Of a stretch of DNA of 64,000 nucleotides, positions 1 through 64,000 are shown piece by piece. The notes below the pieces were generated by a model. That model saw nothing but the letters and a program-made list of their open reading frames with translations. It was not told the origin of the DNA and did not search any database. The DNA is from Prasinococcaceae sp. CCMP 1430 (taxonomy: Eukaryota; Plantae; Prasinodermophyta): the NCBI GenBank assembly GCA_013416795.1, contig RQSC01000008.1, forward strand, positions 105,503-169,502. The letters run 5' to 3'. Each line of letters starts with the position of its first letter. The stretch's first letter is position 1. The translations under genes and the position numbers were made by a program.

Positions 1-488
1 CATGGCACGTCGCGTTTGGGTTCGAAGCGCAGGATGATATTTGATGGTGGATTCATTGCATATCGGGTTTGGGTTCGGAGCGTCTCGAAGCCGCAGGAGG
101 AAACATCAAAGATGTCATCCGCGCGTGCGCACGCGCGCCCCGTTGGCGCCTCTAGCTAGTAGACCTCCCATGTAGTCTGTCCTTGAGACAAAGTTTTAGA
201 GCATATCATCTGTACAACTCTGGGTGACGCGTCTCACGCGCTACGTCTGCCAAAAGCGACGTCCCTGGGCTCTGTTCGGCGAGGTGGAGCATGGGTCGGT
301 CGGTGAGTAAGGGAGGGGAGGGGGGAGGTACTAGCTCCAGAGACGGCAGCTCTTGGGTCACAGTGTTTACTGCAGGGAGCGTGCGCGCGATCGATGTCAG
401 CAACAGCGCACTCATTCCAATCTCCTGAGGTCGCGCGCGTCCATTCGCGCGTGCGCGCATGCGCCCAAGAGCGCGCGAGGACGCACCG

Positions 489-1585
489 TATCCGTCTTGG
501 CCTTCTCCAGGCCGAGCACGTCCTTGAGAACACCGTACATGACCAGTCGGATGGCATTCTGCGGGACCACCTTCACCGTATTAGCCCACCAGCCTTGATA
601 GAAGCCGTTGATGAAACCCTCTTTGCTGGCGATGGTCACCAGAGCGTTGCCCATGCTGCTGTACGTGTTGCCCGCCATCTGCATCCTCCTCCGCACCGTA
701 TCGAGGGGATAGCACACCGTAGTGGCCACCGTCCCCGCCGCCGCGCCAACGAAAAGCTTGGTGACCACGCCAGGCGGGACGCCCGCCTCAGCGATCTTGT
801 TGTTAATGGTGTCGAATGAGAAGAAGTTGAGCGCAGTGTAGGGCGCCACGCCGACGAGCGTGGGGAAGATGCCTTTGAACATCGAGCCCGCCCCTTCCTT
901 CGCGATCATTGAGCGCGCGGCGTGGATGGGCCCATGGTATCCACTGTTGGGCATGGCCAGCCGCAGGCGCACGGTGTCGAGAGGGTGCGTGAGCGCTGTG
1001 CCGGTCATGCCCGCCAGGCCACCGGCCACCAGCCGGCGCGCCGTGGTCAGGTTGCCATTCTCATCCGCGAGGAAGGCCTTGTACTGGTCGTTGGCGGCGA
1101 GCTGCGCGGCCGAGTACGGGAAAATGCGGATGATGTTGACGCCGTTGCCCTTCCAGTACGCAAGAATGCCCTCCTCCTTGGCGATCTTGACCAGCGCCTG
1201 CCCCACGCCCGTGTACGCGCCCTGAGCGGCACCGCCCTGTCCGAGCGCCTGCACCTGCATGAGGAGCTTAATGCGGTCGAGCGGCGCCGTGCATGTGCGC
1301 GCGATGGCACCCGCGCCACCGCCCGCGAAGAAGAGCTGCCAAACGCGAGCACGCGGTGCGCGACAGGCGGCGCAGGCGCGGTGCGTGCCACGGAAATGCG
1401 CAGTCAGCCACGCGGTCGGCCGGCGCGCGCGCGCTGTGGAAGGGGCTGGGGAGGAGGCGCACAGCGGCGGCGACGCGCTCGGAGATACGTGAGCGGTCGG
1501 CGAACCGCACGCGCCTCACCTTTGCGCTGCGCTCATACTGGCCGAGGAAGCCGCCGGCCGCCGGCTGTCGGGCGCGACGCTGCAT
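489..1585 (-). CDS. Mitochondrial carrier family protein, thylakoid/envelope ADP,ATP carrier (TAAC/EAAC)-like
   Basis: Three Px[DE]xx[KR] signatures (PLDRIK, PLDTVR, PLDTVRRR). Exon 1 1585-1520 (MQRR...SAK), GT-AG intron 1519-1336, exon 2 from 1335 (LFFAGGGAGAIARTCTAPLDRIKLL) to ...LEKAKTDT, then a GTGCGT donor. Terminal exon and stop unresolved. Confidence 0.9.
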
Positions 1586-2532
1586 GAGTCAGTTTCGCAG
1601 AGCGCGCGCCCGCGCGCGCGCGCGCGGCAGCCACACGATGGGCCGCCGTTCGCCGCCCCGCGAATTCGCGCCCGCGCGCCGCGAAAAGCGAATGCGGCCG
1701 ATCCTCTCAGCGCGCGTTTCGCGCAGCGGCCCGCGATGCGAAACAGTCATCGTCGACTTTAAGGGTTGGCACGAACCCAATCCAAACCAATTTCAGCATG
1801 TCATTTGCAAACGTGCCTGTCATGAGCATTTAGGGTCTGGGACTCCGTGCGCTGGCGTTCATTCATCATTCGCGCATCACACACACGCATTGAGCACTTC
1901 GAAGAAAGAGCCCGCCCGGTCGGTATCGCTACGTGAGGAGATGACTGATCTCCCGTGGTTGTGTGTGACTGTACATTCAATCACGAGTTTGGACGGAGCG
2001 AAACTTGCCGAATTGGAATTGCCGCCGGCGAGGCGAATGAAACGACGCGGCTCGATTGATCGAGGAAAAGCAAGCCACGCCGGCAAAAACGCAATGAAAA
2101 TCGCATCCGAAAACCGGAGCATCGATCCGATGCATCCATCCATCCATCGATCGGTCAGATCAATCGATCCGCGCCGCCGCTTGGTTTGCCCCGCCGGCGA
2201 TCCGTCTCCCACCACCAACAACAAAAAACGGATCCCAAAAAAAAACGGCAGAATCGGATGACTGACGGACTGACTGACTGACTGACTGCATTGCAATTGG
2301 ATTGATGGATTGGTGGATTGCGGGAGACGACGAGGCGCGGCCCGGCCGGAAGGGGCAGAGGAGCAGGCTCCCGGATGGGATGTTGCGGGCGCGAGCGCGC
2401 GCGCGCGGCGCGCGGGGCGGGGAAAACTGTATGTTTTTCCCCGGTTGGGTGGGGCTCGATCGATCGAGCTCGGGCTCGAGAGGCGCGTCGCCGCGGCCGT
2501 TCGCGCCAGACGGCGCGCGCGCGGCACGTCAN

Positions 2533-2672
2533 GCGGCCGAGAGTGGCGAGGACCCCATCCAGCTCGCCGCGCGCTTCGCGGACGAGTTTCACGTCGACAT
2601 GGAGGCGCTGCGCTGCCTGCCGCCCACCTTCGAGCCGCGTGTGTCGCAGCACATGGACGACATCATCGCCAT
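2533..2672 (+). pseudogene. Isolated cysteinyl-tRNA synthetase-like fragment
   Basis: AAESGEDPIQLAARFADEFHVDMEALRCLPPTFEPRVSQHMDDIIA matches the CysRS segment between HIGH and KMSKS as I recall it. It starts right after the single n at 2532 and no other CysRS part is present. Confidence 0.65.
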
Positions 2673-2797
2673 CCGCCAGCGCCGCGAGCGCGCGGCTCGC
2701 GCGGCTCGCGCTGGCGAACGCGGCCACCGGGGCGTCGCGACGTGCGTGTTCCCTGCATCGCCCTGACGCTCGCGCGCGCGCGCTGCCGCCCGCGCAG

Positions 2798-5700
2798 TGG
2801 CGGCCTCCAAGGCGATCCGCTCGATGCGGCGCTGGGCATACCAGGTGACGCGCCGTCGCGACTCGCTGCGCCTGGTGGTGATGGCGACGCCCGAGGACAT
2901 AAAAGCAAACGCGGAGTACGTGCGCCTCGCTGACGACTTCGTGCACGTGCCGGGCGGCGCAAACAAGAACAATTTCAACAACATTGACCTCATCGTCAAG
3001 ACGGCCATCCAGTGCGAAGTCGACGCCGTCTGGCCCGGCTGGGGCCACGCGAGCGAGAACCCCCGCCTGCCGCGCGACCTCGATGCGGCCGGCATCGTCT
3101 TCATGGGCCCGCCCGCGTCGGCCATCGACGCCGTGGGTGACAAGATCCGCGCAAACCTGCTCGCGCAGTCAAACCGCGTCAACGTCATCCCGTGGTCGGG
3201 CACGGGCCTGACCCTGGAGGGTACCACGGTTCCGCCCGAGACGATGGAGGCTGCGTGCGTCCACTCCGCCGAGGAGGCGCTCGCGAGCGCTCAGAAGATC
3301 GGCTACCCCATCATGGTGAAGGCCTCGGAGGGTGGCGGCGGCAAGGGCATCCGCATGGTGAACACGGACGAGGAGTGCGTGAATGGCTACAACCAGGTCA
3401 TCGCCGAGGTCATTGGCTCGCCCGTTTTTTTGCAGAAGCTCAGCCAGCGCTCGCGCCACCTGGAGGTGCAGGTGCTCGCCGACGCGTACGGCACGGCCGT
3501 GCACCTCTACTCGCGCGACTGCTCCGTGCAACGCCGTCACCAAAAGATCATCGAGGAGGGACCCGTGGTCGTGGCCCCGGCGGACGTGCGCAGGGAGCTC
3601 GAGGACGGTGCCGTGCGGCTGTGCGAGGCCGTTGGGTACCGCTCGGCCGGCACCGTGGAGTACCTGTACAACGGCGACGAGTACTCTTTCCTCGAGGTGA
3701 ACCCGCGCCTGCAGGTCGAGCACCCGGTCACAGAGTCCATCACTGGCATCAACATCCCGGCCTGCCAGCTGCAGGTCGCCATGGGCATCCCCCTGCACCG
3801 CATCGCCGACGTGCGCGCCTACTATGGCTGTGACCGGGAGGGAGATGATGTGATCGACTTCTCAAACACGCGCCCCAATCCTCCGCTCTGCCACTGCATG
3901 GCCGCGCGCATCACCGCCGAGGACCCGGAGGAGGGCTTTAAGCCCTCGTCGGGGCGCATCACCGAGCTCGCCTTCCGCTCGCAGCCCAACGTGAGCGCCA
4001 ACTTTTCGATATCCACGACGGGCGAAGTGCACCAGTTCGCGGACTCTCAGTTCGGCCACGTCTTCGCGTGCGGACGGACCCGCGACGACGCGAACCGCCT
4101 GCTTGTGCACACGCTTAGTGAGCTCACCATCCGCGGAGAGATTGCGAACAACGTGAAGTACGTGGCCAATCTGCTCGAGAGGCCCGAGTTCGTCGCCAAC
4201 GAGCACGACACCGCGTGGCTCGATGGCCTCATCGCGACGAAGCACAAGCCAAAGCCCGTGCCTCCGCAGGTTGCGGTTCTCTGCGGTGCCATCGTGCAGG
4301 CCGTGGAGTGCACGCGCGCCGCGCAGGAGCACGCGGTCGGTGTGCTCGCCCGCGGCGTGTCGCCCAGCGCGCAAGAGCTGCGTTTCAACGAGCTCATCTT
4401 TGAGCTCATCTACAACGACGTGAAGTACCGCCTCCGCGTCACGCGCGGCTCAGCGGACTCGTTTTTGGTGTGGTGCAACGGCGCGCTCACCAAGGCGCAC
4501 GTGGTGACGCTCGCCGACGGTGGCTTCCTCGTGCTGGTCGACGGCCAGTCCCACAAGGTGTACGAGAACCTCTCCAAGGTTGGGAAGCGCATCATGATCG
4601 ACGGTGCGCCCTGCTTCTTCCCCGACGACTTGGACCCCTCGTGCCTGGTGGCCACGTCCGCCGGCAAGCTGGTCGAGTACCTCGTGCCCGACGGTGGAAA
4701 GGTGGCCGCAGGCCAGCCCTACGCCAACATGGAAGCGATGAAGATGATCCTGCCGCTTGTCGCGGGCGTCGCGGGCACCATCAACCACAAGGTCGCCCCC
4801 GGGAGCGCCATTGACCTCGGCGAGACCATCGCTAAGCTCGACTTGGAGGACCCCTCGAAGGTGAAGCTGGTCCCGATGTTTGACGGCCAGTTCCCTGCGC
4901 TTGCGCCACGCCGCTCGTCGTCGAAGGGCGCGGGTGAAGTGCAAAACCTCGCCGACGCCTTCGTCACCGCGCGCGAGAGCCTAACAAACCTGATGAGGGG
5001 CGAGGACGTTATCGGGGACCCATTCTCAGAGCTGATGACCTTCCTGTCCGACCCGCGCCTGGCCGTGCAGATGATGGGCGAGCAGGTCGAACTGCTCGCG
5101 GCCACGCTTCCCGACGCTCCCGCGAGGGAGCTGATGTCGCTGCAGCGCGCGGCTGCCTCCACCGCCTCGACGCTCGCCGAGTCAAAGTACGGTCGCAAGG
5201 GCCTCGGTGAGGACGACATCTCTCTCATCGTCAAGTCGTACAAGGCCTTCCTCGCAAAGCACGCTGATGCCGCGCCTCTCGCGATCGTCGAGGGGATGGA
5301 GGCTGTGCTCGACAAGTTCCAGGACGGCTTCGCCGTGTTCGGCACGGGCGTGCTCTGCTCTTTGCTGCAGGAATATCTCGACGTCGAGAACGCCTTCTCG
5401 GGCCTGCCGCTGCAGGACGCCATGCTGGCGCTGCGCGAGGCGCACGCCGACGATCTGAGCAAGGCGGTTGAATTCGGCTACTCGCACATGTCCCTCAACC
5501 GCAAGAATGCGCTCGTGGTTGAGGTACTCATTCAGCTCGCCGACATGACGCACGTGCTGGAGGTGGCCGAGATCATTTCTTCCCTCACCGCGCTCGAGGG
5601 CTCTGCGTACTCGGACGTCGTGCAGGCGGCCAACAAGGCGCTGCTAGCGGCCGAGGGCCAGCAGCGCGACTCGGACCGCAAGTGGAAGTCCCTGCAAGAG

Positions 5701-8700
5701 CATTTCAAGATGAGCCTCGACCTGCTCAAGGATATTCAGTCGGACGATGAGGACGCGAACTCCCCGCGCATCCGTGTGCGTCCCAAGTCGAGTGAGTCGA
5801 AAGGCGTCGTGCCGCCTCATGGGGAGGGAAACGGCCGCAAGCACCTCAGCATCTGCACCTCAATGTCACTTGACGACTTGGTGTCCTCCAACTCGAGCGA
5901 TGACTGTGAGGTGGACTCGGCAATCTCGCGTGTCGGCCGCTCAACCCGCCAGGGAACACGCGTGAAGAAGTCGCGCCACACCTCGGACTCGATCATGCAT
6001 GCCGTGCAGATCTCCGAGGCCGTGCGCGATCACGACTTTCGAAAGGACCGCCAGCCCATGCAGGCCATCACCTGGACGAGCCTGTTCGACGATTCGAACA
6101 CGCAGAAGCGTGTATCCACCGTCAAGTTTTGGTTCAAGCAGTATCACGCGCACGATATCACGTGTGAGCCGAGGGCTGACTCGCTGTGCGTCAAATTCAA
6201 TGGTGACAAGGTGGTCATGCACATGGTGAAGGGTGTGGAGCAGATGATCGCGGTGCTTTCCAGCGACAACTTCGTGAACCACAGGTTGTTGGGCTTCACC
6301 CTCAACATGCCGGGCATGCGCGCGCGCTCTTTCGACGAGCTCAACCAGCACTTCGAGCGGATTCTGAGGGAGCACACGCCGAAGGGCTGGGCTTACGGCA
6401 CGCCGGGAATCGTCTACGTCACGGTTGCAGAGGAGGGCGTCGCACCCACCCACCTGTACTTCACCGTGACGCCTGTAGAGGAGGCCTCCGACAAGGGCCC
6501 CACGACTGTGGCACCGCTTCCGGGCCTGATGGACATCGATCCCGTTCTGGCCGCACACTATGAGATTAGCCGCCTGTCGGGCTTCTCCTACAAGAACATC
6601 TCGAACATGGCGAGTTCAGGCAAGTGCCCGGCAGGCACGAGGAAAGAGTTCAGTTTCATGGCCAAGAGCGCTGACTACCACATCGGCGTCTTCCTTGGCG
6701 AGGAACTGGCGCCCGTTAAAACCGCAGGCATGCACGACCGCCGCGTGTTCCTGCGCGCCGCCGTGTACAACAAGGCCATCTTCCTCGAGGAGAAGTCGCT
6801 GTCATCGCTGCCGGCGGCCTCGGCGGGCCATGCGCGCTCTTTGTCGGCCGTGTTCGACAGGAAGGCGCAGGACGGCTCGCGCCCCAGGCTGCTCGCTGCC
6901 GGCAAATCGACGGCTCTACGCAAGACTCGCTTGCTGAAGGGTTCTCGCACCTCGTACTCTAGCCTGAGCACACTCAAAGCCCGCGACCCACCGGCTGACC
7001 CCATGGCGGAGGACGATTCATCGATGCCGCGCTCGCGTTCCGCCAACGAGGGGTTCGACGATGGCGGCGACAAGTGGCTCGGCCTGCGCGAAGACTCGAT
7101 TCTGCGCGACATTCTCGACCACCTCAAGCTCACCGTCCCTGTCACTGAGACCGCCTGGAATCACGTCTTCGTCAACATGATCGACAGCACACCCGAGGAC
7201 GCCCACTCGGTCGAGCAGGTTGTGCGCACCTTCACCGATGAGTACGCGTACGACCTGCACGCGAACAAGGTGGCCAACATCGAGGTGAAATGCGGAAACG
7301 CGCGCATCGTAGCCTCAAACCCCACCGGCTTGAGCTGGCAGATCACCGCCGCGATGGCGGAGGCGCCCTCGGGCGCTGCTGCTGTGCCCGGGTACGATGC
7401 CAAGCTCGAGCCCTATCCGGTGCTTAATAAGGTGGAGCGCAAGCGCATGCGAGCGCAGAACGTCAACTCGACGTACGTGTACGACTTCATCGAGCTCTTC
7501 GCGCAGTGCGCCCGCTCCGTGAACATCGTAGACATGGACGAAACGGACGATACCTTTTCGCACTTCTCGGCAAAGGAGCTCGTGCTGACTGGTGGCCCCG
7601 ACGGCGAACTGGATGAGATCGTGCGCGAGCCCGGCATGAACAACGTAGCGATGGTTGCGTGGGAGTGCAAGGTGCGCACCGACGACTACCCAAACGGCCG
7701 CGACTTTATCCTGGTGGCGAGCGACATCACGCACTTGAGCGGTTCGTTCGCACCCGCTGAAGACAACGTGTACAAGGCGGCGTTCGACCGCGCCATCGCT
7801 CGCGGCATTCCGGTGGTGTACATCGCCGCCAACTCGGGCGCGCGTATCGGGCTCGACGAGAAGGTCAAGGCGGCGTTCCGTGTGGCGTGGGTGGATGCCA
7901 AGGACCCCTCCAAGGGATTCAGGTATCTGTATCTTTCTGAGGGCGACTACGAGCGGCTGAGCGAGGGCGGGCGCACCTTCACAGCCGAGCGCATCGAGGA
8001 GGAAGGCCAGGTCCGCTGGAAGCTGGTGGACGTCTACGGTGGCGTGGGTGTTGAGTGCCTGCAGGGGAGCGGCACAATTGCGAGCGTCACCTCGAAGGCG
8101 CGCGCGGAGACGACGACGCTCACGTACGTCACCGGCCGCTCGGTGGGCATCGGCGCCTACGTTGCGCGCCTTGGGCAGCGTGTCATCCAGCACGCGCAGG
8201 CGCCGCTCGTCCTCACGGGGGCGTCAGCGCTCAACAAGCTTCTCGGCCGTGAGGTGTACTCCTCGAACGACCAGATTGGCGGCCCGAAGGTGATGGGCAA
8301 CAACGGCGTGTCAAACCTCGTTGTGAACGACGACGTGGAGGGCGTCCAGGCCATCCTGGAGTGGCTGAGCTACGTGCCCGAGCGGCGTGGCGCGCCGCTC
8401 CCTTGGCGTCTGCCCAGGGACCCGTCAAGCCGCGAGCTGATCGTGGTGCCCAGCCGCGCGCCGAGCGACCCGCGCACGTGGGTTCGCGACTTCTTCGACC
8501 GCGGCTCGTTCACTGAATGCCTCATCGGCTGGGGCAAGACGGTGGTGTGCGGCCGCGCGCGCCTGGGCGGCACGCCCATAGGCGCCATCGCCGTCGAGAC
8601 CCGGCTGACCGAGAAGGTGGTCCCGGCCGACCCGGGCTTCGAGGGATCGCAGCGCCAGGTGGAGCAGCAGGCGGGCACCGTGTGGTTCCCGGACAGCGCA

Positions 8701-9516
8701 TGCAAGACGGTGCAGATGATAAACGACCTCAACGAGGAGGGCCTGCCGCTCATGATGTTCGCCAATTTCCGCGGCTTCGCGGGTGGCCTCCGCGACATGT
8801 TCGGCGAGATCCTCAAGTATGGCTCGTACATTGTCGACGCGCTCCGCACCTTCCGCCAGCCCGTGTTCGTGTACGTGCCGCACGAGGGCGAGCTGCGCGG
8901 TGGCGCGTGGGTTGTCATCGACCCCACCATCAACCCGGAGATGATGGAGATGTACGCGGCGGAGACGTGCCGCGCGGGCGTGTTGGAGCCCGAGGGCATC
9001 GTGGACATCAAGTTCCGCAAGCCGGACCTCATGAAGGCCATGCACCGCAACGATCCGTCGCTTGATCTGCTTCCGAAGGAGGCCCGCGAGAAGCGCGAGC
9101 AAGAGCTCATGCCCCTGTACAAAAACGTCAGCGTTGCCTTCGCGGCAATGCACGACACGCCCGGCGTCATGCTTCAGAAGGGGGCCATCCGCGAGGTTGT
9201 GCCTTGGAAGCAGAGCAGGCAATTCTTCATCACGCGCCTGCGCAAGAGGCTCGCGATCGACGCCATGAAGAGAGCGGTCATCGCGGCGTGGCCATCTGCG
9301 CCTACGGACGCGGTGCAGCGTGTGCTTGACGCGCACGCGGATACCGTGGAGATGCTGTCCACGCATGTGCAGGGCCCGGTGAACGTCATGACGCCCGAGC
9401 TCGAGGCCGACGTGGCCGCTGTGCGCGCGGAGCACATCAAGGCGACAGTCGTCGCCATGTGCAACGAGGACGCTGGAGCCGTGAGGGCCGCCATCGCTGC
9501 TGCTGATCTGTTGTAG
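2798..9516 (+). CDS. ACC: Homomeric multidomain acetyl-CoA carboxylase (BC-BCCP-central-CT); 5' exon(s) missing
   Basis: BC motifs WPGWGHASENP, KASEGGGGKGIR, RDCSVQRRHQKIIEEGP, FLEVNPRLQVEHPVTE; biotin motif EAMKM; CT motifs ANSGARIG, GIGAYVARLG, FANFRGFAGG, GELRGGAWVVIDPTIN. One 6.7-kb exon starts after a CTGAC branch site and CAG acceptor (2795-2797). The expected LIANNG N-terminus is absent. Confidence 0.97.
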
Positions 9517-9951
9517 GCGGGACGAGACCTGCGAAGGCGAGACGCGTTGTGACCACAGACTGATGGCAAACCCATTTATGTTGCTCTCGCCCTCCTATCT
9601 CAACTGAACCCTGTAAATTACACACGCCGTCCTCCTTGGTTGGGGCCGCATTCCTTCGGCGACACTCAGCGCCTCGCGCCCGCCCCGCCGTCGCCGGCGC
9701 ACAACGCCACTGTCGCGCTGCGCTTTGGGTGCTCGCGGCGCTTGCGCACTGCACCGCGAGTCTGCCAGACACACACCCTCGCAGTGTACGTGCACAGTGT
9801 GCAACTCTGCGTCTTACGTGCATTCATGGGCGCGTGCAGAATGCAATGCCACTGGCAGCGCTCGCAGATCAGGCTTGGTTGCAGCTCGTTTGCTTGATAC
9901 AGTCGGGGCCAGGATCGCCCGTCGCTTCATGCCGTGCCGATAGCCTTCGCG

Positions 9952-11181
9952 TCACTTCTTAGCGAGGAGCGTCACGCGGCGTTGGAAAATCTCTGACCAC
10001 TTCTCAGGCTTGTACGTGGACGTGGCGCCCTCAGCGAGCAGCTCCTGGACCGGCACGATCAGCGGTTCATTGTACTCGGGCGAGCGGTTGGTGTAAGCGC
10101 ATGAAAAGTAGGCGATGCCCGCGCGACCGTCGTGCGCGCCGGTCGGCATGCGCACGCGGTGCACGGCGGACGTGAACGCGTCGTTGGACCACTGGCGCAT
10201 TAGATCTCCGCAGTTGACGTACACGCCTCCCTTTACGACAGGAGGCGCGCGCCACTCGTCATCCTCAACCACCTCGAGTCCCGGACGGTCGGCGATGAGC
10301 AGCGTGCACACGCCAAAGTCCGTGTGCGCGCCAAGATGCGCGAAGCCGGGCTTGCCGGCGCACGGGTCGTCCGCCTCGTCCACGGGGGGGTAGAAGTTGT
10401 ATCGCATCATACCGGCGTGCCCCTCGAGGGGCGTGATGAAGGTCCGGCGGTCCAAGCCCGCGCTCAGCGCGAGCAGCGCACGCACGTCCAGGCTGAGCGC
10501 CTCGAGCTCTCGCGCGTACTCAATGGACTTCTCGCGGAATGTGTAGGCGGCCTCCGTGCCTTCCGGCCACACACCCGCCATCGAGTGGCGCGCCATACGC
10601 TGACAGCGCTCATCGTCGGCGGCACAGGCACAGAAGATCTGTATGTGATCGACCTTGGGCTCGTCCGTGTCAGTCCTGTTCATCATACGCGCGATCGAAT
10701 TCAGGCCCTTGCGCTGCAAGCCGAGAACCATCTTTGGCGGTGCGAAGTCGACCGGGAAGCGCACGTTGCTGTCGCTGTGGATCTCGCGCATGAGGCGCAG
10801 CGAGTCGGCCATCAGGTCCTCGTCGATGCCGGTGTTCACCAGAATGAAGAAGCCGACGCCGCGGGCGGCCTCGCCCATGATATTGGCAGCGGCCGCGACG
10901 GCGTCGGCGTCTTGCTCGTTCCCGTCTGCGACGCCGCGGACGCCGGTCATGTCGACACGCGGCAGGTCGAGCGGCGCGGGCTGCCAGGGGGCGCCGTCAT
11001 CGGGTGCGGCTGCCTCTGCAGCGGCGTTTGCGCGGTCGAGGGTGCTGTTGACGGCGTCGAGCGTCTGCGTGCCCAGGTCGGAGCCAACGTGCTGCACGGT
11101 GCGGGAGGTCGGGGGCAGTATGCGTGTCGTTGGCCCCGGCGCGGGGCCTGGCACCACGGCGTGCGCGACCTCGACGGCCAT
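9952..11181 (-). CDS. 2-oxoglutarate/Fe(II) dioxygenase (DIOX_N + 2OG-FeII_Oxy, IPNS-like), copy 1
   Basis: LPRVDM...GFFILVNTGI, YNFYPP, GAHTDFG (HxD), VNCGDLMRQWSN, SAVHRV, R-A-G. 409 aa, intronless, from the ATG at 11181. Confidence 0.92.
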   Translation of the reverse strand: MAVEVAHAVVPGPAPGPTTRILPPTSRTVQHVGSDLGTQTLDAVNSTLDRANAAAEAAAPDDGAPWQPAPLDLPRVDMTGVRGVADGNEQDADAVAAAANIMGEAARGVGFFILVNTGIDEDLMADSLRLMREIHSDSNVRFPVDFAPPKMVLGLQRKGLNSIARMMNRTDTDEPKVDHIQIFCACAADDERCQRMARHSMAGVWPEGTEAAYTFREKSIEYARELEALSLDVRALLALSAGLDRRTFITPLEGHAGMMRYNFYPPVDEADDPCAGKPGFAHLGAHTDFGVCTLLIADRPGLEVVEDDEWRAPPVVKGGVYVNCGDLMRQWSNDAFTSAVHRVRMPTGAHDGRAGIAYFSCAYTNRSPEYNEPLIVPVQELLAEGATSTYKPEKWSEIFQRRVTLLAKK

Positions 11182-11625
11182 CCGCCTCTTTCTGATCGTG
11201 GCGTAGACCCGCTGTGGGCTAGTCCGGAGGGCTGCGTCCGGTGAGTCGGCGTTGCTGAGGCTGCAGTGCTGTACTCTCGCGGTGTGGCAGCGCGCGGGGT
11301 GTGGCGCCCTCGCGGGCGGGCGCTCGCCCGAGTGTCGCCCCTCACCGCCGCCGCCTGTGCTCCCTACAGCACCCACTCGCCGCGGTGCAGTCCGAGAGCT
11401 GAGCCTGCGCCGCTGCGTACTCGCGCGCTGCCAGCAGTTTGGCAGCCGAGGACGCGCCGGCCGCCGCCACCCTGACGGCAGCCCGGGCCCCGGGTCGGCG
11501 CTGCTGAGTGAGTGAGGGCCTGCGTCTCCCAAGCCCGCAGCGCGGCGGCGGCGCAGGGGCGTCGGCATTGTGGCGCTCGCCGCGCGCTGCGTCGCCGTGG
11601 GGGCGCGCGGCGGGCGACGCTGCAG

Positions 11626-11676
<51 letters not shown>
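11626..11676 (+). repeat. Poly-C homopolymer (51 nt)
   Basis: Uninterrupted C run between the two dioxygenase genes; the exact length may be affected by sequencing error. Confidence 0.95.
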
Positions 11677-11677
<1 letters not shown>

Positions 11678-12264
11678 TGTCGTCCCTCCGTCCCAGGCCG
11701 CAGAAACGCCCCATCGCCACGCTTCACCGGAATGCAGATTCGCGTTCGAACTATCGTCACGTGGAAGGATGTGCATGCGAAATGACGTACTTTACGTACG
11801 GCCTGCGAATTCGCGCTCCCGCGGCGAATGGGTGGGGCGCAGCGCGGCTCACGCTCGCGTCAGATCAAATCGAATCAACGTGTGAGCGAAGGGGCACGCG
11901 CGAAGGGGCGCGCTGATGTGGATTGGTTTTGGGGGCGTTTCCGGCAACGTGAGCACACTGGGCTGGCAGCGGCGGCGTGCGGGCCCACTGACGGCGGGGC
12001 CACTGCGGGCGGCGGGGGTGGGCACTGGGCAGCGGAATTGCAGCGGCGGTGCGCGCCACACCGCGCAGACAGCACGCCGCGGCCTCAGTCTCGCCTTGGC
12101 CAGCATCAGACCGCCGAGCGGCGCTCCGGCGCCATCCGAATCGCGCCCCGTCGCCCCTCCTCTGGCCGCGCGCCCGCGCAGCCGCGCGCACGTTCGCGCA
12201 GAAGCACTCCGCAGCGGCGGCCGACCTCGCAGCTGACGCGGCAGGCTCCGACACAACAAGGACG

Positions 12265-13512
12265 ATGGCCGCCGAGGTCGTGCGCGCCGTGGCGCCAGGC
12301 CCCGCGCCCGCCCCCGTTCCGGGCGCCCCCCCCGCCTCCTGCCGTACGGTGAAGCACGTTGGCTCCGACCTCGGCACGCAGACGCTCGAAGCAGTCAACA
12401 ACAGCATCGACCAAGCCAACGCCACCGCCGAGGCCAAGGCGCCTCCTGACGGCGCCACCTGGCAGCCCACGCCGCTCGACCTGCCGCGTGTCGACATGAC
12501 CGGCGTCCGCGGCGTCGCAGACGGGAACGAGCAAGACGCCCAGGCCGTCGCGGCCGCTGCCAAGGTCGTGGGCGAGGCCGCCCGCGGCATCGGCTTCTTC
12601 ATTCTGGTGAACACGGGCATCGACGAGGAGCTGTTTACCGACTCGCTGCGCCTGACGCGCGAGATCCACAGTGACAGCAACGTGCGCTTCCCGGTCGCCT
12701 TCGCGCCGCCCGAGTCCGACATCGGCTTACAGCGCAAGGGCGCGAGCTCGGCGGCGCGTGCAATGAACCGGATCGATACGGGCGAGCCCAAGGTCGATCA
12801 CATCCAGTCGCTGATGGTCGGCCCCGCCGACGAGGAGCGCTGCAAGCGTATGGCGCGCCACTCGATGACCGGTGTGTGGCCGGAAGGCACGGAGGCCGCC
12901 CGCACGTTCCGCGAGAAGTCCATTGAGTTCATGCAAGAGCTCGAGGCGCTCAGTATGGACGCGCGTGCGCTGCTCGCGCTGAGTGCGGGCTTGGACCGCC
13001 GGACCTTCATCACGCCCGTCGAGGAGAACGCTGGTATGTTTAGGTACAACTTCTACCCGCCAATGGACGAGGCGGACGATCCGTGCGCCGGCAAGCCCGG
13101 CTTCGCGCATCTTGGAGGTCACACCGACTTCGGCTCGTGCACCCTTCTGGTCGCCGACCGCCCGGGCCTGCAGATCGTCAAAGATGGCGAGTGGTGTGCG
13201 CCTCCCCTCGTCAAGGGGGGCGTGTACGTCAACTGCGGCGACCTGATGCGCATGTGGTCCAACGATGCCTTTACGTCCGCCGTGCATCGCGTGCGCATGC
13301 CGACCGGGTCACATGACGGTCGCGCAAGCATCGCCTTCTTCTCGTCCGATTACATTAACCGCTCGCCCGAGTACAAAGAGCCACTGATCGTGCCGGTCCC
13401 AGAGCTGCTCGTCGAGGGCGCCACGTCCAAGTACAAGCCTGAGAAGTGGTCAGAGATTTTCCTACGCCGCATAAGGCTCGTTCAAAAGAAGGCCAGCGGT
13501 GCAGCACGATGA
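12265..13512 (+). CDS. 2-oxoglutarate/Fe(II) dioxygenase, copy 2 (inverted paralog)
   Basis: GGHTDFG, SAVHRV, R-A-S; 415 aa, colinear with copy 1 including the HVGSDLGTQTL N-terminal segment. Confidence 0.92.
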   Translation: MAAEVVRAVAPGPAPAPVPGAPPASCRTVKHVGSDLGTQTLEAVNNSIDQANATAEAKAPPDGATWQPTPLDLPRVDMTGVRGVADGNEQDAQAVAAAAKVVGEAARGIGFFILVNTGIDEELFTDSLRLTREIHSDSNVRFPVAFAPPESDIGLQRKGASSAARAMNRIDTGEPKVDHIQSLMVGPADEERCKRMARHSMTGVWPEGTEAARTFREKSIEFMQELEALSMDARALLALSAGLDRRTFITPVEENAGMFRYNFYPPMDEADDPCAGKPGFAHLGGHTDFGSCTLLVADRPGLQIVKDGEWCAPPLVKGGVYVNCGDLMRMWSNDAFTSAVHRVRMPTGSHDGRASIAFFSSDYINRSPEYKEPLIVPVPELLVEGATSKYKPEKWSEIFLRRIRLVQKKASGAAR

Positions 13513-13975
13513 TGCCGGACGGCACCCCATCCCGGCCACGGCCTGCTGTCGACCACCCGACAAGAACGAAGCCTGAAGTGTGTGTCATGACTGTAGTGTA
13601 TGCACAAATGTATGGAAGCAATAAATGGCGAGCGCGCACGTAACGCTCGACACTCTTCCAATATCCTTTCTTCGGTTTTAAATGCGCCCTCCAATAAGAA
13701 CCTTACGGCCGTCTGCGCGAGCGCGCTGCGATGAGATGACGATCGATGCGCCGCGCACAGCACCCAGCGCACGCCGACCTGTACATATACGAATGGTAGT
13801 GTGCTAGCAAGAGAGGGTGATGCCTACGAAGCTCGAGCTGGCCACCACGCACGATCCCGCCCCGGAGCCTCGTTCTCTGCGCGGCCGTCGCCTCTCTTGC
13901 GTGCAGGCCCTGTCGCTGCCTGAGAGCACGCGCCAGAGATCGGGGTGTCCTGACCTTCTGGCGACGGAACGACGC

Positions 13976-15226
13976 CTAGCGCGACACGCACACCGGCGCC
14001 CCAGTCTCAAGCTCGACTTCCGCGTCGGTGGCGTTGGAAAGGAACGGCGGCAGCGCGGTGGTGGGAATGCAGAAGCCGTCCGCCTGATCCTCGAGTTTGA
14101 GAGTCGAGAGTTCCGTCATCGCGGTGAAGGCATTGTCGGGAACGCTGGTCATGTTCATGTCCGCCATATCGAGGAAAGTGAGCTGGGTGAGCTGCGATAC
14201 CTGCGGGGGGAAGGGCATGATGTTGTCGCCGATCTGCAGCTTCTCGAGAGTGCCGAGCACGGGGGTGAAGAATGTGTCGGGGATGGACGTGAGTTGCGCA
14301 TTGTCGATCTCGAGCTGCGTGAGGTTGGGCATGGGCTGCAGGAGGTCGGCCGGCAGCTCCGAGAAGGGGTTGATGTCCAGGCGCAGGTCGTCCATGAGCG
14401 GGATAGTCATGAAAGAGTCGGCGGGCCACGAGGGAATGTTGTTGTTGTTGAGGCTGAGGGTGGTGAGGTTGGGAGTGCCGGCCGTGATCTCCTTGAACCA
14501 TGCCTCGATGTCGTTGTTGCTGAGCAGCAGGTTCGTGAGGCTCGAGAGCCCGCTGAATGCGGAGCCCGTGATGTTCACGATGTTGTTCTCGTTCAAGACC
14601 AGGTGTGTCAGGGTCGCCAGGTTCGAGAACGGTTCGGCGTCCAGCACAGGTCCGATCTCGTTATCACTGAGATCCAGGTCCTGCGTGCATGCGGATCGTT
14701 GCGGTGCCACGGTGCGGGCGCGTGGTGGCAGAGTGGGGCGGGGCGCGGGGGCGGGCAACGGGGGGCGGTGTCGCGGTGTGCGCGGTGTGCGCGATGCGCA
14801 GCACGACCGATGAGATGTCGCACGCCGATATTCAGACAGGGCGGGGGCGCACCGAGTCAGTCAACTGAGTTGACACGCGACATTGCAAGCCGCATTTGGG
14901 CGCGCTTCGAGACGCCTGCAGATACGCGCGCGCGTGTGGCGCGCGCTGGCCGCGCGCACCTCGATCACGGTGAGCCCATCGAAGACGCCCTCCGTGAGCG
15001 TGACGATGCCGAGCTCCGAGAGGTCGAGCTCAGTGCAGACGCACTGCGCCTCGTCCATCGGCTCGACCGTGAGCACGCCGGCGGCGTCGACCATGAACGT
15101 ACATGCGCCGCACGTGACTGCGGAGCTCGCCGGCCCGGGCCCCGGCGCCTCCTGGGCGTGCGCGAGGGAGGCCGCGCCCGCCGCGGCCACAGCGGCCACC
15201 AGGGCGCGCATCGTGGGCGGCGCCAT
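13976..15226 (-). CDS. Secreted leucine-rich-repeat protein
   Basis: Signal-peptide-like MRALVAAVAAAGAASLAHAQ. Exons 15226-14960 and 14680-13976 joined by a phase-0 GT-AG intron. About 9 LRRs of LxxLxLxxNxIxx type (e.g. LTHLVLNENNIVNI, LTQLEIDNAQLTSIP), with Cys-containing caps. Confidence 0.85.
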
Positions 15227-16465
15227 CGCGAGCGCGGGCGAGTGCCTTTGCGGGCTGCGTGTGTGCGCGGGGGGGGGCGATGGGAACGGCGGCAGGCTCG
15301 CGTTCGTCAGCACCGCTTCGCCCGCGACCAAAGCGGCCGCCCGGAATTCAGCGTTAACAGCCCTCGCGCACCCCGCGCGCGCAGACGCGGAATTCACGCT
15401 GCCGGCCGCCGCGCCTCGGCCGCGGCGGGGACGCTCGCGAAGGGGGTCGAGGGGAGGGAGCGGGGATGGGAGGGAATTGCCCACTGACGCACCTTGGACG
15501 GAGGGCCGAGAGCGGCTGGGTGCGCGTCTCGGGCCGGGGGCGGGCTGGGCGTCGGGCGCGCTCGGTGTGGCGCTCCGATCGGCGCGCGCGCGCGCGCGCG
15601 GCGCCGCCGAGGCATTGCCGAGAATTTTCCGGAGGCCGCCGCGCCGAAATGCCGGCGCCGCCGCGCGGCGAGGCAAACCCGTCCGATGGCGCCCGCCCCG
15701 TAAACTTTCCGGAACGCGCGCGCGCGCGCGCGCCCCGCGACATTTCGTTGCCGCGTTTCGCCGCTTCGATAACAATTCCGCGTTGTTTCTCGCGTGCTGG
15801 GATCCGCTCCCCCCATCCACAATCGCACGCGATGCTTGTCAGTTCGGACGTTTTTTTTATGAATGGGATCGTTTGCGGGGTCGTGGGCGCGTTTGCGCGC
15901 GCCGCGCGATCGATCCGCATCCGATCCGGCGCCGAAAAAAACGCGCGCGCGCGCCGCCCCGGCGAACCAGGCGTTCGACCCGCGATCGAGGTCCGCGGAG
16001 GGGGTTGGTCGGGACGGCGAGTGGCAATTCAGACCGGGCGGCGGCGAGTGTCAACCGGGAGTCAAAGCCCATCCTGCGCCGCCGGCGCGAGTTGACATCC
16101 AATTGGCGGCATGATGAGGGCAGCATTCGCGGAACGCCTCATTTCACGACCGTCGTTCTGCGCTTTCCAACGGGAAGTCATGGCAGTGACACTCGGCAAC
16201 GGCATCATTCGCGTGTGTTAAGTGCGTTCAATGTAGTGAATGGCATGGTGTGAATGTCCGAAGCGTCGGCACCGAGAGCCGAGCGCGCGCTCCCACGCCA
16301 GCCGACGAGCGCGACGATACAGGTGGCACGCCGCGTGGAACCCGCGAGGCCGAGACTGTGGCCCGAGAGCGGCAGCGCCGCCTGCCCCGTTTTGCGGCGT
16401 CGCTCGCGAGCTCGCGAGCTCTGCTCGGCAGCCACCCACGTGCTCGCTCGCTCGCGTGTGTGTGC

Positions 16466-16466
<1 letters not shown>

Positions 16467-16518
<52 letters not shown>

Positions 16519-16526
16519 TGACTGTG

Positions 16527-16584
<58 letters not shown>
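16467..16584. repeat. (AC)25 then (TG)28 inverted microsatellite pair
   Basis: AC run 16467-16516, 12-nt spacer, TG run 16529-16584; degenerate TG continues to ~16700. Confidence 0.95.
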
Positions 16585-16596
<12 letters not shown>

Positions 16597-17140
16597 CATG
16601 TGTGTGTGTGCGAGTGTGTGTGTGCGAGTGTGTGTGGGGGGGGGGGGGCGGGCGGGCGTGTGTGTACGTTTGTGTGCGTGTGCGTTTGCGTTTGCATGCG
16701 CGCACGTGCCTGAGCGTGCGTGCGAGCCTGGATGTGTTGCGTGCGCTTTGGCGTAAGGTTTGGGTCGCATGAGCTTCTGAGCGCGAGCCAATTATGAGGG
16801 TGAATGGTAGGGTCGATATGTGGGCGCGTGGTGACCGCCAGCGTCTGCCAGCGCGCGTGCGCAGGATGCCGGGCGTCGCGCGAGGGGGTGGCGGCAGGGG
16901 GGAGAGGGTGCGCGAGAGCGCGCACCGGCCGCGCCGGGTGTCGGTGGACTGCGTGCGGGTGGTGCGGGGCCCGTCGTGCTCGCCCAGGCGCCGCAGTCCC
17001 GCGCGCCAGGGCCGGCGCGTGGAGAGGCAGCCAGCGGCGGCAGCGAGCGTTGCCTCGGCAGCGCAATGAAGTCACATCTTTTTTAAAGTAAGGAGGCGTC
17101 GCCTGCCCCGCACGCGAGCAGCGCCGGCATAGCTAACGCC

Positions 17141-17185
17141 TGCGCTGCGCTGCGCTGCGCTGCGCTGCGCTGCGCTGCGCTGCGC
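17141..17185 (+). repeat. (TGCGC)9 pentanucleotide microsatellite
   Basis: Read directly from the sequence. Confidence 0.9.
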
Positions 17186-17371
17186 GCACGGCAGCCGGCA
17201 GCGCGTGCGAGGCCCGTCGCCTCCTGCCTGAATTGTCACCCATGGTCGGCGCCAGCGCGTAGTCTGTCGCGCGCGCCAACTGAGCTGTCGGTCGGCATCT
17301 GTGGGCCTCTCTCCCGACCGACACGTGCACCGCCTGCCAGGTGCAGGCGGTCTCGCCGCGGCCCGCAGCTC

Positions 17372-19154
17372 TCAGATCATCTCGAAATCGAGACTGCTGG
17401 CATGACTGGAGATGAGCTCCCATGCGGAACCCTCAGAGGAGAGGCTCACGATGGAGGGCTCCCGCGAGTGCCTCTTTGTCGCTCCTGCAGACGTATCCGC
17501 GCTCTCCGTGTCCGTCTCAGTCGTGTCCGCGCCAAAGCCCGCATCGCGACGCGCGGTGAGCAAGTCGACGGACTCGAGATCCGAAGACGCGGCGTCACTG
17601 CGGTCGCCGTCGCTCCCGCACTCGATCTCCCCACCGCCGACGCCGAAGGGGCGTGGCGGCCCGTACGGCTGAAAGATGGTTTCCATAATGAAAGCGTTCC
17701 TCGGCGTCGAGCCACTACCTGCAGCCGCCTGGGAGCTGCCTGCAGCGTCCGCCTCGTCGCCACACTCGCGGGCGCTCGCTGGCGCGGCGCCAGCGCACGC
17801 ATGGGTGTCCTCTCCATGCGCTTCGCCATCATCCTCGCCTTCGGCGTCACCCGACACGAGCCTCGCCGCCGAGAACCCGGCGAGCTGCTCGAGCGCTATG
17901 ACTAGGCTCGCGCCACCCCAGCCATCCTCTTCCTCCTCGTTGCCACGAGCGTCGCTGTCACGATCGGGCAGGTCGTCAACGCTCGCCGCGCCCCCGTCGG
18001 CAGGGTGGTCGGAACCAGCGCCAGCATGGCCGCACGCGCGCATGGCCGCGTCTAGGCTGCGCCGGCTTGTGGGCGGAGTCGGGCGCCGCGGTACGCGCGC
18101 CTCACTGGGACAAGGTCTGACGCTGCGCGCTCGTGCAACCTCGTCGTGGTCCCCCTCCCTCTCGCCCTCGTCGTCGGCGTCGACGTCGTCGGGCTCGCAA
18201 GGCACCGCATCGGCGGCCGCGACGTGGTCGATGCGGCGCTGCTGCACCTGCGGTAGCGCGAGCGCCGGCCCCACGACCGCAGCCGCCGCGGCGGGCACGG
18301 GGTCACTGACGAGCTCGTCTGCAATCTCCCCAAGGAAGGACACGGCGCCGTCGATGCCGTGCGTCGTGGTGCGCACGAGCTCGGAGGCCATGTGCGCGAC
18401 GCTCGCGCCCATGACGGCCGCCCATCCGCCACCGGAGCACGGCGAGGCCGGCGCCGACAGAGACTCCGGCACAGCTCCCGTCGGACGCCTCGGACGCGGG
18501 TGCGAGGCCGGGGCTTCGAGGCTCGCTGCGGTGGGCGCGCGAGCGGGGAGTGGGTGCGCAGCAGCGCGCGTCAGCACGCAGTGCCGTCGCCCCAGCACGT
18601 GCACGCGCACCGCACGCCGACATTCTCCGCGTCCGCACGCACCTGAGCGCAGCGGCGCCTCGGTGGGCATAAGCGCGCGCTTGGCGGCCTCCTCGGCCTT
18701 GGCCGAGGCAGCAGCCTCGGCCTCGACGGCGGCAGCGCTCGCTCGCGCGCTCTCTTCAGCCTCCAGGTCGTCGAATATCGAGCCCAGCGCGTTCACCACG
18801 TCGATGAGCGACTCGAGCGCGCCGCCGCTGCGGTCCTCGCCGCCGCGCGCGCTGCCGCTGGGCGAGCGCGCCGCCTTGCCCTCGGCCCTCTTGAGCCCGT
18901 CCACGCACGTGGTGGCGGCGAGCGCTGCGCACAATCGCCGGGCGGGTGGCCGTGTGAGCGCACGTGCCGGATGTTTCGCACGTGTGCGTGGCACTCGCGC
19001 CCACGTACTGCCTAGGGAGGTCTAGAGGGTGCTCCACAAATGTGGTAGCGGCGGGCGAGCGNGTAAGCGGCTGGTGCGTGTCGCATCGGTTCAACGCCCA
19101 CTCGGACGCCCCCCACCCCGCCGCGGCCGCAGCGCGCGGCGCCGCCACCGCCAC
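17372..19154 (-). CDS. Hypothetical acidic, low-complexity protein with C-terminal AIM/LIR-like motifs (multi-exon)
   Basis: The long ORF is interrupted by intron-like stretches with GTGCGT donors (e.g. ~18642). It ends SLSSEGSAWELISSHASSLDFEMI*. The 5' exon structure is uncertain and includes an n at 19072. Confidence 0.6.
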
Positions 19155-19611
19155 TCTGGCGCCGCGTGGCGCCGCGCGCGCTTTTTTAAAACAGGGTCCT
19201 CAATGTACCTCAAGAAACGCTGAAATGCGGGCGTAAAACGGTTAAGGTTCCACCTAAACCGCAAATGAGCGCGGATAAGCGCGCGCGCGCGCGCAGCGGC
19301 GCAGAGGGGGGGGAAAGCCCCTCATTTAGGGTATGATACGAACCGTAACCTTTCACCTTCAAAGGTAATTGGTTTTGAGGTACACACAAACCCTTTTGGG
19401 CGTTCGAGGACGCTGCCCCTCCCCGCGGGAAAAGACGAGCGCGCCGCTCATTTACGGTATTGACAGAACCCAAACCTTTTCCATCCTTATTAAATGCTGA
19501 AATGAAATACATGTCAACCCTTTACCGCGGTGCTGCGCTGCACCACCCGAGGGTACATGAGCACACTCGCCAACCCGGTACGGGTGCATTTCGAGTAAGG
19601 GTTTTGTAAAA

Positions 19612-19619
19612 TAGGGTTT
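19612..19619 (-). promoter_or_regulatory. Telo-box (AAACCCTA) upstream of PRMT3
   Basis: TAGGGTTT about 120 nt upstream of the PRMT3 ATG, inside an AT-rich island. Telo-boxes are known plant promoter elements of translation and ribosome genes. Confidence 0.45.
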
Positions 19620-19741
19620 AATTCTTGGCCCAGCTGCAGCTGGCAGCCGCCGGCGCGGCCGCGCCAGCCGCCGGCGCGGCCGGATGCCGACAGCCGCGGC
19701 GGCGTCGGCGCCCCCGCAGGCGAGGGCGAGGGCGCGTCGCG

Positions 19742-21580
19742 ATGGCGGCGCCGGTGGGTGAGGCGGCGTGCGGCGACGACTGGGACGAGTGGGGGGGCGA
19801 CGAGGGCTTCGAGAGCGCCTCCGCGGCGCCGCTGCTCGGAGGGAAGCCCGAGCAAAGCGCGGCCGCCGCGCTCGCGGTCGACCGCGCGCGCGGGCTCGAC
19901 CTGCGCGCTGAGCGCGCGCGGCTCGCGCTCGACGTGTACGGAACGGTGCGGCTGGTGAACTTCGTGCGGGCATGCGTGAGGGACGACCCGGACGGCGGCG
20001 CCGCGCGCGCGCTGGCGGCCGTGAGCGGAGCGGCGCCGGGTGGAACGTTCCCATGGGCGGGGGACGAGTACCTGGCGCCGGTGCTCGAGGACGACGCGCT
20101 GCTCTTCGATCTGTACGGCGAGGACAGCGACGAGGAGGCTGAGGGCGAGGGGGCCGCGCTCCCCGATGAGAGCGTGCCCGCCGCGCTGCCGCCACAGCTC
20201 GACAGCGCAGCCTTCGAGGCGCGCCGCCGTGAGGAGCTGCTCGCCACAGCGCGCGCCGCGCCCGCGGAGCTCGCGCAGCTGGCCGCCGCACAGCTCACCA
20301 TCGGCGGCGGCGCCTCCGGCTCAGCTGGCCCGGGCGCCGCGCCCGCGCTGCTCGCCGCTGGTGGGGGTGATGCGGACGACTCCGACTCCGACGATGGGGC
20401 CAAGGGCGAAGGGAAGGGCAAGGGGGGCGGCGCGCGTCGCCGCGATGCGGCCAAGCGCGCGGGCGCGCGCGAGAACGACGACGAGGCCGAGCGCGATAGC
20501 TCGTACTTCGACTCGTACTCTCACTTCGGCATCCATCGCACGATGCTGGGCGACTACGTGCGCACGCGCGCATACGAGGAAGCGCTCACGCGCAACCCGT
20601 CGCTGATGCGAGGCGCCAAGGTGCTCGACGTGGGGTGCGGCACGGGTGTGCTCAGCTGCTTCGCCGCGCGCGGCGGCGCCGCGCGCGTCGTGGGCGTGGA
20701 CGGCTCGGCGTTCATCGCAGAGCGCGCCGAAGGCGTCATCGCCGAGAACGGTCTCGCGGAGACCGTGGGCGTCGTGCGCGGACGCATCGAGGAACTGTCC
20801 GACGCCGCCGTGCTCGGCGTTGCAGACGGCGCCGAGGTGCGGGAGGAGGATAAGTTCGACGTGATAGTGTCCGAGTGGATGGGCTACGGCCTGCTATTCG
20901 AATGCATGCTCGACAGTGTGATCGTGGCGCGCGACCGATGGCTGAAGCGCGGCGGCGCGGTGCTGCCTGACGTGGCGCGCATCCTGGTGGCCGGCGGAAG
21001 CGCGCTCGCTGCCGACCTGCCATTCTGGGATGAGGTCCACGGCCTGTCGATGGGCACCATCCGGCAAGAGCTGCGCAAGGCGGCGCTCAAGGAGGCGCTC
21101 GTGCGGCCGGTGGACGCCCAGGCCATCGTCACCGCGCCGCAGCTGGTGCGCTCGCTTGACCTCTCCACCATGTCGGTAGCGGACACCACCTTCACCTCGG
21201 ACTTTCGGCTGAGCGCGTCGATGGGTGGCGGCGTGGCACCCGACGGCGCGGCTGCTGTGTCGGCCGTCGTGCTGTGGTTCGACACCGACTTTTCGGCGCG
21301 CTTCTGCGCCGACAAGAGCCTAGTCCTGTCGACCTCTCCGCTTGGCCCGCAGACGCACTGGGTGCAAACCGTGCTGGTGCTCGACGAGGACGTGCACCTC
21401 GCCGTGCCCGGGCGCGAGGTCGAGGCGCAGGGGGCCGCGCACCACCTCTGCGGCAAAATCTCCTTCAGCCCGGGGAAGGGCTCGCGCTGCAGGTCAATGG
21501 ACATCGTGCTCGAGTGGTGGACCGAGGGCGGCGCTAGCGGCACGGGCTCGGAGCACAAGATCAGGATGTACCCGCTCTAA
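19742..21580 (+). CDS. PRMT3: Protein arginine N-methyltransferase 3
   Basis: SYFDSYSHFGIHRTML, VLDVGCGTGVL (motif I), DVIVSEWMGYGLLFE (double-E loop), QTHW loop; N-terminal PRMT3 region YGTVRLVNFVR...EYLAPVLEDDALL. Confidence 0.93.
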   Translation: MAAPVGEAACGDDWDEWGGDEGFESASAAPLLGGKPEQSAAAALAVDRARGLDLRAERARLALDVYGTVRLVNFVRACVRDDPDGGAARALAAVSGAAPGGTFPWAGDEYLAPVLEDDALLFDLYGEDSDEEAEGEGAALPDESVPAALPPQLDSAAFEARRREELLATARAAPAELAQLAAAQLTIGGGASGSAGPGAAPALLAAGGGDADDSDSDDGAKGEGKGKGGGARRRDAAKRAGARENDDEAERDSSYFDSYSHFGIHRTMLGDYVRTRAYEEALTRNPSLMRGAKVLDVGCGTGVLSCFAARGGAARVVGVDGSAFIAERAEGVIAENGLAETVGVVRGRIEELSDAAVLGVADGAEVREEDKFDVIVSEWMGYGLLFECMLDSVIVARDRWLKRGGAVLPDVARILVAGGSALAADLPFWDEVHGLSMGTIRQELRKAALKEALVRPVDAQAIVTAPQLVRSLDLSTMSVADTTFTSDFRLSASMGGGVAPDGAAAVSAVVLWFDTDFSARFCADKSLVLSTSPLGPQTHWVQTVLVLDEDVHLAVPGREVEAQGAAHHLCGKISFSPGKGSRCRSMDIVLEWWTEGGASGTGSEHKIRMYPL

Positions 21581-21769
21581 GATGTCACCGAAAAAATAAC
21601 AATAGCTCAGGGCACTTGGCCACTGAAAGACGCGCGCGCAGCAGCGCGCATGCATGTTTCGTCGCCGCCGCCGAGCGAGGAGAGCGCTCCCAGTCGCTTG
21701 CCTTGACGATCGTAGAGAGTATTGGATGAATGGATATGGTAGGTGCGCAGGTAGTCGCCGCATGAGGTG

Positions 21770-24700
21770 TCATTCGTCGCAGTCGCTGTCGAGCTCGAGA
21801 CCGTCGTCGCTTTCGCCTCCGGCTCGATGTGCCGCCGCCAGGGCGGGCGAGCGGACATCTCGGACGAGCTCATGGTCAGATTCGCTGTCGCTCTCGCACA
21901 CTTTCTTTTTCAGGCGACGGAGCCTGGGCTTGGGGGGGGGCGTCCCGTCAGTGGCCTCGCAGTCGGCGACAGCCTCATGCGCGGTGGGCACGCCCTCACT
22001 CGCATGCGGGCCCGCGTCTTCGCCACTCGCGCGAAGAGCGTCTGCCTCAGTCAGTGCGTCTTCGACCGGCGGGCGCTCCTCGTGCAATGCGTCGAGCGCG
22101 CCACCGTCTTCGGCGTCTGGGAAGCAGTCGCATTCCTCAGTGATCAGGCCGACGCAGATGCCGCTCCCAGCAGCTTCACTGTGCACGGACCGACCAGCGC
22201 GTACGCGTCCGTCGGCCTCCGCCTCTCTAGCCGCGCCAGCACCCTGCTCGCCTTCGAGGCCGCCTCCTACGCCTGCCTCCATGATGTACTCGACAAGTCC
22301 AGTGTCGCTCGCCGCCTGGAGCACGGGTTCCGCCGCGGCCGCCGCGGCCGTCGCATCGTGCCAAAGGGTGGACTCGGGGTGCGCCTTGCGGAGGATGTCC
22401 GCAGTCTCGCAGCCTTTGGGCTGCGGGCGTTCTGGAGGTTTGATCTTGAAGAGCTCCTTAATCTCGTCCTTTGCGAAGTGTCGGGTCGAGCTCTCAGAGG
22501 AGCCGCCACCACCGACGGCATCGCGGAATTCGCCCTTGAGCAGCTGGCGCTGGTACACTTTTTCATCGATGCTGTCGCGCGCAATCATGCGCACGATGGT
22601 CACGGGCAGCTTTTGGCCATCGCGCCACACTCGACCCATTGCCTGGTGGTCTGTCGCCGGATTCCAGTCGCTGTCCAGAAGCACGAGGTGGTTCCCTCCG
22701 ATCAGATTGAGGCCCACGCCACCCGCCTTGGCAGAGAGCAGGAACGCGCATGGGGGACGCGCGCCTGGCACCGTCGGTGCGTTGAAGCGATCCACCAGAG
22801 TCTGGCGTGTGTCGGCCTTGGTCGAGCCATCAAGCCTCAGAAACTCCATTCCCTCCGAGCGAAGCAACTCTTCCACCTGATTGAGTACGGTCTGGAAGCT
22901 GCGAGCGGGATGCCAGGACAAAGAACAGTATCAGCACAGCACACGCGCACACTGTCGCATACGCGCGCACCGACGCACACACGGCCGGCCCCACGCACGC
23001 GCGGACACGCACACCCATGCACGAGCGCACGCACTTGCTCACGACCACAGATCGCTCATTGCGCTCGTTCGCGGCTCGAAGCATTGCGAGCAGCACGGCC
23101 GCCTTTCCACCCTCCATGCCCCCCGCCGCGGCTGCCTCAGCGAACGGCACCGCGAGCTCCTCGCCCGCGGCGTGCGCCACCTCGATCCCGTCGTCCTGGC
23201 TGAGCAGCACGTCCCCGCCGCCGCAGGGCCCCGAGCACGCGTCTCCGATGCCGAGGGCCGCCTTGAGCGCCAGCGGCGAGGTCGCCATCATGCGCAAGTG
23301 CAGAATGGCTGTCAATGCGTTGTCGCCTGAACGCGCGTACTCGGTGCGCAGGTAGGTGCGGTAGAGGTCCTTCTGCGCGGTCGACATGGCCACGAAGACG
23401 ACCACCTCCCTCTTCGGCGGCAGGAATGCGCGCAAGACCTCTGGTCCACGTCTCAGGAGCAGATTGGAGATGGCTTTCTGCAACTGCGCCGCGCGCGCTG
23501 CGCCCACCTGTCGATCGCGCTCCGAGGCGCCGCGGTCGCGGCTCTTCTCAATCGGTTTGGCATAAAGCTTTCGGAACGAGTCGGGCGGTCCCAGAGCGCC
23601 GGGCGCGGCGAAGTCCAACAGCGCGTACAACTCGAGCAGCTGCCGGTGGCGCAAGTTAAGTGCGAATGAGGCGCAAAGCGCAGCCACGCACACGTCAGCA
23701 ACATACACAAAGCTTGTCGACGCACAGACGCGCGGAGACGCGCGCCGACCGCCCCAGGGCACACGCACATTGTTTTGCACCGGCGTCCCCGTGAGCAGCA
23801 CTCGCCGCTTGCACTGGAGGGCCGCGAGAGCGCTCTGCGTCTTGGTACCCGCCGCGTTCTTGATGCGGTGCGCCTCGTCACACACAAGTAGACCGGGCGC
23901 CCCTTCAGCTACGAGCTTGTAATGGCGTGTGATCTGCTCGTAGCTGATGATCAGCAGAGGTTTCTGATTGGTCTTAGCCCAGTCGACGATGGCCTTCTTC
24001 ACCCGCTCCGGCCCGCCGCCGTGGAGACTGAGATTGTCAATCGTCGTGGGGACCAGCTTTGTTTGACCAAGCCACTTGGAGACCTCGTTGGACCAGTTGA
24101 CAACCAGGGAGGAAGGGCACACGAGCACGACTCTCCGAACAAACGGGCTCCGTGGGCCCTGAGGGCCCTGCTTGAGTAGCGTGTAGAGCAGCGCGATGGT
24201 CTGCAGCGACTTGCCAAGGCCCATAGAGTCAGCGAGGATGCAGCCGTTGAGTTGTGGGTTGACGAAGCCGGTCACGGCGCGATACATGAACTTGACGCCC
24301 GCGACTTGGTGCGGGCGAAGCTTCTTGCCCATGCAGGGATCCACCACTACTGCTGTCTGCGTGTCGGCCATCGCCTCGGCTTCGTTCAGCACAATCGCTC
24401 CCTCTGCGTTGGGATCCCAAGCTGGTTGGGCCTGCTTCGCTTTCGGAGGTCGCGACGCGGCCGGAACGATGCCGCGCGCCGGCACGCGGCCACCACTCAC
24501 CACGCCATTCACCGGCTTCATGGGCATCCTGCGCCCAACAGGAGGCGCCTTGGGACGAATTCCGAGGGCGCCAGCAGCCCCTGGCATCGCGCTTGCTCCG
24601 AGCGGCCCTCCTACGCCGGTGGCGGCCTGCATTCCCCCGCCGGCGAAGCACGCCCCGCTGAGGTACGTCTCCGCGGAAATCCTCTTGACGACCTCGATCT

Positions 24701-25274
24701 CGTTCGAGCCGACGTCAAGCGTGGAGCCCTCCGGCATGTCTTCACACCCCTTGACGTGGTTTGCCTTGGACTTAAGCTTGCCGTCGTCCGCATCCTCGAG
24801 TGTCACTGACCTGCCGATCACGGTGAGGACCCCATCATTCCACGTCTTGTGCTTCTTGGAGGAGCGCTTCGTGTAGAGGACCTCGTAGTACTCCGGATCA
24901 GGCTTCGGCTTGGGCGTGCTGGCCATGCCGTACGCTGGTCGCTGTGGGATGAACGGTTTCGCACGTGCCGCCGCTGCGGGCGATGCTGACGAGCGCGGGG
25001 CGCTGAAGGTGCCCCGCAGAGCCGACACGCCCTGCGCCCCCTCGGGCGCCCCAGGAGCGCTCTGTGCCGCGGCGCCATCGACGGCTCGCGTGGCGCGGGC
25101 GGCGGGTAGCTTCGATGCCCAGGGCTTGGGAGCGGAAGGCACTCGTCGCTGCAGCTGTGCGCCAGCCGGTCGAGCGGCGCCTCCGATGGCCGCATCGCCG
25201 GCCGCGCCAGCAGGTCGCGGCGGGCAGAACTGCTTGCGCGGGCCTCCCAGAGCACCGAGCGCCCGCCGCTTCAT
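21770..25274 (-). CDS. RAD54B: RAD54B/Rdh54-like SNF2 DNA translocase with N-terminal DUF2439-like domain
   Basis: YYEVLYTKRSSKKHKTWNDGVL; LRPHQVAGVKF, CILADSMGLGKS, CDEAHRIKN, LLTGTPVQNN; RLDGST, LSAKAGGVGLNLIGG, DSDWNPATDHQAMGRVWRDGQ. Two GT-AG introns (~23770-23641 and ~23033-22897). Confidence 0.88.
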
Positions 25275-25979
25275 CACGTCGCCGCCGGAAGTGTCTGGAG
25301 GCGTGTGTATGTGTGTGTGTGTGTGTGTGGTGACGGTGGTGGTTTGGCAGATCGGAGGTAGGCGGAGACTTGAGAGCGGCTCGTCCCGCCCTGCCCCGGG
25401 CGGCACGGCGCTCGTGCGTCCGCGCGCGCGGCGACAGTTCGATCTGCCGCGGCCCGCGCGCGCTCCGTCCGCCGCGCGCCGCAGTCGTCGCCGCCGCAGC
25501 AGCCCCCCAGCCAGGGAAGGGGGAGGGATCTGATCGAAGAAGCCCCCTCCCCCCCCACTTCCTCCCACTCCGACGCGCGCGGCGCGCCCTGGCGAGCCCC
25601 AGGCGCGTGCGCCGTGTGGCGCGGCTGCAGCGCCTCCTCCGCGCGCGCGCCTCTGCGCGTTTCGTACGCGCCTCTGCGCGCACGCATCAACCCAAACCTT
25701 TCGAATGAAAAATGGATAAGGGTTTTATGTAAGTAGGGTATAGTATTTACGTCAATATGCATGCGCGGACAGGTGTCCGTTGGATGTCAGCCCGAGGGCC
25801 ATCAAACGAAACGCGGCGCGGTCGCGCGCTCGCTGCCAGCGGTCGCGCGAGCAGGGCCGCACGGGGCGGGGGGGTAAGGGCGCCACAGCGCGCGCGACGC
25901 GGCCCGCAGCGCGCGGCGGCGGCGGCGGCCCGCCCGCGCGTGAAATCTGTGCGCGCGTGCAGCGTCGCGCCCCAGGGCA

Positions 25980-28765
25980 ATGGGCGTGCAAGGCCTTTGG
26001 AAGTGGCTCGAAGCGCAGGGCGCTGCTGGGACCGTGAAGCCCGCGGACATCCCCGCGCGTCTCGACGGCGCAGCCGTTGCTATAGATGCCTCAACGTGGA
26101 TTCTTCAGGCGTTGACCTCGTCGCTCGGTATGCGCGCGCGTGCCGCAGGCGCGTGTGCTGTGCGTCCCCAGCCCTTTGGAACAGCTCGCTGCCCCGTCTA
26201 CATGCTGATGCTCCCACCACCGCGCGTCCTCAAACACTCGCAGCGGGTGCTGTTCGAGTGCCTCATGCCAAGCTGAGCTTCGATCGCCTGTGCACGCTGC
26301 TCGAGTATGGCGCCACGCCCGTCGTTGTGCTCGAGGGCAAAGCGCCCGAGGCCAAGTTCGCCACGCTACAGAAGCGCTACGGCGGCGTGGGTACCGGCAT
26401 CTGGCTCAAACGTGCGGGGCATGACATACGAGAGGTGGCAGAGGCCATGGGAGTGACCGTTGTGCAGGCACCCGGCGAGGCCGAGGCCGCTTGCGCGGCG
26501 CTCGCTGCCGGCGGCACGGTCGATGCGGTGCTGACCAACGACAGCGACGCGCTCTGCTTCGGCGCGACGTGCGTGTGGAAGGAGCTCCGGCTGGACCATC
26601 GTGGGGTGCTGGCGAAGTGCTCGCTCATCGAGTGCACATTGGACAGAGTCGATGAGATGTGCGGGTTTAGTCGCGAGGGCATTGCGCTCATGGCAGCGCT
26701 CAGCGGCGGAGATTACAACATTGGAGGCATCCAAGGGCTAGGCGTGGACTCAGCAGCCGAGATCGCGCGAACCGTCTGCGAGTGGGCGCACGGCCAGGAC
26801 CTGGAACGTCGGATGGAAGCCGCGGGAGGGGACCTCGTTGCTCTCATCGAGGCAGCAGTCGCGCGAGCCCCTGATACTAGCATTTTGTCTATCACGCACT
26901 GCACCAGCTGCCGAACGTGCGGCCACGGCACGACAGGCAAGGCCCTTCACGGAGCGCATGGTTGCGAGGAGTGCGGCACGCACCCGGTGTCGCGCGGAGG
27001 GAACGGCGCAGGTGGCTGTATTCCCATGCCCGAGGGGAGCACGTGCCCGTGCCCCTTCCACAGTCGTGCAGGCGAGCGCATGCTAGCGAAGGCTGCGCAG
27101 CGCATGAAACAATCCCCCGAGGCCCTCAAGCGCATGAAAGAGGCGCAAGACATTTGGCGGGGCCAAGGCTCGGCTGAAGCGGTGGCCGGGCTGCTGCCCA
27201 CGCGCCCGCGATGGCTCGGGCCAGACTTGGAGGAGCTCGAGCGCACGCTTGGCACGCGATTCGGCTGGAAGCAAGCGGCTGTGCGGCGCAAGCTCTTGCC
27301 TCTGGTGATTGAACATTCCCTCCGCATGGCCGTCTGGCAAAAGACGGCCGGTCCGAGTGAGCGGCGAGGTCGCTGTCCGACTCTGTTCGTGCCTATGCGT
27401 ATAAAGAAGGTGCAGGGACGGACTGCCGCGCAGCAGTGGCGCTACGTGGTCGAGTGGAAGGGGCTGCATGCAGCGAGCCAGCGGCAGACACCATGCAGCG
27501 ATGGGGACTTGACGTGGGAAGAAATCATGGATGCTGCCGACGCTCCGAGTCGCTGCGCTCGCATGTCGCTTATGAAAAAGGCGTATCCCCACCTCGTCGA
27601 GACCTTTGAGGAGGTGCACTGGCACCAGCAGGTGGCAGCCAGCAACAAAGGCCGCAAGAAGCAGAGCCTCGCCGAGGCGGCGAAGGAGAGTAAGCGAATC
27701 ACGGACTTCTTCCGCGGGCGCTCCGGTGCCAGACCTGATCCGACTGGTGGCGCGGCAAGTCCCGCGGTGTCTGAATCTTCTTCAGGCCACGTCGTGATCG
27801 TCTCCGAGAGCGACAGCGAAGTTGAGGACGCGATGGGCGCCTGCGGGGGCGCGCAAGGAGCATCCGCGCGAGGTAAGGGTGCGAGTGACAGCACGCGTAC
27901 TCGGGCTGTGGGCAAACGCATGCACACGCGGTCGAACGCGATGGAGCGCGCGAATCCAACTGCCGCTGGCATGGCCGCGGCCAACCTGCGCGCGATCACG
28001 GATGGCGCGGCCGATGGCGGCACCGGCGTCGATGATGCGCAAGTGAGGATGTCCACAGAGGGCACGGGCACGGAGATGCTGGGTGCGGGCGCCCTGTCGA
28101 CTCCACACCTTGCGCCCGCCAAGGGAGGCGTGTTGGACACGCCTGGCTCTGCGGGCAGCGACGGGTCCGCACATAGCGCCTCGAGCACCGACACTGCCGA
28201 GTTGCTCCTGTTCGGTCGACTCACGCCCGTGCGGCTTCGGTCGCCGCCTGCCCAAGAGAGAGCAGAAAACGCCAACACAGGGGCGCGCGACGCACGAGCT
28301 GGTGCCGGTGGTGCGGGCTTGCTTTCCACGCCAGGGGCGTTCCCCTCTGCCGCCCAAGCGCGCGGGTGCGTGGGCCATGAAACGGGCGCCAGCGACGACG
28401 TTCGCAGTGTGGAACCACCATCGCCGACCTCCGAGACATGCCAAGACCACAGCCAAGACGACGCTGCACGCGATGGCAGTGCGGTTGGTGCGCCTGTTCG
28501 GTCTCCTGCCCGCAAGACCCCCCCCGCTCGCCCGGACGATGGCAGCTCGCCGGCAAAGCTCGCGCGACGAGCGGCGGCCGGAGCAGGAAGCAGCGCGCGC
28601 AAGGCCCTTAGCTTGGACGAAGCCGGAGGGTCCGCAGTCGCTGCGCATGGCGACGAGCCTGTGGGGGAGACCCCGCGGCTCGATAGGAAGGAATGCGGGA
28701 AAGCCGCGCTCATTGACCTCACTGAGTCGCCCATAGACTTGACGGGAGCATCGCCGCTGGACTGA
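25980..28765 (+). CDS. GEN1: GEN1-like Holliday junction resolvase (XPG/Rad2 family)
   Basis: Exon 1 25980-26127 (MGVQGLW...IDAS), intron 26128-26243, exon 2 with APGEAEAACA, TNDSDALCFG, SGGDYNIGGIQGLG (H2TH), a Cys/His finger, a chromodomain-like RIKK...YVVEW segment and a long disordered tail. Confidence 0.9.
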
Positions 28766-28830
28766 TCCTGCATTGTATGTATTTTATGTACGCACACGCA
28801 CGCCACATGCACAATTGGAGAGGCTTGCAG

Positions 28831-31041
28831 TCACTCAATGCCGAGGTCTTGTGCGACCATCTTGGACGCGATTGGATGATAGCTCGGGCGCGCCTCCTCA
28901 AACGTTGCGCGCGCAGCGGCCTCGAAAGCGCCGCCGCGCCTCAGCAGCGACCTGTATGTAGGCCTGAGAAACTTCATCCTCCCAGCAGCCTTGACGAACG
29001 CGACAGCCATGGGGATGGCGCCCTCATCGCCTGCGCTCACGCGCAACCTGATCCATAGCAAGCGCACCTCGGAGTTCTTGCGCGCATCCAGCTCGTACGC
29101 GGCCTCGAGCGCCCGCACAGCGTCCAGCGAGAGCGCCTGCATGCCGCGCAGCGCGGCGAGCTCCTCCAGAAAGGCAATGAGCATGTCAGATGAGAAGCTC
29201 GCGATGTCGGCCGAAGAGAATTTGTCCGCGTACGCGCCAGCGCCGCCCATGCCCAGCGGGTCGGCAGTGTGCCACCGCACGGCGAGGTCGCGCGCGTCCG
29301 CGCGCCGGCTGCCATCGAACGTGTTCTCCACGGGCGGCAGCCCCGGGGCGTACAGCCATGCATCCCAGTCCACCCGCGCCGACGCCTCGGGAAAGGCCTC
29401 CGTGTAGGCGGCCTTGAACATGTCTGAGTCGACGGCTTCATATGCGTGCGACGCAAGCCAGCGCTTGAGGAAGGGCGCGAACGCAGCGTCTCCGCCCGCC
29501 TCGCCCTCGAGGTATACGAGGAACGAGAAGCCCTTTTCATACCTGCAGAATGCAAGAAAAATGTCAGCGCCGAGAGCTTCGAGGGCGCAAGCGTGAACAG
29601 GCGGCGCCGCGGAGCGCTACGCACGGAATTCGTGAGAAGGCGTCGTCGGGATCGTTTCCATCGCTGAGGTCAGGCACGAGGCGTGTGTAGTTGTGCTCGG
29701 CGCCGATGGTGGCAACCGTGGCCTTCAGGTCATCCCAACCCCCGAGCGCTTTGAAGTCGAACAACGACGGATCACCGCGCGCCCGCGCGAGTATCTTGCG
29801 CTCGAGGAAGACCGTGAAGCCCTCGTTGAGCCAGAAATTCTATTGCAGCTCGCGGCGACACACACACAAACGTCAGCGCGGTGCACAAATATCAATGTCT
29901 GATCTGGCGGGCACAGCGCTAAAAAGCGCACTCAGGCGGAGACGGTGCAAGCAAAGCGGCGAGCTGAAATGTGGCGTGCCGTTTGCTGTCCAGGGTCGCT
30001 TACACCACGTACCTCCCAGGAGCGGCACCCGACGAGGTTGCCGGTCCACGAGTGGGCCACCTCGTGCGCGACGACGTTGGACAGCGAGCGGTCCCCTGCG
30101 ATGAGCGTTGGTGTGACAAAGGTCAGCTGGGGATTTTCCATACCGCCGTACGGGAACGACGGCGGAAGCAGCAGCAGGTCGTAGCGACCCCACACGTAGG
30201 GCCCAGCAACGGCCTCGCCCGCGGCGAGGAAGTCCTCCGTCTCGGCGAATTCGTACGCCCCGGCATCGACCATCTCAGGCTCGCTCCACACGACCGACCG
30301 TGGACCGATCTCGCGGCGCTCGAGATTGCCCACGGCGAGCGCTGTGAGGTAGGAGGGAATGGGAACGCGCTGCTCGAAGGCGAACGCGCGCGCATCGCCC
30401 TTCACGCCGCCGCCCAGGCGCGCGCGCGCGAGCGCCTCCGCCGCCCGTGCCTCGCCGCTGCTGGCCTCAAGTGCCGTCGCTCCCATCACTGCCACGAGTG
30501 GCGGCGGGGCAAATACCACCGCGGAGAACGTCGACTTGATTGCAGGGCAGTCCTGGCACACAACGAGTGACCGCGCATGGATCGCCTGGCACTGCGAGAA
30601 TAGGTACGGGTGCTCGCCGCCGGCAGTCTGCGTGGGGGTGAGGAATTGCACGGCGCTACACGTGGTTGAGGTGGTGTAGCGCACACCCACCCGCTCGGCG
30701 CCGGCGGGCACGCTCACGGTGAGGAGCGCGCCCAGTGCGGGCGTGGGGTCCCCGAGCTCGTGCACCGCCGGGGCGACAGCTGCGCCAACGTCGTCCAGCA
30801 CGTCGACGGACGCCACGGCGAGCTCGCGCGTGTCAAGGTAGAGCGTCCGCTCGACAGATCCGTCGTCGCCGTCCGCCCGGGCAAGCGTGAGGGCGGCGTA
30901 GCCCTCGATGGTGCCGCTTCCGAAGTCCGGCGCTAGAGCGTACTCGGCGTGCGCGACCCGCAGCTCGAAGGCGCCGCTCGCCGCGGCGGATGCGAGGCTC
31001 GATGGGTCCACCAGCGGCGGCGGCGCCGCGGCCTGCGCCAT
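28831..31041 (-). CDS. LTA4H: Leukotriene A4 hydrolase-like M1 leucine aminopeptidase
   Basis: FSQCQAIHARS, YGGMENP, VAHEVAHSW (HEXXH), WLNEG, PYEKG, GRMKFLRP; two introns (~30010-29841 and ~29625-29543). Confidence 0.93.
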
Positions 31042-31357
31042 GGCCGCGCGGGGCGCAGCTCGGGCGCAGCGCGTGCGCAAGGCGCGCGAGGCGCACGCCG
31101 CGCGCGTCGCGCGCGTCGTGCGTGCCACGCGCATCGTGTGCCTCTGTCCCTCCCCTGGCGTGGGCGTGTGCAGCGCGCGTGCCGTGCGCCAAGACTTTTT
31201 TCTTTGCGCGTGTTTCGGCGGATGGAGGGGCTCCTGTTCGCGATGATGTTATTAAAGGTTGCGGCTAAGCTGCGAGCTACTCCGGCGATGGCGCCCCGGG
31301 CGGCGGCGGCACGCCCGCAGGAGGGACGCCCACGGGAGGGGCTCCAGGCGGCGGCAA

Positions 31358-34300
31358 CTACGGCGGCGGTGCGACGGCGGTGGTCGCTGCAATGCTCACC
31401 ACCTCGCCCGCGTTGGGCGCCGCCTGCAAGGCGGCCGTCTCAGCAAAGTCCTGCGCGACGACGTGGATGTTGTACGCAGTGCTCGCGCTGAGCCCCGTAA
31501 TGGTGTGCTCGTGCGGCACGGCCTCTGTGAGCTTGTACGGATGCGAGGTAAACGAGCCTGCCGTCACGGCGCTTGGCACGGTACCCTCGAGCACCGCACG
31601 CACCTCGGGCGCGGAGGAGGTGCTCGGCAGCACCGCGTAGTACACCTCGCCGGGCTCAGAGAGCTGCGTTGCGATCGTGACGGTGGTCTCGGTCACCTTG
31701 AGCGTGACCGCGAACGGCGCCGTCGTCTCCTTAGTGCTGGCGACGGCAGCAACGACGAAATTAGGAGCAGTCGAGACAATGGCGGGCGCAGGCACGCCGC
31801 TGGCAACGAGGCCCGGGAGCTCGTACTCAATCGTCGGCGGCACGTGCGGAAACCAGTCGTCGCACATGTTGCGGGGCGTGCACGCCCCTGGGCCGTATCT
31901 CTGGATAGCTAGACCGTACGTGGCCACGCTGCCTCCCGCGGTCGCCACAAGCGTCACCATTTGCGTGGGGTTGGAACCCGAGGGGACCTCCTGAAGCGAC
32001 TCGAGCATGATGGACGCGCTCGCACCGTCGCTGAGGTCCGAGCCCTCCCCGCCGTTCCAGTACATGGTGATGTCCACCTCGTCCGGGTAGAAGGCCACGA
32101 CGCTCACGTCGAGCTCAGTGACGAGGGCAGGGATGGCCACGGTGTAGTTCGCCGCGCCCGCCTGCGAATCGAAGCCGAAGTCGAGCGGTATGTCCGTGGC
32201 GGTGTCCGCTAGAGTGAGGGACAGCAGCGTCGCGTTGAGCGCGGCGCCGACGAACTCACGATCTACCACGAAGGTGTACGTCCCCGTCACCCGCGGGTCC
32301 TCCGCAGTCACCTCGAACACAAGCGTGTTGAGGCCGTACGTCAGGGGTAGGGACACGGTACTGGCAACCCCACCGGTGCCGCCGGCAGCGGTGCCGTTGA
32401 TGGTCACCCCGCCGGCATTCTCTTCGACCGTCAGAAAAGTGAAGTCAATGGTTGCCTCGTCGCCACCCACCGCTATGCGGTATTCGCGCACGTCCGCCTC
32501 GAATGGATTCGCATTGGAACACGTGCCGGAAGCACTCGGACCCGCGCCGCACATGAGTGTGCAAGCCGCGCTCGACGGCACGGCGCAGGTGACCGAGTAC
32601 AGCCGCGTGTCGTCCGACAGCGTCGTCACCAGCACTGCGGTCAGTTCATCCTGCACGAGATCCCCGCGGTCGGTCGCCACCACATACACAACCAGTTCAC
32701 TTCCGTGGTACTCTCCTGGCGTGCCGGTGTGTGGCTGACCGGCCAGGCCGAAGACGTCCGCCTGACGCGCGTCGCACGCGGCTGTCCGTCAGCGCGGGCA
32801 GTCTATGCGATATGATTCATCCCGCTTCCACCCCCCTCATCCCGCGGGCACTAGCTGAGCCGCGGGTGCGCGGGGGCGCGCGCACACCCGCACGCCGCCT
32901 GCAATGACAGCGCGCGCACGCGCGCCATCGGTAACTCACCTTGAAGAGCACTCCAGCGCTCACGACGTCGATCGATCCAGACTTGAAGAGCGCGGCACCT
33001 GTGGGTGCGGTTGCAGCCTTGACTTCACTCACCGTCGGGGCGGTGTCGCTCGACAGCAGGACTGCGTAGTGAACCGTCGCTGGTTCGTCGAGCTGCACCT
33101 CCACCTGCAAACTGTTCGAATACACCGACGCCACCGACGGGTAGCCCGGATCGAAAAGCGGCGCGCTGTTATCGGGCGCGACGACCGAGGTGAAGGCCGA
33201 CACAATCTGCGAATACTGTGAGGATGTTGGGGTCGCGGAGTCGGACGCGATGACGTAAATATCATACACGCCCTTCTCAGACAGGTCCGTCTCGAGACCG
33301 CTGAAGGAGGCGTAGTCGATTCCAGACGAATATCCGTCTACCTGCCCGTCGCCAGATGCCAGCGCGGCGGTGTCCGTGGCATCGTTACCAGCATACACCT
33401 GCGCGGGAGAGGGTTCGTCGCTGCCCGCGGCCAGAACCACGTACCACACGTACACGGACGAGCGCGACGCCTCAACACGCAGTCCGATGTCGCTGGAAGA
33501 GGTGAACGACGCTTTCCAAATGGTCGCGGGCAACGTGACAGCGCTGTCGATCCACACGCCGCCATGGCTAGAATCCTGCGCCGACAGGTATGTGTAGGCT
33601 GTGGTCTGACCGGGGCTCACCAGCGTGCTCACGACGGTGTCAGCGATGGGAACATCCACAGTTCCGCTCGCGAGAAGGTTGGCCTCCGCGTCGATGTCGG
33701 TCAATGTGACGGTCGTGGCGACCGAATACACGGCGTAATGAACCGTGCCGGGCTCCGACAGTGCCACGCGCAAATCGATGTCCGTCTCGGCGACGGGAGT
33801 TGTGTCGTCTGAGGTCGTGTAGCCCGTCGCCTTGAGCGTTCCATACTTCAGTGCGGTCAGAGTCGGCGGGGTGTTGTCCAGCGTGTACGTCTCGACCAGC
33901 GTCGGCTCGCCCTGCAGGTTACCGGAGGCGTCCTCGGCGACGAAGTAAACGTCATAGTCGGTGCGGTCGTCCAGAGCGGCGAGCGTTGTCTCCGCTACTG
34001 CAGAAAGCGCCGTGCCCACGGTGATGCTGCCTTCAGCGCCGTTCGCGGCACTCGGGGCGTTGCCGCTGCCATCCTCGCCAGCGGCGACATTGGCCGCGGT
34101 CGGTGCCGGCGCCGTACCCTTTTCCACGACGACGTAGTGCACGCTGCCCGGTTCGTCAAGGACAACTTCGAATGTAATGTCATCCCCAGCAGCTGCCCTG
34201 GCGGACACGCGAGGATAGCTTGTCGCGCCCACATCTGTGAACTGTGGCGCAACATTATCCAATGAGCTCGCGCTTTCCGACACCACCTTGCTGTTGCCCG

Positions 34301-37300
34301 ACGCGTCCTCGAGCACCGCGTGAATGTGGTAGGTCGTCCCGTGCACCAACCCCGTTACCGTGTGCGTCGTTGACGTGCTCGCGAGCACGCCGAAAGTCCC
34401 CGCGGACACCGCGGGGTCGCTGCTGGTATCATGGCCGAGCTTGATCTGAGCTGTTGTTGGCGCGGTGCTGCTCTCGGTGGCAACGTAGAAGATGGTGGCG
34501 GCCTCATCTAGTGTGACGTCGATGTCAATGGACGTGGGGGTAATGGTTCCTGTGGACCACACGCTCTCGACGGGCGGGGTCGCATCTGGCGCGTACCATT
34601 CGACCATGGTTGGCGTCGCCTGGATGTTGCCGTCGTCGTCCTCCGCAACGAAGAACAGGTCGTACCACGTGTGATCATGGATGAGGTCGCAACTGGAGCA
34701 GTCCGGCCCGGAAGTCTCGCAGCTTTGGTCATGCGTGACCACCGTCGACCACACGGTGGTGGCATCCGACACATCGACATTGCCGCACACGTAGGCATTC
34801 GTAGCGCCCGCCGAAGTGCCAGCCTTCACCTGCGCCGAGGTCGGGTTGCCGCCCTCGCCCTTCGGCACCAACATGAAGTACACCGTGCCTTGCTCGTCAA
34901 GTTGGGCTCCCATGGACGCGCTGACGACGCCTGATGAGCTGCCCTCGCCACTGACAGAAGTGACGCTCGGGTAGCCCGGCGCGAAGCTTGGCGGGGTGTT
35001 GTCCAGGGTGGTGAAGCTCTCTGTGATCCGATCCATGCGGAGATTGCTTGGGCTGGCTGAATCCTCGCAGGTCATCACAATGGTGTATGTTGTCTCAGAC
35101 ACCAATCCTTCGACGGTGATGGTCACCTCTGAGTTGGCGCTGATACCTGTCGTGGCCTTCGAGGGCACGTACTCCCCGCTGGCGCCGGTGAGAGCCCGCA
35201 CTTGAGCGGCGGTCGGGATGTCGGCGCCGTCAATGATGGCGACCACATACACCGAGCCCGCCTCGGTCAGCTCCACAGTGATGTCGACGCTCGTCGCCGT
35301 CTGCGAGTCCACCTCACCAGTCGTGAAAGTCGGCGGTGTCACATCGTGCGTCGTGGTCGTTTCTTTATAGCTGCTGCTACCTCGGTTTGGACCTGGGGAG
35401 GGCGCGTCGTCCTGCGGGCACGTTGGCGCAGTCACGCGTACGGGTCAGACGGCGTCAGTGGGCCGCGGGTGCGCCCGGAATCAAGGCGCGTGGTAGGCCA
35501 AGCGGCTGCGTGGGCGACCAGGGTTGGGCACGCGGGCGATTTGCGCACCTCGATTGCGAAGTAAACCGCGTAGTCAGTCTCCGAAGACAGCCCAGACAGC
35601 GTGCCGAAGAAATATTCCATGGCCCTGGGCACGTCGAAGCTGACCGAAGCATCGGCGGCCGCCCCAGAGGAGTCTAGGCCGGCGACGATTTGATCGATTG
35701 AAGGGTCCACCGCGGCGCCACCCGTGTCGTCCAATGCGACGACGTAAACCCTGCCGGGTTCGTCGAGCCCCATGATGGCGTCGATGGTTGTGCCGCCAGT
35801 CCTGAGGGCGGCCGAGCCTTGCGCACCGACGTACGGATCCGGCGCGGTCACGTCCGTCGTCGTTGCGTCACGTCGCGCAGCCCTCACTTGCAGATTCGGC
35901 GCCGAAACGTGCGCGTGGCCATCCGCCTGATCGCGGACGCGCAATGACAGCGCGCAGGCGCATCCGTCAGCGAGGTGGCTTCACCACAATCGCGCTCGCA
36001 TGCTGGCCGCGGGACTGGTGTGCGCAGGCTGGGCGCGGGCGGGGCCGTTGGGGCAGGGTGCGTGCGCAGAGACAGGCGCGGGCATGGTGACCGCAGCAGC
36101 CACAGCATACCTCGTCCTCAGCCGCGAAGAAGAACGCGTATGCTGTCTCCGAAGTGAGGCTCGTGATGGTCTCATCGACGTACTCGTCCTGCCCGTCCAC
36201 GGAGAAGCTGCCGCTGATGGAGATGCTGTTGCCCAAGCCGTCGGTGGCAGCCTTCACCTGCGCACCGGACGGGATATTCGCCGCCGTCAGGGACGCGATC
36301 GGGATCGCCACGAAGTATACGGTGCCAGCTTCGGTCGCGCTGACATTGTACGTGATGGTCGTGCCAGTGACCTCCTCCACCTCAGCATATGCCACCACAG
36401 ACGGCGTTGTGTCCGTGGTAGCGAATTCGAGCTTTGAGGGCGATGCCTGCAGGTTGAGCTCTCCCTCAGACGTGATATAGTTCGGCCGATCTTCGAGCGC
36501 AACGTAGAGGTCGTAGCTGAAGGCCTCGGTGAGCGAGCGGATCGTGAACGAGTCCTCTTGCCCCGACCATTCGCGCGTGACCGTGTCGTACGTAGCCGAG
36601 GTGGTCGGCGTTGTGATCAAGAAGCTGCCCGAGAAGAAGGTGCCGTCAGTGGGCAACTCCACGTCGCCATAGGCCACGCCGGCCTTGACCTGGGCCGACG
36701 TCGGAGCCGTCGAGTCACGGGGCACCGCGAGCACGTATGCCGTCGAGGCTTCGTTGGCAGACACAGTGATGACCGCATCATGCCCTCTAATATTGTCCAC
36801 TGACGACGCGATGGTGGTCGGTGGCGTGCCGTCGAGCGTGACCACGTCCACGCGTGCCACCGAGCCAATGTTGTTCGAGGCGTCGACAGCGACGAGCCAC
36901 ACCACGTGCGCCTGCTCGCCCAGCACCTGGGGGCAGTCAGTGCACTGCGAGCCGTCGGTGACGCTGTCATCGCAGCTCGAGTCCGATGAAGGGTCCGAAA
37001 CCGTGCCTTCGACAGTGAATGTGACAGGGGTGCTGGCGCTGGCGACGGCGAAATTCTCGCACATGTACTTTCCGAGAGGCGAGATGATGTCCGCAGCGCT
37101 CGGTTGGCTCTCCGAGATCGAGTTGGCAACATAGTACACAGTTGCGGGCTCGCTGAGTTCAACCAATAGTTGATAGCTCTCCGCCGTCACGCTGTCAACC
37201 ACCGGCGTGGCCACGACGCCTCCCAGTGCGGTGGTCGAGGTGAATACCGGAGCGGTGATATCCGCCGTCGTCTGTGACAGTTGTGAGGGGCTCGCCCCGA

Positions 37301-38753
37301 GATTGCCTGCGGCGTCTTGCGTGACGAAGTATACCGTGTAGCTTGTCTCGCTCTGCAGCCCCGTAAAGGTGTGCGACACGCCCGGGTCATTCGACGACTC
37401 GCACGAGAACGTCGCCATGCCGAGGTCGGGCGCATTGCCCGAATACCACTGAATGCCAGCCCTGAGCTGCGTTGACGTGGGGGCGCTCGCGCTGCCAGTC
37501 TGGAGCACCGCCGCGTACACCGTCGCGTCCTCATTGCAGTCGACCTCGAGCGTGATCGTGGTGCCTGCTGCGGGCGTCGCGAGATCGCCTGAAATCGTCG
37601 GAGGTGTCGAGTCAAGCGTCGTCACGGACAATGCAGGCGCCTGATTGCCCAGATTGGCTGACGCATCCTCGAGAACAACGTACACGTCGTACGCGGTCGA
37701 GTCAGTCAGCCCGCTGATCGTCGCCGTGTAGGTCACCTGCGCCGACGTAATGGTCACCGACTCGTGTGCTTCGGCTGCAGGGACGCTCGCCTTCACCTCT
37801 GCGTCGGTTGGCGCCGTGGCGGAGGCCGCGAGCACGAGCACGTACGCCGTGCCCGGCTCGGACGACTGCACGTCTACCTCGAAGCCCGCGCTGCCGATCG
37901 CCTGCACCGAAGGGAAGCCCGTGGGAAACGTCGGCGCCACATCGTCGACCGTCGTCAGCTCGCGCTTCGTGGGGGAGCTCTCCGTGCCACCGCCGTCAAC
38001 CAGCACGACGTACACGTCGTACGGTGTCGACCCGTCCAGCCCAGTGATGTCGTCCGTGTACTCTGTGTCTGCAGCGCTGAGAGTAATCGTGCCGTACGCC
38101 TCGGCCGTGATGCTGTCGCCGTCCGCATCGGTGTACACACCTGACGCGGCGACGGCCGTCGACACCATGGCGGCGGTCGGCACGTCCTCGCCGTTGGCGA
38201 GGACGACGTACTGCGCGCGGCAGGAGAACGCGCGGAGTAACAGAGCGCACCACCGAACGCGCGCGGGCACGACATGCGCGAATGCGCGATGGCGTCAGCG
38301 GTCGCGAGTCCGCAAGTGCGCACGCGGGCCGTCGTCGTGGGCGGCAAAGGTTTGGCAGGTTGGGATTCGAATGCGGTCGGGAAGTCGGGGCGGGGGGGGC
38401 ATGTGCAGCGTGCTCGCTCGCTGGAGTGGCCGCACTGCACGTGGGCGTGCGCACGCGGGCGCATGTGGACCAACTGCGAGACATGCGGCAACAGCTGGCG
38501 CGCGCGTCACACAGGCAAGGCGCCTCGCAGTCACCGCCTGCGTGAGCACCCGCACCTTGGCCGACCCAGCCTCATTCGCTTCCACCTCAAGTGTGAAACC
38601 GCTCGCTGTGATCGATGACAGTGACGGATAGCCCGCGGTGAACGTCTGCGTCTGCGCGAGCACGACTCGAGCGCTGCACCATGTGACGAGGAGCGCGCTG
38701 CACGCGAGCGCGGCCGCGGCCGCGCCCCTTGGCCCTGCGCGCTGGGCGCGCAT
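31358..38753 (-). CDS. Giant secreted protein (~2180 aa): ~15 FN3-like repeats plus 2 cadherin-like beta-sandwich domains
   Basis: Five exons (38753-38556, 38210-36111, 35926-35549, 35411-32940, 32761-31358), all joined by phase-0 GT-AG introns. Signal peptide, then repeats of the form DxTPPxF...V..SEPGTVYYV...APTxAQVKAG...GL..xTxYxVYxVAED. Confidence 0.85.
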
Positions 38754-39449
38754 GGCGGCCCCTGAGAGGGGCCGAGTGTGCGTGAGTTGAGTGGAGCGCC
38801 GCGTGCGTGGTCGCGCACGCAAGCGGCCGCAACTGCTGCCGCCGCAGCGCGGCGCAGAGCGCCGCAGCGCCGCAGCGCCGCAGCGCCGCAGCGCGCGAGT
38901 GGCGCGCACGCCCCCGCCCGAGCGCCCACCTGCACATCGCCGCTGCCATGCGCCAGTCCTCCATCCCTTCCCACGTGGGCACCCACGCGCATACGCCGGC
39001 ACCCGCGCCCCCGTACATGCGCGCCCCCGTCAGCAGGCCCGGCCCGGCGCGCCCGAGCGCGGGCCCTCCGTTGCGGCGGGTGCTCGCACGCGCGCGAAGC
39101 ACGCGCCAGCGGAATCCGTCTCGCGCTCGCGGCGTCCGCCGTGGCGCGCACGAGGCCGCCCCCTGAACGCTCGGGCGGAACCCACGGCGGACAAGCGCCG
39201 CGCCTCCGCGGTATCCGTCGAGGCCACCTGTCCCTGTCTGCGCCCCCGTGCGCGCGCGCCTCGGGGAACCGCCCGAGGTCACAACGCACTGCGCAACGCC
39301 CGTTCCCCTCGGGCGATTACAAACGCGGGCGTGCCGCGCGTGCGCCGGCGTGCGTGGCGCGCACGGGCACGTTCGGGTGGGGGAACCCGGGCCGAACCCG
39401 GGCGGGGGGCTCGCAGACCCCCCGGCCGATGGCCCGCCCCGGGCGCGGA

Positions 39450-40023
39450 NNNNNNNNNNNNNNNNNNNNNNNNNNNNNNNNNNNNNNNNNNNNNNNNNNN
39501 NNNNNNNNNNNNNNNNNNNNNNNNNNNNNNNNNNNNNNNNNNNNNNNNNNNNNNNNNNNNNNNNNNNNNNNNNNNNNNNNNNNNNNNNNNNNNNNNNNNN
39601 NNNNNNNNNNNNNNNNNNNNNNNNNNNNNNNNNNNNNNNNNNNNNNNNNNNNNNNNNNNNNNNNNNNNNNNNNNNNNNNNNNNNNNNNNNNNNNNNNNNN
39701 NNNNNNNNNNNNNNNNNNNNNNNNNNNNNNNNNNNNNNNNNNNNNNNNNNNNNNNNNNNNNNNNNNNNNNNNNNNNNNNNNNNNNNNNNNNNNNNNNNNN
39801 NNNNNNNNNNNNNNNNNNNNNNNNNNNNNNNNNNNNNNNNNNNNNNNNNNNNNNNNNNNNNNNNNNNNNNNNNNNNNNNNNNNNNNNNNNNNNNNNNNNN
39901 NNNNNNNNNNNNNNNNNNNNNNNNNNNNNNNNNNNNNNNNNNNNNNNNNNNNNNNNNNNNNNNNNNNNNNNNNNNNNNNNNNNNNNNNNNNNNNNNNNNN
40001 NNNNNNNNNNNNNNNNNNNNNNN
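39450..40023. other. Assembly gap (574 N)
   Basis: N run. Confidence 1.
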
Positions 40024-40034
40024 CGCGGCCGGCG

Positions 40035-43000
40035 ATGGACGACGAGCGGCACCCCGCCTTCCGTCGCGCGGCGGCCGCCCCGCGGCCGCGCGCGACGCCC
40101 GCTCTAGTCATGGCGGCGGCGGCGGGCGCTGCCACGCCGGGTTGGGAGCGCGCCAAGAACGAGGCGCTCGTGCAGCTCGAGGCGCGCGCCGCGGAGCTCG
40201 GACAGGCGCTCGAGCACGCCGAGGCACGCGCGCGCGCCGCTGAGGCACGCGCCGACGAGCTCGAGGCAAACGCGCTGGAGCTCGATGCGCGCGAGCGCCA
40301 GCGCATGGGCCTGACGGCGGCGCACAACGCCTCAGGTGCGACAGACGTCGATCCCACCGGTGCTGTGGCGCGTATCCAGGCCGAGATTGCCGCCGTCGCG
40401 GCGCGCGGGGAACTGGGCGCCGACGTCGCCGTCGCTGTCGGCGACTCTGATTCGCGCAGTGACAGCGAGCGTGATGTAGGCGCCGTCGATGCCGCTGAGG
40501 GCCGCCCGGAGGCCCTAACGGCCGCCTCACCGCGGGCACAAGTACTGCGCCGTACCTTCGCACGTTTCGAAAGGGCGTGTGCGGCCTCAAGGCGAGCGCG
40601 GCTCTACACCGAGGTGCGTGCGCCCTTTCTTCCGCACGGCCGCGCAGGCTGCCCCTGACGGCCGCAATGCAGACATGCGAGCGCCTGCGTGCGCGCACGC
40701 ACCTCTATGGCCCGGGCTGACGTCGCTGCGTCCGCGCGCGTCCATGGGCGTTCGCGTGCGCGCGCATGTGGCCGCAGTCGCGCACACAGGACCGCGAGGC
40801 TGCAGCCGCGAGGCTGCGGCGCGCAATGACTCGCATCGCCACGCGCTCCATGCTCGTGCTGAGGCGCGGCACCTTCGACGCGTGGGCCGCGCACACGCGC
40901 GCCATGCGCGCTCGCGCGACGAGCTCGCGCCGTCTATTGCGGAGCACGCGCGCGCTGACGCCGGCGGTGGCCTTCAGGGCGTGGGCGGCGACGGCATCGC
41001 TTGCGCATCTGGCACATGGCGTGCGCGCGGCTGCTGCCCTAAGCCTCGCGCAGACGCACGCTCGCGCGGCACATCGGCGCGCGCATGGGCGCGTGTTCGC
41101 CGCATGGCGGGCACTTTCGGCGCGCGCGCATGCGTGCGCTGCTCTGCTGCACCGTGCAACCTCACGCCGGAAGGCGCGAGCTGAACAGTCAGTGTTCACC
41201 GCGTGGCGCATGTGCGCCCGCGTGCGATCGCGCGCACGGGCTCGATTCGCGAGCGTGCGCCATCGCACGGTGAGCGCGGTCTTCGACGCGTGGAGGTGCC
41301 GCACCCGGGACGAGCAGCTGCGCTCGCGAGCCCTCACGGCGGTGTGCTCGCAGCACTACCGGGCGACCACCCGTGCGGGCTTCAACAGGTGGGCACGGGC
41401 CGTGGCCCTCGTGCGCGATGTCGAAGTGCGCGCGCGTACACGCGGTGCCATCGCTGCGCGGGCCGGCGAGATGCGCGAGAGCATGCTCGCACACCGCGCG
41501 CTGTGTGCGTGGTTTGCTGAGGCACAGCGTGCCCTGCGCGTCCGAATGGAGCGTGCGAAGCACTTGGCCGAAATGGCGGAGAAGGACGCGGCCGACTCGC
41601 GCGACGTCATGGCAGCCGATGTTGAGGCATGCCACTCATACGCCGAGTCGCTTGAACACGACCTCGAGTCACTTGCGGCTACGGCCGCCTCGGCCGCGCG
41701 TGAGACCATCGGATTGCACGCCCTGCTGCCGTTTGAGGAAGACGTGCGCGGCCTTGCGGGTGTGCGCCTGCGCTGGGTTGCAGCCGAACACACCGGCGGT
41801 GGTAGGCGCGCGGAGGCAGAGCTTGCTCCGTGCGCACGCTCGGGTCATACCCTGACGCCATTCTGCTATCCGGGGGATCTCCGTGCTCCCGTCGATGGTC
41901 GCAGCGAGGGAGGCGAGAGCGGCGCGCATTGGAACGTGCTATGCGTGGGGGGTGAGCGCCCCGGCGAGGTTTGGTACGGGGACGCGAAGCTTTTGAAGGT
42001 GTCCGCGAGAGGTTCATGCATCGCTTGGTGTCGCACCGGTGCCGCCGACGCTGCCGAGGGGCCGCTCCTCCCCCCACGCGCTGGCCATGCGAGTGCGTTT
42101 GTGGGGGGCGCTCGCGTGGTTGTTTTCGGTGGCTACGATGGCTCCGACGATCTCGGCGACACGCATGTGCTGAGCATCACCGAGACCCTCCAAGGCCCTA
42201 CTCTGAAGGCTGGTCCACTCGTGCTTGCAACGAACTCAACCCCTCTGGCCCGCTCGCAGCACACACTGGTGAGTACACCGGGCGTGCCGAATGCGAGCTA
42301 TAGGGTGCTTGCAGCAGACGAGCGTGACAACGTCGCCGTGCTCGAAGGCACGCCCTCGGAGGGCGTCGCCAGCGATGGCATTCCTGCACGTGGTGCGCAG
42401 TGTGTGCTGTTTGGTGGATACGCGAGCGGCAAGGGCGTGCTCGGCGACACGTGGGTCCTTGATCTGAGCACGCGCCGTTGGCTCCGGCCGAGCGTAGGCG
42501 GTACGCCACCGCGCGCACGCTGTGGTCACGCGTGCACCATGCTACTCTCGGCCGGCGCCGAAGTAGCGACCACTGCCGACGGCATGCGGCGTTCGTCGAA
42601 GCCCTCGGCTGGTGCAGCAGGCGGTCTCATGCTTGTGCATGGCGGCTTCGATGGCCAGCGCTTTCTGTCTGACCTTTTCGCGTACGATGTCGCCCTCGCC
42701 ACCTGGAAGGAGCTCGATGCACTGGGCCCCTCGCCGTGTGCGCGGCGCGGCCACGCTCTCGCTGCGAGCGGCGAAGATGCGCTGTTGTACGGTGGCTTCT
42801 GCGCGAGCAGTGACGAGGCCCTGTGTGACCTGCACGTCTTACGCCGCGCTCGCGCGGCGCACAGCCACGCAGACACTGAGGCGGCTGGGCGCCTAGGTAC
42901 GAGAGCCCGATCGAGTGACCCGGATCTGCTTACAGATGTGCAGATCTGGCAATGGCAGCGCGTCGATCTGGGCGCGCCAGTCTTCGAGGGGGCACTCGGG

Positions 43001-44428
43001 GTGGGCGCTGCGTGCGTTGTGCTGGGTGGACGGCTGCTGCTGTGGGGCGGCCATCCAGAGGGTGATGACGTTGCGTCTCCCCCAGAGCATGGTGGCGAGT
43101 GTCGCCGTGTACTTTTGCTAGAGGACGCCTCACGCGCACATCTGCATCAGGCTGCTGCGTCTGTCCGGGCAGCCGAGCGTGCGCACGCCAATGCAGCCCA
43201 GATGGCGCTAGAAAAGGCGCGCACAGAGGCTGAACTGGCAGAACAACGAACTGCGACGCAGGAAGCGCGTGCCAAGGATGCTGCGCGAGCTCGTGCAGAG
43301 GCGTTCCTGCGTGCAGAGTGCTCGACCTTGCGCGGGACGCTCGAAGCAGCGGAGATGTCTGCGGCGCGGGCCGAGCTCGAGCTCGTAGCCGCTCGCACAG
43401 AGATTGAGCAAGCGCGAGCTACAGCAACGCGCGAGCGCGCACGTGCAAACGAGTCGCTTCGAGAAGCTGCCGAGCGATCTGCAGCTGCCGATAGTGCTGC
43501 GGAGGCCGCGTCCGAGAGGATGCAATCTGCAGTGGCGGAGTCTAATGCCTCCATGTCGCGCTCATCCTCGGTGGCGGCCGAGCTGAATGCACGACTCCGC
43601 GCGGCAGACATCGAGTCGGAAGTTGCCGAAGCGAGGTGCGCGGCAGCAGCGGAGGCGGAGGCGGCGGCAACAAAGCGCTGCGCTGAGCTTGAGTTGCAGC
43701 TCATGAATGCGACCCGCGAGTGTGCGACTGCCAAGGCAGGCCTCGAGGCAACTACGCGCGAATTGGAGCGATCCGAAAGGCTTCGCACTCGCCTCGAGGA
43801 CGAGGCGGAAGAGAGACGAGATATGGATCGACACCGCGAGGCTGAGGTGGCTGCAGATGAGAGGACCCTGCAGGACATTGGCGCGCAGCTCAGGGTCAGA
43901 GAGTCCGAGATCGAATCCCTGCGCGCGGCTCTCGACAGACAGGCAAACGATGAGGCCGAGCGCCTCGAGTCTATACGATCGAGCTTCGCGATTGAACTGG
44001 CACAGTTGCGCGCACAGCTCCGTGAGCGTACTGAGGCGGACGCGCATCACCGCGCGGAGACTGCCGAAATGGCACTTGCGGCATCGCGCGCTATGGAAGC
44101 AGCTGCCTTGGAAGAGCTTCACGCGGCACAGGCAAAGCTACTCGATTTCGAGCGCAGTGGGACGAGAGAAATCAACCAAGTGAGCGGGGGCGTCGCTGCG
44201 GGGATAGGCAGCGGCAGCGCGCACAGCATCGGCATGACCACAGGCGAAGTCTTTGGTGAAGGCATTGCCCTCGAAGGTGGTGTGCGCGCACCTCCACCCA
44301 TGGCCAGCGACGTGAAACCGATGAGTGCCTCCGATGCTCTTGCCGCAGCGATGGCAGCGCTGGGCACCACGCCCTCGCCGCTGTGCGAAATCGGGCTCGG
44401 TCTAGGCTCTGACCTCGTGGCCATCTAG
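40035..44428 (+). CDS. Coiled-coil + Sfi1-like Trp repeats + Kelch propeller + coiled-coil protein (~1400 aa)
   Basis: Exons 40035-40613 and 40790-44428 (phase 0). Periodic F/LxxW motifs; Kelch signatures (RAGHAS..VVFGGYDG, ARSQHT, LFGGY..LGDTWVLD, ARCGHA, VHGGFDG, RRGHA..LYGGF). The start lies next to the gap, so upstream exons may exist. Confidence 0.75.
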
Positions 44429-44621
44429 AGGGACGACAGCGCAGTAAGTGTTGCAGCACGATGGCATAACCGCCAGAATAGACAGAGTAAGCCGCCAAGT
44501 ACGGACCAATGCATGCGCGCTCCATGTGAGTCTATCACACCGCGTCTTACTGCGATTTGCGAAGAATTTTGCGACCGCGCGCATTCGTGTGGTAGGCAGA
44601 CATGCGCGAACGCGTACGTTC

Positions 44622-45129
44622 TCAGAGCTCGTTGGCGTTGTCGTCGACGACGCCGTTGACTTTCTTCGCGGGTCCGCTGCGGCGCTCCGGAGGCCACACA
44701 ATCGGTAGATCGTCGTCTGCACTCAGCTTGCCGCCGTCCTCCGTGATCGGGAACCAACGTTTGTACGACAGGAAATCCTCGTGTGCCTCTCCCTGTGCCA
44801 CGCGCGCGCGCCGACGACGCAGTCAGTGGCCCGCCATTAGCAGTCAGCCAATGGCATGCGTCCGCATCGCGGCATATCCACTGGCAGGCGCGTGGCACGA
44901 GCGGGCGCTGCGGCGCGCGATTCACGGGGCAGGGTACCGCGTGCCGAGACGCTCTTCCCCGGGCCCAGCCGCGCCACCAAGCCACTTCACGCACCTCGTT
45001 GCCTGTGGCAATGTCCCAGATCCTCTGCGGGATCTTAAGGCCATCGGCCTCGATGTAGGACACCGTGACTGCTTCACGTGGCGCAGGCGGGGCGGCGTCA
45101 TCCCTCGGCACTTTCATCTCATGTGCCAT
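44622..45129 (-). CDS. Small hypothetical protein (101 aa, two exons)
   Basis: Exon 1 45129-44995 (MAHEMK...IATGNE), GTGCGT donor, CAG acceptor, exon 2 44792-44622 (GEAHEDFLSYKRWFP...NANEL*), in frame. Confidence 0.55.
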
Positions 45130-45321
45130 TGCTCCGCGGCTTGCGGTCTCCCTAATTCGCAGGTACGCGCAACAGGCGCCGCGCGTGATTGCCCGCGGTG
45201 TCAATGGGGGGGTGGGCAGGCACACATGACGCGGTCAGCGAGCACACCATCAGCGACCACACCGCTGCGCGGGGCGTAGAGAGCTCGGGCAATGCCTGCA
45301 CCAAACCATGCGCGCCGTGTC

Positions 45322-47349
45322 TCACCGTTGTGCCATTTTGCTGGCGCTGACGGGCGCAGCGTGGAAAGTCCAGCCATGGTGAAACGAGCAGTCCCCCACC
45401 TCATACTTGCCGTAGTCAAAGGCGTGCATCCACTCGCCAACGGCGTACGCGGCGTCAGCGTCGAAGTTTTTCTGCAGATTGTCGAGCGCCCCCCGCGAGT
45501 ATCCCACACGGCGGTAGCGCGCAATGAGCCTCTTGTTGCGCTCCATTACGAACGGCGACGCAGCGCAGTTCCAGCCAAACCCCTCGGCCACCCCATATTC
45601 CTCACTCAAAGCCTCGCCATAGGTCTCGCCATGGCAGTAGCGGCTCATTACGCTGTGCGTGTGCTCGCTCAGCTCGAAATTCCAGTCCATGATTGGCTCC
45701 TTGCGCAGCGCGGCGTACTTCCAAAGGTACGAGAACTCGTCCCTGTACTGAGGATCGAGGGAACGCGTGAACTCTTCGTGGACCGAGGACGCCTCACTGT
45801 CAGAGTAATCGGTTCCCTCGTCCGCCTCCTCTTCCAGCTCGTCCTCGCCTTCCAGTCCCTCCAGCTCCCTGCGCTCCTTCTTGCGCTGGTCGTCGAAGCG
45901 CTTCGCCGTCCACTCCAAGACGTGCTCCACGCGCTCCACCAGCTTTTGGAAGGGCTCCTGAAACGCGCGATCCGCGCTCATGTGCCTGTGTGTGCGCGGA
46001 AAGAAGAAGAGCGCGCTGTCATTGCGCGCGGTGTCGATGGGGCGCAGCGGGCACCACGCTGTAACGTAGGCGTCCGTCTGCACGGGGATGAGGTCGAGCT
46101 CGCGGTGGATATTGGTGGGATCGTTGAGGATTTCGATAGAACGCCCCTTGGAGTCACCCTTGCGGAAGAAGCCATCCTGGTAGAGGCGTACGTCTGCGTG
46201 CGCGCGCGTGTTAGGATGACTGTGCGCACGTGCGCGTGAGCGTGTGGGTGTGCACGGGCGCGCGGGCGCCCGCGTGCACGTACCAGCACCGAGCAGCTGC
46301 GAGGCCGCGCTCGCCAGGCGCGAGCTGAGCGCCCATTGCGCCACCGCCGGATTGTAACGCCTCAGATGCAGCGCCTGGAAGTACTTGAGGTTCTCGCCCT
46401 CCTCTTGTGCACACTCCTCGGCGGCGGCGAGCGCGTCGAGGGCAACGTCGATCTCGCCCTGCTCGTCGAGCTCCGTCCACTCGTCGCCGCTCGCCACGCC
46501 GTCGGGCGCGCGCGCGAGGAGCTCCTCGCCGCACCCGAGCCGCCTGATCTCGGCGTGGGAGTACTCGCGCGTTCCGTGCGCCCACGCGTGGCGCAAGGCA
46601 GGCGCGTATTCCTTGAGCTCGGGCACGATGCCGCGGAGGAGGACGACGCCCTCTCGCGCGAACTCCAGGCGCTGCTCGAGCGGAACGTCGAAGGCGTCGT
46701 CTAGCGGGGGCAGCAGCGCGCCGCCGTCTGCGCCGGCTCCGGCACGTGTGGGCGTGCGGCGCGCCTCCGCGAGTGTGCGGCGAGCGAGTTCGCCACCCGC
46801 GGCCGCGGCCGCCTGCGAGTGCGCGTATCGCAAGAAAGTGCCAGGGATCCCACATGCGTGCGCGTGCGTGCGCGCATGCGTGTGTGTTCCGCGTCAGTGT
46901 GGTTCCTATGGGCGCCCAACCGGTGCGTGCATCCTCTCACTTCTGCACGTGTGCGCCACACACGCGCGCGTGCCCGTGCCCAGTAGCACGCGCACATGCG
47001 CGTGCGCAACGGCATGCGAGCGCGTGTGCGGCGCCCGCACCTCCTCGGCCTCGGCGATGTCAGCGAAATCCGCGCCGGTTGCGCGCTCGGTCGCGGCCGG
47101 CAGGTGCGCCCCCCCGATCTGGCCCGCGGGGCTCGCCCTGCGCGCGAGCGCCGCGTGGGCCGCCGCCGCCACCGAGGCGGCCGACGCAGACGCGGACGAC
47201 GATGGCGAAGCATCATCTCCCCCTCGTGCGTCGTCCCTCTCCCGCTCGCGCGCGTCTGCGCGCAGCCGTGCGGCCTCGACCTCGGCGGCACCATCAGCGA
47301 GGCGCGCGAGCGCGCCGCGCACGCCCTCGGCGACGCCGAGGAGGCACAT
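45322..47349 (-). CDS. Phytanoyl-CoA dioxygenase (PhyH)-like 2OG-Fe(II) enzyme
   Basis: FAREGVVLLRG, SSRLASAASQLLG|DVRLYQD, IHRE..YVTAWCPL, GDCSFHHGWTFHAAP. At least two introns; the start codon is uncertain. Confidence 0.75.
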
Positions 47350-47909
47350 GCCGCGCGCCAATTGGCGCCCGCGCCGCCGCGCGCCGGCGCGCCAGAGTGG
47401 CGAGCGGCGCCGCCCTCGTCCCCTCAACACACACGCCCATGCGCGAGATAACACCCCCATCCGCACCCACCCGCCCGCCCGCCCGCATGCCCGCCCACAG
47501 GCCGGCCACCATACCGCCCGCAGCTGCTGCCCCGCCTCGCCGCCGCGCTCGCTGCAGCGCGATCTGTCGCGCTCGGGGAACGCCCCATATCAAAACGCAT
47601 TGGATTTCCCTCGCGCGTGCGTCCGCGCCCCGAACACGGACCAGGCCCGGCCATAGGAAGATCGGGGCATTTCCCGCCACATCGGGTCTCCTCGGGGGAG
47701 TCTCACCGACAGTCCCGGAGCTGCAGCGGCGACTGCGGAATCGTTCTCGTGGTCGGGAGTTCGTAACCGCAACCATGCCGAGTTCGACGTGGTGCGTGAG
47801 GGCGTGGTGCAGGTGGGGTGTGGGTGTGGCCCCGTGAGCGCCCGCGCGTGCGTGTGTGGCACGCGCGGCCGCTCGGGGACACGCGGACGGGGGAACGGGA
47901 CGCCCTCGC

Positions 47910-49880
47910 TTACGCTGGCGCGCACGGCGGCGCGCGCGCGTCGGCGCCCGCGGCGGCCAGCAGCTGCTGCGCGAGCACCTCGTACGTCTGGTTGCTGTAG
48001 TGAATGCCCTCCGCCGTGCAGCCCGGGCCGCAACCTGGCGCGGTCGCATGCGGCGTCAGCGCGCGAGCGACGCGCGCGCGCATACGCCTTCATGTGCGCG
48101 TGCGTGCGCACGCATGTGTGTGTGCGCGGGCCCGCGTACGCGCGCGCGCGCGCCGAAGGGCGCACGCGCACGTACCCTCCGACACCGCGTGCAGCCCGAG
48201 CCACGCGACTCGCCCGCGCAGAGCCTCCTCCGCACGCACCGCGCGCGCGGCGGCGGCGTTGAGCGCGCGGACGCGCGCGTCCGTCAGGCGCTCGCGCTTC
48301 TCTCGCGTCAGCTGCTTGGCGCGCACCATCGCGGGCAGGTCGAGCCACGCGACGGTCGCGCCGGGGGATGCCGCAGACTGTGTGTGTATGAGAGAGCGTA
48401 CGAGTGTACGTCGCACGCAGCAATCATGCGCGTACCGGACCGACGTGCGCACAGTCAGACAAGCATGCGAAAGCGCACGCACGCAACAGCGCACACGCGC
48501 ACACGCGCACACGCACGCACGCACGCACGCACCAGCGCGCGCAACTATGCACACAACAACCACTCGCGCACGCACGCGCACGCGCACGCCGCGCACGTTC
48601 AGCGCTCGTGTACACGCACCAGCGCCTCGCGAAGTGCGCGTACCACCGCCGCTCCGTATGCCTGTGGTGTGCGAGCATCCGGCGCCTCCCACAGCACATC
48701 CCACAGGCCTGCGCCGAGCAGAAGCACGTGCGGCGGCCCCATAGTTGCGCGCATGCGCACGAGCGCCGCGCTCGCGTTGGTAACGTACGGCGCCCACGCG
48801 AAGCGCAGCTCGCCGCCGCAGCCCGTGCCAGTGGGGAAGGAGAAATCGCTATGTCTGTGGCATACACGCGCGGGTGCATATGTGAGCACAGGTGAATGCA
48901 TACATGTGTGTTTGCGTGGATGTGTGTGTATGCTTGCGTATGTGTGCCAGTCGACGATGCGCGACCGCGCATGACGCACCTCTCGAACGAAACGTGTGCC
49001 GTGCGCTCCGGCGCCGCCAAGCGCAGCAGCGCCGCCGCGACCATGCGCGCCGAGCTGTCCCCCACGAGCGCCACGCGGCGCGCGCCGAGTCGGGCGCCGA
49101 AGCTGCGGAGAGCACACGCACACACACGCACGCATGCACGCACACACGCATGCACACGCGCAGAGAGATTTGTAGAGCGTAGGATAGAGGGACGTGCGCG
49201 TGTGCGTGCGTGTCAGCAGCTCAAAGGACACCACGCGCGTATGCCCTTGCGCTTGCATGCACCGACGCACACACACGAACATGTGCGCGCGTGCGCGCGC
49301 AGGGATTCAGCGCGAGCGGCGCCCGCACCTTCCGCGCATGGCAGCGCCCGCCGGCGCTCTGCTCAGTGCGCAGTCCTGCGCAGCGGCGCCCCCCCACCGC
49401 CAGCGTTGCGCAGGGCCACCGACTACCGCCGCACTGAAATTTGGCCAGTAAAGCGCCAGCGGCGCGCACACAGCATCGAGCGCGTCGCAGTTCGTGCTGC
49501 TCGCACGTGCACACTCCGGCCCGTCAGCGCAGCTCAGCTGCAAGGATGCCTATGCATGGCGCACACGCACATGCACACGCACACGCAACACGCGCACTCG
49601 AACGCGCACACTCGCGGACGCGCCTGCGCACTTATCAAAACGCGCGCGTAGACGCGTCCGCACGCGCATACGCGCACCTCCCGAGCGTGTCATGCACCCA
49701 CACCCCCTCGCCGACGCGCGCGATGCACGCAGGCGACGGAGCACGCACGAGCACGCGAGCGCGCGGCTCCGTGTGCGGTGTCCTCAGCACAATGGCAGCG
49801 AGGACGCACGCAGCAACGAGCGCGGCGAGCGCGCGAGCGAGCGCGGCCGTCATCGAGGGACCGTGCGGCCCGCGCGTCAT
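47910..49880 (-). CDS. SGNH-fold PC-esterase/TBL-like O-acyltransferase or esterase (multi-exon)
   Basis: N-terminal TM (ALAALVAACVLAAIVL), WRW...C, RRVALVGDSSAR (GDS), LRFAWAPY, LLGAGLWD, terminal EGIHY; stop at 47910. Confidence 0.75.
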
Positions 49881-50011
49881 GGTGTGGGGTTGGCTGCGCC
49901 CATGCGCCCGCGTGCGCTCACGTGCCGCAGTGTGGCATCAGCGGCGAGCACGCGCGCTAGCAGGCACGCGCGCATTTCGACGCCACAGAGCGCGCTCTCC
50001 GCGCGCCCCGC

Positions 50012-51467
50012 ATGTCGGAGACGGCCGCGCCGCCTTGTACGTCCGCGCAGGACGCCACCGAGCGCTTCACGCTCTGCGCGCCGCCGCCGGAGGGAGGCTT
50101 CGACTGCCGCGCGACCTTGCCGCCGCCGCTGCTCCCAGCGGCGGCCGCCATCGAGCACGCGCGCGCAAGCGGGAGGGGCGAGGGAGGTGAGAGTGGGGCA
50201 CTCGCGCGTCAGCGCGAGCGCGCACGCGCATGCTCACGCACACCAAGACACACACGGCCTGCCCGCGTTCGCCTGCTCGCTGACACTGGCATGCCTGTGC
50301 TCCTGCGCGCGCTCGCACCAACGCACCAACCTCGCACACACTCGCACACTCGCCAACGCTCTCACGCGCTCACTCGTGCACGCGTATGCGGCATCACCTG
50401 GCTGGCATTGCGACGCTCGTTCACACCGCCTAGCATCGACGAGCGCACCGCGCGCGTATGTGCACGCGCATGGACTGTGGCATCGCTCCGTGCACGTGTG
50501 GCTGGTCGACGCCGTGCGGGGGACAGGTGCGACGCGCGTGTCGGCGCAGGCACGCACCACCCACATCCCAGCCGACGCACGCACGCACACGGACCCACGT
50601 ACGCACACGCACGTGCGCCTCCCCGACCATGCGCGCGAGTGCACCCACGCGCTGACGCACATACGCGAGCGCGCCTACGCACGCGCACCAAAGTCCTCCT
50701 GCAGCAGCGCTCAGTGAGCAAGGACACGTGGCCAGGACTGTGGGACATATCGGCGGCGGGGCACATCGAGGCCGGACAGGACTCGCTCGAGACCGCGTAC
50801 AGGGTGCGTACATGCAATCGTTCACGCGCACGCGTTGACACATGCGCGCATGGACCAGGGCGCGAGCGCACGTGAGTGCAGACGTCGACGCTCGCCCATG
50901 CAGGCATGCACTCACACATGCTCGCGCGGCACGTGCGCGCACGTGCGCGCACGCGTGCACACACGCGCTCAGGAGCTCGGCGAAGAGCTCGGCGTGCCGC
51001 CCGCGCGGGCCGATCTCGGCGGCCGCAAGGCGTTCACATGCCCGGAGGAGTTTGCACCCCTGGGCGGCTGCAACGCGTATGCCGACGTGTACCTCGCGTC
51101 CGTGGACTCCGACGTCGTAGAGGTGCGAGAAACACGCCTAGACGTACGCGCGTGCGCGCGCGCAGCCCCCGCGCGTGCTCGCCCCCCTCTAACCTTGGAG
51201 TGCTGCGCCCCCGCGCAGCTGCGCCTGGGCCAGGCGGAGGTCTCCGGCGCGCGGTGGGAGCCTGCAGCGGCCCTGCTCGACAAGCTGCGCGCAAAGCTCG
51301 AGCAGGTGCAGGCGGCGAGCGGGCGAGGGGGCGCGGAGAAGGGGGCGCTGGCAGATGGAACGGAGGGCGCGAGCACGGGAGCGGGCGTGGACGTGGTGCC
51401 TCGCAGCGCCGAGTACATCGAGCTCTTCCGCGAGGAGCTCAGAGCTCGCGGCGTCGGCGGCGTATAA
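50012..51467 (+). CDS. Nudix hydrolase, IDI/YfcD/NUDX3-like (multi-exon)
   Basis: VHAHGLWHRSVHVWL, VLLQQRSVSKDTWPGLWDISAAGHIEAG..ETAYR|ELGEELG (Nudix box), QAEVSGARW. Confidence 0.82.
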
Positions 51468-51622
51468 CAACCGTGCGTGTGAACGTGCTTCGAGTTCGCC
51501 CGTGTGCGCGCGCGTGTGACTGTGTGTGGATGGGTACGTGTGCCTGAGCTTTCATCCGCATGCTCCGCAAATGCGATCAATTTACATGGACCAGTAGGGC
51601 GGCCTGGCGTCGATTCCTTCCC

Positions 51623-52823
51623 TCACGTGGCCATCGCCTCGGCCGCGCTCGAAGCCTGCGCCTTGGCCGCGGCGGCCTCGATGCCCCTGCCCTCGCGCGA
51701 AAGATCGCCGAAGGTCTCTGGCAGCGTCCCCTTTGACTCGCTCACGAACTCGCGCGTGACGCCGCTGCTGTCGATGACGACCGTGCGGCAGATGCCACCT
51801 GACGAGCCGTCGCGCGACATCGCGTGCGCCACCGCGCCGCGCACGAACGCCAGGCACTCGTCACGGCTCATGCCTGCTTTGTAGTAGTGGTCGACGTATC
51901 CCGTGATGTATGCCGACCCCGAGCCCCCGATGGCGTACGGCACCTTGAGGAGGCTCCCGCCCATCGGGATCGCCCACACGCTCGCGCCGTCATACTTGTC
52001 CCAGCCCGCAACGATCATGCCCGCGCTGAGCATGTCCTTGTTGCCGTAGGCAATGCCCATCACCAGATTCGCCGCCGCCTTCACCGTCGCCTGCCGCCCC
52101 ACGTCGAGCGTGTGCTGGCCTAGGTAGTTTACGATGTACGAGGCGATCGCCTGCGTGTCGGCTGCGCTGCCCGAGCGGCACATCCACACGTTGTCTGTGA
52201 GAGGCACAATCTTGTCGCTCACCTTGTTCGCCACGTAGCTGCCCGTCGATGTGCGCGAGTCGGCGCCGAGCACGACACCGCCATCGTACGCCACCGCCAT
52301 GATTGTCGTCTGCGCGTGCAACGCGAACAGCGCGCGGGCACGCCAACCCAGGGCAGGCGGTGGCGGCCGCGACACGCCGCGATGGCGAAGTGAGGGAGTC
52401 AGAGACAGACATCGCGCAGGCGTTGGCCACCCACGCGCTGCCGCAGGGGCGCGGAGCTCGCGACGCGTCGCCTGTTCGCGTGCTCGCGCCCACCCGAGAG
52501 GGCGCGCCGCTGACGGGTGCGCATCCGCGCGCGCGCGCGCGCGCGCGCGCAGAGATCTCTCGCAAATGCGCGGTCACGCGCTGCGCGTGCGCGGGTGCGC
52601 GCCCCACTCGAGGCGCGCACGGCTCGCCAGCCCTACGCGACCGCATGGCACGCACGACCACGCCCAGGGAGGCGCACGCGGAGGGGCAGAGTGGGGGAGG
52701 GTCGGGGTGGGGTGGGGTGGGGACGGCGCAGGAGATCTGTCGCGCGCATGCGCCACGCACCCCCAGAGACACTGGCAGGCTGTAATCCCCGACATCGTAC
52801 GACCCCGGCGCCGCGTGCGGCAT
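51623..52823 (-). CDS. PBA1: 20S proteasome subunit beta-1 (PSMB6/Pre3 type)
   Basis: Propeptide exon 52823-52761 ending VSLG, intron, then exon 52309-51623 starting at the catalytic Thr: TTIMAV...GADSRTSTGSYVANKVSDK, GGSGS, RDGSSGG. Confidence 0.96.
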
Positions 52824-53247
52824 GGCCGCCGGCGCTGCGAGTGTGTGTGTGTGTGTGTGCGGGGGTGGGTGAGAGGAAACGCGCCCTGAGGCGGGCAGAA
52901 CGGGGGAGTGGGAGGGGGCGGTCACCTCGCCGCGCGGCGCGGCGCTCGCACTGTGGCGACGCCGCGCGCGCGTGCGCGCGCGAAGCCGCCAAACGCGCGG
53001 CGAACCGTACGCAGTAGAACCTCTCTCCGGAAAGTTCTTGCATGCTAAGTATCAACATAAATATGAAAATGCACGCTAATGGGGTCGCGAAATCGCGCCC
53101 CCCGTTCGCTCCGGGCTCGCACTCGCACAGCGCTTCGAAATGCGGCGTCGGCGGCGCCCGCCACAGCGCGCGCGGGGCGCCCGCCCCCAGCGCCCGCGCC
53201 CTCGGCGTCGCCGCGCCCGCGCCCTGCGCGCGGGTCGCGCCGCGACG

Positions 53248-55112
53248 ATGAGCGGCTACGGCTACAGCGACGAGAGGAACGACCCGAACGACGTGTGGCA
53301 GGACCGCGAGATCCGCTTCGACGTGAGCGCCGACGAGCTCGAGCCGCGCAAGGGCGAGTATGCCATCGACCACATGAACCAAGTGGAGGACACCAAGGGC
53401 AACAACGGCGAGCGCGGGGAGCTGCGCATCACCAACCTCCGCTTGGTGTGGTGGTCGTCGCGCAAGGCGCGCACGAACCTCTCGATCGGCTACTCAAGTG
53501 TCATTTCCATCAACATCCGGCAGGCCCAGAGCCGGCTGAGGGGCGCCACACACGCACTCTACGTGCTCACGCGATTCAATGTGCGGCTGCTCGTGCCAGC
53601 GCTGGCGCCTGTGTGCGAGGGCGAGCCGGTTTCCCCGCGCACATGCGCGACGGCAACGCGCGCAGGCGCACGTGCACGCCCGCGCACGCTCATGCACACA
53701 GCACGCGCCAGCCTGGCTGACCGGCGCACGGCTTGCGTGCGCACCGCGCTCTGGCTTCGCCACGCCCACACACGCTGCACTCGCACGTGCTTGCGCGCAG
53801 GGCTCTCGCTTCGAGTTTGTCTTCACGAACCTCGTGAAGAACTCGCCGCGGCTCTTCACGACGGTGCAAGCTGTCTTCAGGGCGTACGATACCACGCACC
53901 TTTACAGAAACCTCAAGGTGAGTGAGCGGGTCTGCATTCGCCCGCTCGCGCGTGCTCGCGCACGAGCATTGAGCTGTCTGCCTGTTCGCCAGACGAGCCT
54001 ACGTTGCCCCCGCACGCACGCAAACGCACACGTCCACGCGCGCGCGGGAGTAAGCGCTCGCTCGCGCTTGCATCACTCGCGCACTCACGGACGTGCGCGC
54101 CCACACGCGCACTCGAAGATCCGCTGCGCTATCATCCATGAGAAGCAACTGCGGCTCTTGCCACACGAGGAAGTGTACTCGACAGTGCCAGGCGTGTGGA
54201 ATCTCAGTTCAGAGCAAGGCAATCTCGGCACCTTCGTCATCACAAACGTGCGACTGGTGTGGTTTGCCAATCTGTCGGATGGCTTCAACGTGTCCGTCCC
54301 ATACATGCAGATGTCCTTCGTGCGCCACCAGGTGCGTGCGCGCGCGCGCGAGCGTGCCTGCGCTTGCAATTCGTGGCGTGCTCGAGGCGCTGACAGGGAT
54401 TGGCGACGCCCCTCCTGCACGCACATCACGGCAGGAGAGCAAATTCGGCATGGCGATAGTAGTGAAGACCACCAAGCGCTCGGGCAGCTACACGCTTGGC
54501 TTCTCGGTGACTCCCGCCGAACGCCTATCGAGCGTTTTCAAAGAGATAGAGATGCTGCACGCGACGTACTCGCAGGTAGCTCGCGCGAGCTGGCGCACGA
54601 TTCTGGCAGCCCTACACGCGCGCGCGTGCGATACTGCTGCAGCTGACCTGGCCCGACACGCGTCCGACGCGCGCGCGCGTGCGCGTGGACGTGCTTGGCT
54701 CGCGCATGCTTGCAGGACCCCATCTTCGGAGTCGACTTTGAAGTGGAGGACTCGCAGCAGAGCCTTGCTGCGGTCACGGTGCCGCGGCAAGAGGACGACG
54801 TCGTCATCGAGGACGAGGAGGTGCGTGCACCAAAGCGTGTCCAAGCGCGCCAGGGCGCGCAGCTACACCGGCGTGTGCGTGTGCGTTCCCACCGTGTGCG
54901 TTCTCGCGCGCGCCGTGCTCGCGCTCTCACACCTGGAAATGCGCGCGGCGGAGCAGGTGTCAGATGCGCTGGCTGCGTACTACGCGGACGGCGACGGCGG
55001 TGCTGGCGACGGCGCCGAGCAGCCTGCGCCGGTGGTTCATCCCGTGCTGGGCCTCGCCGTAGAGCCACCGCCGCAAGGGGTCACCATCGAGCAGCTCTGG
55101 TCGGCGGTGTAG
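53248..55112 (+). CDS. BBS5: Bardet-Biedl syndrome 5 protein (BBSome)
   Basis: WQDREIRFD, EDTKGNNGERG, TNLRLVW, SRFEFVFT, GVWNLSSEQGNLGTFVITNVRLVW, PIFGV, LGLAVE; about 6 exons. Confidence 0.96.
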
Positions 55113-55365
55113 TCCCGCAGAAAGGAGGCGCCGCCTCGCGCCCTCGTGGCGGCGCGCCTTTGCGCCCGCCAAGGTAATACTCTCACGTCCAATCCAAGCG
55201 GCGATCGCGTCGCCTGTGCGGTGCGGAGGGCGCCCAGTGCTATGATTAATTAACTTACGACGTACTACGTGATGGCGTGTGAATGCTTTCACCACCATCG
55301 GCCGTCGGTGGAGGCCACCTCCGCGCGCCCGCGCCCGCGGCGTCACGCCCAGCCCGTTGGGCTTT

Positions 55366-56355
55366 TCACCAGGCACCCGTCTTCGCCGGCGCCTGCTCCA
55401 TGACGAGCGCCATGTCCGCAGTCTCGCGGTTGTAGCCGTTCACCGACGCCTCGATGACGTTGGCGATGTCGATCAGCGGGAGGCGGCGGAAGGGCTCCTC
55501 GAGGTTCACGCCGATCTCGTCGATGCTCACGATCAGAAGGGAGACGACGGCCATGACCGGGATGGCGACGGCGCCGAGCTGCGGCACGAGCGCGAACGGC
55601 AGGCCGGAGAGCCACAGCATCATGAAGCGCGAGGTGTGGCGAGTGACCGAGAGCGGCATCGGCGTGCGGAGGATGCGCTCGCACGCGCCCATGGTGTCGG
55701 TGAGGTTGTGCAGGCGCTCCGCCAGGTAGAGGTGGGTGATGTTGTCGATCTCGCCGCGCTCCTGGGCCTTGCGGATGACGTGACTCATCGCGCACAGGGC
55801 GGCGCCCGGCTTGTGCCCGGAGGCCATGATGGCGTCCACCTCCGCGGGCTCGATCTTCTGCTCCAGCACGCCGCGCAGGTACGAGTCCGAGAGGCCCTGC
55901 AGGTGCGCGGCGAGGACGTGCACGTACGCGGTGATGAGGCGAAGGCCGCGCTGGCAGAGCGTGGGCGAGGTCTTGTACAGGCCGCAGATGGTCTCACGCG
56001 CGAGCGAGCGGCACGCGTTGACGGTGCCGCCCCAGAGGATGCGCGCCTCCCACCAGCGCGCGTACGACGTGTTGGTGCGGAACACGAGGAGCATGGCCAT
56101 CGCGAACGAGGTCAGGGTGAAGGGGGTGAGCGGCAGCGACATGGTCGCGGGCGCCCACGCGTGGATCGCGGCGGTCTCGGCCGTGAGGAAGAGCACCGTC
56201 GGCAGGACGAAGCGCAGGATCTTGGAGCTGCCCCAGGTGGCGAAGTGGCGCACGAAGCGCAGGTGCTCGCGGTGGCGCGCCCAGTCGGGCTGGAAGAACG
56301 CGGGGCTGTGCGCCGCCGTGTTGGCCGCGGTCGGCACGACGAGGTCGTCGCCCAT
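55366..56355 (-). CDS. Bestrophin-like (YneE/VCCN1/BST, RFP-TM) anion channel; 5' end probably in gap
   Basis: PFTLTSFAMAMLLVFRTNTSYARWWEARILWG, GACERILRTPMPLSVTRHTSRF, IDEIGVNLEEPF. Confidence 0.92.
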   Translation of the reverse strand: MGDDLVVPTAANTAAHSPAFFQPDWARHREHLRFVRHFATWGSSKILRFVLPTVLFLTAETAAIHAWAPATMSLPLTPFTLTSFAMAMLLVFRTNTSYARWWEARILWGGTVNACRSLARETICGLYKTSPTLCQRGLRLITAYVHVLAAHLQGLSDSYLRGVLEQKIEPAEVDAIMASGHKPGAALCAMSHVIRKAQERGEIDNITHLYLAERLHNLTDTMGACERILRTPMPLSVTRHTSRFMMLWLSGLPFALVPQLGAVAIPVMAVVSLLIVSIDEIGVNLEEPFRRLPLIDIANVIEASVNGYNRETADMALVMEQAPAKTGAW

Positions 56356-56385
56356 GCGCGCGACGGCGCGGCGCGCGGCCGCGGG

Positions 56386-56691
56386 NNNNNNNNNNNNNNN
56401 NNNNNNNNNNNNNNNNNNNNNNNNNNNNNNNNNNNNNNNNNNNNNNNNNNNNNNNNNNNNNNNNNNNNNNNNNNNNNNNNNNNNNNNNNNNNNNNNNNNN
56501 NNNNNNNNNNNNNNNNNNNNNNNNNNNNNNNNNNNNNNNNNNNNNNNNNNNNNNNNNNNNNNNNNNNNNNNNNNNNNNNNNNNNNNNNNNNNNNNNNNNN
56601 NNNNNNNNNNNNNNNNNNNNNNNNNNNNNNNNNNNNNNNNNNNNNNNNNNNNNNNNNNNNNNNNNNNNNNNNNNNNNNNNNNNNNNNNNNN
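56386..56691. other. Assembly gap (306 N)
   Basis: N run. Confidence 1.
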
Positions 56692-56897
56692 CGCGCGCGT
56701 GGCGCCGCGCCGGGGCGCGAAACGGATAGACTTCCGCGCGCGCGCGCGCAGTGACCGCGCCGGCGACGCGCGCGGGAACCCCGTCCGGCCATCGGCCACC
56801 CAGCTCCTTTTTTTTTTTTTTTTTTGGCCGAGGCGCCTGGCTGGGCGCGATGACCGCGCAGGACGGCCGCAGCACCCCCAGGCCGGGGCCGTACGCG

Positions 56898-56959
56898 GTT
56901 TAGGGTTTTATCTCTGGTGCGTCTGAGTAGTTTTGAAATTGACGAATACATAAACCCTA
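56898..56959. promoter_or_regulatory. Two telo-box/telomere-like motifs
   Basis: GGTTTAGGGTTTT (TAGGGTTT at 56901) and AAACCCTA at 56952, upstream of the bestrophin-like gene. Confidence 0.4.
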
Positions 56960-57744
56960 TGTCTACCTCTGGCCCGACTCCGAAGGATAGCGGGGATGAA
57001 GCCCACGGATGGCTGGCTGGCTGGTGGCCGCCGCGGCGCGAGCCAGGGAGCTGGTGGCCGAGCGCGGCGTCCTCGCCGGCGCGTCATCCATCCCACCCGG
57101 CCGGGCGCCACGGATGGTCGGGAGCCGCCCGCGGGACACGTGGGGAGTGACGGTCACCTCGCGGACGGACGGCGCTTGTTGATGGCGTGGGTGGGTGGGT
57201 GGGTGGGTGGTGATGGGAGGGTGTGCTCAGTCTCTCAGACCTGGGCTGGCCGTGGTACTCCCGGCCGGCCGACCCACGCACGACACCCAAGCACACATCC
57301 AGCACACAGGCCAGGCGCGCACGCGCACGCGCGATGTCTCCGCCTCCACCAGCCAGCCTGCCGAGCCAGCCGAGCCAAACCATCGTGTGCCTGCCCAGCC
57401 GCGCCGCGCACGCGCAGCGCCGCCCGCCCGCGCGCGTCTCATTTATTTTTATTTATTTATCTGAGAATATATCCACAGAAAACCCTCTCGAATTCCCGCG
57501 CGGAAAAACCGTCGCCGTCCGATGCCGATAAGGTTTTTTTTTTTTTTGGTTTTCCCCCGGCGCGCGCGCGCGCGCGCGAACGGGGAAAGATTTGCGGATG
57601 GTGGGGGAAATCACTCCCTCTCCCGCGTTTTGTATGGTCATTTCGAGATGAAGATCAGAAACGACGGGTACTCAAATTTGGGGGGTTGGTTAGTTTCGCG
57701 CGTTCGCCACGCTGGCGGGCGGCGGGCCGAGATTCTCTCGGTGG

Positions 57745-58033
57745 GTGGGGGGCGCCGCGCGGGGCGTCGCGGTGGCGGGCGGCGTGGTGGGCATGGTCTC
57801 GTGGGTGCGTCGTCCATTGTCGCTTTCGCAGCGGTCGCCGCTTTTGCTGCTGCGCGCGCTCGGCGCAGCCGCCGCCGCCGCCGCGACGGCGGCGCCGCGG
57901 CCGCGCGCTGACCCGGCGCGTCTGCGTGGGCAGGCGTCCATCTACCCGCTCGACGTGATCAAGACGCGCCTGCAGGCGCGGCGCGCGGGCAGCGCGTGGG
58001 TGGGCCCGCTGCGCGCCGCGCGCGAGGTGTACG
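57745..58033 (+). pseudogene. Partial mitochondrial carrier (one repeat) cut by the n junction
   Basis: VAGGVVGMVSW|intron|ASIYPLDVIKTRLQA (carrier signature), ending at the n at 58034. Confidence 0.65.
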
Positions 58034-58034
58034 N

Positions 58035-58503
58035 GCGCTCGCGCCGGCGCGCCGCGCTGACCGCGCCGGCGCTGCTTGCGCGCGGGCACAAACGCAAGCC
58101 CACCGTGGTGTTGACCCCGGCCGAGGCGAAGGCGAAGGCGGAGGCCGAGGCCGCCGCCAAGGCAAAGGCTGAAGCCGAGGCCAAGGCCAAGGCCGAGGCT
58201 GAGGCTGCGGCGAAGGCGGAGGCGGAGGCCAAGGCGGCCGAGGCTGAGAAGAAGGCGAAGGCGGAGGCGGAGGCTAAGGCTGCCGAGGCGGAGGCCAAGG
58301 CCAAGGCTGAGGCCGAGGCCAAGGCGAAGGCTGAGGCCGAGGCCAAGGCGAAGGCCGAGGCCGAGGCCAAGGCGAAGGCCGAGGCCGAGGCGAAGGCGAA
58401 GGCCGAGTTCGAGGCCAATGCCAAGGCTGCGGCCGAGGCCAAGGCCAAGGCCAAGGCCGAGGCCGAGAAGGTCGAGGCGGAGGCGGCGAAGGTCGATATG
58501 TAA
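58035..58503 (+). CDS. 3' end of a gene with an Ala/Glu/Lys-rich (AEAKAK)n helical repeat
   Basis: About 125 aa of AEAKAK-type repeats ending KVDM*, with TGTAA overlapping the stop; 5' part absent. Confidence 0.6.
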
Positions 58504-58737
58504 TTCTTACGCAATACAAAAATATACATCAATTGCACCGACGGGCGTGTCGTGTGTGATAGTGACGTGTCGCGAGTCACGGAGGCCCCTCGAGCCTGGC
58601 GGGGTCGGCGGCCTCCGGTCAGGAGACCAGCTCGACGCGCGCGCCGCTCGACGCCCTGGCGGATGGCGCGGCGGTCGTACTCATCGCACGAAGGCGGAGG
58701 GGGGATTAGGATTGTCCCTCGCATTCTTGTCAGCAGG

Positions 58738-60111
58738 TCAGCCGCGACCCAAGAGCAACGCGTCCTCGGTCGGCTCGTCGGCCCTATCCCTGTGATGCGC
58801 CATCTCCATGTCGTCGCCGTCGTCGCTCCCGGCGGTGTGCAGGCGCGCCGCCGCCACGCTCGGCACGAAGAGCGCCGCAACGCTGGCCAGGGCCGCCGGC
58901 AGGGCTCCCAAAAGCAGCACCGTGCCGGCGCCGCTGCCTGCGGCGGCACCATCGCCCTGGATGGCTCGCAGCAGCGGCTTGACGCCCAGGTCCACCGTCA
59001 CCTCCGGCAGCGTGATGAACACGTTCAGTGTCCCAAGCAGCGCCCCCCGCCGCGCGACCGGCGCGTGCGCCGCGACCACGGCGTACGGCAAGCTTTGCGT
59101 GATGGCCCAGGGCAGGCCCATGCACGCCACAATTGCAGAGGCGGCCCACCTCCCGCCGCGCGGCACCGCCGACGTGCACGCCAGCAGCGTCGCCAGGACA
59201 GCGTAGGAGATGGTCAGCGCGCGCGGCTCGCCGACAGCTCGAGCCAGCGCTGGCACCGCCGCTGCTCCGCTCGCGGCCGCGCCAGCGAAGACTGCAAGCG
59301 CACCGCTCGCCCACCGCACGCCCCGGGCGTACGCGTCGCCCTCGGGCGTGCCGCCGGCCGCGCGCGCGTCGCCGCCGAAGACGTCGGCGGCAATCCACTG
59401 GGTGGTGAACAATATGTGGCTGTACCACCCGAGCCAGCTCAAAAAGATGGCGGCCACCAGCGCGCGCATCCACGGCGGCACGGCGAAGCGCTCGAGCGAA
59501 CGCCGCATCGCCCCGGCGGGCGGTAGCGGCTCGCGCTCCTCGCGCGGCTGCGTCGCGGCCTCCGCTTGCGTTTCAAGTCCGGCCGCCGCCATTGCCGTCA
59601 CTAGCGCTCCGCCAATGACGGCCACCGCCACGCCAAATGTGAGCCACTCGAGGCGGATGGGCACCGCGGCCACCCCGAAGCCGAGCAGCTGCCCCGCGCC
59701 AACAGAAGCCGCGAGCGCCGCGTTGCCCCGCGCCTGCGCCCTCGCGCCCAGCGCGGCGACAATGCAGCGCGACCCCGCCATCACCACGTTCATACCCGCG
59801 TCGAGCACCCACAACGCCGCCACCGCCGCGCCCTGCGTGCGGCTGCGGGCGAGCAGCACCATTCCGCCGGCGAGCGCGGCCGCGCCGCACAGCAGCAGCG
59901 GCCGCCGGCGCGAGGGCCGCGCGTCCATCAGGCTACCCGCTAGCGGCTGCACGAACGCGCCCGTCAGCGGCCCCGCCAGTCGCGCGTACCCCACGCCTCC
60001 CAGGTCGAGCCCGAGGGCGACCATCACGGGCGTCGCAACGTTCGTCTTGACCGCCCACGCGCCATTTGCGGTACGAGCGAACGTAGGGTACGCGCCGTGG
60101 CGCGCGTCCAA
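58738..60111 (-). CDS. Sucrose/H+ symporter (SUT/SUC)-SLC45-like GPH/MFS transporter; start unresolved
   Basis: LAGPLTGAFVQPLAG..D..RRRP, WVLDAGMN...SRCIVA, FLSWLGWYSHILFTTQWIAADVFGG, GLPWAITQSLPYA, GTLNVFITLPE. The ORF-track start is TTG and there is no in-frame ATG before the upstream stop. Confidence 0.82.
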   Translation of the reverse strand: MDARHGAYPTFARTANGAWAVKTNVATPVMVALGLDLGGVGYARLAGPLTGAFVQPLAGSLMDARPSRRRPLLLCGAAALAGGMVLLARSRTQGAAVAALWVLDAGMNVVMAGSRCIVAALGARAQARGNAALAASVGAGQLLGFGVAAVPIRLEWLTFGVAVAVIGGALVTAMAAAGLETQAEAATQPREEREPLPPAGAMRRSLERFAVPPWMRALVAAIFLSWLGWYSHILFTTQWIAADVFGGDARAAGGTPEGDAYARGVRWASGALAVFAGAAASGAAAVPALARAVGEPRALTISYAVLATLLACTSAVPRGGRWAASAIVACMGLPWAITQSLPYAVVAAHAPVARRGALLGTLNVFITLPEVTVDLGVKPLLRAIQGDGAAAGSGAGTVLLLGALPAALASVAALFVPSVAAARLHTAGSDDGDDMEMAHHRDRADEPTEDALLLGRG

Positions 60112-61174
60112 TGCGATGTGACCTGGGCGCAGGACGGGGCGGGTTCGGGGTCGCGGCGCGCTCGCGCTCCTTCCGGGGGTCGCGAGGTTTCAGCGAGGCC
60201 CCCCACTCCCTCTTCCGTTTTTCTTTTTTCTTTTTCTTTTTTCGGTTTCCCATAGATTTCGCTTCCACCAGCGCCGGTACGCACATCAAACATATCATAA
60301 AAAACGACGGAATTCAGTGCAGACCCAACGACGCTCCGAACAAGAAACGGCCTCACATGAAATATCGCCGTGCTACCCAGCGCTGCACTTTTCCCTTGTT
60401 AGCGCGGGCGCGCTGATGTGGCGCTCGCGGCGCGGGATTTGCGCGCGCGGGCGGTGGGGCCGGGCCGGCGAGTATCCGCCCCTCGCCGCCATCAGAACGC
60501 ATGCGCGCCGCGGGTCCGGGGCAGATAGATCCGGGCCCCAGGAGCTTCCGGAGGGGCGCGCGCGCATGTGCGCGCGCGCGCGCGGCCGCTGCCCTCACCC
60601 CACCCACCCCCACCAGCCCGTCCTTCCCTCGCCTCTTGCGCGCGCGCGGGCACCGAGCGCGGGTGCCGGTCGGTCACGCGATGGCAGACGAGGTAGGGGG
60701 GGAGCCACGTGCTGTGGCGCGCGCGCTGTGGCGCCGCGCGCGCCTGCTGCGCTGACGTGTAATTGCAGTGTCCATGATGGATTGAATACGTGCTCAAACG
60801 TACTCACGGGCGCCCTTCGGTTAAATGCACGGTGGGGGGGGGCGTCAAGCCTCGGGCGCGCAGGGGACGGCGCCGGGCGCCCCCGGGCAGAGGCTGGGGC
60901 GCGCAGCCCTTGCAGAGATACAAATTACATCGTCGATGCGCAGAGGTGCGTGGTGTGCGTGGTCGCTGTGTGCGTTCGTTGTGCCTCGCGCCGTTCTCTC
61001 CTGGTCGTCGCGCCACTCCCGCGAGTGAGTGTGCGCTGGGTGCGCAGTCGCACGTGGTCTTTTCGTAGTTCTAGTGTACACGACGGCGGCAAATGTCGCC
61101 GTGGCCAAGGCTCCTGCCGCTGTAGCGAGCGCAGGGCCAGCACTGGGCTATTGACGGTGCTGCGACGAGGATGC

Positions 61175-62105
61175 TCACGCCCTGACGGCGTCCCCCTGCA
61201 CACCGGCGCAGCCCGCTGCCTGAGCGCCGCCCGTAGGCGCGACCGCGCGCTTGCGCCGCTTGCCGCACACCTCCGAGGTCGCGCGGCGCGCCTCGGCGGC
61301 GCACGCTCCCGACGAGCCGTCGCGGCTTTGCTGCACGCTGGGGTGGCCGCGCCTGCGCTTGTTGATGATCCGCTCCGAGCCGCCGATGCCGCCGCCGCTC
61401 TTGGACATCGAAAGCTCCAGCACGTTGAGGAAGGAGTTGCTCTTCCTGAGCGACAGCCCGAGGTGTGGCTGGCGCGCCGCCTTGAGCACGTGCGCCGACC
61501 AGCGCTCGGCGGGCAGGACGAGCGAGGCGGGCACGGCCGCGTTGAGCTGCGCGGGCGCGCCCAGCGCGCCCACCGACGGCTGCCCACCCGGCGGGTTGGC
61601 CAGCACCGCGGGTCGGAGGGCCGACGGCAGGGCCGACGGCACCGGCACAGGCACGGGAGCGCCCGGCACAGCCGGATGCGGCGAGGGGGGGCGCGGGGGC
61701 ACAGCCGCGGCCTGCCGCGCGTGCTCGTCCCCTCCCGCGCGTTCGGCACTGCGACGCTGCTGCTGCTGCTGCTGCTGCTGCTGAAGCTCCTGCTGCTGCC
61801 CCTGCTGCCGCTGCGGCTGCGGCTGCTTCTGCTGCTGCTGCGCTTCGTGCATCATGCGTCGCTTCACCGCGCTGGGCACGAGCGCCTTGCGGGCGAGGTA
61901 CACGAAGGCCGTGCCGCACTCGAGCGAGCGCATCTCCGCGGGGCCGAGCGTGGCCTGCTGCACCTCGGACCCTGGCTCCGGTCCCGGCTGCTGCTGCTCC
62001 ACGGGTGCGCCCGTCGACGCGTCGTCAGCCTCGGCGCCGCGCTGCTGCCTGCCGCTGGACGACGAGCACGCCGGCGCGCCGCGCGCCAGGGGCGCGTCCT
62101 CGGCC
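61175..62105 (-). CDS. 3' part of a hypothetical Gln/Pro-rich protein with an LGLSLRKSxSFL motif
   Basis: Open frame from the n at 62106 to the stop at 61175; contains polyQ and PHLGLSLRKSNSFLNVLELSM. Confidence 0.5.
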
Positions 62106-62106
62106 N

Positions 62107-62698
62107 CTCGGGGGGCGCTGCCGGCGCCGGAGGAAGCCCCATGGCGCTGCCGCACATGGTGTGGCTGGACTCTTCCGCGCAGCACTGGAATACGCCCGGA
62201 GGTATTTACAACGTCTCGAACAGCTACAGCAAGAGCGCGGACATGCCCCTCAACGCCGAGGGGGCCGCGTGCGGCGCGTGGCCCAGGGAGGTCATGGAAA
62301 GGACGGACTTTCGGAACCGCAACGTTCCATCCATCATACTTCAGGCGGGCATCCCGGTGCTTCCCATTTGGGAGATGACAGCGGATGCGGCCGACGCCAT
62401 GCCTTACGAGCTGCCCGACTGCTCGCACTTCTGCCAGCCGGGGGTGCCAGACGCTATCGGGCAAGCTGTCATGAACTTCATGCTGTATCCCTTTCCTCCT
62501 ACGGACAAAGTTGCTGCCGCGTTCAAGGCGGCCACTACCTCGGCCGCGACCACATGGCCGAGGAGCGCGAAAGTGGCGGCGGGGGCGAGCTCGGGTCGTG
62601 GCGCCGCCGGCGCGGGCGCCTTCTTCGTGCTCCTACTCTGCGCCGGCATCATGGCTGTTGCAGCGAGGATCCACAAGCGCAGGTCTAGGCGCGCGTGA
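62107..62698 (+). CDS. C-terminal half of a TBL/PC-esterase-family protein with a C-terminal TM helix
   Basis: VWLDSSAQHW, IPVLPIWEMT, DCSHFCQPGVPD (DxxH), then FFVLLLCAGIMAVAA-RIHKRRSRRA*. The GDS half is missing at the n junction. Confidence 0.8.
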
Positions 62699-63740
62699 CT
62701 CAGCTCATATCATCAAGTACGATTCGCTTCGACTCCAGCGCCCGGCGTGCTCGTGAGTCTCTAGAGTACGTGTCGGATGAATTGGATGTACTACGCTGTG
62801 GGTCATCAGGCCCTGCCAGTGATTGTGTCGCCATGTCTATGTACTAGAGTCACTAATCAGCAATTTTGGATACTCGCAAGCTGCAAGGAGTCCTTCCCGC
62901 GTGTCACCGTCCAACCACGGGCTCCTCGCCCCCTCCTCGCGATTCCGGCTGCCTCGCCCCGCCGCCGCGCGCGCCCGCGCGAGGAAAAAAAAACGCGCGC
63001 GCGCGCGCGCCGAATTCCGAATCCGCGATTCATAACCGCGCGCCCGATCCGCGCGGCACTTCGCTTCCCGCCGCCGCCCCGCCCCCCGGCGAAACCCCAC
63101 CCCAAATCTAAAAAAAAAAAAAAAACTCACACCCACCGGCCGAAATGCGAACCCTGACGGACGCCCCCCGCGCGACAGCGATCCGCACATTCGATGCTTG
63201 GCATCTAGCAAACGGTGTAAACCCTTACTAAGTTGAGGTTTTCGCGCCGCGCGCAGCGCGCGCGCGCGCGCGCGCCGAGCCAAAAAATCATTCCTCCATG
63301 AGTATCCCGGGTAAAACGGGGCGCCCCGGCCAAGCGGCGCGCGAAGGAACGATCTTTAGGCGGGCGTACATGCGCCTTGCGAGGGCGACGATTGTAAAAG
63401 TTGACCTCTGTACGATACCGCAAAAAAAAAAAAAACGGCGCGACAGCTCAGCGCGCGCGGGCCGGCCCGCGTGGCTCGTGTGGCCGGCGCGCGCCCGCGC
63501 TTTTTTTTTTTTTTCGTTGCGCGGCGCCTTTTCCCGCGGGGCCGCCGTGTCGCGGCCGCCCGAACCCCAACCCGTCCCGACGTCGAAACGAACCGTAACA
63601 CAAACCCTGTCGTTTTCACCCGAACGTCGCTTTTTATCCGCCGCGCGCGGCGCGCGCGCGGATCCGGGATTCGGGTCAATCCGCGCGCGCGCGTGCGCGC
63701 TTTCCCGAGAGATATTTCATGCGCGACGCCCGGGGTGGGC

Positions 63741-64000
63741 TGCGCTTTGACCGGGGGTGAACGGTCGGAAGGGGAAGGACGGACCCACCAACTCGCCGAG
63801 GTTGAACCGGAGTTGGACGGGGGACCCGGGGCACGCGGCGAAACCTGGAAGAGGTGCGCTTTGACCGGGGGTGAACGGTCGGAAGGGGAAGGACGGACCC
63901 ACCAACTCGCCGAGGTTGAACCGGAGTTGGACGGGGGACCCGGGGCACGCGGCGAAACCTGGAAGAGGTGCGCTTTGACCGGGGGTGAACGGTCGGAAGG
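63741..64000. repeat. Perfect 114-bp tandem repeat (satellite), running off the window edge
   Basis: Unit starts at 63741, 63855 and 63969 (TGCGCTTTGACCGGGGG...); the copies appear identical. Confidence 0.95.

Follow-up and report, generated by a model that had tools for sequence, protein, structure and literature searches.

Four long open reading frames on the minus strand of this stretch of green-algal DNA are filled with tandem repeats, which raises the question of whether they form one gene, where that gene came from and what its product might do. Within the window, by which we mean the whole 64,000-nucleotide stretch analysed, five minus-strand exons running from 38753 to 31361 can be joined into 2,183 codons with zero internal stops (66 + 700 + 126 + 824 + 467 = 2,183 amino acids). 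Each of the four introns is in phase 0 and bounded by GT..AG, with a GC content of about 0.71, and the repeat unit is continuous over all four splice junctions. The initial annotation had proposed a 5-exon gene with introns of this kind, and the stop-free reading bears it out.

All of the gene's features lie on the minus strand. Exon 1 (38556..38753, 66 aa), whose first in-frame ATG is at 38753, encodes a signal-peptide-like segment of ~33 aa (38753-38655; Kyte-Doolittle 19-residue mean of 1.79 at residues 14-33) followed by the first half of FN3-like repeat 1. Intron 1 (38211..38555, 345 nt, phase 0, GTGCGG..CAG) falls within this repeat, and its removal joins EAGSAK to YVVLANGEDVPTAAMV. Exon 2 (36111..38210, 700 aa) completes repeat 1 and carries repeats 2-5 in full and the greater part of repeat 6; it includes repeat 2 (37614..37946, 111 aa), the repeat chosen for folding, and repeat 4 (36834..37262, 143 aa), which carries a four-cysteine insert with a C..C motif. 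Beyond intron 2 (35927..36110, 184 nt, phase 0, GTATGC..CAG), exon 3 (35549..35926, 126 aa) finishes repeat 6 and contains the bulk of repeat 7, and is separated by intron 3 (35412..35548, 137 nt, phase 0, GTGCGC..CAG) from exon 4 (32940..35411, 824 aa). This longest exon encodes the end of repeat 7, repeats 8-13, with a second four-cysteine C..C insert in repeat 9 (34587..35003, 139 aa), and the first 78 aa of repeat 14, which is interrupted by intron 4 (32762..32939, 178 nt, phase 0, GTGAGT..CAG). Exon 5 (31361..32761, 467 aa) completes repeat 14 and continues through a cysteine-containing linker into two Cad-like domains, a YGPG/Cys linker and terminal repeat 15. The best stretch of Cad-like 1 lies at 32255..32521, Cad-like 2 and then the YGPG linker at 31850..32254, and a disordered linker and then the terminal FN3-like repeat at 31361..31849; the stop codon at 31358-31360 closes the exon.

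We place the end of the gene at 31358 because the downstream minus-strand ORF, 31134-29932, is a separate M1 aminopeptidase/LTA4H-like gene with its own ATG. An extra exon past 31358, which a GTGAGC donor-like site at 31399 might have served, was rejected, as the downstream ORF is unrelated and has its own start, and orthologues stop at the same point in the repeat. The genes that adjoin the giant-protein gene are unrelated to it.

The predicted protein is a string of 17 beta-sandwich modules: 14 FN3-like, two cadherin-like and one last FN3-like. A hidden Markov model built from 13 of the repeats recovers 14 in tandem and one terminal, with pairwise identities among the protein's own repeats of 25-37%. 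The initial annotation had listed a signal peptide, 14 repeats, two cadherin-like segments and a terminal repeat, all of which are present, and had suggested profile searches of the repeats and Cad-like segments together with structure prediction. Pfam assigns two stretches of exon 5 to PF12733 (Cadherin-like beta sandwich), at 44.5 bits against a gathering cut-off of 24.2 (E 2.1e-11). These are not classical cadherins, as Pfam finds no match to PF00028 and the protein has no TM segment. For the repeats, the PF00041 (fn3) model gives at best 22.1 bits for an exon against a gathering cut-off of 25, with no single stretch passing in any exon. The AF2 model of repeat 2 (pLDDT 93.7, pTM 0.86) nevertheless has the seven-strand beta sandwich of an FN3 domain plus a short helix; almost all of its top 50 Foldseek matches in the PDB are FN3 domains, with E down to 1e-4, and the best of them are the FN3 domains of Dscam, contactin and PTPRD, at query-normalised TM scores of 0.6-0.73. 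The repeat profile also reaches fibronectin FN3 chains among PDB sequences (E 1.3e-6). Judged from these profiles and this model, the repeats are a divergent FN3 relative beyond the reach of PF00041, and no named family covers them. Fibronectin, Dscam, contactins and receptor tyrosine phosphatases of animals share with the algal protein the FN3 fold and a beads-on-a-string extracellular design, but at 15-20% sequence identity and with no orthology implied; the algal repeats also have a D.TPP linker and, at the AQVKAG motif, an additional short helix.

The model of exon 5 is all-beta over both Cad-like domains at moderate confidence, with pLDDT values of 60-82 and about 60 (about 65-82 over the best stretch of the first) and a mean of 58.7; a fold search from this low-confidence model returned only generic Ig/FN3 chains at TM scores of about 0.2. 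Terminal repeat 15 is modelled at pLDDT 73-87 over the domain and ends without a hydrophobic tail. Searches with the window protein were run exon by exon, with exon 4 as the query for several; phmmer with exons 4 and 5 found nothing useful among PDB sequences, and NCBIfam gave no useful match in any exon. Neither hydropathy nor Pfam and NCBIfam searches of all exons reveal a TM segment, a GPI-type tail or a catalytic domain, in line with what had been claimed from the letters alone, and the same two libraries find no SLH domain or T9SS C-terminal sorting domain in any exon. The sole hydrophobic stretch is the N-terminal signal-like segment, and the composition is very acidic (268 D+E against 61 K+R). 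The product is therefore predicted to enter the secretory pathway through its N-terminal signal peptide, without a membrane anchor, and the initial description of a single secreted, non-catalytic, modular extracellular protein holds: there is one gene, a signal peptide and no catalytic domain.

The same architecture recurs well beyond this locus. A 2,435-aa transcript of the chlorophyte Nephroselmis pyriformis (P0211; MMETSP0034; EukProt EP00232_P024111) keeps the whole of it, and the same is true of no fewer than 15 other unnamed clusters, 2,391-2,547 aa long, from marine metagenome and transcriptome sequences; Nephroselmis is the one orthologue for which a taxon name is known. A word search with exon 5 was limited by length and found only the window's own ORF, the relatives being longer than the range searched, whereas a search restricted to the C-terminal region of the Nephroselmis protein uncovered the long relatives. 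Similarly, local phmmer with the Cad pair against the fetched proteins returned only the window's own ORF, and it was Pfam that revealed the domain in the relatives, with two PF12733 stretches each in P0211 and the MMETSP protein P0082. By BLASTP, exon 5 aligns over residues 86-450 with residues 2016-2422 of the 2,435 in P0211, and over residues 25-450 with residues 2092-2531 of the 2,544 in P0082 (E 5e-22 for both). The order is collinear in each: last tandem repeat, Cad, Cad, GPG linker and a terminal FN3 domain that ends the protein, with the window's Cad-like 2 aligning with the orthologues' second Cad domain.

The likeness extends to finer details. The Nephroselmis protein and its marine relatives (P0082 and P0228-P0241) share with the window protein an acidic composition, the lack of an anchor, a signal peptide directly before repeat 1 (a like N-terminus being seen in P0211, P0082 and P0238-P0240), 14+1 FN3-like repeats, and two PF12733 domains between repeats 14 and 15 followed by the YGPG linker, the C-terminal 420-430 residues being collinear. 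The HMM counts 14+1 repeats in the window protein, P0211 and P0228, and an extra one in P0082 and in P0235, where it splits a repeat in two. Four-cysteine inserts occur at the 4th and 9th repeats in five of the five proteins examined (the window protein and four orthologues). The window protein stands apart in other respects: it is ~250 aa shorter, it lacks a third cysteine insert (repeat 2) and a Cys-rich insertion in Cad-like 2, and its identity to the relatives over the C-terminal module is ~28-29%, compared with 39-48% among chlorophyte-type members (the latter figure from a further 14 clusters of 2,391-2,547 aa set against the Nephroselmis module). Its gene also has four introns, whereas several relatives are called as single ORFs; the ORFs of several begin at the 'YYVV' point homologous to the position of intron 1. 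In a tree of the repeats, chlorophyte-type members cluster by position, and from the window protein only R15, which groups with the orthologues' terminal repeats (SH-aLRT 84), and, weakly, R13 join positional groups. Positional correspondence between the window protein and its relatives can be followed for repeats 4, 9 and 15 and for the Cad pair. On this comparison of sequences, the window protein belongs to an unnamed family of fixed layout that is also found in Nephroselmis pyriformis, and the gene probably predates the split between Prasinodermophyta and Chlorophyta.

Both module types are also found in bacteria. A single-protein scan with exon 4 places the repeat subtype in Cytophagales, Cyclobacteriaceae, Ekhidna, Niveispirillum and Chlorobiaceae genomes, and it occurs in Paenibacillus and Shiella proteins as well. 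Examples are the Cytophagales T9SS cargo proteins L001 and L002, an LTD protein of Shiella aurantiaca (WP_320003901.1) and an SLH protein of Paenibacillus nanensis (WP_119600291.1), which resemble the window protein in carrying the repeats as tandem arrays in secreted proteins and in the signature D.TPP, E.GT.YYV, APT.AQVKAG, T.Y.VY.VAED and NLQ. They differ in having sorting or anchoring modules of their own (a T9SS C-terminal domain or SLH), often an enzyme (EEP nuclease, amylase or GH18), and repeats that are few or near-identical inside one protein; none has the 14+1/Cad-Cad layout. The initial annotation had recognised the modules mainly from Bacteroidetes and Firmicutes, and both do occur there, in T9SS cargo, LTD and SLH proteins, but the repeat subtype is equally common in marine protist proteins. 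It appears, for example, in a bicosoecid and in proteins with REJ, TSP1 or DOMON/cytochrome b561 domains. For exon 5, the ESM Atlas offered only sub-threshold leads, to bacterial Cad-like and InlB-repeat clusters. PF12733 itself is mostly bacterial, and Cad-like plus FN3 fusions are common in bacteria. The passages on this domain in Anantharaman and Aravind (2010, PMC2824669) describe it as widespread in bacteria and patchy in eukaryotes, propose lateral transfer on that ground, propose a carbohydrate-binding role from bacterial domain fusions and already place chlorophyte algae among its few eukaryotic holders. The FN3 association and extracellular setting described there match the window protein, with its two copies above the cut-off; those passages do not mention a fixed giant architecture.

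We favour, at a probability of roughly 60%, the explanation that this gene belongs to a native, old green-algal family of giant secreted FN3/Cad proteins with a surface-scaffold role. Set against it, the idea that one protein has been mis-joined from the four long ORFs, which would instead be independent genes or a repeat array in decay, draws on a gene model read from genomic sequence and on public ORF-based calls that divide the locus (P0001, 865 aa; P0063, 466 aa). It is extremely improbable, as a phase-0 GT..AG intron at every junction restores an unbroken repeat unit, the signal peptide is confined to exon 1 and transcript-derived orthologues of 2,435 and 2,544 aa share the layout end to end; as predicted from the DNA, the locus is a single genuine five-exon gene. 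The suggestion that it was possibly horizontally acquired fares little better if taken to mean a recent or lineage-specific event, in which the alga took up an adhesin gene of FN3/Cad-like type, ready-made in Bacteroidota or Firmicutes, and domesticated it with added introns and a signal peptide. The bacterial occurrences of the repeat subtype listed above and the mostly bacterial spread of PF12733 make this an attractive story, but domain by domain the bacterial matches reach only ~30-37% identity, which is no more than the gene's repeats share among themselves, and they come from different architectures (EEP nuclease with a T9SS tail, SLH or LTD). The 14+1/Cad-Cad layout with the same cysteine inserts is present in Nephroselmis and at least 15 other clusters and in none of the bacterial matches. 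Additionally, codon usage is native: GC3 is 0.75-0.82 in the giant-protein gene and 0.72-0.83 in its neighbours, with matching synonymous codon choice. By these measures, and with four introns and closest full-architecture relatives that are algal or of marine eukaryote type, the gene is native to the nuclear genome of a GC-rich green alga; the data lend no support to recent transfer, which we consider very unlikely.

An older bacterial contribution has better prospects, although we would still bet against it: the Cad-like domain, and perhaps the FN3 subtype, may have entered an early green-algal or protist ancestor and descended vertically since. The bacterial spread and eukaryotic patchiness of PF12733, the lateral transfer proposed in the passages cited above and the frequency of Cad-like plus FN3 fusions in bacteria all fit such an event. 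In a tree of eukaryotic and bacterial repeats, the bacterial ones are mostly compact, the algal ones are not nested within them, which speaks weakly against recent acquisition, and the eukaryotic ones are the more diverse; the tree is unrooted and poorly supported, so it gives no direction, and the greater eukaryotic diversity is just as consistent with a long history in eukaryotes or with transfer from eukaryotes to bacteria. An ancient bacterial source concerns origin only and is compatible with the native-family explanation. That explanation, of an old, uncharacterised cell-surface family as opposed to a recent bacterial import, follows from the recurrence of the layout in another green alga and many marine sequences, and it corrects the unsupported story of recent bacterial capture. 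The initial annotation had named broadly and vertically distributed eukaryotic homologues of known function as one thing that would overturn it, and this is half borne out: homologues do recur among eukaryotes, though none of known function.

As to what this native family does, the role that we consider most likely would be that of a long glycan-binding scaffold of the surface or wall. FN3 domains usually span 3.5-4 nm each, so the FN3 chain would be roughly 55-65 nm long and would serve as a semi-rigid spacer whose length does not vary. Close to the C-terminus, the Cad-like pair would attach the protein to a cell-covering glycan, an idea taken from the proteins to which the domain is fused in bacteria, following the argument in the passages on it in PMC2824669. 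The cysteine inserts would offer partners docking sites at set positions. Taken together, these parts would make the protein a structural or adhesive component of the wall or cell surface. The initial annotation's scaffold or adhesin for wall, scale, mucilage or colony matrix likewise stands as a putative role. A rod with discrete knobs could also serve in cell-cell recognition, as a gamete or flagellar agglutinin-like protein for mating or colony cohesion and not as a wall component. Its long modular build recalls adhesins, the conservation of its repeat number and of repeat identity by position points to specific partners, and the genome of Prasinoderma coloniale, taken here as the source alga, retains flagellar and meiosis genes (PMC7455551); however, the protein has no membrane or wall anchor, and sequence does not separate this reading from a structural role. 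We regard it as quite unlikely.

The surface-scaffold role would be of particular interest in its most specific form, which we offer as speculation with the odds well against it: a core structural protein of the early-diverging green-algal cell covering, inherited from near the base of Viridiplantae, in which a fixed-length 14+1 FN3 rod, bearing two knobs for docking and a Cad pair that binds glycan, sets the spacing of, or tethers, wall or scale layers. To our knowledge, hardly any proteins of prasinophyte coverings have been described, and a literature search turned up no relevant account of FN3 or cadherin-like proteins in the scales or walls of prasinophytes. No polymer pathway has been identified for the wall of P. 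coloniale (PMC7455551), and a core covering protein of this kind, if true, would help to explain how the alga has a thick wall without known polysaccharide synthases. Because Nephroselmis is a scaly flagellate and the window's alga a walled coccoid, the family is unlikely to serve a single type of covering. The 'undescribed system' that had been suggested comes down to a single gene among unrelated neighbours. That gene's product, large, secreted, strongly conserved, of fixed domain count and common to both kinds of alga, is a concrete candidate surface protein in a family that looks old and vertically inherited, and its FN3 subtype proves common both in bacteria and among the surface proteins of marine protists.

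Inspection of in-frame splice sites at every ORF end joined the four long minus-strand ORFs and one short initial ORF between 31358 and 38753 into a single predicted gene, with exons at 38753-38556 (66 residues), 38210-36111 (700), 35926-35549 (126), 35411-32940 (824) and 32761-31361 (467) and a stop codon at 31360-31358. Its four introns (345, 184, 137 and 178 nt) are all phase 0, have GT..AG borders and a GC content of ~0.71. The spliced product of 2,183 residues has no internal stops, and an uninterrupted repeat unit is regained at each of the four junctions, which chance splice sites would not be expected to do. Judged from sequence, then, this FN3-repeat gene is real and was aptly described in the initial annotation, whose five-exon model is borne out. 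The ATG at 38753 is the earliest in its frame and precedes a hydrophobic, signal-like segment. At the other end, the ORF at 31134-29932 has its own ATG and a HEVAHSWTGN zinc-peptidase motif and is thus a separate gene, so that the FN3 gene ends at 31358. Among the short N gaps in the window, one of 574 N (39450-40023) lies ~700 bp upstream of the ATG and leaves the promoter and 5′ region partly unsequenced; the stretch from gap to ATG is very GC-rich, with short GCGGCGCTGC-type repeats.

Single exons or single repeats of the protein served as queries for searches and folding. The 13 repeats that each lie whole within one exon share 25-37% pairwise identity and a consensus of D.TPP, then E.GTVY.V, PT.AQV.AG, T..GL...T.Y..Y.VAED and NL. 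An HMM built from them places 14 copies in tandem and one more at the C-terminus of the protein. Pfam fn3 stays under its cut-off in all exons and NCBIfam has no match in them; the profile of the aligned repeats matches fibronectin FN3 chains in the PDB (E ~1e-6). Structure prediction, proposed earlier as a check, gives repeat 2 as an FN3-like sandwich of seven strands, with a short helix where the AQVKAG motif lies (pLDDT 93.7), and the PDB entries that match it best are FN3 domains. PF12733, the cadherin-like beta sandwich, matches exon 5 in two stretches (44.5 bits; cut-off 24.2). The moderate-confidence model of this exon (mean pLDDT 58.7) has two all-beta domains, a linker that is disordered and a well-modelled terminal FN3 domain, and a fold search with it was uninformative. 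Acidic residues outnumber basic ones by 268 to 61, A, T, V and S account for 47% of the sequence, which has four N-glycosylation sequons and 19 cysteines, eight of them in two four-cysteine inserts (repeats 4 and 9). No transmembrane segment, GPI-like tail or catalytic domain was found in the protein. The features first read from the sequence, namely signal-like segment, about 14 tandem repeats plus a terminal one, paired sandwiches and the lack of anchor or enzyme, all stand. By prediction, this strongly acidic product is secreted and has neither an anchor nor a catalytic function, and it is of known type: an FN3-chain extracellular protein with PF12733 domains.

The full layout recurs elsewhere, and by sequence comparison the protein belongs to a conserved green-algal family, as yet without a name and unstudied, and is not a one-off. 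A Nephroselmis pyriformis protein and another MMETSP relative, P0082, each have two PF12733 stretches close to the C-terminus, and the whole of exon 5 aligns collinearly with both. Searching with the Nephroselmis C-terminal module added 14 clusters from ENA and Logan, P0228-P0241 (2,391-2,547 aa; one on a 959-kb contig), which are 39-48% identical to the module over 92-100% of its length and all contain PF12733. By HMM, the count of 14+1 repeats is common to the window protein, Nephroselmis and P0228; it is higher by one in P0082 and P0235 because one repeat is split. Four-cysteine inserts occur at the fourth and ninth repeats in all five proteins compared, the window protein included. The protein is predicted to be a chain of 17 β-sandwich modules, whose number and positional markers are conserved. 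The orthologues are likewise acidic and unanchored, and complete ones have a signal peptide immediately ahead of repeat 1. Chlorophyte-type orthologues share a Cys-rich insertion in the second cadherin-like domain (W-P-x-C-V-K-G-C ... C-S-x-A-N-P-E-C) that the window protein lacks. In a repeat tree, repeats of chlorophyte-type proteins cluster by position. The terminal repeat of the window protein groups with its positional counterparts (SH-aLRT 84), and the tree gives no clear placement for the rest. Among orthologues with single-ORF calls, P0231, P0233, P0235, P0230 and P0241 start at, or slightly ahead of, the 'YYVV' strand of repeat 1, which corresponds to the site of intron 1 in the window gene; this hints that an intron splitting off the signal-peptide exon may be shared.

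The initial annotation raised horizontal acquisition and placed both module types mainly in large extracellular proteins of Bacteroidetes and Firmicutes. The repeat does occur in Cytophagales and Paenibacillus, but also in many marine protists. A word search with exon 4 returned the window's own ORF and ~20 distant proteins, one with the eukaryote-type combination Reeler, DOMON and cytochrome b561 and several with T9SS tails. A full HMMER search with that exon yielded 1,104 representatives at E <= 1e-3, of which 72 reached E <= 1e-30, the top ones mostly giant proteins. Those with names are Nephroselmis pyriformis (MMETSP0034, 2,435 aa), Bicosoecida sp. CB-2014, two more MMETSP transcripts, a Paenibacillus nanensis SLH protein and a Shiella aurantiaca (Cytophagales) LTD protein; among 14 other top matches, three have REJ domains, two TSP1 domains and one a T9SS tail. 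When a single genome for each bacterial species was scanned, the repeat turned up in Cytophagales, Cyclobacteriaceae, Flammeovirgaceae, Ekhidna, Roseivirgaceae, Chlorobiaceae and Niveispirillum; the best two loci encode T9SS cargo that includes an EEP nuclease domain. Together, these searches indicate a subtype common to bacteria and many marine protists. Recent transfer of the gene is not supported: its codon usage and GC3 are those of adjoining genes, it has four introns, and the full-length sequences nearest to it are algal or of marine eukaryote type. Matches in bacteria are no closer to the window repeats than these are to one another and sit in different architectures, and in a weakly resolved tree most bacterial repeats form one compact region within which algal repeats are not nested. 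An ancient bacterial origin of the cadherin-like domain is possible; a 2010 study (PMC2824669) proposed such an origin and a carbohydrate-binding role, and recorded the domain in chlorophytes.

The top-scoring exon-4 relative, P0064 (ENA, 87-kb contig; 3,967 aa, 915 bits), has 32 very regular repeats of this subtype, a C-type-lectin-like N-terminal end and no cadherin-like domain; P0002 (843 aa) resembles a fragment of such a protein. In precomputed Pfam annotation, PF28268 and PF28587 are assigned to some bacterial relatives among P0009, P0010, P0012, P0017 and P0080, and these two families may be models of the subtype.

We propose that the protein would form an extended rod of ~55-65 nm, with the cadherin-like pair binding a surface glycan and repeats 4 and 9 acting as fixed docking sites, and would contribute to the cell covering as a structural or adhesive component. 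Prasinoderma coloniale has a thick, chemically uncharacterised wall and lacks cellulose, mannan, xylan and xyloglucan genes (PMC7455551), making a wall protein plausible if the source alga is taken as this species, with whose published GC of 69.8% (PMC7455551) the high GC of the window (0.53-0.73 per 2 kb) is consistent. As a scaly flagellate also has a member of the family, the family's role is probably broader than that of a wall component. In early-diverging green algae it provides a candidate component of the cell covering that can be put to experimental test.

Only ~220 bp separate the FN3-gene stop codon from the ATG of the downstream gene (28831-31134, minus strand), which resembles an M1-family aminopeptidase or leukotriene-A4 hydrolase. 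The minus-strand ORF at 29421-28831 looks like its C-terminal domain, and at least one intron appears to interrupt the gene. On the plus strand, a 1,002-aa ORF (25757-28765), in which a long tail of low complexity comes after an XPG/FEN1-type nuclease signature (PGEAEA...DSD), may encode a GEN1-like resolvase.
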